Shown here in pieces: positions 1-62,721 of a stretch of DNA of 62,721 nucleotides. The translations under genes were made by a program, and so were the position numbers. Numbering within the stretch: position 1 is the first letter of the stretch; every line of letters starts with the position of its first letter. Location of the stretch: contig JBJNIA010000010.1 in the NCBI GenBank assembly GCA_046118255.1, forward strand, positions 62,001 to 124,721. The letters run 5' to 3'. The notes under the pieces were generated by a model. The model had not been told where the DNA came from and ran no database searches. It was given only the letters and a program-made list of their open reading frames with translations. This DNA comes from Sluysia triapertura (taxonomy: Eukaryota).

Positions 1-1
1 G

Positions 2-121
2 ATATTTGGCTTTATTTTTATGTTATTGGCATCATCTATGACTGTACAATGTTTTTTATTTATTATTGCTATTGCTTATGTATTCATTTTATTACCTAGA
101 ACAACAATAGAGATAAAATAA
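2..121 (+). CDS. 3' end of a membrane protein (partial; possibly CdsA by position)
   Basis: Open hydrophobic frame IFGFIFMLLASS...IEIK* ending 5 nt before dxr; the gene upstream of dxr in Bacilli is cdsA, but no motif is visible. Confidence 0.45.
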   Translation: MFGFIFMLLASSMTVQCFLFIIAIAYVFILLPRTTIEIK

Positions 122-126
122 ATTAT

Positions 127-1254
127 ATGAAAAGAGTAATAATTCTTGGGGCAACCGGGACCATAGGGCAGCAGATACTTCAACTATTGAAAAATACTGA
201 TTTATACAAAATTGTTGGAATTTCTTTTTATGATAATCATTATCAAGGATCAGAAATAATAAATGAAATTAAGAGTATTGATTTTTATCATGCGAACCAA
301 AAAATTAATAATTCTAATAAAAAGTTTTTCTCCAGTCTTGAAGATTTGGTTAAATATACAGATTTTGATGTTTTATTTAACTGCATTCCGAGTGTTCATG
401 CATTAAAAGCGATGGATATTTGTTTATCAAAAAACAAAGAAATTTTTTTAGCTAATAAAGAATCACTTGTAGTTGCGGGTAAATATTTTATTAATAAATA
501 CAAAAATTTTTATAATTTAGTAAAACCAATAGATAGCGAACATTGTGCTATCATGCAAGCTATTAAAAATTATCAAATTTCTGAAATAAAAGAGATTTAC
601 CTTACAATGTCTGGTGGCGCTTTAAGAGACGTTCCATACGAAGAATTAAATAATAAAAACCTAGAAGAAATTTTAAAGCATCCAACATGAAAAATGGGGG
701 CCAAAATAACAATTGATAGTTGCACATTATTTAATAAGGTGTTTGAAATAATTGAAGCTCATTATTTATTTCAAATAGATGTAAAAAATATTTCTGTTTT
801 GCAAGATTATAAATCTAATTGTCATGCTGTGATAAAGTTTGTAGATAATAGTTTTTTATATGCCGTTTCTTATCCTTCCATGTTAGTTGCTATTAATCAA
901 ATGATTTTTCCAAGAATTCAAGCTATTGATAAAAATATTAATGAGTATTTAACCCCTCCAGATATTATCTTTACGCCATTAAATAAGTATGCTTTAAAGA
1001 TATTAGAAATTAAAAAATATCTTATTAATAACATTCAAAATGGAATAATTATTTGCGCTACAAATGATGTATGCATAAATTTATTAATGCAAAACAAGAT
1101 TAAATTTTTAGATATTCAAAAAATTATTTTTAATGCCCTGGATTTATACAAAATCCATGTAAATAAAGAATTTAATAACATCGATGAAATAATTTCTTTG
1201 TATAAATTAATAGAAAATGAAGTATCTTTAAATTATATTAAATTAATGAATTAA
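127..1254 (+). CDS. dxr: 1-deoxy-D-xylulose 5-phosphate reductoisomerase
   Basis: ILGATGTIG, LANKESLV, PIDSEH, HPT(TGA=W)KMGAKITIDS motifs; one frame across TGA 688-690. Confidence 0.97.
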
Positions 1255-1274
1255 TTTTTAATATAATTAATTTA

Positions 1275-4200
1275 ATGAATTCATTAATTTCTTTTTTTAA
1301 TTACATAAAATTTAATTCTGCTTATTATAATTATTTTGATGGCGCTACTTACACAGGGCAAATAGATAAAAAATGCCTTACTTTATCAATTGAATTAAAA
1401 AAAATAATTCCAATTTTTATTATCAAAGAGCTTTTAGAAAATGCTAATAAATCACAAATTGACAATTTACCAATAACAATTACCTTTAAAGTTACTAATC
1501 CAAATATTAATGAAATTGTAAAAACAGAAAATATTGATCTATCTAAGGTTAAAGTTATTAATGATAATACTATTGAATGTTCTCTAGCAACTAAAAATAA
1601 AATAGAAGCTTTAATTAAGGAATATAAAAAATATTACACTAACATTAATATAATCGATTATAAGATTAAAGGGTATTTAGATCCGACGCTTGTATCATCA
1701 AGAGAATATTTAATTAGACAAATTATTGATGATGACAAGAAAAAAAATTATACAAATAACAATATAGAAAAAACTAATCGGTTTATTGAAGAATCATTAC
1801 TTGATATTATCAGTTCAATGCATGATTTAGACTTTGATAATAAACTATCGAGCACAATAATAACAACTGAAGGAAATGTTTCTAATCTTAGCATTAAAGC
1901 AACAAATGACTGATTCATTATTAAATTTTCTTTAACCAACCTTGATAAATACATAATGTGCAAAATGTTTCTAAAATCTAATGAACAAAAAACTTTTAAG
2001 GAAGTAGAAAGTTTTTTAAAAGCAAATAAAATTTTAGCAGTTTCTGGTACCTTTAAATACGAGGATAATAAATATGAAAAAGGATTTTCATTATCTATTA
2101 GAAAAATATCACCCTCAAGTGGTAACACAATAAAAATAGTTGAAAAAGCAGAAGTTAATATAGAAAAACCGAGAGTAGAATTAAATGTTCACACAAAAAT
2201 GTCTTCAATGGACGGGATTTCGTCAGTTTGCGAATACATAAAACATGCCTCTGATAGAGGATATGAAACCATTGCTATTACTGATAATAATGTTGTTCAT
2301 TCTTTTCCCGAAGCATATAACTACAATAAGAAACTTAAAAAACCTCTAAAAATTCTATATGGAGCATCATTTGAAATTATTGATGAAAAAAATATTGAAA
2401 AAAATAATAACGAGGACCTATGTAATTTGAGTAACTATATAGTATTCGACTTAGAGACTACCGGGTTATTGCCTAAATTTAATGAAATTATTGAATTCGG
2501 AGCAATCAAAGTCTTAAACAATAAAATAGTTGAAAAAAAACAAATTTTTATAAAACCTAAAACGCCAGTAAATCAGTATATTATGGACATTACACACATT
2601 ACAAATGAAATGCTTGTAGATAAACCATTTATTGAAGAAGTTTTTCAAGATATTAAAAATTTTTTAGGTGATTTACCGTTAGTAGCACATAACGGGGAAG
2701 ATTTTGATAGTAAATTTTTAGTATCTTTATATGAACAATTTAATTGTAAATTTACAAATAAAATATATGATCCAATGTTAATTTGTCGAGAATATAATGA
2801 AATTTTTAAATTAAAAAGATTCCGCCTTGGTGATTTATGTAAACTATTTAAAGTTGAGTACGATGCAAATGGCGATGCTCACCGAGCAGATTACGATGCT
2901 AGAGCATTGTATGAATGTTTTATAAAAGTACAATCAGAAATTAAATGTTCTACATTGGATGTATCAAATAGTAAAAATAAATATTTTCATAGTTTTGGTT
3001 ATCGAGCAAATGTTTTTGCTAAGAATGAAGCAGGGAAAAAATGTTTATATGAAATGGTTTCAACGGCGCACACTAAAACATTTTTTAAATCTCCTAAATT
3101 ATTTTCTGATTATTTTTTTAATCAAAATCGAGAAAATATCATTATAGGATCTCATGGGGAAAATAGTGAGATATATAAATTAATAAGCAAGGAATCCGAG
3201 GATTCTGTATTAAAGGCAATGAAAAAATATGATTATATTGAAATATTGCCAATTAATTGTCTAAAGCATTTAGTATGAAATTTTACATATCCAAGCATTG
3301 AATTTATTCAAGAAATTAACCAAAAAATTATTAGATTAGCTAAAAAAATTAATAAACCCGTCATTATTTCATCTAATGCTTATTATGTAGATAAAAATGA
3401 CAAAGAAGTTAGAAAAATATATGTTAACACAAAGGGTTTAGGTGGCTCAAGACATTATTTATATAATGTTTTATCAACATACAAAGATTTGCCAGATAAT
3501 CACTTTTTAACTAATCAAGAATTAATACACGATCTAGCATATTTAAATGATGAAAATTTAATAAATGAAATAATTTTTATAAATCCTCAGTTAATTGCTG
3601 ACCAAATTAAAGCAATTTGTCCATTAAAAAATGGGACTCATTTTGCAGAATTATATAAAAATTCAGAAGATATCATTAAAGAATATGTTTATAAAAAGGC
3701 TAATGATTTATATCTATATGACAATAAATTACCTGATATATTATCAAAAAGATTAGATAAAGAATTATCATCAATCATAAAAAATAATTTTTCTGATATT
3801 TATTTAATATCTCAAAAAATAGTTGAAAAATCTCTAAACGACGGATATTTAGTTGGAAGTAGGGGGAGTGTTGGAAGTAGCATAGTTGCGACACTATTAA
3901 ATATTACAGAGGTTAACCCCTTAAAACCTCACTATTTATGTAGCAAATGTCATTATTCAGATTTCAATATTGATGAGCAAAAATGAGGATCAGGATTTGA
4001 CTTACCAACTATTCCTTGCCCTAAATGCCAGAACCCTATGTCGGGGAATGGCCATAATATTCCTTTTGAAACATTTTTAGGTTTTGATGGAGAAAAAGTT
4101 CCTGATATTGATTTAAATTTTGCAAGTGACTATCAACAAAAAGCACATGATTTTACTAAGGAATTATTTGGAGAAAACAATGTTATAAGAGCTGGAACCA

Positions 4201-5486
4201 TTTCTACGGTGGCTTCAAAAACAGCATATGCTTTTACTAAAAAATATGAAGAAGAAATGAATGAATCATTCACAACATTTAAATTAAATGAATTAGTAAG
4301 TAAGGTAGAAGGAGTAAAAAGAACAACAGGGCAACATCCAGGAGGAATCATTGTTATTCCTAGTAATTATTCAGTTAATGATTTTACACCAATTAATTAT
4401 CCAGCTGACGATATAACTTCAACGTGAAAAACATCTCATTTTGAATATGAAGCATTACATGACAATTTATTAAAGCTAGACTTGCTAGGTCATGTTGATC
4501 CTCAAGCATTAAAAGAATTACAAATATTAACTGGTATCGATCCAAAAACCATTCCTTTTAATGATAAAAGAGTTATGTCTTTATTCACTTCTTATGATGA
4601 ATTAAAACTATCAACTAGCTATAAAAAATCTATATTAAAAAATGGTGCAATCGGGATTCCTGAATTCGGAACAAGCTTTGTTCGCAAAATGTTAGATGAT
4701 ACTCAACCTCAAAGTTTTGCTGATCTTGTCAAAATTTCGGGATTATCACACGGGACTGATGTGTGATCGGGGAATTCTTCTAAGCTAATCAAGGAAGGAA
4801 AGAATTTGAATTCTATAATATGCTGTAGAGATGATATTATGGTTTATTTAATTAGCAAAAAAGTTGATGCTAAAACAGCCTTTAAAATTATGGAAAATGT
4901 TAGAAAAGGTAAAGGACTGTCGAGAGAATGAAAAGATATTATGCTCCAACACGATGTTCCCACTTGATATATTGAATCATGTGAAAAAATTAAATATATG
5001 TTTCCTAAAGCACATGCAACAGCATATGTATTAATGGCGTGAAGAGTAGCTTGATTTAAAATCAATTATCCAATTGAATATTATAGTGTTTATTTCTCGT
5101 TAAGATGTGATAGTTTTGATCCAAAAATTATGTGTAGTTCGATTGAAACTATAATTAATAAAAGGGAAGAATTGTCATCAGCTAAAACACCAAAAGAAAT
5201 TTCTTTAGCATTAACCTTAGATTCAGTAATTGAAATGAAAGCTCGTGGGTATGATTTTAAACAGATAAGCGCTAACGAATCACAAGCCAATACTTTTATT
5301 CCAACAAAAGATAAACGTTCTATAATAATTCCTTTTACAGCGTTAGATGGGATGGGAATTGCTAATGCTGAAGAAATAATCGCCCAAAGAAATATTAAGC
5401 CATTTATTGACATAGAAGACTTTGCATTAAGGAGCAATGTCAATAAAACTCAATTACAAAATTTAAAAGAATTAAATATTATTTAA
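1275..5486 (+). CDS. polC: DNA polymerase III PolC-type alpha subunit
   Basis: PHP domain ([15 protein letters not shown]), exonuclease (FDLETTG), [25 protein letters not shown]; all fragments in one frame with TGA=W. Confidence 0.97.
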
Positions 5487-5504
5487 CCTATTTTAAATTT
5501 TGTA

Positions 5505-5558
5505 TATAATAAATACATATCATTGTGTAAACAAGGGACAGTTTTATGTCTCTTTTTT
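5505..5558 (+). promoter_or_regulatory. rimP-nusA promoter (-10 TATAAT) and leader terminator/attenuator
   Basis: TATAAT 5505-5510, then hairpin AAGGGACA/TGTCTCTT (5533-5554) with T-run before rimP; same position as the Firmicutes rimP leader. Confidence 0.6.
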
Positions 5559-5578
5559 ATTAAATTGGAAGGAACCAA

Positions 5579-6031
5579 ATGGATTTGATTTTTGTTTTAA
5601 ATAATAAATTTAAATCGGAATTAGAAGAAAAAAATATTCATATATTTTCAACATCATCTATGTATAAAAAAAACGAAACCGACTTATCAATTTTTTTATT
5701 TAAAAAAATAGGTTATATTAACTTAGAAGAGTGTGAATTCTTTTATAAATTATTTAAAAATTTTTTAAGTAACTCTGAAGAATATAAAAATATTAATATA
5801 GTTGAAGTTGCAAGTTGTGGGATTAATACCCTAGTAAAAAATGATTATCAACTAGCTTTAATAAAGGATTTAGTCATTAGTTGTAAACTCATTATTCCAA
5901 TTAATAAATTTTATAAAATCGATGGTAAATTAATAGATTTTAATGAAGAAAAAATTATAATAAAAACGAAAATAAATGATCAAGAAATAATTCTAAGAAA
6001 AAATATCAAGGAAATTAAGGTAAATAAATAG
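5579..6031 (+). CDS. rimP: ribosome maturation factor RimP (divergent)
   Basis: Position before nusA, size 150 aa, VEVASCG resembling LEVSSPG. Confidence 0.75.
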   Translation: MDLIFVLNNKFKSELEEKNIHIFSTSSMYKKNETDLSIFLFKKIGYINLEECEFFYKLFKNFLSNSEEYKNINIVEVASCGINTLVKNDYQLALIKDLVISCKLIIPINKFYKIDGKLIDFNEEKIIIKTKINDQEIILRKNIKEIKVNK

Positions 6032-6041
6032 AGGTATAAAC

Positions 6042-7739
6042 ATGGTAAAAAGTAAAAAAATCAATAAAGAAGATAATAAACCAAAACAGCCACAACAACA
6101 ATATAAAGAGTTTATTAATGGAGTAAAAAATATTGCTAACAAATACAATATTACTCAAGAAGAAACCTTTGATTGTGTAAGAGAAGCTTTAATTAAGAGT
6201 TTTAAACATGAGTATGGTTATGAGCCATTTTTAGAAATTAGTCAAAATAAAAATACCCAGGCAATAGATTTTCAAGTATTTAAAGTTGTAGTAGATACTG
6301 ATCCTGAAGATGATGGGCAAATTTCATTAGAGGATGCTTTAAAAACAAATGAAAATGCTAAAGTTGGTGACCATATTTTAGATACCGATGCTCCTGAAAT
6401 TAATTTATTATCATGAAGTAGAAAAACAATTAATATCTTTAACCAAGTATTAACACAAAAATGTCGTGAAATTATGAGAAATAGATTAGTAAATTTTTAC
6501 TCATCTAAAATTGGAACATTATCTCGCGGAGTTGTTGAGGGGTTATCTAATTCTGGTGGATATATTATTCGCCTAAATGATGGGAACATGGCTTATTTAC
6601 CAAAACAATATTGTTCTCCAAATGATGATATTAAAGTTAATAAAAATAATCACATTAAATTTATTATTCAAGGTGTATCAGAAGAAAACAAATCATTTGA
6701 ATTTCCAATTTTATTAAGTAGAAATACAGAAGCTTTCGTTTTAGCTCTATTTAAAGATCTTGTTCCTGAATTAAAAGAAAAATTAATTGATATTACTTGC
6801 ATAGTTAGAGTTCCAGGAATAAGAACTAAATTAGTTGTTAAATCCTACAATACTTATGTGAAAGCGGTTGGAGCATTACTAGGGGCTAATGAAGAAAGAA
6901 TTAAGATTATTCGTAATGAAATAGGAAATGAAAGAATCGAAATAGTCCAATGAACTGATAACAAAAAAGATTTTATTGCTAAAGTTATTCGTCCTATCGA
7001 GCCAAAATTTATAGCTGAACGTTATGAATTGGATGAAAAAGAAAACAAAGAAATTAAAGTTTGCTATATTGTTGTAAACAAAGAAGATATTGGAAGAGTA
7101 ATTGGTCCTAAATGAATTAATATGAAGATATTATCAAAAGTGTTTGATGAAAAATGATTAACAATTTCAGAAGAAGAAGCCCAAGAAAAAGGTTTAGTAC
7201 ATAATGTTAATACTAAAAAAACTTCTAGCCAGGTTAATGATGGGTTTGATTATCAAGAAGTTGTTGCAAATGATGATGATATAAATAATATTGAGCCAGT
7301 AGTTGAACAAAAAACACCAGAAATTAAGCATGTAAATGTCGACACTAAAAATCAAGAAGTTCAGAAGAATATAGAAGTAAAAGAAGAAGTTAAGAAAGAA
7401 AATAAAATTGATTTTAAAACAAAAATATTCACTCAAACAACAACTGTCAAGCCAACAATATCATTAGAGGAAAAATTAAATAATGAAAAAAATAAAAAAA
7501 CTTCATTTAGTAAATTCCCAACTAATCGTAGTAAACCATTTATTTATAAAAAAAATAATTCTGTAAATGATGAACAGCAAGAAGAAATGTTGAAGAAACA
7601 AAATCTAGAATTAGAAAAACAATGAAAAAAAGAAAATTTAAATACTAATCTAGGAAACTATGATGAAGATTATATTGATGAAATTGATGAAAGCATTGAT
7701 CTTGAAAACTATGATGATTTTTATGATGATGATAAATAA
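6042..7739 (+). CDS. nusA: transcription factor NusA with long acidic C-terminal extension
   Basis: S1 and KH domains (ILLSR, RVPGIRTK, GALLG, GRVIG); frame runs through TGAs to TAA 7737-7739. Confidence 0.93.
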
Positions 7740-7756
7740 TCACTAGGAAGGAATTT

Positions 7757-8554
7757 ATGGTTGAATACATTCAAGCTAATAATATTAATAAAACCTATAA
7801 AAAAAATTGTGTTTTAGATGATGTTAGTTTAACAATTAATTCGGGAGATAGAATTGGAATTGTCGGGCCAAATGGAACCGGTAAAACAACTCTATGCGAA
7901 ATAATTGCCCGATTAAGAAAACAAACTAAAGGCACTATTAATTTTAAGAATGACTTGCGAATTGGTATGCAGTTACAAGAAGCTAAATACCCAAAAGGTA
8001 TTCGTGGATATGATATTTTAGATTTATATTTAAAAACTTATCGCGTTTATTTATCTTCACAACAAATTAATAATTTTTTAATTATGTTAGATATAGAGGA
8101 TTTCATGGATAAAGATATTAATAAATTATCTGGTGGGCAACAACAAAAATTAAATATTCTATTGGCATTAATAATCAATGCCGATTTAATAATTCTTGAT
8201 GAATTAGCAACTGGTCTAGATTTAGAAGCGAAAGACAAAGTCTATAATTTACTTACTAAAATCCTTCATGATGATAAAAAAGCACTTTTACTAGTTTCCC
8301 ATAACATGGAAGAAATTCAAAAGTTTTGTAAAACATTAGTTTTCATGATAAAAGGGAAAATCATCGCTACCTATGATGTAGCTAAAATAGTTGCAGAACA
8401 TGAAAACGTTGAAAATTTTGTTCGTGCACAATTTAAAGAATATAAGGTTGGGGCAGAATGAGATGAAAGATTACAGCGTAATTTATCTGGTGATAGTAGC
8501 ATAAGCTCAAAATGAGCTAAAAAATGAGGGAAATATGTTGACAAAAATAAATAA
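7757..8554 (+). CDS. ABC transporter ATP-binding protein (ABC-2/drug-export type)
   Basis: GPNGTGKTT, LSGGQQQK, ILDE, VSHNM; extends past TGA 8459 to TAA 8552-8554. Confidence 0.92.
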
Positions 8555-9311
8555 ATCATTAGCTTATTCTAATATTGATATTAAAAGTATTTTCTTCTTT
8601 TTCGTTTCCTACTTAAGAAGACAACCTGGTACAGCTATTGCTGGAATCACAATCATGCCGATTATTTTAGTTCTAGAATCATTATTACTTTCTAATAGAT
8701 GAGGTTGAGAAGGGTATCCCTTATCAATAGGATTAATCTTCATTGGTTCGAGTGCCGTAACTTTAACATATGTTATTCTAGGTTTTGTTTTAGATTTAAA
8801 AATGTCGGTTATTTACAAAAGATTAGGTTTACTTGGAATAAAGCCTGTTGGTTATGTAATTATTTCGTTTATATATGGATTCTTTTTAACATTACTTTCT
8901 AATTTATGTGTTTTTATAACAAGTTTAATTATTATTTTAGTTCATCATTATTCCCTAACTAGCACGCTATTTAATGGTGTAACTGCGTGATTTTGATTTA
9001 TTTCATTATTTTCTACTGCTTTTCTAATGTTTTTATTATTATTTTTAGTTGTGTTTATTAATACAAGATCTATGCAATCAATAGTATCGGGAATAGTTGG
9101 AATAATTTTTATTGCAGGGTCATTCATATTATCTAATTTAATTCCAGTATTAATAATGACATCTCATAAAAATATTTCAATTGATATTAATACTTATTTA
9201 CTTGGTTGAGAAACGGCAGTTAGATGATATATATTAGCAATAGCTATGATGCTTCTTGGATCAGCCGGTCTATTTTGATTGACTATAAAAATCTTTCGAT
9301 GAGCTAATTAA
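8535..9311 (+). CDS. ABC-2 type permease
   Basis: ~258-aa multi-TM ORF overlapping the ATPase; YKRL and C-terminal IFRW as in ABC-2 permeases. Confidence 0.8.
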
Positions 9312-9489
9312 TTTAAATATAAATTATTCACATTATTTACATACTTTTTCAAAATTATTTGGCAAATTTATAATATTTTAATAATATTTAGGGCTAAAGT
9401 ATTTTTATATTATTTATTAATTGATATAATTATTAATATTTTTTTAAAACAAAGTAGATAAATATGTAATTAAATTATTAAGGTGATTT

Positions 9490-11268
9490 ATGGCAAAAAA
9501 AAATAACTATGTGCAGCCAAAGCAGCAACCAAAAGCTTACTTAAAAGATAATAAATTATTTTATGAAGTTCCTTTACTTATTCAAGATTTAGCCATTGCA
9601 CTTAATAAAAATACTGTTGAAATTGTAAAATACTTTTTCAATAAAGGTCGCATGATTAGCCCTAATGCTAAATTGAATGAAGATGAAATTCTTGAAATAT
9701 GCATTAACTTTAATTTAGATTGTCAAAAAATTGAACGTGAGTTAACAGTTGAGGAAGCGATTATATTTGATAAACATCAAAAATTAGTTACTAGACCGCC
9801 AATTATAACAATTATGGGTCATGTTGATCATGGGAAAACAACTTTATTAGATTATATTCGTAAAACAAAAGTGGTTGATAATGAAGCCGGCGGGATTACT
9901 CAAAAAATCGGAGCATATAAGATTAAATATCATAACAAAGAAATAACATTCATTGATACCCCAGGTCACGAAGCTTTTACACACATGCGTGCCAAAGGGG
10001 TAAAGGTTACCGATATTGCAATTATCGTTGTAGCAGCTGATGATGGAGTTATGCCACAAACTAAAGAAGCTATTGATCATGCTAAATCAGCTAATCTAGA
10101 AATTATTGTTGCCATTAATAAAATGGATAAAGAAAATGCCAATCCTGAGCGAGTAAAACAAGAACTAGCGGATTATAATGTTATGCCTGAAGAATGAGGC
10201 GGTAAAAATGTATTTATCGAGATATCAGCAAAGACTGGTAAAAATGTTGATAGTTTATTAGATGCTATATTAATGCTAAGTGAAATGAAAGACTTAAAAT
10301 CAAGTTATGATGGCAAGGCGCAAGGTTCTATTATCGAATCGCACTTAGATAAGCAAAAGGGACCTATCGTTTCAGTTATAGTGCAAAAAGGTACTTTAAA
10401 GCTTGGTGATTATATTGTTGCTAAAGATAGCTATGGAAAAATAAAGGCAATGTATGATTCAAATAATCATCAAATTAAAACCGCAACTCTTTCAGATCCT
10501 GTACAAATTTTAGGATTTAATAAAAATCCAAATACCGGCATATTGTTTTCAATTTGTTCTTCAGAAAAAGAAGCAAAAGATATCGCTACTAAAAATTTAG
10601 AAGAATCTAAACAAGATGCTATCGCTAAACAAATTATCATTAAAGATTTAGAGAAAGACAAAATTTTAAACCTAATTATCAAAACTGACTCGCATGGCAG
10701 TGTTGAAGCAATTCAAAAATGTCTAAATGATTTAAAAGTTGGTGATTTTAAAATTAATATTTTAAGAGCACAAAGCGGCATTATCACTAATAGTGATGTT
10801 GATTTAGCAATTGCTTCTAAATCAATGCTATTAGGTTTTAATATTCGCCCCCAAGCATCAACTAGAGAATATGCAAAATCTCGTAATTTAGAGATTAAGT
10901 GTTATGACATCATTTATAAATTAACTGAAGACATTGAAGCTATTTTAAAAGGATTGTTACCAAAAAATGTTGAGGAAAAAGTGTTAGGAGAAGCACAAGT
11001 TCGTCAAATATTTAAAATCACTAAAATTGGAACAATTGCGGGAACAATGGTTACAAACGGAGTAATCAAAAAAAATGATGCAGCAAGAATTATTCGTGAC
11101 GGGAAAGTAATTTTTACAAGTACTATCGAATCATTAAAAAGATTTAAAGATGATGTAAAATCAGTCACTAAAGATCATGAATGTGGTATTGGTATTCAAA
11201 ATTTTAATGATATTAAAGAAAATGATATTATTGAAACTTTTGAAATGAAAGAAGTTGAAGCAAACTAA
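9490..11268 (+). CDS. infB: translation initiation factor IF-2
   Basis: [31 protein letters not shown](W)GG. Confidence 0.98.
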
Positions 11269-11588
11269 TGAAAGAAAAATGAAGTTCATTAATACACCGT
11301 CATTTAAGTATTATTTTAAATACTAAATTAAATGATAAAAATCTTGGCATGATTACAATTACAGATGTTCAAGTTACAAGAGATTTTAGTTTTGCATATA
11401 TTTACATTCAAACTACAAAGGATCATGAACTTATTATTAATAAGCTAAATACTATTCAAAGTTTTATTAGAACTGAATTAGCAAAAGATATAGCTGTAAG
11501 AAAAATTCCTAAATTAATTTTTAAATACGATCAAAGCTTAGATGAAGGTAATAAAATTAATTCAATTATCGAGTCATTTAAAAAATAG
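11268..11588 (+). CDS. rbfA: ribosome-binding factor A
   Basis: ATG overlaps infB stop; ITITDVQVTRD, RKIPKLIFKYDQS. Confidence 0.93.
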
Positions 11589-11636
11589 TCATTTATAAAT
11601 TACAATAAATAGAGAAATAATTAAAAGGTTGAGCAC

Positions 11637-12047
11637 ATGGATTATAAAGATTTCTTAAATTATTTAAAAAAACGAGAAGATTATTTTAATAAACAAATAA
11701 AATTAATAAACGATTCCAAAGATAAGAATTCACCTAACACAACAGATTTTAGTAAAGATGGGAAAATTGCTGTTTTAAAGAGTAAGATTTCTTATATTAA
11801 TGATTGTATAAAAGATCTTGATTCTAAGAATAGTAAATTAGAATATTGTATTTTTTGTCAAAAATTAGTTCCTATAAAAATGACTGCTGGGCAAATTGTG
11901 TGTACTATCATTTTACTTTCCGTTTTTCTCTGTATTCCTGGATTACTATATATATACTACCGCGCACACAAATGTTCTATATGCAGTTGTCATACAAGCA
12001 AAAAATTGGGCGATGTAGAAAGAATGAAAAATATTAATCTTGAATAA
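11637..12047 (+). CDS. hypothetical protein: coiled coil plus CxxC-hydrophobic-HxCxxC (LITAF-like) module
   Basis: CIFC...IVCTIILLSVFLCIPGLLYIYY...HKCSIC. Confidence 0.7.
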   Translation: MDYKDFLNYLKKREDYFNKQIKLINDSKDKNSPNTTDFSKDGKIAVLKSKISYINDCIKDLDSKNSKLEYCIFCQKLVPIKMTAGQIVCTIILLSVFLCIPGLLYIYYRAHKCSICSCHTSKKLGDVERMKNINLE

Positions 12048-12789
12048 TTTTTGGTTCCCACAAAGAAACCTTTTCTTTATTATATAAAGCTATTAAAAAA
12101 TTATGGTATGAGCTTTTAAGTTTTTCATTATTATAAAAAACATTTTCTAATAATTCTTTCATAACTTCACGCTGCGTATATCCGTCCATAGGACATCCAC
12201 AATCCATCATAGGCAGATCATATTTTTTAGCAAATTTAATAATATCTTTTTCTCTAGTTAAACAAAGTGGCCTAATAATATTAATATTTTTTTTAGACAT
12301 ATACATCTTTGGTAAAAAAGTAGCAATTTTGCCATTAAATGTCATATTCATAAACAATGTCTCAATAGCATCATCACCATGATGACCCATCGCTAATTTA
12401 TTGCATCCACTTTTTAGCATCTCATCAATTAGCATGCCTTTTTTAAGTGTTGAGCACAAAGAACATTGGATTCGCCCTTTATTTGTGTTATTTTTAAGTA
12501 TTTCACTAATATGTGAATTTACAATATTTAGTTCTAAGTTGTTTTCCTTGAATCAAGACTCTAATTTTGAATAATCTACAGCACACAAACTCATTTGAAT
12601 ATGGATCGGAAATAATTCAAAATGAATATTTTTTTCTTTTTTTAATATGAATTTTAGATCTATTAAAGTTCTCATTAGCGTTAATGAATCTTTGCCACCA
12701 CTAATAGCAACTGCTATTTTGTCACCATTTTCAATTAAATTAAACATGTCGATAGCTTTTCAAACTGAATTAATTATTTGTTGTTTCAT
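12034..12789 (-). CDS. ttcA: tRNA 2-thiocytidine biosynthesis protein TtcA family
   Basis: PP-loop SGGKDS, CSLCSTLKKG, GHHGDDAIET, IIRPL, DCGCP. Confidence 0.88.
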
Positions 12790-12839
12790 AAATGTTTTTT
12801 ATTATATACAAAAAAACCATTTATAAGTAAAATAGTTTT

Positions 12840-13706
12840 ATGAGTAATGATATTAATGGTTTTTTATTTGCTTGAAAGCCATCTGGAATAACTAGCCATA
12901 CTTTTATAAAATTAATTCAAAAAAAACTTGATGTATCAAAAATAGGGCACACAGGGACATTAGATAAGCTTGCTGAAGGAGCGATGATAGTTTGTATTAA
13001 TAATGCAACCAAGATGCAAGATATGTTTTTAAATGACAGTAAAATTTATACTTTTGAAATAGAATTTAATAAATTTTCTATATCTGGCGATTTAGAAACA
13101 AATGCTCAAATTACTAATAACAAAATAATTAGTGAGTCAGAAGTTAGGAAAGTATTAGAAAAATTTAATAATTATGAATATTTACAAGAAGTTCCTATTT
13201 ATTCAGCAACTAAAATTAATGGTAAAAAAATGTACCACTGTGCTAGAAATAATGAAAATATTGAAATTATTCCTAAGAAAAAAGTTTATATTAAAAAAAT
13301 TGAATTATTAAAACAAATAAAAGAAAATGTTTATTTAATTAAATGTGAAGTTAGCAAAGGAACATACATTAGAAGTTTAGCGATCGATATTGCTAGATTG
13401 TTAAATACAACAGCAATAGTTAATATAATTATTAGAAATTCATATACTAATTTTTTACTAAATAAGTATTATAAAATTGAAGAAATAAATAACAATTTGA
13501 TTACTCCAATAGAAGCATTATTTAGATATCCAATATATGAATTGACAGAAAAAGAATATGCACAAAACATTAAAAATTGTAATTTAATAACTATAAAAGG
13601 TTTTGCAAACGAGCCTTACATTTATTTAGCATATAATAAAAAAATTTTATTCCTTTATAAGTGCAAGAATAATAACTTATATAAACCATTTATAAAAATA
13701 AATTAG
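12840..13706 (+). CDS. truB: tRNA pseudouridine(55) synthase
   Basis: KPSGITS, GHTGTLD, YSATKINGK, SKGTYIRSL. Confidence 0.95.
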
Positions 13707-13760
13707 TTTTTATTTAAAAAGTTAGTTTTTTACTTATAATGTTTATGAACTTTGTAAATT

Positions 13761-14651
13761 ATGAAATCTAATAATAAATATTTAGCTGTAATCGGAACAT
13801 TTGATGGATGTCATGTTGGCCATCAATCATTATTTATCAAGGCTAAAGAAATTATTAAAGAAAATCCTGAATTAAAGCTAATGATTATAACTTTTTGGCC
13901 TACCCCTAAAAGTGTTTGATTTAATCGTGAAAATTATTTATTTGATAAAAAAGAAAAACTAGATTTTTTACAAAAATACAACCCAGATAAAGTTTTAGTT
14001 TTTCCTTTTGATGACCCCAATAAAAGTTGCTTGACAGCAGAAGAATTTGAAAATTGATTAAAAAACCACAACATTGTTAATATCGTTGTTGGTAAAAATT
14101 TTTCTTATGGACAGTTTGCAAAAGGAAGATGCATAGATTTAAGTAAAAAATTTCAGGTATATGAGAGTGAAATTTTAGAATATAAAGGAAAATCCATTTG
14201 TTCAACTAGATTAATGGATTTAATTTCTAAATGTTCAAGTGAAGATGATATGTTAGATATTAATAAAATGTTAAATTATTTTTACTTTATTTCGGGAATA
14301 GTTGTTAAAGGTGAGCAAAAAGGAAGACAAATAGGTTATCCGACGGCTAATTTATTGATTGATGAGCATAAAGTAATTTTTGGGGCCGGAATTTATGCTG
14401 GGTATTGCCAAATAGACAATGATAATTACCAAGCGGCCATAAGTGTAGGATATGCACCAACTATGTCTAATAGAAATAAAATAGTTGTTGAAGCCCATTT
14501 ATTGGATTTTGATAAAGATATCTATGGCAAAAAAATTACCTTATTTTTTAAACATTTTATAAGACAAGAAGCTAAGTTTTCTTCTAAAGATGAATTAATA
14601 GATGCCATTCAAAAAGATGTCGAAAAAATAAGGCAACTATTAGATAATTAA
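13761..14651 (+). CDS. ribF: bifunctional riboflavin kinase/FAD synthetase
   Basis: GTFDGCHVGH, GRQIGYPTAN, VEAHLLDF. Confidence 0.95.
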
Positions 14652-14703
14652 AATAAATTTTATTTTTTAAACTTTTAAGATAAAATATTTAAGTATAAAA
14701 TCT

Positions 14704-14759
14704 AATTTAACTCAATTACAAAAGAATAGCCAACTTTGATATTGATTAAATTGAAGGAG
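14704..14759 (+). promoter_or_regulatory. putative S15 autoregulatory leader
   Basis: AATTTAACTCAAT (14704-14716) pairs with ATTGATTAAATT (14741-14752), enclosing AAAG-AATAGCCAA-CTTT, directly 5' of SD AAGGAG. Confidence 0.55.
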
Positions 14760-14765
14760 ATAAAA

Positions 14766-15035
14766 ATGGCTTTAACAAAAGAAAAAAAAGCAGAAATTAT
14801 TGCTAAATATAATTTAAATAAAAAAGATACAGGTAGTGTTGAAGCGCAAGTTTCAATCTTAACTGAAGAGATTAATGAATTAACTAAACATTTACAAGCT
14901 CATACAAAAGACACACAAGGTCGTAAAGGTTTATTAAAAAAAGTTGCTCAAAGAAAAAGATTATTAGCTTATTTAAAAAGAGAAAATGAAATTAGATACA
15001 CTAATTTCATCAAAAAAATTAATATTCGCGGATAA
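14766..15035 (+). CDS. rpsO: 30S ribosomal protein S15
   Basis: DTGSVEAQV, GLLKKVAQRKRLLAYL; SD AAGGAG at 14754. Confidence 0.98.
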   Translation: MALTKEKKAEIIAKYNLNKKDTGSVEAQVSILTEEINELTKHLQAHTKDTQGRKGLLKKVAQRKRLLAYLKRENEIRYTNFIKKINIRG

Positions 15036-15082
15036 AAATTAACTGCTTCTTTTTTTAAAAACATTTTTAAGAAAGAAAACAT

Positions 15083-16735
15083 ATGAATAAAATTAAATTT
15101 TTTGCCTTAGGCGGTTTAGACGAATTAGGTAAAAATTGCTATGTATTAGAAATTAACGGTCTAGTTTGTATTTTTGATGCAGGTTTAAAAATTCCTGAAG
15201 AAATCAAACAAAGTCATGAAGTTGCCATTCCTTTAACAACATATATTGAATCCAATGCTAACCGTATTGTAGGGTTTTTTATAAGTCATGGTCATGCAGA
15301 TCAAGTAGGTGCTATACCTTACATTGCTAATAAATTCAATATTCCTATTTTTTGTTCTGAATTAACAAGAGCAATTATTTTTCAAAAGTTTGAAAAAATT
15401 AACGAAAAACCAAAATGTAACTTTATGATTATTCGTAACGGCCAGGTTTTAAATTTTAAACAATTTGAAATTAGAGTATTTTTAACATTACATTCAAGCA
15501 TTGAAAACTTTGTGTATGCAGTCAATACTAGTGATGGAGTTATTTGATATGCAACAGATTTTTTCTTTAATTCAGAGAATGAAGGAAGAAATTATTGATT
15601 TTTAAAAGATTTATTTAAATATAATGAAGATAAAAAAACTTTAATGCTATTATGTGACTCAACTAATGCTTCATTACCAGAATTTACAACCGGGAAATAT
15701 AGTTATTATGGTTATGTAAGTAAATTGATCAAAGATAACCCAGATAAAAGAATCATCATTAGCTGTTTCGAAGAAAGTATATATCATGCTATCGAAATTA
15801 TTAAGGCAGCTAAAGCCGATAAAAGAGAAATTTTTATATATGGAAAAACTTTAATTGAACATTTATATTTTTGTGAAAAATTCAATATTATTAATTCTTT
15901 ATCCGTTGAAATGGGCGAATTGCAAAATATGCAATTTTCTTCAAACGGAGTTATTATTGTCGCAAGCACCATTGAAAAATTATTTCTAAAATTAACATCA
16001 ATAGCGGTTCATGGAGATAAAAATCTATCTTTTAGTGATAAAGATGTTTATATTAATGCCGCTTTTGCACCATCAACTATTGAAACTCTAGCTTTTGAGG
16101 CTCTTTCAGAAATCGCTAAAAATGGTACACCTGTTTTATCTATTCCTAGAAGATTAATAAGAAGTATGCATCCAAGTGCAGAAGATATAAAACAGTTTAT
16201 TAATATTACCCAACCTAAATATTATGTTCCTATAAAAGGACTATATAAAGATTTAATTACAAATAGCAAAGTAGCTATATCAGCTAAAATGCCTAAAGAA
16301 AATGTTATTGTGTTAGATAATGGTGAGGCTATTAATTTTGAAAATGGAGAATTAACTAAATTAAGAGATAAAATTCAAGTTGATTCAGTTTTTGTTAGTG
16401 GGCAAAAATTAGATAATGTCGATATTCATGTTATTACTGACAAAATTGGTCTAGGGATGAATGGAATTGTCTTTGTTGGTTTCATGTATGATATAAGAAC
16501 TAAAACTATTACATCAAGTATTGATATTCAAATGCGCGGGATCGTGTATGTGAAAAAAAATGATGAAATTTTAACTAATGCAGAAAAAATTATTAAAGAA
16601 GAATTTGAAAATAAAAATTCTAATAAAATAAATATAAATCATGCTACACAAAATGTAAAATTAAAATTAGAAAAATATTTTAATAAAACAGTCGGGAAAA
16701 AACCAAAAATTTATGTTGAAATATTAGAGGAGTAA
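15083..16735 (+). CDS. rnj: ribonuclease J family (J2-like, degenerate metal motif)
   Basis: ALGGLDELGKNCY, SHGHADQ, CDSTNA, PKYYVPIKG. Confidence 0.9.
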
Positions 16736-16741
16736 TCTTAA

Positions 16742-19657
16742 ATGGCTAAAGCAATTAAAAACAATTATAAAAGAAACGTTAGTTGAACACTATTTTTTAT
16801 AATTGTTATTATTGTTTTATTTGTAAGAGTACCTTATGTTGGATCATATATCGATGATTTCACATTTAAATTACTATTTGGAGATTTTAAATATTTTGTA
16901 TATGTTGGACTATTATATTTTCTAATTCTAAAATTAATAAATAAAACTAGTAAACCGTGAGTAAAATCTCGATGCCCTGGTATTATAGTATTTCTATTTG
17001 GATTAGTGATGATTATTGCGATGGCGCAAGGTGATGCTTCAACTCATTTATCACATCCAGGTGATTTTAGCCAAGTTTTTACAAATTTTTGAAATGATTA
17101 TTATAAATCTATCAATCCTACCGCTAGCGGGTATTGATCTGGTACTTATATTACTGGTGTATTAGGAACATTTTACTATGCAGTATTTAATTCACTACCA
17201 CATGTTTGATGTGATATTCTAGGTTATATTATCGCTTTAGTGTTTACATTAGTAGGAATAAGCCTATTAGTTACATGTAAGCCAGTTTATTTATATGTTT
17301 GAGCTTATCAAAGATTAGCTTATAGCATTAAAAAAGTTAGATTTGAAAAATATATTAATAATTTATCTTTAGAAGAAAAGAAAAAATATCCATTTTTTGA
17401 AAAAACTCAAACCGTTGATATTAAGAAAGCAATTACCCAAGAAATTGGTTTAACTCCTAAGGTACAAAAATTTGTTCCTAAATTTCATCCCGATTATGCT
17501 GCTGATTTTTTTAATAAAAATAAGAATAATATTCAAAATAATTCTATTAGTAAAGGACAATACTCAGCATATCCGCCAGTTGATAAAAAAAATATTATTA
17601 GCAAAGATAGTAAAAATAGAGATCTTTCTTCATCTATTTTTATAAATAAGAATTTATCTAATCAAGAAATTATCGATAATTATCAAAAATCATTAGAAAA
17701 TAAAAAAGATACATCCATCATCACTAGTACGACTAAAAAACCTAAATCTAGATTTAGTTTATTTGGTATAAACAGTTCTAAGAAACAAGAAATTTCTAAA
17801 GAGCAACAAGAGCTTGAAGCAAGAAAAGCCAAATTTGATGATGAATCAAGAGTACGACCATTTAATGTCTCAGAAAAAATAAATCTTCAAGAAGCTTTAA
17901 ATAAAATCAATTTAGGTAACGTTAACATTAACAAAGAATATAGTGAAGATTTTAAATATGATAATCCTTCTATTAATAACCAAGAGCAAGAAACTATTAA
18001 TAATAACGAAAATGATTATGATTCAGAAAATTTAAATTCAGATGAAAAAAATTTCTATGATGAACAAAATACCGACACTTCTAGAGATTTTGATGCTAAT
18101 GAAGACATTAATAATGATGTTAATACAATCATCGAAGAAGAAGAATTAAAAGTAGACCCAACCATCAACATGTCGGATGTTAATACAAACATTAAAACTG
18201 AAAAATTAATGGAAATTCAAACATATAAAGATTTAAAATTTCCAAATTATGAGCTACCAAGTATTGATTTATTAGCAAATAAAAGCCAAGAAAATAATTT
18301 TTCAGAAGAAGAATTAAAAAATTTTATAAATGAACAAATTCGCACAGCTGTTGATGCTCTTAAGGAATTAGAAATAGAAGTAGAGTTTGATAATTTTATT
18401 GTTGGACCAAGAATTTTAAGAATGATGTTTTCACCAAAATCTGACTTCCGCGTTAAAGATATTATAAGCGTAAAAGAAGACTTGAAACGTTATTTAAAAA
18501 ATACTAATACTGTTGTTCAAGCGCCACTACATGGAACTAATAATGTAGCAATTGATGTACCTCTAGCAGAACACTTTATTAAACCTATAAGTTTAAAAGA
18601 GGCATTATTATCAGAATATCAAAAAGGAATAGTAAAAAATGGCATTAATATTTGTCTAGGTAAGAATTTAAAAGGCGAAAGTGAATTTTTAAACCTAGAA
18701 AATTCAGTGCATGTCTTAATTGCTGGAACAACTGGTTCAGGAAAATCAATAGCAATTAATGCATTTATACTAAATATACTTCTTTCATATAAACCAAATG
18801 AAATTCGTTTAATGTTGATTGATCCAAAACAAGTAGAATTATCTTGTTTTGCAAATATACCTCATTTATTAGCTCCAATTATTACCAATGGGAAAATAGC
18901 ATTAGCCTCATTGAAAAAAATAGTTGATGAGATGGAATTGCGATACAATTTTTTAAATAAAACAAATTCTAAAAATATTGATAGTTACAATGATAAAGTT
19001 TCAGATGATAATAAACTTCCAAAAATAATAATAATCATTGATGAATTTGCTGATTTAATAATGACCTCAAAAAGTGGCTCAGGAGTTAATGATATTGAAA
19101 CTACAATTGTTCGCTTAGTACAAAAAGCAAGGGCTGCCGGAATATATGTAATTTTAGCAACACAAAGACCATCTGCTGATGTAATTACTGGATTAATAAA
19201 ATCAAACATTCCAACAAAAATAGCATTTGCAGTAAGTAATTCTAATAATTCACGCATTATTTTAGATGATAATGGCGCAGAAAACCTATTAGGGAAAGGC
19301 GATATGTTATATAAACCAAATTCCGCTTTTCAATTGAGCAGAATCCAAGGGGTTTATGTTTCAGATGAAGAAATTAAAAACATCGTGGATTTTGTAACCT
19401 GCGATAGTCAACAAATTTTTGATGAGGAGTTATTAAACTTAGATGCACCAGAAGACTTTAGTGATGGTAATGTTTTAGGGATCGAAGATGAATTTTATGA
19501 ACGTTGCAAAACATATGTTCAAAATACAGGTTATTGTTCAGCTTCTAACTTACAAAGTAAGTTTGGCCTAGGGTTTCCAAGAGCCGCAAAAATAATTGAA
19601 GCTCTTAAATCTCAAGGTATAATAATTAGAGAAGGAAATAAGTGAAAAGTTTTATAA
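16742..19657 (+). CDS. ftsK: FtsK/SpoIIIE DNA translocase
   Basis: N-terminal TMs, long linker, AGTTGSGKS, IIDEFADL, ATQRPS, GAENLLGKGDM, gamma domain GFPRAAKII. Confidence 0.94.
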
Positions 19658-19969
19658 ATGAAATCAATAAATAAACAAGAAATATACAAATTAATTAAAC
19701 AACCTGGTATCAATATTTTTTATATGTATTTTGATACTTGCCCATTTTGCATCAAAGCAAAACCAATTATATTAGAATTAGAACAACAATTAGGTAATGA
19801 TGCTAACTTCTATTGCTTAAATGCTAATGATGAAGATTTTTGAGATGAAGAAACAGAATTATCAATCGATATTGTCCCAACAGTTTTTATTTATCGTGAT
19901 GGAGTACAAATTTTTAGACAAGATGATAAGATCAAAGCTTCAGACATATTAAGACATATTAACTCTTAA
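19658..19969 (+). CDS. thioredoxin family protein
   Basis: CPFC active site, IVPT cis-Pro loop, 103 aa; upstream of uvrC as trxA is in Bacilli. Confidence 0.85.
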
Positions 19970-19974
19970 TTTTA

Positions 19975-21750
19975 ATGATTAGTAATCGTGATAATCTATT
20001 AAATCAAGCTAATAATTTACCTTCTAATCCTGGTTGCTATTTATTTTTAAATAGTAGTCAGGATGTTTTATATGTAGGGAAAGCAAAAAATATTAAGAAA
20101 AGAGTTTTGCAATATTTTTCCAAAGTTCATAATTATCGCTTAACTAACTTGTTAAATGTCGCAAAACAAATTAATTTTATTGTTACAACAAATGAAACTG
20201 AAGCTTTAATTTTAGAAAGTAGTCTAATTAAAAAATATTATCCGGAATATAATATTTTATTAAAAGATGATAAATCATATCCCTATATTATTATTACTAA
20301 AGAATCATTCCCTAGATTAATGTATGTTAGAAGAATTAATTTAGCTAAAAATGAATATTTAAAAGCCTTTGGGCCATTTCCAAGTAATTTATATGCCTCA
20401 GAAATATTGAGTTTATTAAATCGTATTTTTCCTTTTAGAAAATGTAATATTATGCCAAAAAAAGAATGCTTATATTATCATATTCATCAATGTCTAGCTC
20501 CATGCATCAAGAAGATTGAGCATCAAAAATATGATGAAATGATAAAAAATGTTGAGGATTTTTTCAAGGGTAAGACACAAAATATCAAAAAACAATTAAT
20601 GAAAGATATGAAAACATATGTTGATTCACTAAATTTTGAACAAGCTAATGAAATAAAAAAAATTTTATCATCGCTCGCAACATTTTCTAAGAATCAAAAA
20701 ATCGAATTTAAAGATTTTATTGATCGCGATTTTGTAGGATTTTATCAATTTGAAGACAATTTATCAATTTGTGTGTTTTTTTATCGCAATGGAAAATTAA
20801 TAAATACCGCAAATTATTTAATTAAAATCTTTGTTAATTTACAAACAACAATGGCTTTATTTTTAAATAATTTATATTTAAGCACTATTTTGCCTCATTC
20901 TATATATTTAGAAAATATATGTATTAATGATGAATTACAGCAAAATTACTTAGCTAAAAATGTTAATATTATTATTCCTAAATCAGGGAAAAATAGAGAA
21001 ATATTAAACTTAACAAATGAAAATGCTCAATTGTATTGAAACCAAAACTATTTAAAAATAATTAATAAAGAAAAAACTCAAGAATTTTTACTTTCTGAAA
21101 TCAAAAAACTCTTTAACATTAATAAAGAAACAATAACAATCGCATTAGCAGACACTTCCCATTTACAAGGGGAAAATTATGTCGGGAGTGTAGTTTATTT
21201 TGAAAATTTAGAAAAAGTTTATAGAAAATATCGAAAATATAACTTAGAAGACATTAAAAACCCCAATGATGCGCAAGCTATTTACAAAACTGTCAAAAAA
21301 TATTTCTCTAAGCCTATCGATATTGATGTTTTAATTGTTGATGGGGGAGTAATTCAAATAAATGCTGCCTATAAAGCTTTATTAGAATTAAATCTACAAA
21401 ATAAAATTATAATTGCCGGGCTAGTTAAAGACAAAAATCATAAAACTAATAATCTACTACTAAATAATGTACTAATAGATATCAAAAACCAAAAAGAAAT
21501 ATTTTTATTCTTAGCAAAAATGCAAGATGAAGTTCATAATTTTGCTATAAATTATTTTCGTAAGCAAAAATCAAAATCTTTATTTTATACTGAGCTAAAA
21601 AATATTCCAGGAATTGGGCCAAAAACCATTGAAATATTGAATGTTAACTTTATAACAACAAATGACATTAAAAATGCTAATTTAAGTGATTTAGAAAAAA
21701 TTATTAGTAAAAATACAGCAATGAAAATATATAAATATTTTCATAAATAG
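19975..21750 (+). CDS. uvrC: excinuclease ABC subunit C
   Basis: GIY-YIG (PGCY...YVGKAKN), LKDDKSYPY, VDGG, QDEVHNFAI, HhH IPGIG. Confidence 0.96.
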
Positions 21751-21765
21751 TTTAAGTAAATAATA

Positions 21766-22917
21766 TTAAAAGCTAGGTACTTGTTGAGTCATACAATGAA
21801 TATTGCCCCCAGATAAAGAAAATTCGCGAGTATTTATGCCAATAATTTTTTTATCTTTAAATTCATTTTGAATAACTTGCATAGCATTTTCATCAGCTAG
21901 CTTATCGTGACCAAATTGTGGAACCAAAACAAATGTGTTTCCTATATAAATATTGACATAGTCTCCATCTATTCTAGTAAATGGCGAATAATTCATGTAT
22001 TTCATTTCTTTCCCCATTGATCGATATTCACTTAAAGATAGTCTCATATCTTTAGGTTTATGAATTTTAACAATTTCTATTTTTCTTCCTCTAGCATCAA
22101 CTTCATTAGCTAAGATATCTAAGTTTTCTAGCATTCGCTTATCAGGTGAATTATCTCATGAAAAAAGCACTCTTCCAGGCCTAATATAAGATAAAACACA
22201 ATCTACATGCCCACCAGTCATATCATAAATACTAGACCCTCATTTAAGTCAAATTACTTTTTGGACATTTAAGTATTTTTTTAAATAACCCTCAATTTCC
22301 TCTTTAGAGTAGTAAGGATTACGATTATTTCTTAATAAACATTCTTCAGTTGTTATACACGTTCCTTCACCATCCACATGAAATGATCCACCTTCTAAAA
22401 TAATTGGAGCAATATAACCCTTAATTTTTTGTGCTTGTAAATATTTTTTCCCCAATAATATGTCATCTAATAGATATTGAGGTATGTTATCAGCTTTTTT
22501 ATTAACATCCTCTAACCCTCAATAATTGAAAATAAAGCTTACCCCTCTTATTTCTTTAGTCTTGTTGTTTATAACAAATGTTGGTAAATGATCTCTTGCT
22601 CAGGAAGTAGAATTTTCTAAAATTATATATTCAACACGATCATTATTTATGTTGTGTACCGCTTTCGGATATTCTTTTTTAGTTACAATAACCTGCACTT
22701 TTTCTAATGATGAAATTTGATTTACTAATTTTATAAATGTGTTTTGTGCAGGAGTGGCATTATCTCTTCATTCATACTTTGAATATGGTCAAATTAATAT
22801 AATGCTTGAATGTTGATGTGATTCAATTGGCATAAAAAAATCATCATCTTGTGGTGTTCTATTTGTTATTAAGTAATTATTTTCATTTATTTTGTTAATT
22901 ATTTTTTGTATTTTCAT
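21766..22917 (-). CDS. aguA: agmatine deiminase family protein
   Basis: FFMP...[44 protein letters not shown]. Confidence 0.9.
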
Positions 22918-22997
22918 ATTTTTCAATTGTAAAATTCGTGTATTTTAAAAACATTTATAGTACAATTTTTATTATATTAAAAATTAGAAAGTTATAA

Positions 22998-24365
22998 ATG
23001 ATTACAAATTTAGATAATAGTAATATAAATTCCTTTAGTTCCAAAAATAAATGAATAAAAGCCACATCCAAAATTATTGTTATATTATTAGCATTATTTT
23101 TCTTGATAGTTGTATTTTCTAATGTAGTTCTTGGTTATGTTACAGCCAAATCAGCAATGAAACAAACTTCATGTGCAAGTATAGTTTCAGGATGCAATGG
23201 TGTTACTACCAACATTAAAAATCAAGATTCTCAAAATTTTTGAGAAAACAAGGGAGATTTTAAAGGTATTTACAATTGACCTTATGTTGGAAATAATAAT
23301 AATTATATTTTTGATAGTAATGGTGGGCCTGATGCTACTACACAAGATAATGTAAAAAACCCTAAAAAAGCCTTTTTTATGAAACATATGTATGTAAATA
23401 CTCTAAAATATGGTGGAACAAGTGATAGAATAAGCACTTATGTATTGCAAGCTCCAAAAATTATAAAAGCTGATCCAACACCATTAAGCAAATATTCAAA
23501 TACATATGCCTTTATAGTTCATGGCGCTGCTTCTGATTGAACAAGTAGTTTTACATATAGTGAAATATTACTAAGAATGGGAATTAATGTGGTTATTTGA
23601 GATAATCAAGGTACGGGCAAAAATGTTAAGGATGCTTTTGGTTATTTGGGTTCTAATGGTGGTTATACAACATATGGTGTTAAAGAAGCACAAGATATTC
23701 ATGCAATGATTAATTGATTTGAAAATGATACAAGTAAAAATCTTGGTACTTCACCAGTTTATTTTGATGGTACAGGAGGAGATCCCAAACCATATTGATC
23801 TTCTGACGATTCAGCAATTGTACTAGGTATAAGTCTTGGTGGGTCTTCTGCTATGAATTATGCGGGAATGTATCCGCAAGATAAAAAAAATTTAAATGTA
23901 AAAGGAGTTATTGAAGATAGCGGTTATGCTACATTGGCGGGGGAATTTGAGCATATTTCAACGTCACAATTTCATTTACCAACATTTTTAGCATTTCCGG
24001 GATTTTCTTTCTGATATTTCACAATGAATGGGTTTAATTTATATGATAATAATCCAATTAATAACATTAAAAAAATATCACGAAAAACTATGCCAGTCTT
24101 CTTTGTGCACACAATAGCTGACACATATATTCCTTATAAAGATAATTTTCCTAAACTAGTAGATTCTTATGATAATTTAGGCTTAACTGATAATCAATAT
24201 AAAGTAAAATTTTCCTTTCCAGGTAACAACCATGTAGATACTATCCAAAATGAAAGATCATTATGAGGAAGTGGATATAACCCTATGAAGAATTCAGATT
24301 CAGGTTATTTTGTTGCCGGAAGCTTTCAAGAATCATTACATAAATGATTACAAAGTATTCTATAA
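22998..24365 (+). CDS. membrane-anchored alpha/beta hydrolase (YqkD-like)
   Basis: N-terminal TM, VHG, GISLGG nucleophile elbow, IEDSGY, VHTIADTYIP, NHVD. Confidence 0.85.
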
Positions 24366-24413
24366 ACAATAAAAATATAAATTATTAAAAAACTTTAAAG
24401 TATACTTTAAGAT

Positions 24414-24899
24414 ATGAAAAAAGTATTATTAATATCCGATACACATGGTGAAAATGAATTGATAAAAGTTATTTTATCAAAAAATAATGATTGTGATTTT
24501 TATGTTCATGCGGGCGATTCTTATAATGATGGTTCATACATGAAAAAAAATTTTGATTATTGCGTTGAAGGCAATAATGATAATAATGGACTTCCTGAAT
24601 GTGAAATTTTTGAGATATATAATCATAAAATATTGTTATGTCATGGCCACACTTTTGTAGGATGAAAACTAGATTTTGTTAAAGATTTAGCTAAAGCCGG
24701 CAAAGCATATAAATGCGATATAGTTTTGCACGGCCATAGCCATATAGTTTCTGATCAAACCTACGATGGAATAAGAGTAATATGTCCTGGTTCTATTTAT
24801 ATGCCTAGAAGTCTTCATGGAAAAACATATAGTATATTAACTTTCCATGAAAATGGTAAAGTAGAAAACCAAGTAATTTATCTTAATAAAACAAATTAA
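24414..24899 (+). CDS. metallophosphoesterase YfcE/YsnB family
   Basis: ISDTHG, HAGD, GNND, CHGH, HGHSH, CPGS. Confidence 0.92.
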
Positions 24900-24989
24900 A
24901 ATACCGATAATCTTAAAATAAATCTATTTAATAAATTAATTTACAAAAAAACTATTTTAAAGTAAAATTATTTTTGTAATTACATACAT

Positions 24990-25066
24990 GTCCATGTAGC
25001 TCAGTTGGATAGAGCATGCGCCTTCTAAGCGCAGGGTCGGAGGTTCGAATCCTCTCATGGATGCCA
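24990..25066 (+). tRNA. tRNA-Arg(TCT)
   Basis: Cloverleaf with acceptor GTCCATG/CATGGAT, anticodon loop CTTCTAA, GTTCGAATC, 3' CCA. Confidence 0.98.
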
Positions 25067-25154
25067 TTTTTATATAAGCTTAGTTAAGTTAATATAAAAA
25101 TACTATTTTTTGAATTAAAATAGTTATAAGTGATACATCTAAAATAGGAATCTC

Positions 25155-25919
25155 TTGGGTAATTTAAATTATTTTGATGAAATAGTTAAAAAAATTAATT
25201 TTCATATTAATAATGAAGAATATGAAGAAGCTTTTAATCTTATTAAAAATGAATTAAATATGCCATATACACCACCAAAATATGAAAAAATATTTTTAGA
25301 TATCTTAGAAAATAAAGTTAAACCTAATTTAGTAACTGCCAAATTAACTAATAAAGGTATTGATGAAGAAGTAATTTACAATTTTTTTTCAGATAATAAA
25401 GATAATAGTGTTGAAGATTATAAAATAGTTGATTTTTTTAAGAAAATAAATATTCGTAGATACCTTTCTGATATATACCAATATCTTAAAAATCCTATCA
25501 AAGACCCTATAATAAAAACACTAATAATCCAAATTATGCAAGAGCAAAATATAAATGAAACATTTATAGTGAATAAATTTCAAGAAAATTTTACACTTAA
25601 TCCTTCTAAAATTATTCTTTGAAATAATGATTTAACTTATTTAGAAACCAAAAAGTTACTAACAGAAGTATTATCAATCAAAGAAGCGGATGTTTTAAAT
25701 ATGTGTAATATTTTTTGAGATTGATATAATCAATTTATTTTTCCTAAATTATTATTAGACACAAAACCTGAAAATTGAGCCGCAACTATCAATTGTTATG
25801 TGTTAAAATTACTAAAGCAGCATTTCGAAATAAATGGTATTGCGCATTTATATAAAGCAAATATTATTGAAGTAAATAAATTATATTTGTTATTATTAAA
25901 TATTAAAAATAAGGAGTAA
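25155..25919 (+). CDS. hypothetical protein, DUF3196-like
   Basis: NYFDEI...EAFNLIKNELNMPYTP pattern recalled from Mollicute DUF3196; TTG start; sits between tRNA-Arg and tig. Confidence 0.65.
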
Positions 25920-25923
25920 TAAT

Positions 25924-27246
25924 ATGGAATTTAATTTTCAAGAAAAAAAGGTTAATGCAACTCAAGGAGAATATACTTGTTCAACTAGCGGAGAAGATTG
26001 AGAAAAATACATGCAAAATGCCACAAAGCATTTGGCAAAAAAAATGAACATCAAAGGTTTTAGACCAGGAACTGTGCCAGTTGATGTAGCTAAAAAGTAT
26101 TTAACACAAGAAGAAATCGGCCGTGAGGCAGCGCACCACTTTGTAGATGACGCTTATAGATTTGTAATGAAAAAAACAGATAAAAAAATCAATTTCTTAA
26201 TGCCAGAAGATATTGAATTAAAAATTGAAACAATGTCTATTAAAGGTGTTGTTCTAAAATTTCTTTTTAGTTTAAAACCAGAAGTTTTTGCTTCAAAATG
26301 AAAAGAAATTCATGTAAATGTTGAAAAACCAAAAGTTACCAAAAAAGATATTGAAAACCGTAAAAATGTCTTAATTAATCAACATTCAACTTTTAATGTT
26401 ATTGAAGATGAAGCGCACGAACTTCAAGAAAAAGAAATTGCGGTCATTGATTTTTGTGGAAGTGTTGATGGTGTTAAATTTCAAGGTGGTGAGGGTAAAA
26501 AATTTCCTTTAACAATTGGTAATAAACAATTTATTCCTGGTTTTGAAGAACAATTAATTGGAATGATTATTAATACTAAAAAAACAATTGATGTAACGTT
26601 TCCAGAAAATTATCAAGAAAAATCCTTAGCAGGTAAAAAATCTCAATTCGAAATCTTTTTACATGAAATTAAAGAAAAAAAATCTCCTCAATTTAATGAT
26701 GAATTCATTGCTTCTTTAAACATTGATGGTGTAAAAACAATTAGCGAATGAGAAAAATCAATTGAATCTGAAATTATTGAATCTAAAAAATTTGAATGTG
26801 AACAAGAAGCAGAAGAGCAATTATTGACAGAATTATCTACAAAAATCGAGGTTAATATAGCTGAAAAAATTATTAATATTGAAGCTACTAAAATGGAAAA
26901 TAATTTTTTAAACCGTTTAAAAACTATTAACATCACTAAAGAACAGGCTTTTAAAGAATTAAATAAAACAGAAGAAGAATTAAAAAAACAATTTATTGAA
27001 GATGCAACTAATTCTTTAAAACTAAATTTCATTTTAAATACAATTGCTGATAGTGAAAAAATATTTACAACAGAAAAAAATTATGAAGAATGATTGCAAA
27101 AAATGTCAATCTCGGAGCAAATACCTGTTAATGATCTAAGAACTAGAGTTCCTTTATCAAATGAGGTATTAGCTCGTTTACGTAATGAAATGACTTGAGA
27201 ACACATTAAAAAAACATGTTTAAAACACTCATCAATCAAAGAATAG
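25924..27246 (+). CDS. tig: trigger factor
   Basis: GFRPG signature, FKBP domain (FIPGFEEQLIGM, VTFPENY); SD AAGGAG. Confidence 0.96.
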
Positions 27247-27261
27247 TTTTAAAGGAGTATC

Positions 27262-29640
27262 ATGGAAGAATCGATTATTAAACAAAACACTTTCCCATTA
27301 TTAGCGGTTAAATCACTAGTAATTTTTCCAACTCATAATTCAGCTTGCGAAGTATCGCGTGAAAAATCACTACAAGCGATAAATAAATCACTTTCTGAGT
27401 ATGAAGGCTATATTGTTATTGCGTTGCAAAAAAACAATGAAATTGAGGACCCAAAAGAAGAGGATTTGTATCAAATTGGTACTTTATGTAAGGTAATTAT
27501 TCAAAAGAGATGAAGCGATAATTTATTGCTTATTAAATTAGAAGCTATTGAACGTTTTAAAATTTTAAATATTTCTGATGATGGTCATTCATTATATGCT
27601 AATGGAGAGATCGCCAAAAGTTATCTTGGTGAAGGCCCAGAAGAATTAGCTTTAATGCGTCAATTAAAATCATCTGTTGAAGAAGTTATTTCCAAAATCC
27701 AAAATGTTCCTCGTAAGTTAATTGAAGATTTTGAAAAAGGTTTTGAATCGGGAGAAATTGCTGATTTCTTAGCTACTTATATGCCTTTAACAATTGAAAA
27801 AAAGCAAGAAATTTTAGAAATTCTTAGTGTAAATCAAAGATTAAAAGTAGTTTTAGCGGAAGTAGAGCAAGAAAAAGCTATTAATTCACTAGAAAATAAA
27901 ATTTCTAAAAAAATAAAAGAAAAAATTGATGAATCTCAAAAAGAGTATTACCTTCGTGAAAAATTACGTGCTATTAAAGAGGAATTAGGGGATATTAAAA
28001 ACAAGGAAGATGATTTATCGATTCTTCGCGAAAAAGTAAAAAATAATCCATATCCTGAAGATATCAAGAAAAAAATTATTGAGGAAATTAATCGTTTTGA
28101 AATGATGCCCCCAGCTTCAAGTGAAGGAAACATCATTCGAACATATATAGATTGATTAGTAGATATTCCTTGATATGAAAAAACCGAAGACAAGGATGAT
28201 TTAAATTTTGCTGAGAAAACCCTAAATAAAAATCATTATTCATTAGAAAAAGTGAAAGAAAGAATTATTGAACATTTAGCTGTTCAAAATAATATCAAAA
28301 AAGTTTTAGGACAAATTATTTGTTTTATTGGCCCCCCAGGTGTTGGTAAAACTTCTTTAGCTAAGTCTATAGCATCAGCAATTGGAAGAAACTTTGTAAA
28401 AGTTTCGCTTGGTGGAGTAAAAGATGAAGCGGAAATAAGAGGCCACAGAAAAACATATATCGGAGCAATGCCAGGAAGAATTATTCAAGGTATGAAGCGA
28501 GCAAAAAGTATTAATCCAGTATTTTTATTGGATGAAATAGATAAAGTATCCTCAGATTATAAGGGCGATCCTGCTAGCGCTTTGTTAGAAGTTTTAGATC
28601 CAGAACAAAATAAATTCTTCTCTGATAATTACATTGAAGAGCCATATGATTTATCAAATGTTATGTTTATTGCAACTGCCAATTATTATGAAAATATACC
28701 CGCACCCTTATTAGACCGCATGGAAATTATTAACTTATCATCTTATACAGAATTAGAAAAAGTAGAAATTGCTATTCGTCACTTAATTCCTAAGGTTTTA
28801 GAAACACACGGGCTTAAAAAAGACCAAATTAAAATTTCTAAGTCAATGATATTAGAAATAATTCGCTCTTACACAAAAGAGGCTGGGGTTAGACAATTAG
28901 AAAGATTGTTATCAAAAATCGCTAGAAAAGCAATTGTTCAATTTGTAAAAAGCAAGGAAACAGAGAATTCTCTTACAATAAATGAAAAAAATTTAATTAA
29001 ATTTTTGGGACAACCAATTTTTGATTACAACAAACGAGAAACAAAAGCTAGTGTTGGAACTGTTGTTGGTTTAGCATGAACTCAATTTGGAGGAGATATT
29101 TTACCAATTGAAGTTACATATTTCACTGGCAAAGGGAATTTAATATTAACTGGAAAACTTGGCGATATTATGAAAGAAAGTGCCAATATTGCCTTAGGAT
29201 ATATTAAAGCTAATTCTGATAAATTTGGTGTAGACGAAACAATCCTTTCAAAAATGGATATTCATCTTCATGTTCCTGAAGGAGCAGTTCCAAAAGATGG
29301 TCCAAGTGCCGGGATAACTATAACAACAGCCTTAATTTCTGCTTTAACTAAAAAATCTGTTTCAGCAAAAATAGCCATGACCGGTGAAATAACTTTAAGG
29401 GGAAATGTTTTACCAATTGGCGGTTTAAAAGAAAAATTAATTTCCGCACATAGAAGTAAAATTGAAGAAGTTATTATTCCTAGTGAAAACAAAAAAGATT
29501 TAGATGAAATTCCACAAGAAGTAAAAGATCATGTAAAAATCCATTTTGTGGATAAATATCCAGAAGTCTATGATTTAATTTTTGTAGAAAATAAAGCAAC
29601 AACTAAAAAAGCCATTACTAAAAAAACAAATAGTAAATAA
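27262..29640 (+). CDS. lon: ATP-dependent Lon protease
   Basis: GPPGVGKTS, LLDEIDK, GLA(W)T, PKDGPSAG. Confidence 0.98.
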
Positions 29641-29645
29641 TAATT

Positions 29646-30218
29646 ATGTTTCAATTATCTTTTTATAAATCTTCGATATGTAAAATAAATGATTCAAGAA
29701 AAAACATTGTTTTACTTGGTAAGAGTAATGCTGGGAAATCATCTTTTATAAATAGTATTGCTAATAATAAAAAATTAGCATATGTTAGCCAAACCCCCGG
29801 TAAAACTATGTTATTAAACTATTTTTTAATTAATAATAAAAATTATTTAATTGATACTCCGGGGTATGGTTATCAAAAAAAAGGTAAAGCACTTCACAAC
29901 GAATTTGAAAAAATGATGATAGATTTGTTAGTAAATAATCCAAACATCATTCAATTAATATGAATTTTTGATATAAGACGAGAAATAGATGAGCAAGATG
30001 AAGCGTTGATTAGTTTTTTAACTAAACATAATTTATTTGAGAAAATTATGGTTATTCTTTCTAAATCTGATAAAGAAAGTAATAATTATATTTTTCAAAA
30101 AGTAAATAAAATGAAGACAGAATTAAACATAGATTCTGAAAAAATTTTGTATATTTCTAATAAAAGTAAAATAAATATAAATAAAGTAATAAAATACTTA
30201 ATATCAATAATAAATTAA
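29646..30218 (+). CDS. engB: ribosome biogenesis GTPase YsxC/EngB
   Basis: [27 protein letters not shown]. Confidence 0.93.
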
Positions 30219-30219
30219 A

Positions 30220-32838
30220 ATGATGAATATGAATTTAGAATTAAAAAAATATGAAAAAGAAATTTACGATAATTGGCTAAATTTAAAATTATGTGATGCT
30301 CCTAAAAACCCCAAAAAACCATATTCTATAGCATTACCGCCACCAAATGTTACTGGTAAACTTCATTTAGGACATGCGTGGGATGCCACAATTCAAGATA
30401 TTATGATTCGTGCTAAAAAAATGCAAGGATATGATACTTTTTTTATTTGTGGGACAGATCATGCCGGAATTGCGACACAAGTAAAAGTTGAAGAACACCT
30501 TTGAAACACTAGAAAAATTCGTCGTGTAGATATGAAGCGTGAAGATTTCATTGAGCAAACACAAATATGAAAAGAAAATTACAAAAAAATTATTCATAAA
30601 CAATGAAGAGATTTAGGACTTCTAGTTAATTGAAATGAAGAAGTTTTTACATTGGATGACCATTTTACAAAAGAAGTAAGTAATGTTTTTGTGAAAATGT
30701 ATAACGAAGGGTTTATAAAAAAAGAGGGCAAACTAATATTTTGAGATTGTCAATTGCAATCTGCTATTAGTGATATGGAAGTGGTTTATAAGGATGTAGA
30801 AGCAAACTTATATTACATTAAATATTTTGTTGAAAATGAGCCTAATAATTATTTAATAATTGCCACAACTAGACCTGAAACAATTTTTTGTGATGTTGCG
30901 TTGGTTGTTAATAGCAAGGACGATAGATATGTGTCTTATCATAATAAAAAAGTTATTAATCCTTTAACTAATAAAGTTATTCCTATTATTGTTGATGATT
31001 ATGTTGATATGAATTTTGGGACCGGTGTTATGAAATTAACTCCTGGCCATGATTTTAATGATTTTGAAATTAATAAAAAATATAATTTTCCAATTAATAG
31101 TTGCATTAATAAAGATGGAAAATTAAACAATTTAGCATTTAATTTTGAAGGTTTAGAAAGAGTTCATTCGCGAGACAAAATTGGTAATTGATTACAAGAA
31201 AAAAACAATTTAATAAAAATTGAAAAATATACTACAAGAGTTGGTTTTAGTGAAAGAACTAAAAGCATTATTGAACCATTTTATAGTTTTCAATGATTTG
31301 TTAAAACTAAGAAATTAGCACAAAGAGTACTAGAAACTCAAAAAACAAATAATAAAATAAAATTTACACCAGCAAGATTTGAAAAAACATTAGAGCAATG
31401 ATTAGTTAATATTAATGATTGATGCATATCACGTCAATTATGATGAGGTCATAGAATTCCTGTTTGATATAACAAAAAAACTAACGAAATCAAAGTAACT
31501 ACAGAAATTCAAGATTCCAAATTATGACGTCAAGATGAAGATGTTTTAGATACTTGATTTTCAAGTGCTTTATGACCATTTTTAAGCTTAAAATGACCAA
31601 TTAAAAATGAAAAATGAATGAACTATTTTCCTACTAATTTATTAGTTACTGGTTATGATATTATATTTTTTTGAGTTGCTAGAATGGCTATGCAAAGTTT
31701 ATATCTAACAAACAAAATCCCATTTCAAGAAGTGTATATTCATGGATTAATTCGTGATGAGCAAAATCGTAAAATGTCCAAGTCATTAAATAATGGAATA
31801 GATCCAGCTGATCTCATAAATTCATATGGAGCCGATAGTTTAAGACATTTTTTAATTAGTAACTCCGAAGCAGGGCTAGACTTAAGATATAACCATAACA
31901 AGATAGTTCATCAATCACTATTTTTAGTAAATAGATTAGAAAAAATTGGCGAATTCATTATAGAATTTAAAAAAACTAATAAATGCTCAATAGATTTAAA
32001 TATCTTAGATAATGAATCGCTTATATTAGATGAATCTGACATATTTATGTTAAAAACACTACTTCAATACCAAAATAAAATGAAGCAAAATATCAATGAT
32101 TTTAATTTTACATCACTACAATTTTATATTCAGAACACAATTTTTTTTACTTTAAATCATTATTTAGATTTGCTAAAATTACCATTCCATAAGCAGGATA
32201 AAAAACATTTAAAATTTCAAATTTTTGTTTATTGTTTTTTAGAAATTTTAAAATATTTACACCCAATAATGCCTTTTATTACTGAGAAATTATTTAGAGA
32301 TTTGACAAATAAACCATCTATTTTGCTAGAAAAATGAGATATTAATTCAAAAGTAGAAAAATTAGTAAAAAATAATAACATCATTTGATATGTAGGTTTT
32401 ATTAAATTATCTAGTTTAATCGCAGAAAATGATTTATATAATAAAGAATTTGGATTAGACACCAATATTGATACAGAAATTCTAAAGAAATTATTATCTA
32501 ATTTATTTAATATAAACATTTCTTCAAAAGAAAAATGTAAACAAACAATACGTTTTATAGCCCCAATTAATAATAATTTAGATAATGTAGATATCGATAA
32601 TTTGGCGCATTTATTTATTCTAGAAATTATTAATGAAGAAAGTGAAAACATTAATAGTCTACTCGCTAAAAAAGACAAAATATTATTTGAAATAGCACGT
32701 TGCGAAAAAATGTTGTTAAATCCAACATTTTTAGCAAAGGCACCTGAAAAATTAATTTTACAAGAAAAATCCAAATTAAAGCAACAACAAGAGAACTTGA
32801 AAAAAATCGATACAATTATAAAGCAAATTAGCAAATAA
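30220..32838 (+). CDS. valS: valine-tRNA ligase
   Basis: [33 protein letters not shown]-terminal coiled coil. Confidence 0.97.
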
Positions 32839-32883
32839 TCTAATTAGTATTTGATTTGAGAAATATTAATATAGAATGAAACC

Positions 32884-33285
32884 ATGGAAAATCTAAATAA
32901 TATCCGCTTTAGATATCATTCAATATTTATTGAGCATGTTTATTATTTAAATATAAGACTATGTCTTTCTATTAAAAGAACTAAATTTCTTTATAAATGA
33001 ATGCTAATTGATTGTTCAGATAATAATTATAAGATTATTTTTACAGGTACTAAAAAGGAAATAGTTAAATTTATTGAAAAAAATAAAAATAAAATTAAAG
33101 GGTTCAAAACTTTTAACAATATATGTGTACAAAATGAAAATAATAAAAATATTGATCCAAAACCAATAGAAAATAGCATAAGTTCAAACTCATTTTTAAA
33201 TTTTAATTATAAAAAAGCCTTTTTATATGTATTTTCAATCATTATAGCTGCCATAATAATATATTTAATTTTTAAATTTAAATAA
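32884..33285 (+). CDS. hypothetical protein with C-terminal TM helix
   Basis: Open frame under code 4; C-terminal AFLYVFSIIIAAIIIYLIF; start uncertain. Confidence 0.6.
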
Positions 33286-33300
33286 AAACCTATAATTTTA

Positions 33301-34560
33301 GTGTTTCTTTATTTAAACAAAAATTTTAAATATATTTTTATTATTTGTTTAATTTATAGTTATTTTATTATTTTTGAAAATTTTTTAATATTTATCATTT
33401 TCCTTGTTTTCTTTTATTTATTAGCATTTCAAAAAGACTGAAAATTTTATTTATTAACATTATTTTTAGTAATTATCATATCTATAAGTGATTTTTTGTA
33501 TATGAACCTAAATATATATAAAAATAATACTTACTTCACAGTAACTATTTTAGAAATTTTTAGAACCAAAGCATTATTAAAAATAAATAACGTTGATAGG
33601 AATGTTATTTGAGAGATTCCCGAGAATTATCTAGTGCATGTTGGCGATCATTTAAAAATACAAGGGAGTCTTGTGAAGATCAAAAAGGATTTAGATTATT
33701 GACCATTCAATTTTAAAAATTATTTTTTTTCAACAGCTACTTTTTTTGAATTGAAGGTTGCCAAAATTATAAATCATCTCAATAATAATGATTATTGAGG
33801 ATTAACATCTTATTTTTTATTTCATGAAAAAAACTCAAAATATAATATTAAAATTTTGCAATCTAGTAATATAATTGCTTTTTTTATACTTAGTTCAATT
33901 CATGCTGCTTGAATCAATAAACTATTTAAAATATTTCTTAAAAAAGAATGAATAGTTTCTATTTTTCTAATTATAGTTTTTGGTTTTTTTACATATAAGA
34001 GTCATTTTTACTTAATAACATTTAAAGCTTTTTTAGTAGAAATCGCTTTTTTTATTTTTCTAAGGTGAAAAGTAAATAAAATTTATTGTCACAGAATATC
34101 ATCTTTGTTATTAATAATTTTTTTATCCCCCGGTATCATAATTAACATTGGATTTTGATTTTCTTTGATACTATCAGAAATGATATTTTTTATTGTTTAT
34201 AAAAATAAAAATCCTAAAAATTTTGTTTCTAATATAGTTTTTAATTTACAACTACAAATAATAATATGCCTAGTTTCTCAAATAATAGTAAGCTTTTTTA
34301 GTCATAAAGCATTTTTATTTACATGATTTTGAAGTTGGCTATTTATGAGTTTTTATATGATTTTGGCACTTATTTTATTAGTTTTATTTATATTGAATTT
34401 AAATTTTTTAAGTAATTATATTGAAAATATAGTAAATCATTTAATTCATTTTTCCACCACTTTTAATATTGAAGTAAGTATTGGCAGCTATTTAACTTTA
34501 CTTTTTTTTATCATTTTGGTTTTATTTATATTAATATTTAAACAATTAGATAAAATTTAA
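33301..34560 (+). CDS. divergent ComEC/Rec2-like membrane protein
   Basis: VGDHLKIQGSL..FNFKNY (OB-fold-like), FILSSIH (cf. SGLH), SPG...GFWFS; near rpsT as in Bacilli; no beta-lactamase domain. Confidence 0.65.
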
Positions 34561-34629
34561 TTAAATTTTCTAAAAATAATTTTTTAGTTTAAAATTAATT
34601 AATATATAAATTTATACGCAAAGGGAAAA

Positions 34630-35811
34630 GTGAATCGATCTACTCAAAAAATTTATTGCATGATATTTGAAATCTTTAATAATAGAGAAGCAATTGAAGA
34701 ATTATCAATAAATAATGAATTTAGAAATAAGTTACAAATTTTATTTTCAATATTATATGAACTAGAAGAAAAAAATAATAATTTAGAAGCTTTAAAGAAA
34801 GTTATAAACATTTATAATACATCTTTAAACACTAATTTAGATATTTTAGAAGTTTCTGCCGAGGAAACAGATGATGCTAATATTGATAATCTATGTCATT
34901 GAATAGAAATTTGTCTATTAAATACACGTAAATTAACATTAAATGAAATAACTTTTTCAACACCCGAAGAATTCGATAATTTAGTAAAACAAACAGAAAA
35001 CAAAAAGTTTTCAGCAAACGTACAATCCAATAATAATTTTAATAATGCAAGTGGGCAACAAAATTTTAATGATCAAAAATCAAATTTCCAAAACGTGGAT
35101 ACTTCTAACATGTCCAACCAACAAAAAGCCTTTTTTGAAATGTCATCACTTGATATAAATCAAAAAAAGGAAGTTATTAAGAAAATTAATAATTTTAATG
35201 TATTTGATAAAACACCAATATTTATCCCTTTTACGAAAAAATTTATTGGCGTGGTATCTATTTTACTTCTTATAGTAATTTTTTTAAGAGATATTGCTTA
35301 TTTAAGTGACTATAATTTCATCGCTTATCTTTTTAACCAACAAAATAAAACCCCGCCATCATCTATTTCTGGCAGTATGTGAGCCCAACAAATATTTTCT
35401 GATTTACCATATTATTTAATATTAGGTTTCTTAGGATTTTGATTACTAAAAAAACCAAAAGGCATTAAAGAAAAATATGAGGTTAATGCATTTATATACA
35501 TAATTTTTGGAATTTTCTTAATATTTTTAATAGTTACTTTTTCTTCAGGATTATCATCAATATCTAATTATTTAAATTCTCAGGGAAATTGAAGAGAAGA
35601 ACCACATTTATTTTTATTATCCATGAGCATTCTAGTAATTTCTGCATCAGTTGTATTATTAATGGCATCTATATTTATTTTTGTAAAACGTCCAAAAATA
35701 GATAGCGAAAAATTATATCAAGTTATTATTGATGAATGCCAAAAGATAAAAAAAGAATCAATTTTAAATAAATTTGATTATAGTAATGAAAAAGACAATA
35801 AAAATGAGTAA
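34630..35811 (+). CDS. hypothetical membrane protein (soluble N-terminus, ~4 TM)
   Basis: Three track fragments in one frame joined by TGA. Confidence 0.75.
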
Positions 35812-35831
35812 TATATTTACTCATTTTTATT
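35797..35831. terminator. bidirectional intrinsic terminator
   Basis: Perfect 15-bp inverted repeat AATAAAAATGAGTAA/TTACTCATTTTTATT between convergent genes. Confidence 0.8.
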
Positions 35832-35856
35832 TAATGCTTAATAAATAATAGACTTA

Positions 35857-36135
35857 TTATTTTTTGCTTATATTTGCAGAAGTCATTACTTTTGATTTAT
35901 AACGGCTTGCAGTATTTTTTTTAATTTTATGTTTTCCTAAACCACTATCAATTGCTGAGATAGCTTCATTTGTAAATTTTTCTTTTATTGTTATATCTAC
36001 ATCTGTACTTTTATTTGCATCAATTGCTTTTTTTATTAATGTTTTAATTTTTGATTTAGTTTGTTTATTTTCAAAATTTTGTTTGTTTGTTTTTGCAATT
36101 CTTTTATTAACTTTAATTTCTTTTTTTGCTGCCAT
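35857..36135 (-). CDS. rpsT: 30S ribosomal protein S20
   Basis: KSKIKTLIKK, IKKNTASRYKS; basic 92 aa; synteny. Confidence 0.88.
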   Translation of the reverse strand: MAAKKEIKVNKRIAKTNKQNFENKQTKSKIKTLIKKAIDANKSTDVDITIKEKFTNEAISAIDSGLGKHKIKKNTASRYKSKVMTSANISKK

Positions 36136-36234
36136 TCCTATGCCTTTTTTAGTGTTATTTAAAATAATATTGTTTAATTATAACAAATTTCTTTTTTTGT
36201 GCTAATTATTTTAAATTATATAGAATAAAATTAA

Positions 36235-36453
36235 ATGCACCAGTTTATTAGCTTTTTGAATTATGCACAATGAATTATCTTGGTATTAATTTTTATATGA
36301 ATTTTATTAATATTATTCATTCCCTTTAAGTGAAGAATAATAATTATTATTTTATTACTTGCATTAGTTGTTTCACAAATATTATTATTAATCCTTAACA
36401 AGGATATAAGTTTTATATATTTGTTGCTACACGGCCTAAACATATTAAAATAG
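36235..36453 (+). CDS. small hydrophobic protein (72 aa)
   Basis: Open only under code 4 (three TGA); two TM-like segments; divergent from rpsT. Confidence 0.5.
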
Positions 36454-36457
36454 AAAT

Positions 36458-36604
36458 ATGACAAAAAAAAGAAAAAAAACGACATCTCAGTTTAAAACTA
36501 GAAATAATGACACAATTTACATGGAAACTTTAGAACATACAATTGAATATATTGATGTTCCTAAAAAAAGAAATTTTTTAAAAAATTTATTTAAAAAACA
36601 ATAA
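36458..36604 (+). CDS. small basic protein (48 aa)
   Basis: MTKKRKK...FLKNLFKKQ*, starts 4 nt after the previous stop. Confidence 0.5.
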   Translation: MTKKRKKTTSQFKTRNNDTIYMETLEHTIEYIDVPKKRNFLKNLFKKQ

Positions 36605-36630
36605 GAATTTAAGTAAAATATTAATAATAT

Positions 36631-36822
36631 ATGAAAAAGAAAATTAAAATAGTCACTAACGATAAGGAAACTTTTAGTGTTCAAGGAATGATCACTTCTA
36701 ATTTAGCAAACTCGCAATCTTCCAATTATAAATATAGTTTTCTTTTCAAAAAGGAACAAAATCGCACTAAACAAGAGCTATTTATTGAAAACTTAGAAAA
36801 TTTAATTGAAAAAATAAAATAA
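36631..36822 (+). CDS. small hypothetical protein (63 aa)
   Basis: ORF preceded by TAAAAT; stop 1 nt before the next ATG. Confidence 0.55.
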   Translation: MKKKIKIVTNDKETFSVQGMITSNLANSQSSNYKYSFLFKKEQNRTKQELFIENLENLIEKIK

Positions 36823-36823
36823 A

Positions 36824-38590
36824 ATGAAAATTAACAAAATTGAGTTTTTAAAATATCTTAAATGTTCAAGATTATCTTGATTGGAACATAAGAATCAAGA
36901 AAATATAGAGAATTTTAAAAAATATGATTTAAATTGAAAAGATTTTAAAGAACTTACACAGAATTTTAGTGATGAAGAATTAGATGAAGAGGGATGTCAA
37001 AAATTTTTTAATCCAGAGGATATAGAAACAGCTGATGGTATAGAAATAGGTAATTTAGCTGTAAAATATTTTGAATTAAAATATGGAAAAGAAAATTGTT
37101 ATAACTACAAAAATATTTTCAAACCCATTAATTTAGATAATTTTAAGAATAAAAAAATTATTTTTGAGCCATTATTTGAAATCGAAAATGCCTCAACAAG
37201 ATTAGATGTATTAATAAATTTAGGTAATAACAATTGAGAATTTGTCGAAGTTAAATCTAAATCTTATCCTTCCGAATTGCATGGATGAGATGTATCTTAT
37301 CAAATGTATCTTTTAGAAAAATTAAAAATTAATATCAAAAAAAAATCTTTAATGTTTATTAATGGAAATTATATATCTGATGGGGTAAATGATTATGAAA
37401 CTAATCTAGAAAAGCTAACAAAACTCTTTTGTTTTAGTGATTATCTTTACAAAGATAAACATAAGTTACAACGCGAAGAACCAATAATGAGCATTGATGC
37501 ATTTTATAATGATAAAAAATCTTATATACAACAATTTATTGCTGAAGCTGTTGAGGAATTTAAATTATTAAAAGAGCCATCTGATTTGAAAAAGAGTGTA
37601 TCTTCTAAATGCGGTTTTTTAGGAGATTGTAAGTTTAGAAAATATTGTATTAAAAATTTTCAAAATATAGATGATTATCGCATGTCAGTATATGCCTTAG
37701 GATTTGGTGGCAATAGTAAGCTTAAAAATAGATTAATAAATGAAAAAATATTTTTAACAAAAGATTTAGATACCGAGGCACTAGAAATAATTGAAGAGGC
37801 AAGACAAAAAGCAGTTCAAGAACACAAAAAAGATTTTTTACCTGCAATAATATACGATTTGGTTATGCACAATGAAAAAGAATATATTAACATTCATGAA
37901 ATCAACTATTTATTAACTAATAAATGAAAATATCCTATTTATATGCTTGATTTCGAAGCCTCTGCATGAGCAGCTCCTAAAATACCAAATACTAAGCCTT
38001 ATGAACAAGTTCCTTTTCAATATAGCTTGCACATTATTAAGGATGCAAATTTTGATTACTTAACTAATTGTAATTTAGATCATAAAGAATATTTATATGA
38101 CTTTAATAACTCCGAAAATATAATCATTCAATTTGCTACAAGCCTAGTTAATGATTTATATCAAACCGAAGGAACAATATTAGCTTATTACAATTCATAT
38201 GAGAAAAGAATTATTAAATTTGTTAGCAATCAATGTAAAGAATTACAGAGATATGATCTAGCAGAAAAGTTGGATACATTATATTCTCGTGTTGAGGATC
38301 TTTGAGATATTTTTGAATGTCATTATTATTTTAATATTGACTTCGAAGGTAGAACCTCAATCAAAGTGGTTTTACCTGCATTAGATGGTTCTTTTTCTTA
38401 TAAAAATTTAGTAATTAACAATGGTAAAGCAGCATTAGATGTTTTTAAATATTTTTATAAACAAAAAATTAATAATACTTTTGAAGAAAATAAATGAAAT
38501 ATAACTAAAAAGCAATTATTAGAATATTGTAAATTAGATACTTTAGCTATGGTTGTTATTTTTAAAAAAATGCAAAATTTAATAAAATAA
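36824..38590 (+). CDS. DUF2779-type protein: PD-(D/E)xK nuclease plus DEDD/RNase H-like domain
   Basis: RLDVL...EVKS...DVSYQ; CGFLGDCKFRKYC; LDFEA...PYEQVPFQYSLH; LEYCKLDTLAM. Confidence 0.85.
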
Positions 38591-38594
38591 GCAT

Positions 38595-39980
38595 ATGCAA
38601 AATTTAAAAAAAGGCTTTTCCAAAAATAAAAATTTAACAGTAAAAACTTTTTTTAAAGATATATTATTTCCTAAGGTCTCTTTTGCAGGAAATAAACATT
38701 TCTTTTCATTTAGTGAGATTATCTTTGATATTTTATTAGTTGCCTCATTACGAGAAATTGTAAAAGAAATAAATTTCGATTTCTATAGTTATTCGGCAGT
38801 ATATTTATTTCAAACCATTGCATTAATTACACTGTTCTTAAATATATTATTTATTTGATTTTTTTATATGTACTATACACAATGATTTGAAAAAAAAGAT
38901 ATTACCTCCAGGTTTATGTTTTTAACACTTTTCCTAACTATGTCATTTCTAGTGTTTTCTATTTACTTAGATGCTATAAATGTACAACTAGGAAGTTTTA
39001 GTGCTACATTAATTAATTCAATTGCTATATGTCTAGTTTTTTTAAATTTGTTATTAATTTTTTATTTCTCCGTTAGAATGTCTATTCGATTAAATAAAGA
39101 ATTAAAGAATTTTTTTAGATTAGCTTTTTATTTATGATTTTTAATCATTTTAATTTTTTTATTCGAAACATTTTTTATTAAATATTACAATAATCAAGAA
39201 AGTTGAGTTGTTCCTATTTCATTATTGATAGCTCAAATAGTTTCTTTTATCTTATGCTGCATAATTGTTTTTAATTGATCAAGCAAAAAACATAAAAATT
39301 TAATAATTCCTTTTGATAATAATCATATTAAGGGTAGATTTTTTGTTTTAATAAATATTTGTTTAGCAGAAGCAATGATCTCTATTTTTGAAGTCTTCAT
39401 CCAAGAAAATTTTTTTACTAATGAAAATATTGATAGCTCTGGGATAGTACAAGTAGTTTTAGGGCTTATATTTTGTTTTTTAATAGTATTTTTGTTGTGA
39501 AGTATATATGTTGATCGTGTAAGTATGATTAAATTTAATTCTAAAAAAGAACTCTCTAGAATATTTATATTCGGGAATTTATTATTGATTGTCAGTTTTA
39601 TTTTTATATCTAAAGGAATGTCTGATACCTTACAAAATTTAATATATTATTCTGAATTTGATAAATTACAACATCAAGAAACTGGAATTATATTATGAGG
39701 TAGTTCAACATTTTTAATTGGAATTTCTATCTTTTCTAATACTTCAAAATATGTTTTTTCTTTTCAAAAAACTTCTATTGTAATGAGTAAAAAAATCCCA
39801 TGACTATTTAGAGCAGATTCAATTACTGGGGCATTTTTAATAGTATTAATTGGGGCAATTACTTCTATGTATTGAGATCCATTATCATCAATTCTAATTA
39901 TTTTTGTTGTGTTATCTCTTTTAATGATATCAACATGAACAACATGAAGTAAACTATACAAAAACACTTTATATAAATAA
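38595..39980 (+). CDS. polytopic membrane protein, LtrA (low temperature requirement A)-like
   Basis: SEIIFDILLV resembles the LtrA ELFFDLVFV motif; many TM segments; 461 aa. Confidence 0.6.
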
Positions 39981-40024
39981 TTATTAATATATAATTATTA
40001 GTAAATATTTAGATAAGGTATTTT

Positions 40025-40108
40025 ATGCTATGACATTTCTTTGCGGTTGGTGGTATTATTGCAGCAGTGCTTTTTGCTGTCATTGCCTTTCTTGCAGAAA
40101 ACGAATAA
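40025..40108 (+). CDS. 27-aa single-TM micropeptide
   Basis: MLWHFFAVGGIIAAVLFAVIAFLAENE*, SD-like AAGGT upstream, stop 3 nt before fmt ATG. Confidence 0.6.
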
Positions 40109-40111
40109 AAA

Positions 40112-41038
40112 ATGAATTTAATATTTTTAGGGTCTACCGAATTAGCTAAAAATATAATCGAGCATATATACAAAACTAAAGAACATAAAATTAATTTAAT
40201 TGTAACAATTAAGGATTCTAAAAGAGATCGTAATAATGATATTGTCTTAAACCCAGTTGCTAATTTTGCTATCTCTAATAACATACCTCTTTTACAAACA
40301 TCAAATATTAATGAAGAAATAGAATATTTAAAAACATTCAATACCTTTAATATTTTAGTTTGTGCCTTTGGGCAATTTTTAAAAAATAATATTTTAAATA
40401 ATTTTAATTGTATTAATATTCATCCATCATTGTTGCCTAGATTAAGGGGCGGAGCACCTATTAACTGAGCTTTAATTAATGGTGATGAATATACAGGTGT
40501 TTCTATTATGAAAATGTCCATTAAAATGGATGCCGGAGACATTTACTTTCAAACTAGAATTTTAATTGATGAAAATGATGATTTTTTTAGTTTGGAAAAA
40601 AAAATTCTAGCCAATATTTTAGAAAATATTAATTCATGATTACTAAATATTGAATCTAACAAATTTACTTTAATTCATCAAAATGAAGCAAAAACCACAT
40701 TTGGTCTTAATATTTTGCCAAAGGATTTATTAATAAACTTCAATAATACAGGTAAAGAAATTAAAAATTTAGTTCGTGGAGTAAATAATATTGGTGCATT
40801 CGCTATTTGTAATGATAAAAGATACTTTTTTCTTAAAATTGATTACCAAATTTCAGCAAATTTTAATAATTATCGTAATGGAGAAATAATTTTTATCAAT
40901 AATAAAAATTTACATATAAAAGTTAGTGATGGATATATTAATGTTTTGATAATAAAAGAATCGGGTAAGAAAACACTAGATATCAAATCTTTTTTAAATG
41001 GTAATAAAAATTTAAAGCAAGGAGATTTGTTTGTTTAA
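40112..41038 (+). CDS. fmt: methionyl-tRNA formyltransferase
   Basis: IFLGS, CAFGQFL, NIHPSLLPRLRGGAPIN(W), MDAGDI. Confidence 0.95.
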
Positions 41039-41684
41039 AAATATTTCCAATGAAACAAAATTGAAAGCCAAGCAACGGTTATTTAATTTCTCATTATGCC
41101 CACTTTTAGCAGTAATAATTTTCATTTGAACATTTTTTATTAAAATTCCAACAATTAAAGGTGGATATTTAAATTGCACTGATATATTTATTTTATATTT
41201 AGCACTTGTTTATCGATCACCTTATTTGCTAATTGCAATTGCTGTCGGATATGGATTATCTGATTTTGCTGCTGGTGGGCCAATTTATATACCTGCAACT
41301 ATTTTTATTAGAGTGGTGTTTGTATTGTTAGTATGGCTTGTAACTAAAAAAACACGAAATTATCATATATTAAAAGATAAAAATAAATGAGTTAATAATT
41401 TATTAATGTTTTCTTATATTCTAATTTCTTATGTATTATTTCAAGCATTCATGGTTGGAGTTTATGCATTTTGAGAATATTTTGTTATTTTTGGAAATGC
41501 ATTAAAAGCACAAGTAATATCAAATTTAATTCTAAATTGCTTTCAAGGAATAGTCTGTGCTGTTTTAGGTTCACTTTTCACTTTTACATTATTAAAATCT
41601 AATTTTACACATTATTTTAAAAATAAAATTAAAATAAGTTATATAAGGAATATTAAAAATGACAAAAGTAATTCAAATCATTAG
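41031..41684 (+). CDS. ECF transporter S component
   Basis: TTG start after GGAG; IKIP..GGYLNCTD, GYGLSD...YIPATIFI pattern; absent from the ORF track. Confidence 0.78.
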
Positions 41685-42132
41685 AAGCTTGGCATTTATC
41701 TTGTCAATAGTAATTGCGTTAGTGGGTTTTTCCTTCACAGTTATTTTGATTGTTAATTGTTTTTATAGCAACGATTCAACATTAGCAATTAATAAAATTG
41801 CTAAGTATTATATTTTCGGCAATTATGGTGTTTATCAAAATATGGATATATTTCATATTAAAACTGTGGTATTAAATTGAATTGATACAAATGCAGTAGG
41901 TAAATTTTTATTTGCCATCATATGTTGTATAATTTCAATTTACTATTTAAAATTCTCAATCAAAGGAACAATTTTCTGTTCAATTTTAGAATTAATTATA
42001 GGAATTTTATTATTGGTGTTTATATTTTGACCAATAGCTATTTTAATCATTGTCTTAGCCATTCTAAAATTATCAACATATAGATTTAGTAAAAAATATA
42101 CTCCTAGAAAAAATGATCATAAAGATAATTAA
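41659..42132 (+). CDS. hypothetical membrane protein
   Basis: 157-aa hydrophobic ORF with AAGGA SD. Confidence 0.65.
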
Positions 42133-42175
42133 TTTTTATAATTTTTTATTCATTTAATTGGTAATATATATTAAT

Positions 42176-43975
42176 ATGGATATAAAATTTATAAGAAATT
42201 TTTGTATTATCGCTCACATTGACCATGGCAAAAGTACTTTGGCAGACAGAATTTTACAAATTTGTCATGATTGAAAAAGTGTTAAAAACGCTCAATTATT
42301 AGATGATATGGAATTAGAGAAAGAACGCGGTATTACAATCAAATTAAATGCAGTACAACTTAAGTATTTAGATAAAAGAACTAATACTTATTATTTGCTT
42401 CATTTAATTGATACTCCGGGCCATGTAGATTTTAGTTATGAAGTTTCAAGAAGTTTAGCTGCTTGCGAAGGAGCTATTCTTGTTGTAGATGCTAGTCAAG
42501 GTGTGCAAGCCCAAACGATTTCTAATGTTTATTTAGCTTTAGAAAATAATTTAGAAATTATTCCTGTTTTAAATAAGGTTGATTTGCCAGCATCTGAACC
42601 AGAGAAAGTTAAAAAGGAAATAGAAAACATCATTGGTTTAAATTGTGAAAATGCCCCTTTAATTAGTGCAAAAACTGGTTTAAATATTAACAAGGTTTTT
42701 GAGGCCATTATTGATCAAGTTCCTCCACCAACCGGCGATAAAAATAATAAATTACAAGCCTTAATATTTGATAGCTACTATGATAATCATCGTGGTGTCA
42801 TTATTTCTATTTGTGTTAAAGAAGGAAAAATTAAACTAAATGATGAAGTATTTTTAATGAATAGTAAATTTAGTTTTATTGTAAGAGAAGTTTTTATTAA
42901 AGATCCTGAATTAATTAATAAACAACAACTAGAAGCTGGAGAAGTAGGACTAATATCTGGAAATATTAAACAAATTTCAGATATAAATATTGGTGATAGT
43001 ATTACTTTAAAAAGTAACCCTGCAGATCAACCATTAAAAGGTTATAGAAAATTGCAACCAAATGTGTATGCTGGATTATTTCCTATAGACCGAAGCGATT
43101 ATGATAAGTTAAAAGAAGCATTAGAAAAATTGAAATTAAATGATTCAAGTTTACTATACGAACCTGAAGTTTCAGATGCCCTAGGATTTGGTTTTAGATG
43201 TGGGTTTTTAGGATTATTACATGCCGATATCATTCAAGAAAGACTTGAAAGAGAATATAATTTAAACCTAATTACTACATCACCGAATGTTGTATATGAG
43301 GTTATCACAACTAAAAATGAAAAATTAATAATTGATGGACCCAATAAACTTCCACCTATTCAACAAATAAAAGAAATATTCGAACCTTTTACAATAACTA
43401 AGATAATAACACCTAACGAATACATAGGTCCTTTAATGCAATTATGTACAGATGCTAGAGGAATATATAGAGAAATGGTGTATATCGATGATACAAGGCA
43501 AATGTTAGTATTTGAAATTCCATTGCAAGAAATAATTTATGATTTTTTTGATAAATTAAAATCATTATCAAAAGGGTATGCTTCTTTTGAATATGAAATT
43601 ATTGAATATAGACCAAATAAATTAGTTAAAATGGATATTTTATTAAATGGCGAGCAAGTAGATGCATTAAGTATCATCATTCATAAAGATAAGGCTTATT
43701 ATCGCGGTAGAGAAATTTGTGAAAAATTAAAAGATATAATTCCCAAAAAACAGTTTGAAATAGCAATCCAAGCTGCCATAAACCATAAAATAATTGCTCG
43801 TGAAACAATTTCTGCATATAGGAAAAATGTTCTAGCTAAATGTTATGGTGGAGATATTTCTAGAAAGAAAAAGCTTTTAGAAAAACAAAAAGAAGGTAAA
43901 AAACGCATGAAATCTGTAGGAAATGTTGATATTCCACAAGATGCTTTCTTAACAATTTTAAAAACAAATAAATAA
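42176..43975 (+). CDS. lepA: elongation factor 4 (LepA)
   Basis: [42 protein letters not shown]. Confidence 0.98.
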
Positions 43976-44044
43976 AAGTGGACTTATTTCCAAAAATATT
44001 TACAATACAAATGTGATCTTTATAAAAATAAATATAAATATCAC

Positions 44045-44283
44045 AGAAAAGCCATTTTCGTTTCCTTTGTTACATAAGTGAACTCCTTGTTTGTATGTTA
44101 TTATCTATAAATTCTATTAATTCATAATTTTTGTTCATTTTGTTCAAAAATAAATCAATCTATTTAGAAATAATTTAAATAGTTTGTATTAAAGGTTTTA
44201 ATAAATTTTCTCTTTCAATTTCGTTTAATTTGTTTTTTTGGTGGTGGTTTTTTAATGAGGGTCTTTTATGACCCTCATTTTTA
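44045..44283 (+). ncRNA. candidate regulatory small RNA (5' end approximate)
   Basis: 376-bp gap in a gene-dense genome; 5'/3' closing stem, internal hairpins, anti-SD/anti-AUG segments, strong terminator. Confidence 0.5.
44254..44283 (+). terminator. intrinsic terminator
   Basis: AATGAGGGTC-TTTTAT-GACCCTCATT perfect 10-bp stem followed by T-run on the + side only. Confidence 0.85.
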
Positions 44284-44351
44284 TTAATCTCTATAATAAA
44301 AAGCTTCATAATGTAGTAAAATAATAGTATAAAAATGGATTAGGACAAAAT

Positions 44352-45731
44352 ATGGATTATGATTTTTTATTAGGTTCAGTTTATGATAAAAAAGCTTACT
44401 TAACATATACAGAAAATAATTATTTTAGTAAGGAAGAAGTTGCCAAAACCATGGGCGGGCAATCTTCAGAATCAATTTGGTTAAATATTACTAAACATCG
44501 TAGTAAATTATTTAACTATTTGCCCATAAGATCTTTTGTTTCAAGATCTTTAAATGAGAAAAGTAATTTAAAATATTTTTTACCAAGTTGTATTTTAAAA
44601 AAACTTAATAAAGTTAATGAACTAACACAAAGTTTAAACACTTCTATTTTAATAAGAAAAATTATAAGTAATGAGGATAAAAAATTATTTACAGATCTAA
44701 AAAATTTTGATACTCAGTGTTTATATGATGAAATTTCTTCAATAATAGGGTCATATAACTCTTCTATATCTAAAGAAGATTATTTTAATTTAATAAATAA
44801 AAATGATGAAAACTCAGTGTTTTCAAATAAAACTGATAGATTTATATATGGTTTAAACAGAGTTATTGGATCCATGAATATAAATGTTTCCTTTGATAGT
44901 AAATTGATTCAATCATGAAATAAAATCTTATTTGGTAATAGCTTAAGCCCTTTACGAAATAAAAAAGTAGTTAATTCGAATGACAATAGTTCATACGGAT
45001 ATCCATATGATGTTGTATCATCAACATTTGAAGAACTATGTAATTTTATAAATGATAAATATAATTACTTGCCAATAGTTAGATTAGCTGTAGTTTTGTC
45101 TGTTTGTAGATTAGGAATATTATTTGAAAACAAAGTAAATGACATCTTTTCATTATTGTGTTTTTATTATGTTCTAAATCAACATTTCAATATTCTTTTT
45201 CCATGCTTAACAATTGCATCAACAATAATTCAAAATTATAGTGAAAAAATATCTACTTCTTTTAAAAATGTTTTAAAAAATGAAGGAGATATAAACTATA
45301 TTATTAATGTTTTATTAGATATTTTTGATACTAATCTTACTAAACTAGATTATTCATTGAATAATGAATGTTCTTTTAGTAACTATTTTTCATTTAATAA
45401 AAAACATGAAATTAGCAAAGAATCTGACACCAAAAAACAACAATCTACTGCAATTCATAAACACAAAAATCAAATTCAAGAAGCTTTTTACATCTTATTA
45501 AAAAAATATCCTGATATTACTAGAAAACAAGCTTGGTTTTTTGCAAACCACTGTGAACAGGATTTTAATTACACAATTAAGGATTTTGAGGTTTTTAATA
45601 AAAGTTGCCAAGAAACAGCTAGATATAGTTTTGAAAATTTAATTAAAATTGGTTTGTACAAAAAAGTAAAAATAAGTAAAAAATTTGTATATCAAGCACA
45701 AAAAACATTAGATAATATAATAAAAGGATAA
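44352..45731 (+). CDS. degenerate Fic-domain protein with C-terminal winged HTH
   Basis: Fic-like spacing (LR..V...YP...FEELCNFIN...PIVRLA) with the catalytic motif replaced by ILFENKVND; C-terminal TIKDF...ETARYSFENLIKIG. Confidence 0.65.
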
Positions 45732-45737
45732 TACTAA

Positions 45738-46364
45738 ATGAAATCATGATTAAAAAATTGTTTTAAAAAAAATAAAAGTGAGCAACATATAGATAATGTT
45801 GTTGAACAAGATGCATCATTTGAAGTGATGCAAAACACAACTCCAATAAAAATTGAAAAATGAACTTCTAACATTTCTAACAAAACAGAAACCAAGCCAA
45901 GCATTTTTACTAAAAAATCTAATAAAACTAAAATTCAAGGTAATAACACAATGACAGGATATGAGGATTCTTATAATCCTTCCATAAATATTAATCCTGG
46001 ATTAAAAGATGAATCTCAATTAAATAGAGAAAACATGAAGGTTGAAGACATAAAACCAGGGTATATTAATAATTTACCTAATCAAGAATTTTCTAGCCAA
46101 AAACCCAATATTAATTCAGAAAAAACTAAAAAACGAGAATCTTATATTAGTAACATCAAAAACCTAGTTAATGATGAAATTATTTATAATAATGTATTAA
46201 AAAATAATGACAATACCATTGAAAAGGAAATAGTTCCTGATACAAAAAAACATAACAAACCAATCGCTAAACCAATTAAAAAAGAATATAGTAATCCTGG
46301 AAGTAAATATTTAGAAAAACAAGAAAATAAATCAACTCAAATAAATTCTGAAGAAAAAGAATAA
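45738..46364 (+). CDS. hypothetical low-complexity K/N/E-rich protein (208 aa)
   Basis: Open frame from ATG 45738 under code 4, after AAGGA. Confidence 0.7.
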
Positions 46365-46432
46365 GTATTACCATAGTTTAAAATTTATTTAATTTTTTAT
46401 TGATATTTTTATTCTTATAAGATAATTAAACA

Positions 46433-47539
46433 ATGAATTCTTTTAATAAATCAACTAATGCCGAGCATTTATATATTCACATACCATTTTGTAAAAGAGT
46501 ATGTGATTATTGCGATTTTTATAAAATAGATAGTTCTAAAATAAAACCTGATTATTGTTTATTCACAAAGAAATTGTTAGAAGAATTAGATAGTTGAAAT
46601 TTCTTAAATAAGGTTCAAACAATTTATATTGGGGGAGGGACTCCCAATTCTTTACCTAGTAAATATTTAGCACAAATATTATTAGCAATAAAGAATAAAT
46701 TCCCTTACAAAATCAAAGAATTTTCTATGGAATTAAATCCTGAATTAATTACTTTATCAAAAATTAAAATTTTGAAAAAATATAATGTTAATCGAGTGAG
46801 TGTCGGAATTCAATCGACTAACAAAAAAATTCTTTTTTCTGTAAATAGAAATAATGGTAATAATTTGAGAAATAAATTGAATCTAATAAAAAATAATTTT
46901 AGTAATTTTTCTTTTGATTTTATATACAATTTGCCATTTCAAACTAAAAAGGATATAGAAAATGACATAAAATTAATTTCTTTATATAATCCCCATCATA
47001 TTTCTTGATATAGCCTAATTTTGAAAGAAAATACCCCATTATGAGAAAGAAATTACTTTATAAATAATGATTTGGATTATTTGTATTGAAAAGTAGTTAG
47101 CAATAAATTAAAAAAAATGCATTATAAAAACTATGAAATTAGTAACTTTTGTAAATATAAGAAATTTCAAAGCTTACATAATAGAGCATATTGATGATCA
47201 AAAGAGTGAATCGCAATTGGTCCTAGTGCCTGCGGTTTTTATTATGATAATGATAAAGGCGAATATTGTTATCAAACAAATTCAAAAAATGTTTATGCTT
47301 GAAAAGCAAATATTAAAGTAATGACTCAAGAAGAAGTATATTTTCAAAAAATAATGATGGGTTTAAGATTAGTGGAGGGTGTTAAGTTAAAGCAAGAATT
47401 TTCAAATCTTCCAGAGAAATACCAAACAGGTATAAATAGAAACATTGAATCAAAGCTATTAAAATGAAATAAAGAGTATTTACAAACAACAAGAAAAGGG
47501 TTTTTATTATTAAATGATGTTTTAGAATTTTTAGTCTAA
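46433..47539 (+). CDS. hemW: radical SAM heme chaperone HemW family
   Basis: LYIHIPFCKRVCDYCDF, IYIGGGTP, YEISNF. Confidence 0.9.
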
Positions 47540-47602
47540 ATAATTTTTTTTTGATAAAATTAATGTTGATTTATCTAAATCAAAATAATATTAAAGGGTA
47601 GG

Positions 47603-48922
47603 ATGCATATTAATATGGAAATTATTAAAAAGCGTGATGGATTAAAATCTATTGAAATTAAAAAAGATTTATATTGGGTAGGTGAAGAAGATCACGATTT
47701 ATCAGTTTTTGACATAGTCATGGTTACTAAATACGGAACTAGCTATAACTCTTATATTTTAAAAGGAGAAAATGGCGCAGTTTTGTTTGAAACTGTTAAA
47801 GTTGCTTATTTTGATGAATATATTCAAAAAATTAACCAAATTGTCGGAAGTATAAAAGACATTAAATATATTGTTATGAACCACACAGAGCCAGATCATG
47901 CAGGGTGTATTGAAAAAATATTGGAATTAAATCCAAATATAATTGTTGTAGGAACTAGTTTTGCATTAAAATTTTTAAAAGAAATAACTAACAATCAAAA
48001 TTTTATTAGTCATCCAATTGATGAAAAAATTCAAATTTCTAACTATGATATGTTTCCATACAAGGTTGTAGAGGACAAAGCAACAATAAGTCTTGGTAAT
48101 TACACACTTAAATTTATTAGCGCTCCTTATTTACACTGACCAGATTCAATGTTTACATATGTAAAAGAAATGAAGACTTTATTTACATGTGATGTATTTG
48201 GTTCACATTATGCATTTGATGGTGTTTTAATGTCAAAACTACCAACAGATCAAGTAGAAAAATACTGAGATTCATGTAAATATTATTATGATTGTATTTT
48301 TTCTCCATTTAAAAAATACGTTTTAGAAGCAATTGATAAAATTAAAGATTTAGATTATGAATTAGTTTGTGTTGGTCATGGTCCTGTATTAGATAAAGGT
48401 ATCAAGGATGTTGTTAAAAAATACGTTGAATGATCAACTGATCCTGTTCAAAAAGATAAAAAAATAGTAATAGTATCATGTTCTGCATATGGTTTTACAA
48501 CAACAATGGCAGAGGGTATTATTGCAGGTATTAAATCTGTTAATGAGTATGTTAAAATTAACCATTATAATATTGATGTACTTAACTACGGAAAACAAAA
48601 AGGTCAGATTCTAGAAGATATTTACTCAGCTCATGGGGTAATGTTTGGAACACCAACAATTAATGGTGACGCACTTCCTATAATTTGAGATTTATTAATT
48701 AATTTAAGTCCTGTAGTGCATAAAAATAAAGTAGCTGCCGCATTTGGTTCATTTGGATGATTTGCCGCCGGAGTAGTATTTGTAGAGCAAAGACTAAATC
48801 AATTACATATGAAAGTTATGCCAGGTTTAAGAGTAAACTTTAAACCATCAGAAGAGCAAATGAAAGTATGTACTACATATGGTGTAAATTTCATGAATGC
48901 AATTAATGAAAAATTTAAGTAA
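47603..48922 (+). CDS. fprA: flavodiiron protein (FprA; O2/NO reductase family)
   Basis: GTSYNSY, HTEPDH, LH(W)PDSM, TCDVFGSH, GHGP, flavodoxin domain SAYGFT...FGSFGW; start may be 47615. Confidence 0.93.
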
Positions 48923-48954
48923 TGAAAATAAATGAGAAAAAAACCAAATAAAAT

Positions 48955-49542
48955 ATGAAATTATCTAGAATAAACGCACTTTTATGATTTTTACAAGCGG
49001 CAGGATTTGCATTTTGTATATTTATCTATTGATTAATATTTCCTAATTATGTAGGGCTTATTAATACATCTAGATTTGAATCATCTAATATGGTGACATA
49101 TTTTGTAGTAAATTATTTCTATTTTTTCTTATTAATCCTAATACCAATTGCGTTTTTTTGAATTATTAATCTAATCTTAATTTGTACAGTAGGGAAAACA
49201 CTTGCAGGGATTTTTTATGATTTCTTTTTTACAAAAAACAAAATTAATAAAAAACATAATCTACTAAATAAACAACAGGATAATTGTAATACTCAACACA
49301 TTATGTTGAAAAATGAAATTAATGAAGAGAATTTCAATCGTATAAAAGATGGAGATTGATTTGTATTTTTACAAAAAACTATAGTTAATTTTATTTTCTG
49401 AATTCCAATTATCGGTTGAATTATAGCAATATGTTATTTTGTTTATACAACTATTTTAAATAAACAAATATATTGATTATCTTGTAATGACTTTCATAAA
49501 TATATTTCTAAAATTAAACGTATAAAAATTAGTAAGAAATAA
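48955..49542 (+). CDS. membrane protein, RDD-family-like
   Basis: TM segments followed by GKTLAG (cf. RDD GxTxGK); visible only with code 4. Confidence 0.55.
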
Positions 49543-49612
49543 TCAATTTTTAACAATTTAGAAAACATTTATATATAATAATTTAATAATTTTTTGAAAG
49601 AGTAATATCAAT

Positions 49613-50122
49613 ATGCTATTTTTAGTTAAAAAAATACCATTAATTTCTATTATTATGCGAATAGCATTGATATCTACGATTGTGCTTGCATGCATATATA
49701 TTTCTATATATTATTCGTATAATAAAGATGCAAATATTAACTTCTTAAATTACTTAGGATTTGCAGATCATAATAATATGAATAATTATTTAGGATCTAC
49801 TAGTCTTGGGGATTCATTAAGCTACACAAGCAGTTTTGAACTTAATTTTTTTAAAAATTTAGTTGCACCTTTTCCAATTTGATTTTTAATTTTTGCATTA
49901 TTTATAATAATTAAATTAATATTTTCTAAAAAAATATTTTTATCTTTTGATGCTATTTTAGTGGGCTTAATGTTAATATTTATGTTTTTAGTTTTGAACC
50001 AAAATGATATTGTATCTTTTAGTTTAGTGTATACTGCTCTTGCTATTTTAATTTTTTTAATGACAATGAACTTTTTATGAATAATTCTTGTAAGAAAATG
50101 TCTATTAAAAAACAAAAATTAA
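49613..50122 (+). CDS. hypothetical membrane protein
   Basis: 169-aa hydrophobic ORF across TGAs. Confidence 0.65.
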
Positions 50123-50134
50123 TATAGCTATAAA

Positions 50135-50998
50135 TTAGCTTTTATAAGGATTTAAAGTTCTAATTTGTTTAATTTCTTCTTTATAAGGTGGAACATTTTC
50201 AATATATGGTGTTTCAAGGATTTTTGGTATGTTATCAAATGCTTTATAGTATACAAATTTAATTATTGTTTCTAAACCAACAAAACCTTTACCTATATTT
50301 TCATGTCTATCTTTTCTAGCTCCTAAGGCATTTTTTGAATCATTAACATGCAAAACTACAACATTTTTGCACCCAATTACTCTATCAAAGTGATTCATAA
50401 CTTCATCAAATTTATTGACAATATCATATCCTGCATCGTTAATATGGCAAGAATCAACACAAACTTTTACCCTATTTTTATTTTTAATAAGATCCATTAA
50501 AGATCTTAATTGTTCGAATGTACAGCATATCTCTGTACCTTTTCCCGCCATTGTTTCAATCGCTATAACAACATCTAAATCTTGAGTATTTTCAATAGAT
50601 TTATTAATAACTTTAGCCGAGTTTATAATACCTTGTTCATACCCTACACCAATATGAGATCCGGGGTGTAAAACAAGAATTTTAGCCCCTATTTCATTTA
50701 CTCTTTTTATTTCATTAGTTAGAAAATCGGTTGCATATTCATATTGATTTGGGTTTGCTGGATTAAATATGTAAGGGGCGTGAACGACAACATTTTTTAG
50801 TAAAATATTTGAATTTTTAATTTTTTCTTTTCATTGCTCTATAAAGAATTTATTTAAATCTACTCTTTTTGTGTTTTGAGGCGCTCCTGTATAAATCATT
50901 AAAGCATTCGCATCATAGGATATTGCCTCTTCAAGAGATCCTAGCAAATAATCAGGAGCCTTCAAAGAAACATGTGAACCTATTATTAAGTTGTACAT
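50135..50998 (-). CDS. nfo: endonuclease IV
   Basis: [53 protein letters not shown]. Confidence 0.97.
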
Positions 50999-51070
50999 AA
51001 ACAGCCTTATTTTTAATTATTAATTATATTTTATCTTAAAATAGCCTTATTTTTAAATACTATTTTGCTA

Positions 51071-52255
51071 CTAAAAAATATTCTTATTTATAATAAATAA
51101 TTCATATCCTGTGCATATAACTTTCTTATTAAACTTATTATTCATATCTTGCAAAATTTTTTTAATTTTAGGATTTACATTTTTAGTGTAAACCTCAGAA
51201 TTTTCAAATTTAATATTATTAATTGATGCTCCAACTAATCGATATACTTTATCGGGATCATAAATAAAATTTAACAATTCTTTAGCTTTATTTTGTAATT
51301 CTTCTAATGATTTGAAACAATTTTTATTTGTAAAATGCTTATTCTTTTGCTTAAAATTATTATCTTTCAAGTATATTGAAAAAGAATAAATTTGAACATT
51401 TCAATTCAAGCAACTATCATAAACCACTTTTATATGTTGAGATAAATGATTTAATATATCTTTTTTATTAGATGTTTTATGCATAAAAGTATCAGAGCTA
51501 CTAATTGATTTAGGAAAGTTATTGTTATACTCTATATTGGATATATTCTTAATGGAAAAATCATTCTTTATCGATTCTAATCTATCACCTAAAATTTCTA
51601 TAAGTTTTTTTTGATTAGATTCTTGAAATAAATCTTCTATTAATAATAAATTATTAGTTTTTAAAACTTCATTAGTTTTCGTTCCAATGCCGATAATTTC
51701 ATTAATTTTTAATTTATAAAATTTTTCAACTACATCATTTTCATTTTCAATTATTGTTATTCCATTAGGTTTTTGATAATTACTAGCCATTTTCGCTAAG
51801 CTTTTATTTCATGCAATCCCGATGCTCACTGTAATATCTAATTTTTCTTTAATAGTTTTTTGTACATTTTTTGCCAAATAATATGGCGTTTTGTATTTTT
51901 TTATTAGCAAATTACAGTCAACATAACATTCATCGATTGATGCGATTTCGATTTTTCTTGTAAATTCATTTTTTATTATTTCAAAAAAATGTCGAGAAAC
52001 CTCACTATATCGTTCATAATTACTTTTGATAGATATCATATTAGGACATAATTTAAACGCTTTAAAAAGCGGCATACCTGCATGTATACCGTATTTTCTA
52101 GCTTCATAGCAACATGTACAAACTACCCCTCTTTTAATATCACCATCTATAACTCCACCAATTACTACTGGTTTATCTTTTAACTTAGGGTTTCATTTTT
52201 TTTCTAATTGCGCAAAAAAAGCATTTATATCAATATGCATTACTATATTATTCAT
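51071..52255 (-). CDS. dinB: DNA polymerase IV (Y family)
   Basis: HIDINAFFA, YEARKYG, SIDECY, KMAS..QKPNG. Confidence 0.93.
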
Positions 52256-53063
52256 ATAATTCTTTTCAAGCATTTGTAACAGTTATGGCAATTAAATTGT
52301 CAATATCCGGCATTTGTTTTAGATTATTTATACTTAAATGTAAAAAATACTCTATGTTTTTTTTAACATTGCCAAGAATTGGTGAATATGTTAAATTTTT
52401 TATATTTAAATTTTTCTTAATAAAGAAATTAATTAGTTCTTTTAATAAAGAGATATGAATATTTTTATCTTTGACTAAACCATTTTTAACATCTTCATAT
52501 CTAGCTTCAAATTGAGGTTTTATTAAAATTATTACTTCACAATTTTTACTCAATTTTAATGTTAATAAAGATTCAATAATATATTTAGTTGATATAAAAC
52601 TTACATCGATAACTACTAATTCGAAAATATCATTGAAGTCTATCGGGTTTGCCAATCTAAAATTATAATTTTCTAAGGAAATAACCTTATTATTGGTTTT
52701 TAATGTATTGTCTAGCTGATTAGTGCCCGAGTCTACAGCATATACTAATTTAGCACCATTTTGTAGTAAACAATCAGTAAATCCTCCAGTTGAGGAACCT
52801 ATATCTAAACATGTTTTACTTTTTACATCTATATTAAAACATTTAATTGCGTGTTCTAATTTATACCCGCCTCGAGAAATATATTTTTCTTTATTTTTTA
52901 TGTATAAAATCTGATCAATATTTAGTTTTTCAGAAATAGATAGTACTTTTAAAGTTTTTTCTTTATTTAAAAATATTCTCCCTTGCATAATAAAACTTTT
53001 TGATGATTTTTCATCTATATTCATTTGTAAACTTAGTAATTTATATGCTAGGATTTTTTTCAT
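52248..53063 (-). CDS. tlyA: TlyA family rRNA methyltransferase
   Basis: YISRGGYKL, DIGSSTGGFTDCLLQ, DVSFIS, LIKPQFE. Confidence 0.95.
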
Positions 53064-53064
53064 G

Positions 53065-54732
53065 CTATTTAATAATTTCTTTTATTTTTTTTAAGAAAAG
53101 ATCATGCTCTATATTATTTTCATCATAAGATATATGTTTAAAATTTAATCCTACACTATGTAAATTAGTTAAATTAGAAAATTCTTTTTTTAAATGTAAA
53201 TATAAACCGGTTTTTTCAAAATTTTCTTCTACAACATATATATTTTTATAATTCATTAAAGATTTAAGGATTACTTCCTTATCAAATTTATTTAAAAATA
53301 TAGCGTTTAAAATGTTTATTGGAGATCCATTAATAAAGATTTCATTCATACACTCAATAAAAGCATTACCATAACTTATTATTAAAGTGCTACTAAGATT
53401 ATTAGAATTAAATAACTTTCAGTTATCGATTTTTTTAAAATTAGAATGATTTGTATCTAAAAGTGGTTTCTTAAATTTTTCTGTTCTAATAAACAAGGTC
53501 TGCTCTTCTTCTAAATAATTTTTTAATAATTCTTGGTACTCTTCTTCATTAGAAGGATGTGCAATAATAACATTTGGAATAGCTTCTATTAAAAAATTTA
53601 AATCAAAAAGTCCTTGATGGCTTGCCCCATCCGAACCAACTAAACCACAATTCTGAATATTAATGCATATAGGTAACTTTAATCTAGAAACATCGTGTAT
53701 TATTTGATCAAATGTTCTTTGTAAGAATGTACTATACATCAAAATTAAGACTTTATTTCTTTCTTTAACTAAACCACACGCCATTAAAACAGCTAACTCT
53801 TCACTTATTCCTACATCATATATTTGATGATTAAAACCTTTAATATTACTTAAACCACTTCCTATAAATGTTCCAGGACATATAATTTTATTATTACTAT
53901 TGTTATTTAAATAGAAAATTAAGGAATCTCTAATTATAGAAGATCATTTTATATTTTCACTATTAGATTCTTTTAATGAATGAAAATCTCCCGCCACATC
54001 TATATAGTCAAAATCATTATGAAATCCCTTTGTTGTTTTTATATGAATCAAGACATTGTTTTTGTATTTTTTCACTTTATTGAAAACTTGAATTAATTGA
54101 TGGATATTATGGCCATCATTAATTTTTATATATTTAATTCCAGAAGATTTAGCCAAATCACTAACATTATTTTTCTCCAATGCTATTGCCCCAACAGTTG
54201 GTGAAATAGACATTTGATTATCATTAATCACTATAATATGATTTTTAGAATTAGATAAATTCTTTAATTGCATAAGTGACTCAAGATTAATACCATTTAT
54301 AAAGGAAGCATCACCAATTACAGAAATAATTTTCTTTCAATTTTTGTTTAAACTATACCCTATAGCATATCCAAGAGAAGTACCCGCGTGCCCAGCATCT
54401 AAATGGTCATATTCACATTCTTCAAATGATTGAAAGCCGGAAATACCATTTTCTTTTCTTAAATTATTAAATTTGTTTATTCTATTAGTTAATATTTTGT
54501 GAGTATAAGCTTGATGGCCAATATCAAATAATAATTTATTTTCTTTTAAATCAAAGACATGGTGTAAAGATAATGTTATTTCGATAATTCCTAGATTACT
54601 AGATAAATGTCCACCAGTTTTCTTGATTGATTGAGTTAAAAAGTTTCTAATTTCGTTACTTAAATCTATTAAATCTTTTTCAGATAATTTAGAAAGCATA
54701 TCATAACTAAAATTTTGCTCTAAAATATTCAT
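53065..54732 (-). CDS. dxs: 1-deoxy-D-xylulose-5-phosphate synthase
   Basis: GGHLSSNLG, DIGHQAYTHKILT, GHAGTS, NDNQMSI, YSTFLQR, DGASHQG. Confidence 0.93.
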
Positions 54733-54748
54733 ACAAAATAATTATAAA

Positions 54749-55429
54749 TTAAACATTATAGAAAAAATAACCATTAATAGATTTAATAATTTTATTAAAA
54801 TTTTCTAATTTAGAATTTCTTAAGTAATCTATGTATTTTTCATTAGCATAATTCATAATTCTAAATGTTTGATATATTTTATTTTTTTCAAATAAAAAGT
54901 TATTAGTTTTGTATTTAATGGAATAAAAAGAATAATCCATATTTAAATAACAAAATCAGAAAATGTAATATAAAAAAAATTTCATTTTTGGATCCGCATC
55001 TTTAAATATATCAACAAACATAAGTGCAGTATGATTTACTTCTTGCAAATGTAATTTTATATCTTCCCTTAAATTTATCATTTTTTTATCTTCATATTTG
55101 AATAAAAGATTTTTGCTATGTATAGATACTTTTGTATCAATTTCATGAATATATGACAAATAATTAATTACAAGGATGATATTAAACCTAATGATTTCTT
55201 TTTCATTAAACTGTAAATTTAATTCTTTACAAATTGTTTTAGAGACATAATAAAATACTCAATTAGATTTTCTTAGATATTTAAATAACTTTAAAGTTTG
55301 TTTATAAGATAAATTTATAGATTTATTGCGGAAAAAAGATATATTAAATTTTGTTCAGGTAGAAACAAAAAAATCTCAATTTTTTAATTTTAATATATTT
55401 ATCCTTAAATCTTTAATTTTATGGCTCAT
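54749..55429 (-). CDS. hypothetical protein at the ispA position (possible decayed prenyltransferase)
   Basis: 226-aa frame under code 4 between xseB and dxs; INYLSYIHEID; no DDxxD. Confidence 0.6.
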
Positions 55430-55432
55430 CTA

Positions 55433-55675
55433 TTACTCTATAATTTCTTCTGAAATTTCATCTTGTTCATTTACTATTTTGATTTTTTTTATTTCTTTTT
55501 CAATAATATCAATTTGTTCTTTGCAATATTCAACAAGTTCTGAACCTTCCTTATACAACTTAATAGCCTTTTCTATTTCTATGTCCTCATTTTCAAGCTG
55601 CGAAACTATTATTTCTAATTTTTTAGAAGCCTTTTCATATGTTAAATTAGCTACATCAATAATTTTATATTTCAT
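55433..55675 (-). CDS. xseB: exodeoxyribonuclease VII small subunit
   Basis: [17 protein letters not shown]...AIKLYKEG. Confidence 0.92.
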
Positions 55676-56879
55676 GGTTTTCCTTTATTATTTTTACATT
55701 TAAGTTAATTTCATCTTCATATAATATAACTCTTAAATTGGAATTATTTTTTATATCTTGTTTATTTTTTACTATTTTTTGTTCATCGTTATATATAATT
55801 GAGTATCCTTTTTGCAATATAGCAAAAGGATTAAGTATTTCTAATTTATTTTTTGCTAAATTAATTACATTTAATTGTTTTTGAACAAATAAATTTTTAT
55901 ATTTATTAAAAGTTAATGATAATAAGCTATGTTTATATTTTAGCTTGGTATGAATTTTACCTAAATATTCATATAAATCATATGATACTTCAGAGTTTTT
56001 TTCTTTACATACAATGATTTTTTGCTCTAATATTTCTGTAATTTTATTTTGAATATTAGATAACTCTAGTCTAATATCTTGAGTTGTTTTATTTGTAACT
56101 ATTTCGGCAGCAGCAGTTGGCGTTACTGCTCTTTTATCAGCAACAAAGTCGATTGTAGTTGTATCTATTTCATGACCTACTCCAGAAACTATAATATGTT
56201 TACAATTAAATGCTGCTCTAGCTACTTTTTCCTCATTAAAAGATCATAAGTCTTCAATGCTGCCCCCGCCTCTAGCAATTATTAAAACATCCAAATTATA
56301 TTTATTGGTTTGATTAATTTTTTTAACTATATCATCGGCTGATTTTTCACCTTGTACAATACACGGAAATAAATAAACATTTGCAAAGTTATTTCTTCTA
56401 GCGATTGTTCTACATATATCGCGCAATGCTGCCCCCGTATACGAAGTTATAATGCCTATGTTTTGCGAAAATGAAGGAATTAATCTTTTGCGGTTAAATA
56501 AACCTTCCTTGTGGAGTTTTTCTTGCAAAACTTTTAATTGCTCAAAAATATTGCCTTGGCCAATAATTTCAGCATTTTGTACTATAACACCATATTCACC
56601 ACGAGGTTCATATAATGAAATATAACCTGTAATTCTAATAGAAAAATTTTTATTTTGATATTGTTGGCTTCATGCACCTAGTTTATCTACAAGTGCAGTA
56701 TTAAAACAACTAGCTCTAATAATAGAAGTCTTATCTTTTAATGAAAAATAAGCATATTTTTGATATATTTTGAAATTGCTTACTTCACCCTCAATTAATA
56801 AATTTTTAAAACTAAAATCACTTTCGATTAAAGTTTTAATTTTTTTATTTATTTCACTAACTGTGTAAACTTTATTCAT
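55665..56879 (-). CDS. xseA: exodeoxyribonuclease VII large subunit
   Basis: [30 protein letters not shown](W), [14 protein letters not shown]. Confidence 0.96.
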
Positions 56880-56880
56880 A

Positions 56881-57306
56881 TTAAATTAAATTTAATTCGT
56901 GTTTATTAATTTTATCTAACACTAGATTAATCACTTTATAAGTATTTTCTTCACAATATTGCTTGGCAATAACTATTGCTTCATTAATAATAATTGGTGC
57001 TGGTGTTTTTAAAATTCTCATTTCATAGCTTGAATACAATAAAATGGCTTTTGCTACATTATTTAATCTTTTAAATTTTCATTCACTTGGTAAATTATTA
57101 TTAATAATATTTTCTAGTCGTTGAGAAATTTTTAGGCATTCAGTTAGATTTTTAATACTAGTTTCATTAAGATCATGGTTATCTTCAAAAACCTTATTAA
57201 TTAATTGTGTATATGGAATGTCAAGTAGATAGTATTGATAAATGGATTTAATTATTAAAACTCTTTGCTCATGGAAGCTATTAATGTTTGATGATTTTTT
57301 GTTCAT
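56881..57306 (-). CDS. nusB: transcription antitermination factor NusB
   Basis: W.FKRL, IIINEAI, INLVLDK; synteny. Confidence 0.9.
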
Positions 57307-57307
57307 G

Positions 57308-57718
57308 TTATTTTTTACTTGGATAAACTATAACATTTATATTTTTTGCTTCAATATTTAAAATATTCTTCAAAATTTTTGCTACATTTGTTTGAATCTT
57401 CTGCGCAGTTTCTGTAAAATTAATGCTTTTGTCTAACATTATTGCAATTGTTATTTCAACAATGTTATTTTCAACATTACATTTAATACTTTGAACATTT
57501 TTATCTTCATAAAGTGTTATGTTTTTATTTTTATTAAAATATTCTTTTATAAGTGATTGAATTGCTGAAGCACTACAAAAATATATAAAATTTGGTTTTT
57601 TATATTCATCAAATGAATAGTATTTCTTTTTAAATAAATGCAAGCTTAAAATAGGATCTTTATTTTCACTATCAAATATTTCATTTATTTTAATTTTTTT
57701 ATTATTTGTATTTTCCAT
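57308..57718 (-). CDS. Asp23/Gls24 family protein (YqhY-like)
   Basis: C-terminal AQKIQTNV...INVIV; position before nusB. Confidence 0.65.
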   Translation of the reverse strand: MENTNNKKIKINEIFDSENKDPILSLHLFKKKYYSFDEYKKPNFIYFCSASAIQSLIKEYFNKNKNITLYEDKNVQSIKCNVENNIVEITIAIMLDKSINFTETAQKIQTNVAKILKNILNIEAKNINVIVYPSKK

Positions 57719-57778
57719 AATTTTATTATCTTATATTTTCTTAAATATTTACTTAAATAAAGTTAAATATTTATTAAA

Positions 57779-58336
57779 TTAAGCACGTGAAACATATTTT
57801 TCTGATTCTGTGTCTATAATAACAGAATCATTTTTGTTAATAAACATCGGAACACTAATTTCTAATCCAGTTTCAAGAATCGCTTTTTTTTGTGGATTAT
57901 TAACAGAGTTACCCTTCGCAGAAGCATCACAATCAACAATTTTTAATGTAACTCTTAAAGGTAAATTTACTGAAAGGATTTCTTTATCATAGAATGTTAT
58001 ATCAACATTTTGCCCCTCAATTAAAAACTTTAATTCTTTTGTTATTTTATTTTTAGCTATTTCATATTGCTCATAACTTACACTATCCATAAAAACAGCA
58101 AAATTTCCATCAATGTATAAATATTGTGCTTGTTTTTTTTCTATAAATGCTGGCTTAACTTTTTCACCTGTAACAAATGTGTAAGAAATTATCGCTCCAG
58201 TTCTTAAATTTTTAACTTTTAATTTTATATGTGCCTGGCGCATAGCGCTTTTTGAAAATTGACTTTCAATTACTTGAAAAATATTATTTTCAAATTCATA
58301 AGTAGTTCCTGGTTTTAAATCGATTACATCTATCAT
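57779..58336 (-). CDS. efp: elongation factor P
   Basis: DLKPG, KNLRTG, KGNS, LETGLEISVPMFI, YVSRA. Confidence 0.96.
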   Translation of the reverse strand: MIDVIDLKPGTTYEFENNIFQVIESQFSKSAMRQAHIKLKVKNLRTGAIISYTFVTGEKVKPAFIEKKQAQYLYIDGNFAVFMDSVSYEQYEIAKNKITKELKFLIEGQNVDITFYDKEILSVNLPLRVTLKIVDCDASAKGNSVNNPQKKAILETGLEISVPMFINKNDSVIIDTESEKYVSRA

Positions 58337-58346
58337 ATTAATTTCC

Positions 58347-59435
58347 TTATTTTTTTAATATTATTAAATTTTTGGGACATTCATTTAATACCCTGCATGA
58401 ATGTTTAAGAACTTGAACATCACATTCAATTCTTACGCCTCCTAGATTAGGGATATATATTCCTGGTTCAATAGTTATAACATTATTTTCTTGCAATTCT
58501 GAATTATTTAAACTATTCAAGTAAGGAGGTTCATGGACCTCAATACCTAATCCGTGACCCAATCCATGAATATAAAATTGTCCATATCCTTCTTGGGTAA
58601 TATAGTCGCGAACTATTTTATCTAATTCACTAGCTTTTATCCCCGCTTTAACGTTTGCTATTCCTAATAATTGTGCCTTAGCAACAATATTTCATATTTT
58701 TAATAATTCTGGATGAGGATCATTTATAAAAAAAGTTCTTGTTTGATCACAAGCATATCCATTAACTATAATCCCACAATCTATAAGAATAATATCATTT
58801 TTAGATAGTAATTTATTAGTAGGATTAGCATGAGGAAGTGCCGAATTAGTACCGAATGATACTATAGTGTCAAAACTTAAATTTTCGGCACCTTTTATTT
58901 TAAGGAAATGCTCTAATTCAGCGGCAGTCTCAATTTCACTAACACCAGGTTTAATTCAATCTTGTATGTGTTTAATACCTAAGTTTAAAATGTCTGCACC
59001 TTTTTTGATATTATCTATTTCTGTTTGGTCCTTAATCATTCTTAAATTTAGAGTTTTTACTGGTTTTATATTGATATTTAAAGATTCTAATTTAGATTTG
59101 ATATTTAAATAATTATCATATGTTAAATATTCTGATTCAATACCGATAGTTTTGATATCATATTTTTTAGCAACTTCATTTACTTTTTCTAATGTATTTT
59201 TTAATGTTCTATTAGTAATATATATGTCAGAAATATTAATTATATCTTTATTTGTTTTAACATACTGTTCATATCTACCATCGATTAATAACAAGGAAAT
59301 ATCCTTAGATACTAAAATTTCCCCTGCAGTAGATTTAATATTACTAAATCATCTTCTTGTATAGCAATCTGTAATTAATAGTGCATCTATTTTATTTTCT
59401 TGTAAAAAATTTAAAACTTTTTCTTTTTTCGTCAT
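58347..59435 (-). CDS. Xaa-Pro aminopeptidase (M24, YqhT/PapA-like)
   Basis: DGRY, SALPH, HGLGHGLGIEVHE, TIEPGIY, GGVRIE. Confidence 0.93.
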
Positions 59436-59584
59436 TATTTTTTTTCTTTGTGATTAGTTTGTTTGTTACATCTTTTACAGAATTTTAAAAATTCAACTCT
59501 CTCTGTTTTAGTTTTTTTATTTTTTTTAGTTCTGTAATTTTCTTCTCCACACTCTGTGCATTTTAATGTTATTCCAACTCTCAT
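59435..59584 (-). CDS. rpmG: 50S ribosomal protein L33 (zinc-binding type)
   Basis: [17 protein letters not shown]...[14 protein letters not shown], 49 aa; missing from the ORF track. Confidence 0.96.
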
Positions 59585-59687
59585 TATTTACCCCTTCGGT
59601 TAATTAGTATATATATAGATAAAATTATAATAAATATTATAAAAATAAGAAATCCTATTTATATAATTTTGTAATAATATATATTAT

Positions 59688-60764
59688 ATGAAAAATCATC
59701 GTGAAACTACTAGACAAGTAAAAGTCGGTAATCTAATTATTGGCGGCAGAAATAAAGTTGTCATACAAAGTATGACAACCACTAAAACCAAGGATTGAGA
59801 AAATACATTAAAACAAATTGAAGAATTACACAAAAATGGTTGTGAAATAGTTAGGGTTGCTATTTTAGATGAAGAAGATGCTAATGCATTGAAATATGTT
59901 ACTAAATTAAGTCCAGTACCAATAGTAGCAGACATCCACTTTAAGCATGATTTAGCCTTACTAGCTATCAAAAATGGTGTTTCTAAAATTAGAATTAATC
60001 CTGGAAATATTGGTTCTAAAGAAAAAATTATTGAAGTTGTGGAAGCTTGTAGAAGCAAAAATATCCCAATAAGAATAGGGATAAATGCTGGAAGTTTGCC
60101 AAAACATATATTTAATAAATACGGTATGACTTCAGAAGGACTAATTGAAGCTGCTAAAGAAAATGTACAAATTCTAGAGGATTTAAATTTTTTTAATTAT
60201 ATTCTTTCAATCAAAACTACTGATCCTTTAATTGCAATAGATGCATATACTAAAGCATCAAAATTATTTAAATGCCCTCTTCACTTAGGAATAACAGAAT
60301 CAGGTAGTTTACTGAGAGGCTCTGTTAAATCATCATATGCACTTGGTAGATTATTAGAAAATGGTATTGGCGACACTATGAGAATATCATTAAGCTGTGA
60401 CCCAGTAAACGAAGTATTGGTAGCTAAAGAAATTCTAGGTATATTGAATTTATCAAACAAAGTTTATCCTAAATTAATTTCGTGCCCAACTTGCGGAAGA
60501 ATTCAATATAACATGTTTCCAATTGTTGAAGAAATTGAAAAATTTTTGAATGTTATTGAAGGTAAAGTTAAAGTAGCTATTATGGGTTGTGTTGTTAATG
60601 GTATCGGTGAAGCACAAGATGCTGATATAACTGTAGTTGGATCATATAAAAAAGGTCTAATTTATGTAGATAAAAAACTTATTAAAATAGTTCCAGAGCC
60701 TGAAATAGTTAAAGAATTAAAACAAATTATTCTACATTATTTAGAAAATAAATCCGGCAATTAA
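59688..60764 (+). CDS. ispG: 4-hydroxy-3-methylbut-2-en-1-yl diphosphate synthase
   Basis: [40 protein letters not shown]. Confidence 0.97.
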
Positions 60765-60791
60765 CTTTAAGTGAAAATATTATTATATTAA

Positions 60792-61757
60792 TTATTGTTT
60801 TTTAGCAACAGCAATAAATAAGCGAGCTAATCCAAAAAAATTTAATTTTCTATTTAATTCTGTTTTAGAAATTAATATTGTATCGCCTTTATAAATCGTT
60901 TTATCATTTATTATGCATTGACCCTTAATACATGTAACAAATAAGAAATCATTAGATAATTCAGGCAATACCAAATCATCATTGTTTAAATCAAAATCAT
61001 ATAGGGAAAAATATTGATTATCAATTATTCTTTTTAATGTAGATTTATGAGAAGATAATTTTATTTTATGTTTTTTTCTAGATTTGGAAGTTTTTTGTGG
61101 GCAAGTAATGACATTAATTGATTCTTCGATATTTAGCTCTCTTGGTTTGCCATCTTGTAATCGGTCATAATCATATATTCTAAATGTAGTATCAGATGAT
61201 TGTTGTAATTCATAAATCATCGTTCCTGCTTTTAATCCATGAACTGTTCCAGGTTTGATATCGAAAATATCACCTTCTTTAATATTTATAGTACGAATTA
61301 ATTTTTTTCAATTTTTATCTTCAATTAAACTTCTTAGCTCTGTTTTATTTCTAGCATTATGCCCTAAAACTAATTTTTGATCATTTTCACACTGTAAAAT
61401 GTATCAACATTCTGATTTTCCATAAGGTAAGTGGAGTTTTTCTCTTGCATATACATCATCCGGGTGAACTTGTACACTTAAATCTTGAGTAGCATCTAAT
61501 AATTTTAAAAGTAATGGAAATTTTTCATCTTTACTTTTTGTAAAATTATTAAATACATGTTGTTCTTTCTCTCATAAACGAGAGAGCTTCATCCCTCGGT
61601 ATCTTCCAGTCTTAACAATTGTTTCAAAATTAGGAATAGCACTAACTAATCATGCTTCGCCTACATTTTTTAAATCTGTATCAAAATTAAAATTTTCTTT
61701 AAGTTTGTCTCCGCCTCAAATTTTAGAAACAAAAAGTGGTTCAAAATATATAATCAT
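60792..61757 (-). CDS. manA: mannose-6-phosphate isomerase, class I
   Basis: (W)[26 protein letters not shown](W), [15 protein letters not shown]. Confidence 0.94.
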
Positions 61758-61780
61758 ATATAGAAATTATAAATCCGATC

Positions 61781-62721
61781 TTATTTGGTTTTATTATTTT
61801 TATTTTTAAATTTTAAATAACTAGGTAATTTATTTTTTTTGGATAAATAATTATATGAAGAACCAAATAATAATATTGCTCCTGCGATTGCCCCAATTGC
61901 TATTCCGGCAATTGCCCCACCACTTAAACCTCCAGAGGCAGGATTAATAATAGGTCCATCACCAGGATAATTTAGTTTTATACCCTTCAATACATCTGTT
62001 AAATTTTGAATATAAATAGGTGTTGTTTTGGCACTATAATATTTTCTTACATTAAACATTTGTTCAAGATTAATATCTGTACAAACATTACTTAAAATAT
62101 ACATATATTGATTAAACATTGAATCTGAATTAGAATTTTTTTTATCAATTAATCATTGTTTAGTATTGGAGATTATATTTGAAAAATAGTTAATATTATC
62201 AGTTGTATATTGATTCATTATCTTTATAAAATCATTAGAACTAGTGTTGGAAGTTAAATTACTATAATCTTGAATTGTGTTATTATAAGAGTCTAAAATT
62301 GTTTGATATTTTGGAAAATAATATTTATATTCACTTAAAGAAACACCCGTGAAAGGGTTAGCTAAAACATAATCTTTAACCGGAATTTTATTTGTAAAAC
62401 CGCCTCATTGACCTGGAATAAATATTGATGCTGTATTTATATCTGGTTGATGTTTATTTGCCATAATTTTTGTATACAAATCTCATGAGCAATTATCAGA
62501 AGAAAAAATTTTTATTACACTAGGACTAAATAAAAATGGTGAAAAATTTGAATTACTAAACTGTGTACCGTTAACGTTATCATTAGGAAATGGCATTATA
62601 ACCATGTTAAACATTAAATACTGTAGTGCTAATTGAGGGTTATTACTAAAATCATTAGTTCCGAAGTTAATATAGTTTTCAGTTGCATATCCTTGTGTAT
62701 ATAAAAAATTTCCTACTCCAT
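61781..62721 (-). CDS. 3' part of a surface protein with C-terminal TM anchor (partial)
   Basis: Frame open to the window edge; GLSGGAIAGIAIGAIAGAILLFG followed by a basic tail. Confidence 0.75.

Follow-up and report, generated by a model that had tools for sequence, protein, structure and literature searches.

The window, by which we mean the whole stretch of 62,721 nucleotides that was analysed, contains in-frame TGA codons, and its genes are full-length when read with translation table 4 (code 4, TGA = Trp), which marks it as mollicute DNA. The locus under study lies between lepA and hemW. Here, the end of lepA (43975) is followed by 376 nt of intergenic DNA, by an ORF of 459 amino acids and, after a gap of 6 nt, by an ORF of 208 amino acids; this arrangement, described in an initial annotation of the window, was confirmed under code 4. 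The features to which we refer are as follows:

42176..43975, plus strand: lepA (EF4), upstream context, with Pfam domains GTP_EFTU and LepA_C
43979..44006, plus strand: possible promoter of a small RNA, weak (9/12 match to consensus)
44011..44286, plus strand: candidate pyrimidine-rich small RNA of about 275 nt, proposed from its fold relative to shuffles and its terminator
44012..44045, plus strand: inverted repeat (the "palindrome") with imperfect 13-nt arms, one mismatch and an 8-nt gap
44254..44286, plus strand: intrinsic terminator, 10-bp stem, with the U tract on the plus strand
44268..44297, plus strand: possible promoter of the pseudo-Fic gene (10/12 match to consensus)
44314..44329, plus strand: direct repeat TAGTA-N6-TAGTA with an 11-bp period, predicted operator of the pseudo-Fic protein
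44352..45731, plus strand: pseudo-Fic-wHTH protein, 459 aa (code 4), with an N-terminal helical domain, Fic core, linker and winged helix
45117..45152, plus strand: degenerate Fic active-site loop (residues 256-267), with neither the His nor GNGR
45462..45701, plus strand: winged helix (residues ~371-450) with a near-invariant recognition helix, from column conservation and model alignment
45738..46364, plus strand: 208-aa ORF, rich in K, N and E, likely disordered
46433..47539, plus strand: hemW, downstream context, with Pfam domains Radical_SAM and HemN_C
51058..51073, minus strand: second intergenic TAGTA-N6-TAGTA pair, 60 nt before the start of the endonuclease IV gene (nfo)

Used as a single query, the 459-aa protein gave no useful match in Pfam, NCBIfam or PDB sequences. 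A sequence search yielded 316 representatives that match it, and a profile made from 30 of these matches solved Fic proteins (4rgl, E 3.5e-13; 8cil, E 3.2e-10). The predicted model of the protein (mean pLDDT 86.8) was aligned with VIA-align to 8cil, 4rgl and 7xux with Z scores of 23.3, 23.1 and 21.4, respectively; over CbFic2, Dde_2494, CccR and SoFic, Z ranges from 20.8 to 23.3, with a Foldseek E value of 2.8e-8. Residues 348-370 form a low-confidence linker in the model, and residues 371-450 align to chains of winged-helix regulators (wHTH) with Z scores of 8-9, the secondary structure of the model being a further basis for assigning a winged helix. The modelled protein has the Fic (Fido) helical fold and the C-terminal winged helix of the class II Fic-wHTH AMPylases, and with CbFic2 (PDB 8CIL), SoFic (3EQX/3ZCN) and Dde_2494 (4RGL) it shares the whole domain order as well as the fold.

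Those three enzymes retain the motif HPFxxGNGRxxR and (de)AMPylate; the pseudo-Fic family does not retain it. HPF occurs in none of 87 aligned full-length homologues, and the catalytic motif HPFx[D/E]GN[G/K]R is accordingly absent from them: the column of the catalytic His is occupied by K, R or Q, and other residues, often acidic ones, stand in place of the GNGR stretch. At the place of the inhibitory helix, (S/T)xxxE(G/N), the family profile aligns an E, which is not evident in the window protein or in many rows of the alignment. Columns of at least 90% identity number 17 in the winged helix versus 3 in the Fic core. Three residues of the recognition helix, E421, R424 and S426, are invariant in all 87 homologues, while the window protein carries Q420 where 86 of the 87 have Tyr. 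No Pfam match to the MraZ domain (PF02381) was found in the 459-aa protein. The label "pseudo-Fic-wHTH", given in the initial annotation, is right, since model and profile match Fic structures, HPF is absent and conservation peaks in the winged helix. By its predicted model, the 459-aa protein combines a Fic fold with a winged helix and lacks the catalytic motif, the loss of catalysis being judged by that motif.

A scan of GTDB gave 435 confirmed stretches with a pseudo-Fic gene, of which 80 were kept; locus L053 was left out because its genetic code had been mis-assigned. The titles of the GTDB stretches name uncultured Bacilli (including Enteromonas, Enterosoma and Onthovivens, which we take to be members of the order RFN20) and Mycoplasmatales MAGs, and a metagenome scan added one locus. 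Of 399 class-level genomes sampled, 48 carry the gene (E <= 1e-25; one match weak and partial), as do 21 of 398 genomes sampled from the order Mycoplasmatales (19 of these matches strong); it is single-copy and not patchy within its clades. Its adjacent upstream gene is lepA in 56 of the 71 loci with enough flank. Downstream, hemW lies within 800 nt in 64 of 74 loci, with room for a small ORF in 42 of those 64 and a gap below 60 nt in 21, and hrcA-grpE-dnaK often come next. The pseudo-Fic gene is, thus, inherited and syntenic with lepA and hemW: what had been taken for a new module inserted between these two genes is their ancient, long-inherited single-copy neighbour.

The DNA upstream of the gene had been read as a palindrome followed by a structured RNA with anti-initiation seeds. 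Both the inverted repeat at 44012-44045 and a structured region are present; the latter folds better than shuffles and includes a real terminator. From 44011 to 44250, that is, leaving out the terminator, the fold has a z score of -2.58, with 2 of 100 shuffles as good, and with the terminator z is -5.19; a transcript of the minus strand would fold less well (z -1.82) and lacks a terminator. An intrinsic terminator of its own is a feature that the candidate shares with trans-acting anti-RBS small RNAs. Upstream of the pseudo-Fic gene, there is no plus-strand ORF longer than 35 aa, ARAGORN finds no tmRNA, and Rfam returns no family at gathering score for the window RNA, only sub-threshold matches, as also for locus L002. 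Promoter-like hits in this region are not above shuffles (24 versus a mean of 30.3). Because the start of the palindrome coincides with the transcription start predicted from the weak promoter, the palindrome is better explained as a transcript's 5′ hairpin than as a conserved operator; it was not seen at homologous promoters, which speaks against the operator role proposed for it.

The words CCAUUUUC, UUUCCUUU, CUCCUU and UUCAUUUU are all present in the upstream region; none of the six counts of anti-AUG and anti-SD words is above that of dinucleotide shuffles (p 0.078-0.756). Amongst 52 starts, the downstream one comes 9th by pairing to the window RNA, and 194 of 460 shuffles pair as well; averaged over all 52 starts, the pairing of this RNA is equalled by only 4 of 60 shuffles. 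With seed words and own-start pairing at chance level, the proposed anti-initiation seeds are not borne out, and an anti-RBS function of the window RNA is unsupported by the sequence.

Four Mycoplasmatales MAGs (loci L002, L004, L005 and L026) carry in the same place a unit of promoter, hairpin, U-rich core and terminator, with 82% column identity amongst them, which makes a small RNA in the window plausible. These four are distant relatives; a close one of the window's organism did not turn up. The 5′ hairpin of this unit occupies the place of the window palindrome and is different from it. An nhmmer profile of the relatives' element did not match the window's intergenic region; in pairwise comparisons of this element with the window RNA, 31-271 of 300 shuffles score as well, and covariation within the element is not above shuffles (116/500). 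The RNA of G001 ranks 11th of 635 against its own Fic leader by duplex energy and 63rd of 635 by best helix. In most homologues, the gap between lepA and the pseudo-Fic gene is shorter than 170 nt, which leaves no room for the RNA, and neither RNA nor palindrome was found to co-occur with the gene. With the terminator and the unit in the four relatives, a discrete small RNA upstream of the pseudo-Fic gene is a possible candidate. That the RNA of 44011-44286 would pair with ribosome-binding regions, including that of pseudo-Fic, and be controlled in turn by pseudo-Fic via the palindrome, a form of the circuit proposed in the initial annotation, draws on the terminator and the fold, on the unit in the four relatives, on the duplex-energy rank in G001, on the mean pairing to 52 starts and on the binding of a widely spaced inverted repeat by the Fic protein CccR, described in the available text of its report (PMC9755527). 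Against these stand the chance-level seed words and own-target pairing, the best-helix rank in G001, the dissimilarity of the window RNA to that of the relatives, the covariation result and the short gaps, and we consider such a circuit improbable.

For the 208-aa ORF, no homologue was found in Pfam, NCBIfam, or in searches for ORFs of near or greater length, in keeping with its description as an orphan. Its slot is filled in relatives by unrelated small or membrane proteins, and the ORF is a positional, lineage-specific passenger. FicTA modules are said to be common, and the 6-nt gap suggests co-translation; both would suit a domesticated toxin-antitoxin locus in which pseudo-Fic and the 208-aa ORF (or the RNA) are the former toxin and antitoxin. 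A FicTA module has a catalytically competent Fic protein and an adjoining, conserved small antitoxin gene, and neither was found here: the catalytic motif is missing from all 87 aligned homologues, unrelated membrane proteins take the place of the downstream ORF elsewhere, and a single-copy, syntenic gene that is not patchy within its clades fits such an origin badly. We regard it as most improbable.

The element that travels with the pseudo-Fic gene is neither the palindrome nor the RNA; it is a direct repeat. In the window, TAGTA-N6-TAGTA (44314-44329) ends 22 nt before the pseudo-Fic start, overlapping or just past the likely promoter. Matches to the direct repeat TAGTA-N6-T[AG]GT[AT] occur in 56 of the 77 family promoters, compared with 5 of 491 starts of other genes in the same loci, the pattern for these counts allowing N4-7, and the spacing of half-sites in family promoters peaks at 11 nt. 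Amongst 19 loci of the Mycoplasmatales type, it is present in 11 and absent in eight, and the exact pair does not occur at the own promoter in four relatives (G001, G004, G034 and, weakly, G002). The repeat is kept even where the upstream gene is not lepA; that it follows the gene across two orders and through changed upstream neighbours is the usual signature of autoregulation. As TAG is a stop codon, TAGTA-type words are biased towards intergenic DNA; for exact pairs from the window, G001 and G007 taken together, the intergenic share is 9 of 22 at N6 versus 3 of 46 at N3-5 and N7-9. The proposal that a dead Fic protein with a DNA-binding domain acts as a regulator is supported by the fold, the loss of the motif, the near-invariant recognition helix and the co-conserved promoter repeat.

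The direct repeat at 44314-44329, which co-occurs with the gene, had been overlooked in the initial annotation. The window's only other intergenic TAGTA-N6-TAGTA is the pair before nfo (51058-51073), and a DNA-repair regulon was rejected, as none of 22 nfo upstream regions in relatives carries a pair. The parE/gyrB promoters were dismissed as well, since 10 out of 10 in five RFN20-type genomes have no pair. A 30-bp palindromic form of the site is rare (2/401, one of them inside an ORF).

In the genomes G403, G404 and G405, strict matches beyond the own promoter are mostly located in one AT-rich region between convergent genes, and this region holds a dif-like site; in G403, some 22 kb separate this site from the point opposite dnaA. 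There are few other repeat sites genome-wide in G402-G405. The dif pattern used here, which started from an assumed consensus, matched 219 of 401 class genomes, mostly once. We compared the dif flanks of 48 pseudo-Fic-bearing genomes (46 with enough right flank) with those of 31 without the full gene, the latter comprising the first 30 loci among the matches listed and G464. A strict pair lies at most 300 nt from dif, on one side, in 40 of 46 gene-bearing versus 0 of 31 gene-lacking genomes, while the farther flanks hold 4 pairs in 102 kb. In the gene-bearing genomes, the pair is found on the right side in 42 of 46 and on the left side in 8 of 47. The density of half-sites near dif separates the two groups poorly (median 3 versus 2); it is the pair that separates them. 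In 33 of 46 genomes, a DnaA-box-like word, scored by a likewise assumed consensus, stands between dif and the pair; in 29, it precedes the pair by 12-31 nt. When 20 dif flanks were aligned, dif, this word and the repeat pair were the only conserved blocks, and the order of the cassette in RFN20-type Bacilli is dif, ~90 nt, DnaA-box-like word, ~20 nt, repeat pair; in the loci examined, the region contains no promoter of a protein gene. Searches of G001, G007 and the window gave no cassette of dif plus repeat. In G007, a cluster of repeats close to the terminus was dropped, being inside a coding ORF. That half-sites to the left and right of dif are oppositely oriented was not counted as evidence, since gene-lacking genomes show the same.

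These sites bear on whether pseudo-Fic is only a local self-regulator of the lepA-hemW-hrcA-grpE-dnaK segment, the dif and division sites being unrelated or incidental. Translational coupling to hemW, as suggested by the gaps below 60 nt, hrcA-grpE-dnaK downstream in many loci and the scarcity of other conserved repeat targets in G007 would agree with so restricted a role, but a pair at a fixed offset and orientation from dif, with the contrast of 40/46 versus 0/31, is hard to call incidental, and we think this restriction quite improbable.

Each of the fork-trap proteins RTP and Tus has a further binding site at its own gene, and RTP is a winged-helix protein. Like the ter sites of RTP in B. 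subtilis and of Tus in E. coli, which are bipartite and near dif according to the available text of PMC13220808, the repeat pair has two half-sites in the terminus region, though in RFN20-type relatives only. Fork traps, as described in the same text, have opposed groups of sites on both sides, whereas the pseudo-Fic repeat is mostly one pair on one side of dif; two opposed groups flanking the terminus were not found amongst the gene-bearing genomes compared, and a fork-trap reading fits poorly, therefore.

MraZ is reportedly a regulator of the division cluster in mycoplasmas. Its fold is unrelated to that of pseudo-Fic, and as with MraZ, a direct-repeat site heads the mraZ/rsmH-ftsZ cluster in basal Mycoplasmatales: a pair is found no more than ~280 nt from the start of mraZ or rsmH in 10 of the 23 loci from gene-bearing genomes, versus 1 of 26 from genomes without a match to the gene, three control loci having been dropped because they had no ORF call. 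The 10 hits represent about five independent lineages, and the 13 loci without a pair include those of G403-G405. In G015, ftsZ is directly preceded by a triple repeat. No MraZ was found in G001, G004, G034, G007, G015, G043 and G086, the first five of which have such sites; division-cluster sites are also present beside mraZ in G013, G066 and G003, and a simple replacement of MraZ was, therefore, rejected.

Given the fold (a predicted model matched to solved structures), the loss of the motif, the synteny and the positions of the repeat, we consider it probable that pseudo-Fic binds the repeat at its own promoter, represses itself and acts at the same repeat beside dif and at division genes in relatives. 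The winged helix would read TAGTA-N6-TAGTA, two protomers being bound head to tail at a distance of one helical turn; the dead Fic core may serve as a scaffold for oligomerisation or for binding a partner, and the predicted site, overlapping the promoter, would repress the pseudo-Fic gene. Since the dif-side region has no protein-gene promoter in the loci examined, the role of the protein there in RFN20-type Bacilli would be structural: organisation of the terminus, help in dimer resolution or decatenation, or titration when the terminus is copied, possibly together with DnaA or with the machinery of dimer resolution and decatenation; active Fic enzymes reportedly target gyrase and topoisomerase IV. 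In basal Mycoplasmatales, where no dif cassette was found, the protein would have kept a role in transcription, controlling its own gene and the mraZ/rsmH-ftsZ division cluster. Both the RNA-like unit upstream and the ORF of 208 aa would be lineage-specific passengers.

Precedent for a self-repressing Fic protein exists. CccR of Yersinia pseudotuberculosis (PDB 7XUX), with a Fic core and a C-terminal HTH like those of pseudo-Fic (Z 21.4), represses its own promoter and is linked to cell division, being an active, secreted AMPylase of FtsZ that binds an inverted repeat with a 26-bp spacer, as far as the available text of PMC9755527 goes; the pseudo-Fic repeat likewise stands at the own promoter and at division genes. 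Pseudo-Fic differs from CccR in that it has no catalytic His, belongs to the core genes of the chromosome and goes with a direct repeat of 11 bp. For CbFic2, a nanomolar affinity for random DNA is described, and the available text of its report (PMC10628234) gives no sequence-specific site.

In the dif comparison, presence of the pseudo-Fic gene is confounded with lineage, and another clade-specific protein could, for that reason, bind the dif-side repeat. A different, clade-wide DNA-binding protein might then read the TAGTA pair, with pseudo-Fic as one of its targets and itself a non-specific DNA- or partner-binding factor; the random-DNA binding of CbFic2 would suit this, as would the site read by the symmetric dimer of CccR, which is an inverted repeat spaced by 26 bp and no direct repeat of 11 bp. 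The TAGTA pair, however, accompanies the gene in two orders and also where its upstream neighbour has changed, and an invariant recognition helix matches an invariant site, which makes a separate binder unlikely in our judgement.

Direct binding by pseudo-Fic could be taken one step further, in a proposal that we find doubtful and put forward tentatively: the retired Fic enzyme may couple events of the cell cycle in RFN20 Bacilli and basal Mycoplasmatales, linking completion of replication with division. Copying of the terminus, where the pair lies beside dif and a DnaA box, would change the occupancy of pseudo-Fic, and the same repeat would be bound at the own promoter and the division cluster. 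In reduced, mycoplasma-like lineages that have lost the dif cassette, and in some without MraZ, the protein would persist as a regulator of the division operon.

The module as drawn in the initial annotation is not supported, and its small-RNA and toxin-antitoxin parts add little; the locus, as far as its sequence goes, appears to hold an uncharacterised pseudoenzyme regulator with a predicted operator. No more than four transcription factors conserved across Mollicutes groups, HrcA, MraZ, WhiA and YebC, are described in the available text of PMC5138195, and pseudo-Fic, if it regulates as proposed, would add one spanning basal Mycoplasmatales and their RFN20-type relatives. The main text of that report contains neither TAGTA nor TACTA, and its transcription-factor tables could bear on novelty; a literature search brought up no paper on the pseudo-Fic family or on the repeat site. 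The proposed role would also make pseudo-Fic a clear case of a Fic enzyme retained for DNA binding after catalysis was lost, and the cassette of dif, DnaA box and repeat hints at an undescribed organisation of the terminus in wall-less, small-genome Bacilli. As the protein comes with a defined, predicted site of 16 bp, binding is testable with one protein and one oligonucleotide.

Two contigs of one public run, which is possibly the window's own source, are collinear with positions 42000-44914 and 44997-48000 of the window. Within the 459-aa ORF, these contigs carry five strain variants, all five of which are synonymous.

Downstream of lepA, the loci L002, L004, L005 and L026 of four Mycoplasmatales MAGs contain a U-rich unit comprising a promoter, a 5′ hairpin and a terminator.

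L002:5680-5935, U-rich unit of ~250 nt, 3′ of lepA; counterparts in L004, L005 and L026

U constitutes ~52% of the unit and G 4-7%, and column identity is 82%, against 61-81% identity for the adjacent Fic proteins. The unit is without an Rfam family and is itself a candidate for a new small RNA. In the same four loci, DUF2779, which the window also encodes, occurs 5′ of fmt and lepA.

Window 36824-39980, DUF2779 nuclease-like gene, then LtrA-like membrane gene

The direct repeat TAGTA-N6-TAGTA, the predicted operator of the pseudo-Fic protein, is also found as pairs at other genes.

L207-L210, rsmH upstream leaders (genomes G001, G002, G004 and G034)
L417 (G043:C1:10708-10723), repeat pair ~100 nt 5′ of a gyrB/parE-like gene
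Window 51058-51073, repeat pair between a dinB-like gene and nfo, which lie 72 nt apart

The rsmH leaders (~190 nt) contain two mutually inverted pairs and an outer stem able to pair; they have no match in Rfam and may serve as a looped operator or form a structured RNA. The pair in L417 lies near a DnaA-box-like word, several intergenic pairs occur upstream of lipoprotein-like/surface-protein paralogues in G001 and G004, and conservation of the dinB-like/nfo pair was found in none of 22 relatives. TAGTA repeats are likewise numerous in the promoter of a short family member, which retains the N-terminal domain and the winged helix and lacks most of the Fic core.

L100:1099-1752, 217-aa family member (genome G349)

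L099 (G369), in which the gene is cut by the contig end, is probably a second such Fic-core-poor member.

Of 31 genomes without the pseudo-Fic gene (dif flanks L315-L344), 12 have a DnaA-box-like word on the same side of dif as the gene-bearing genomes, oriented the opposite way; a DnaA box close to dif may therefore be a general feature of small-genome Bacilli. In G007 (648 kb, single contig), nothing matched DnaA above the Pfam cut-off, and yet the skew switch is clear, near 350-360 kb.

The window also includes a flavodiiron protein and three genes, read by eye, which we take to be dxr, dxs and ispG of the non-mevalonate isoprenoid route.

Window 127-1254, presumed dxr
Window 53065-54732, presumed dxs
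Window 59688-60764, presumed ispG
Window 47603-48922, flavodiiron protein

For a TGA=Trp mollicute, these genes suggest a metabolism that has undergone fairly little reduction.

What the first reader, a model, noticed from the sequence alone, without database searches (positions are those of the whole stretch)
44045..44283. Structured pyrimidine-rich RNA with several anti-SD/anti-AUG seeds
Seen: GCCATTTTCGTTTCCTTT (44051-68) and CATAAGTGAACTCCTT (44073-88) are each the reverse complement of SD + 7 nt + ATG; TTCATAATTTTT (44121-32) is anti-AUG. The 5' AAAAGCCATT can pair with GGTGGTTTTT just before the terminator. Hairpins lie at 44160-82 and 44187-203. Established analogy: streptococcal csRNAs carry anti-SD plus anti-AUG sequence. 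Trans-acting sRNAs are poorly documented in Mollicutes.
Basis: partly seen in the sequence, partly recalled or inferred. Interest (0 to 1): 0.75.

Follow-up and report, generated by a model that had tools for sequence, protein, structure and literature searches.

The report
Candidate small RNA gene after lepA
The 376-base gap after the lepA gene of an undescribed wall-less bacterium living in a flatworm looks like a small non-coding RNA unit carrying two mirror images of ribosome-binding sites, but nothing yet shows that the RNA is made or what it does.

Summary
They lie in the 376-nt spacer between lepA and an orphan 459-aa gene ("X") on a code-4, 25% GC Mollicute contig inside a flatworm assembly. 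A strong + strand intrinsic terminator (44254-44283) is real and rare in this genome. "Structured" is not upheld: without the terminator the body folds no better than shuffles (z about -1.4). The two anti-SD/anti-AUG motifs are beyond chance locally: of three orphan RBS-like sites in all intergenic DNA of the 125-kb contig, two are here. They can equally be read as real or relic ribosome sites on the minus strand. There is no Rfam match, paralogue, coding signal, RNA data or close relative. The two nearest relatives have only 52-66 nt at this site. One uncultured four-species Mollicute family has, at the same lepA-X position, a promoter-to-terminator, U-rich unit of about 255 nt. Its core is 89-98% identical, against 51-65% at lepA third codon positions. 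It has no detectable sequence similarity to the window. Verdict: a plausible lineage-specific sRNA gene or lepA 3'UTR. The anti-RBS mechanism is unproven, and it is not a csRNA.

The parts
42176..43975 (+). lepA (EF4), 599 aa in code 4; the upstream gene whose transcript has no terminator before 44254
   Evidence: (Pfam LepA_C etc. in homologues)
43999..44026 (+). Candidate promoter TTTACA-16 nt-TATAAA, placing the start near 44033. The tool's alternative is TGGACT-16-TACAAT at 43979-44006, placing the start near 44013.
   Evidence: Read. TTTACA is also the -35 of the tRNA promoter in this window and of the relatives' element. Weak: the -10 lacks its final T.
44012..44045 (.). 13-nt-arm palindrome (one mismatch, 8 nt between the arms) overlapping the candidate -10. 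Either a 5' hairpin of the RNA or an operator.
   Evidence: I13; no other copy on the contig
44045..44253 (+). U-rich body of the candidate RNA, with no ORF of note and no family match
44051..44068 (+). Complement of AAAGGAAAC + 4 nt + ATGGC (RBS-like on the minus strand). About half paired with AAAGG at 44193-97 in the fold.
44073..44088 (+). Complement of AAGGAG + 7 nt + ATG. CUCCUU at 44083-88 is predicted unpaired (0.87).
44020..44055 (-). 11-codon ORF (MAFLWYLYLFL in code 4) behind the second minus-strand RBS-like site. The first site's ATG (44075) is followed at once by TAA.
44254..44286 (+). Intrinsic terminator with a 10-bp stem (5 G-C pairs), a 6-nt loop and a T tail. It works on the + strand only.
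   Evidence: the best-scoring terminator row in the window, and one of two window terminator hits that lie between genes
44292..44351 (+). Own promoter region of the downstream gene X: TATAAT at 44292-97 and TAGTA-N6-TAGTA at 44314-29, which resembles the motif before X in L082 and L083

Best explanation
The spacer is a non-coding + strand transcription unit. It would give a U-rich RNA of about 240-270 nt that ends at the intrinsic terminator 44254-44283. The RNA would be made either from a weak promoter just after lepA or as the lepA 3'UTR. It is mostly unstructured and exposes C/U motifs (CUCCUU, UUUCCUUU, each followed by CAU) that could pair with Shine-Dalgarno plus start-codon regions of mRNAs.

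Shown: the terminator, the absence of coding signal, the local excess of RBS complements, and an analogous conserved unit at the same locus in another Mollicute family.

Inferred: that the RNA accumulates, that it has its own promoter, and that it acts by blocking ribosome-binding sites.
For: - Terminator: strong and + strand only. Intergenic terminators are rare on the contig, and the others lie 46-127 nt after a gene end, or right after the small rpmF gene. This one lies 278 nt after lepA.
- No terminator lies between the lepA stop and 44254, so the + strand is very likely transcribed.
- No coding signal: the best frame scores -0.30, against 0.33 +/- 0.11 for genes. There are no Pfam or PHROG hits and no tblastn-type hit in 61 relatives.
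- Two of the three orphan RBS-like sites of the contig lie here, and CUCCUU is unpaired at 0.87.
- About 28% of genes in this organism have a clear SD, so an anti-SD has something to bind.
- Same locus in four MAG species: promoter TTTACw-17-TGkTATAAT, a U-rich unit of about 255 nt, then a terminator 255-280 nt after lepA. Its core is 89-98% identical, against lepA third positions at 51-65% and the post-terminator spacer at 31-61%.
- In other relatives the same flank holds tRNA genes.
Against: - No RNA data exist for this organism.
- The body is not more stable than shuffles.
- The promoter is weak.
- No paralogue in the contig or the assembly. No Rfam family.
- The nearest relatives (LepA 67% identical) have only 52-66 nt at this site.
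- No sequence similarity to the MAG-family element: the nhmmer profile found nothing and pairwise z was 0-1.4.
- The best predicted target (rpsO, -25.9 kcal/mol) equals what shuffled RNAs reach, -25.4 +/- 1.9.
- The motifs read equally well as minus-strand ribosome sites.
Confidence: 0.45

Rival explanations
1. Functionless spacer. The terminator simply ends the lepA transcript. The roughly 280 nt before it are leftover DNA, for example from a decayed minus-strand gene, and the two RBS-like sites are relics of its start.
For: - The minus strand is purine-rich like coding strands.
- Frame -0 has 4 stops, against 8-10 in the other frames, and the best though non-significant coding score.
- The RBS-like sites are canonical for this genome.
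- The contig has 21 spacers of 150 nt or more, so it is not maximally compact.
- The nearest relatives lack the stretch.
Against: - No homologue of any minus-strand piece was found.
- The coding score of -0.30 lies within the range of other spacers.
- A lepA terminator placed beyond a convergent gene's 5' end would be an odd ancestral layout.
- A similar unit at the same site is under strong constraint in another family.
Confidence: 0.3
2. Cis-acting leader or attenuator for the downstream gene X. Read-through of the terminator would be controlled by the upstream RNA fold. One form of this is translation of the 10-codon ORF (ATG at 44255, preceded by GGTGGTGG) that spans the terminator stem.
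For: - The order promoter, RNA, terminator, gene is the classic attenuator layout.
- The GGUGGUGG SD-like site scores -10.6 and is sequestered by the 5'-3' closing helix.
Against: - X has its own TATAAT after the terminator, and the motif before X is shared with relatives that lack the long spacer.
- No riboswitch or T-box hit.
- No antiterminator alternative is apparent.
- The body is not structured.
Confidence: 0.1
3. Real tiny minus-strand genes, with the + strand transcript acting as their cis-antisense regulator in the manner of a type I toxin-antitoxin pair. The candidates are the 11-aa hydrophobic peptide and possibly the 22-25 aa ORF that ends at the ATG-TAA.
For: Canonical SD spacing occurs on the minus strand only. 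ORF-C is hydrophobic. Transcription from lepA would be convergent.
Against: - 11 aa is too short for a membrane helix.
- The first site has ATG followed directly by a stop.
- There is no minus-strand terminator, and only chance-level promoter hexamers.
- No homologues were found.
Confidence: 0.08
4. A diverged copy of a known housekeeping RNA (6S, SRP, RNase P, tmRNA or tRNA).
For: Rfam models can miss very AT-rich symbiont RNAs (general knowledge).
Against: - No Rfam hit is better than E = 0.03, and that one is to a snoRNA.
- ARAGORN finds nothing.
- The fold is multibranched, not rod-like.
- A 6S match above the Rfam cut-off lies elsewhere in the assembly.
- Rfam does detect a tRNA in this window.
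Confidence: 0.02

Closest known systems
csRNAs (CiaR-dependent sRNAs) of Streptococcus (PMC3091779, PMC8186281)
   Same: A small RNA ending in a terminator, with anti-SD and CAU anti-start sequences. At least one of these is predicted to lie in an unpaired stretch.
   Different: - No TTTAAG-N5-TTTAAG CiaR box.
- No Rfam match.
- 240-270 nt rather than roughly 50-200 nt.
- No siblings in the genome.
- The host is a Mollicute, not a streptococcus.
lepA-downstream U-rich unit of an uncultured four-species Mollicute family
   Same: - Same locus, between lepA and the X-like gene.
- Same strand and similar length.
- T-rich, with two UCCU-containing motifs.
- A TTTACA-type -35 box 13-24 nt after the lepA stop.
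- A terminator 255-280 nt after lepA, followed by X's own promoter.
   Different: - No detectable sequence similarity.
- The relatives have a textbook extended -10 box, whereas the window's -10 is poor.
- The relatives' motifs lie mid-RNA and lack the SD-spacer-AUG geometry.
C-rich anti-SD sRNAs of Firmicutes (RoxS/RsaE type) and 3'UTR-derived sRNAs (from general knowledge)
   Same: Exposed pyrimidine motifs that could mask SD sequences. Possible origin from the 3' end of an mRNA, sharing its terminator.
   Different: Those families have CCC(C) motifs in hairpin loops and are conserved across genera. This RNA has U-rich CUCCUU and UUUCCUUU motifs and is an orphan.
Type III toxin-antitoxin and retron layouts (ncRNA, terminator, protein gene; from general knowledge)
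   Same: An RNA unit sits directly upstream of an orphan protein gene. The 5' and 3' ends of the RNA can pair.
   Different: - No tandem repeat array.
- X matches no RT, ToxN or other family.
- X has its own promoter.

Membership tests
csRNA (Streptococcus) | CiaR binding repeat TTTAAG-N5-TTTAAG upstream of the -10 box | tested here: not met
   No TTTAAG in 43920-44050 (read). The feature is defined in PMC8186281.
csRNA (Streptococcus) | [quoted passage not shown] | tested here: inconclusive
   CUCCUU is unpaired at 0.87, but the other motif is about half paired and its CAU is paired (0.01). The fold is multibranched. The feature is defined in PMC3091779.
csRNA (Streptococcus) | Sequence and structure match to the curated family | tested here: not met
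   No Rfam hit at gathering score or at E <= 10.
Independent terminator-bounded sRNA gene | Intrinsic terminator on the RNA's strand | tested here: met
   44254-44279 plus T tail, with a 10-bp stem and 5 G-C pairs.
Independent terminator-bounded sRNA gene | Own promoter | tested here: inconclusive
   TTTACA-16-TATAAA and TGGACT-16-TACAAT are both sub-optimal. Promoter-like hits in the region are not above shuffles.
Independent terminator-bounded sRNA gene | A discrete transcript | not testable with these tools
   No RNA run holds the locus. The only holder, X1, behaves as DNA contigs.
Independent terminator-bounded sRNA gene | No protein-coding capacity | tested here: met
   Coding scores, the ORF list and family scans.
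lepA-downstream unit of the four-species MAG family | Sequence similarity to the conserved core | tested here: not met
   The nhmmer profile of the 4 sequences does not find the spacer in 124.7 kb. Pairwise z is 0-1.4.
lepA-downstream unit of the four-species MAG family | Position and layout (lepA, promoter, U-rich RNA of about 250 nt, terminator, X) | tested here: met
6S RNA | Rod-like fold with a central bubble, and an Rfam RF00013 match | tested here: not met
   No hit here. The fold is multibranched. An RF00013 hit lies on another contig.

The most novel reading that the evidence does not exclude
The lepA 3' flank is a recurrent home for fast-evolving, U-rich riboregulators in Mollicutes. 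On this reading, the window's RNA is the flatworm symbiont's version of the ultra-conserved unit seen in the uncultured MAG family. It would act in trans by masking Shine-Dalgarno plus AUG regions (the best candidate in hand is rpsO). That would be a translation-level regulator in a lineage that has lost most transcription factors.
Probability: 0.15. Interest if true: 0.6.

Novelty: new member of a known kind. Interest (0 to 1): 0.4.

Why it matters
Base-pairing sRNAs are thinly documented in Mollicutes, whose reduced genomes keep few regulators. A verified anti-RBS sRNA in an animal-associated Mollicute would add a regulatory layer to minimal-cell biology. It would also mark the lepA flank as a place to look for more. 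As it stands this is a candidate only. The firmer by-product is the strongly constrained RNA-like unit in the four-species family, for which Rfam has no family.

Tried and rejected
- Rfam at gathering score and at E <= 10: nothing.
- ARAGORN: nothing.
- Paralogues by BLAST in the assembly and by word-7 blastn on the contig: none.
- Homologue in the Biomphalaria mollicute genome: only AT-rich noise.
- Inverted duplication of the X start region: alignment scores no better than shuffles.
- Minus-strand pseudogene: no family or six-frame hit, and the coding score is not significant.
- Target prediction against 114 start regions: indistinguishable from shuffles.
- Reads: no RNA run. The DNA contigs of a near-identical strain show no change in the spacer, but only 5 SNPs occur in 2.9 kb, so this is uninformative.
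- Metagenome pattern scans: none for the window's motif pair, and one chance hit inside tsf for the relatives' motif.
- Palindrome as a repeated operator: no other copy.
- Type III antitoxin-like array: no tandem repeats of that kind.
- X as RT, ToxN or a defence protein: no credible family.
- Not done: a covariance model of the relatives' unit. It has little structure and the profile search was already blank.

Full report
**Context.** The window is a 25% GC contig that reads TGA as Trp. It is contig C10 (124,721 bases) of a 619-Mb animal assembly. Earlier notes of this scan call the animal a flatworm and the bacterium an undescribed Mollicute whose nearest known relative is the Biomphalaria glabrata mollicute. 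My LepA search agrees: the best hits are 67% identical, a JGI metagenome contig and that snail mollicute, followed by Spiroplasma at 63-65%.

The finding lies in the spacer 43976-44351. This sits between lepA (42176-43975) and an orphan 459-aa gene, here called X (44352-45731). X is followed by a 208-aa low-complexity protein and then the radical-SAM gene hemW.

**Observation.** Every quoted string is at its stated coordinates. The + strand intrinsic terminator at 44254-44279 plus its T tail is real. It has a 10-bp stem with 5 G-C pairs, against 0.2 such sites expected in shuffles. Across the window, terminator-like hits lie mostly inside genes. Only two lie between genes, and this one heads the scan's table for its third of the window, with the most G-C pairs of any hit. 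My own scan of the whole contig found a handful more, 46-127 nt after a gene end or right after the small rpmF gene. This terminator lies 278 nt after lepA, with no terminator in between.

The fold of 44045-44283 scores z = -5.1. After removing the terminator, the body 44045-44250 gives z = -1.4 on the + strand and -0.7 on the - strand. "Structured" therefore rests on the terminator hairpin.

The body is T-rich (60% pyrimidine) but not C-rich, and other spacers reach 62%.

**Are the anti-RBS motifs more than chance?** About 28% of genes here have a clear SD, typically AAGGAG or AAGGA 5-8 nt before ATG.
- On both strands of the 124.7-kb contig, AAGGA + 4-10 nt + ATG occurs 49 times. Of these, 21 are gene starts, 25 lie inside genes and 3 are orphans in intergenic DNA.
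- The rate inside genes predicts about 0.08 in this spacer, so the pair is locally unusual. The figure is post hoc, and there are 21 spacers of 150 nt or more on the contig.
- A thermodynamic SD yardstick puts them in the top ten of intergenic non-start ATGs, not at the top.
- The statistic cannot say which strand matters. On the minus strand, the first site is ATG followed immediately by TAA. The second opens an 11-codon hydrophobic ORF.

**What it is not.**
- No Rfam family matches at gathering score or down to E = 10.
- There is no tRNA or tmRNA.
- A 6S match above cut-off lies on another contig of the assembly.
- No second copy exists in the assembly or the contig.
- No frame has coding character. 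The best, frame -0, scores -0.30, against 0.33 +/- 0.11 for genes, which is within the range of other spacers.
- The minus-strand pieces hit no Pfam or PHROG family and nothing in 61 related genomes.
- No CiaR box is present (with the definition).
- No tandem array of the type III antitoxin kind is present.

**Expression.** No public RNA run holds the locus. The one good holder (X1) gives even-depth contigs of a near-identical strain. It has 5 SNPs in lepA and none in the spacer, which is too little divergence to be informative.

**Comparative evidence.** The two nearest relatives keep the order fmt, ECF component, lepA, X-like gene, hemW. Their lepA-X spacers are only 66 and 52 nt, so about 300 nt are extra in the window.

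I then surveyed lepA flanks in 61 Mollicute genomes. Most have short spacers. Some carry tRNA genes there: three tRNAs plus a terminator in L174, and one tRNA in L203.

Four genomes stand out. They make up one whole GTDB family and are known only as metagenome-assembled genomes. Each has a 386-431 nt spacer with the following parts:
- a textbook promoter, TTTACw-17-TGkTATAAT, 13-17 nt after the lepA stop;
- a T-rich unit of about 255 nt;
- a terminator 255-280 nt after lepA;
- the X-like gene behind its own promoter.

The unit's core is 96-98.5% identical among three species and 89-92% with the fourth. By comparison, lepA DNA is 75-85% identical, its third codon positions 51-65%, and the spacer after the terminator 31-61%. 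That is constraint at the nucleotide level.

An ATG-led frame in the unit is 53, 12, 66 and 15 codons long in the four species. Two of these genomes (those checked) are low-coverage long-read assemblies, so homopolymer errors cannot be excluded. Rfam has no family for the unit. Its consensus fold is a 5' hairpin, a small hairpin, a long unpaired U-rich stretch with two UCCU-containing repeats, and the terminator.

The window's spacer therefore shares position, strand, length, composition and layout with a unit that is clearly functional elsewhere. It does not share sequence. A profile of the four sequences does not find the spacer, and pairwise scores equal those of shuffles. Homology is neither shown nor excluded.

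**Mechanism.** My best reading (0.45) is a non-coding + strand RNA ending at 44283, made either from a weak promoter or as the lepA 3'UTR. The candidate promoters are TTTACA-16-TATAAA at 43999-44026 and TGGACT-16-TACAAT at 43979-44006. The second would put the 13-bp palindrome at the RNA's 5' end as a hairpin.

An anti-RBS action is the most natural function for the two motifs, and CUCCUU is predicted free (0.87). It remains inference. Duplex energies to the 114 start regions of the contig are mean -15.7, with the best at -25.9 for rpsO. Shuffled RNAs give mean -15.8 and a best of -25.4 +/- 1.9.

Rival readings:
- Relic spacer plus lepA terminator (0.3).
- Attenuator for X, including a 10-codon ORF with a GGUGG-type SD that spans the terminator (0.1).
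- Real tiny minus-strand genes with cis-antisense control (0.08).
- A missed housekeeping RNA (0.02).

**Verdict.** The "structured" label and the csRNA analogy are not upheld, and the sRNA-gene idea is plausible but unproven. If real, it is a new orphan member of a known kind (base-pairing sRNA). Interest is moderate.

Noticed in passing
L130:2101-2420, L132:2101-2410, L134 (reverse strand) 1106-1491, L135 (reverse strand) 1071-1491: An uncultured four-species Mollicute family has, right after lepA, a unit bounded by a promoter and a terminator. It is U-rich and about 255 nt long. Its 140-nt core is 89-98.5% identical, against 51-65% at lepA third codon positions. Rfam has no family for it, which makes it a strong sRNA-gene candidate in its own right.
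   Followed up: partly
window 44314-44329; L082 about 4870-4890; L083 about 5840-5860: A TAGTA-N5/6-TAGTA direct repeat sits just before the start of gene X in the window and in both nearest relatives (TTAGTATTAAATTAGTAAT in those two). It may be an operator or promoter element of X.
   Followed up: no
window 44331-44362: There is a 15-nt near-duplicate at the start of X (AAAAATGGATTAGGA / AAATATGGATTATGA). The first copy reads ATG GAT TAG, a two-codon false start 17 nt before the real ATG.
   Followed up: no
window 44238-44287: On the + strand, GGTGGTGG (SD-like, -10.6 kcal/mol to the anti-SD yardstick) lies 7 nt before an ATG. That ATG opens a 10-codon ORF running through both arms of the terminator. 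This is a possible translation-sensitive terminator.
   Followed up: partly
L174:110-480 (G046) and L203 (reverse strand, G029): In other Mollicutes the lepA 3' flank carries tRNA genes: three plus a terminator in G046, and one in G029. The site seems to be a recurrent slot for small RNA genes.
   Followed up: partly
G000:C101422:463-644: A 6S RNA match above the Rfam cut-off (49 bits) lies on a small contig of the same assembly. The source organism was not determined.
   Followed up: no
window 44352-45731: Gene X (459 aa, one TGA codon at 44916) has no Pfam, PADLOC or PHROG family. It is only 24-27% identical to its syntenic counterparts in relatives, so it is a fast-evolving orphan kept next to lepA in several Mollicute lineages.
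   Followed up: partly
window 5533-5554 and 44254-44279: The two convincing intergenic terminators of the window share the loop TTTTAT.
   Followed up: no
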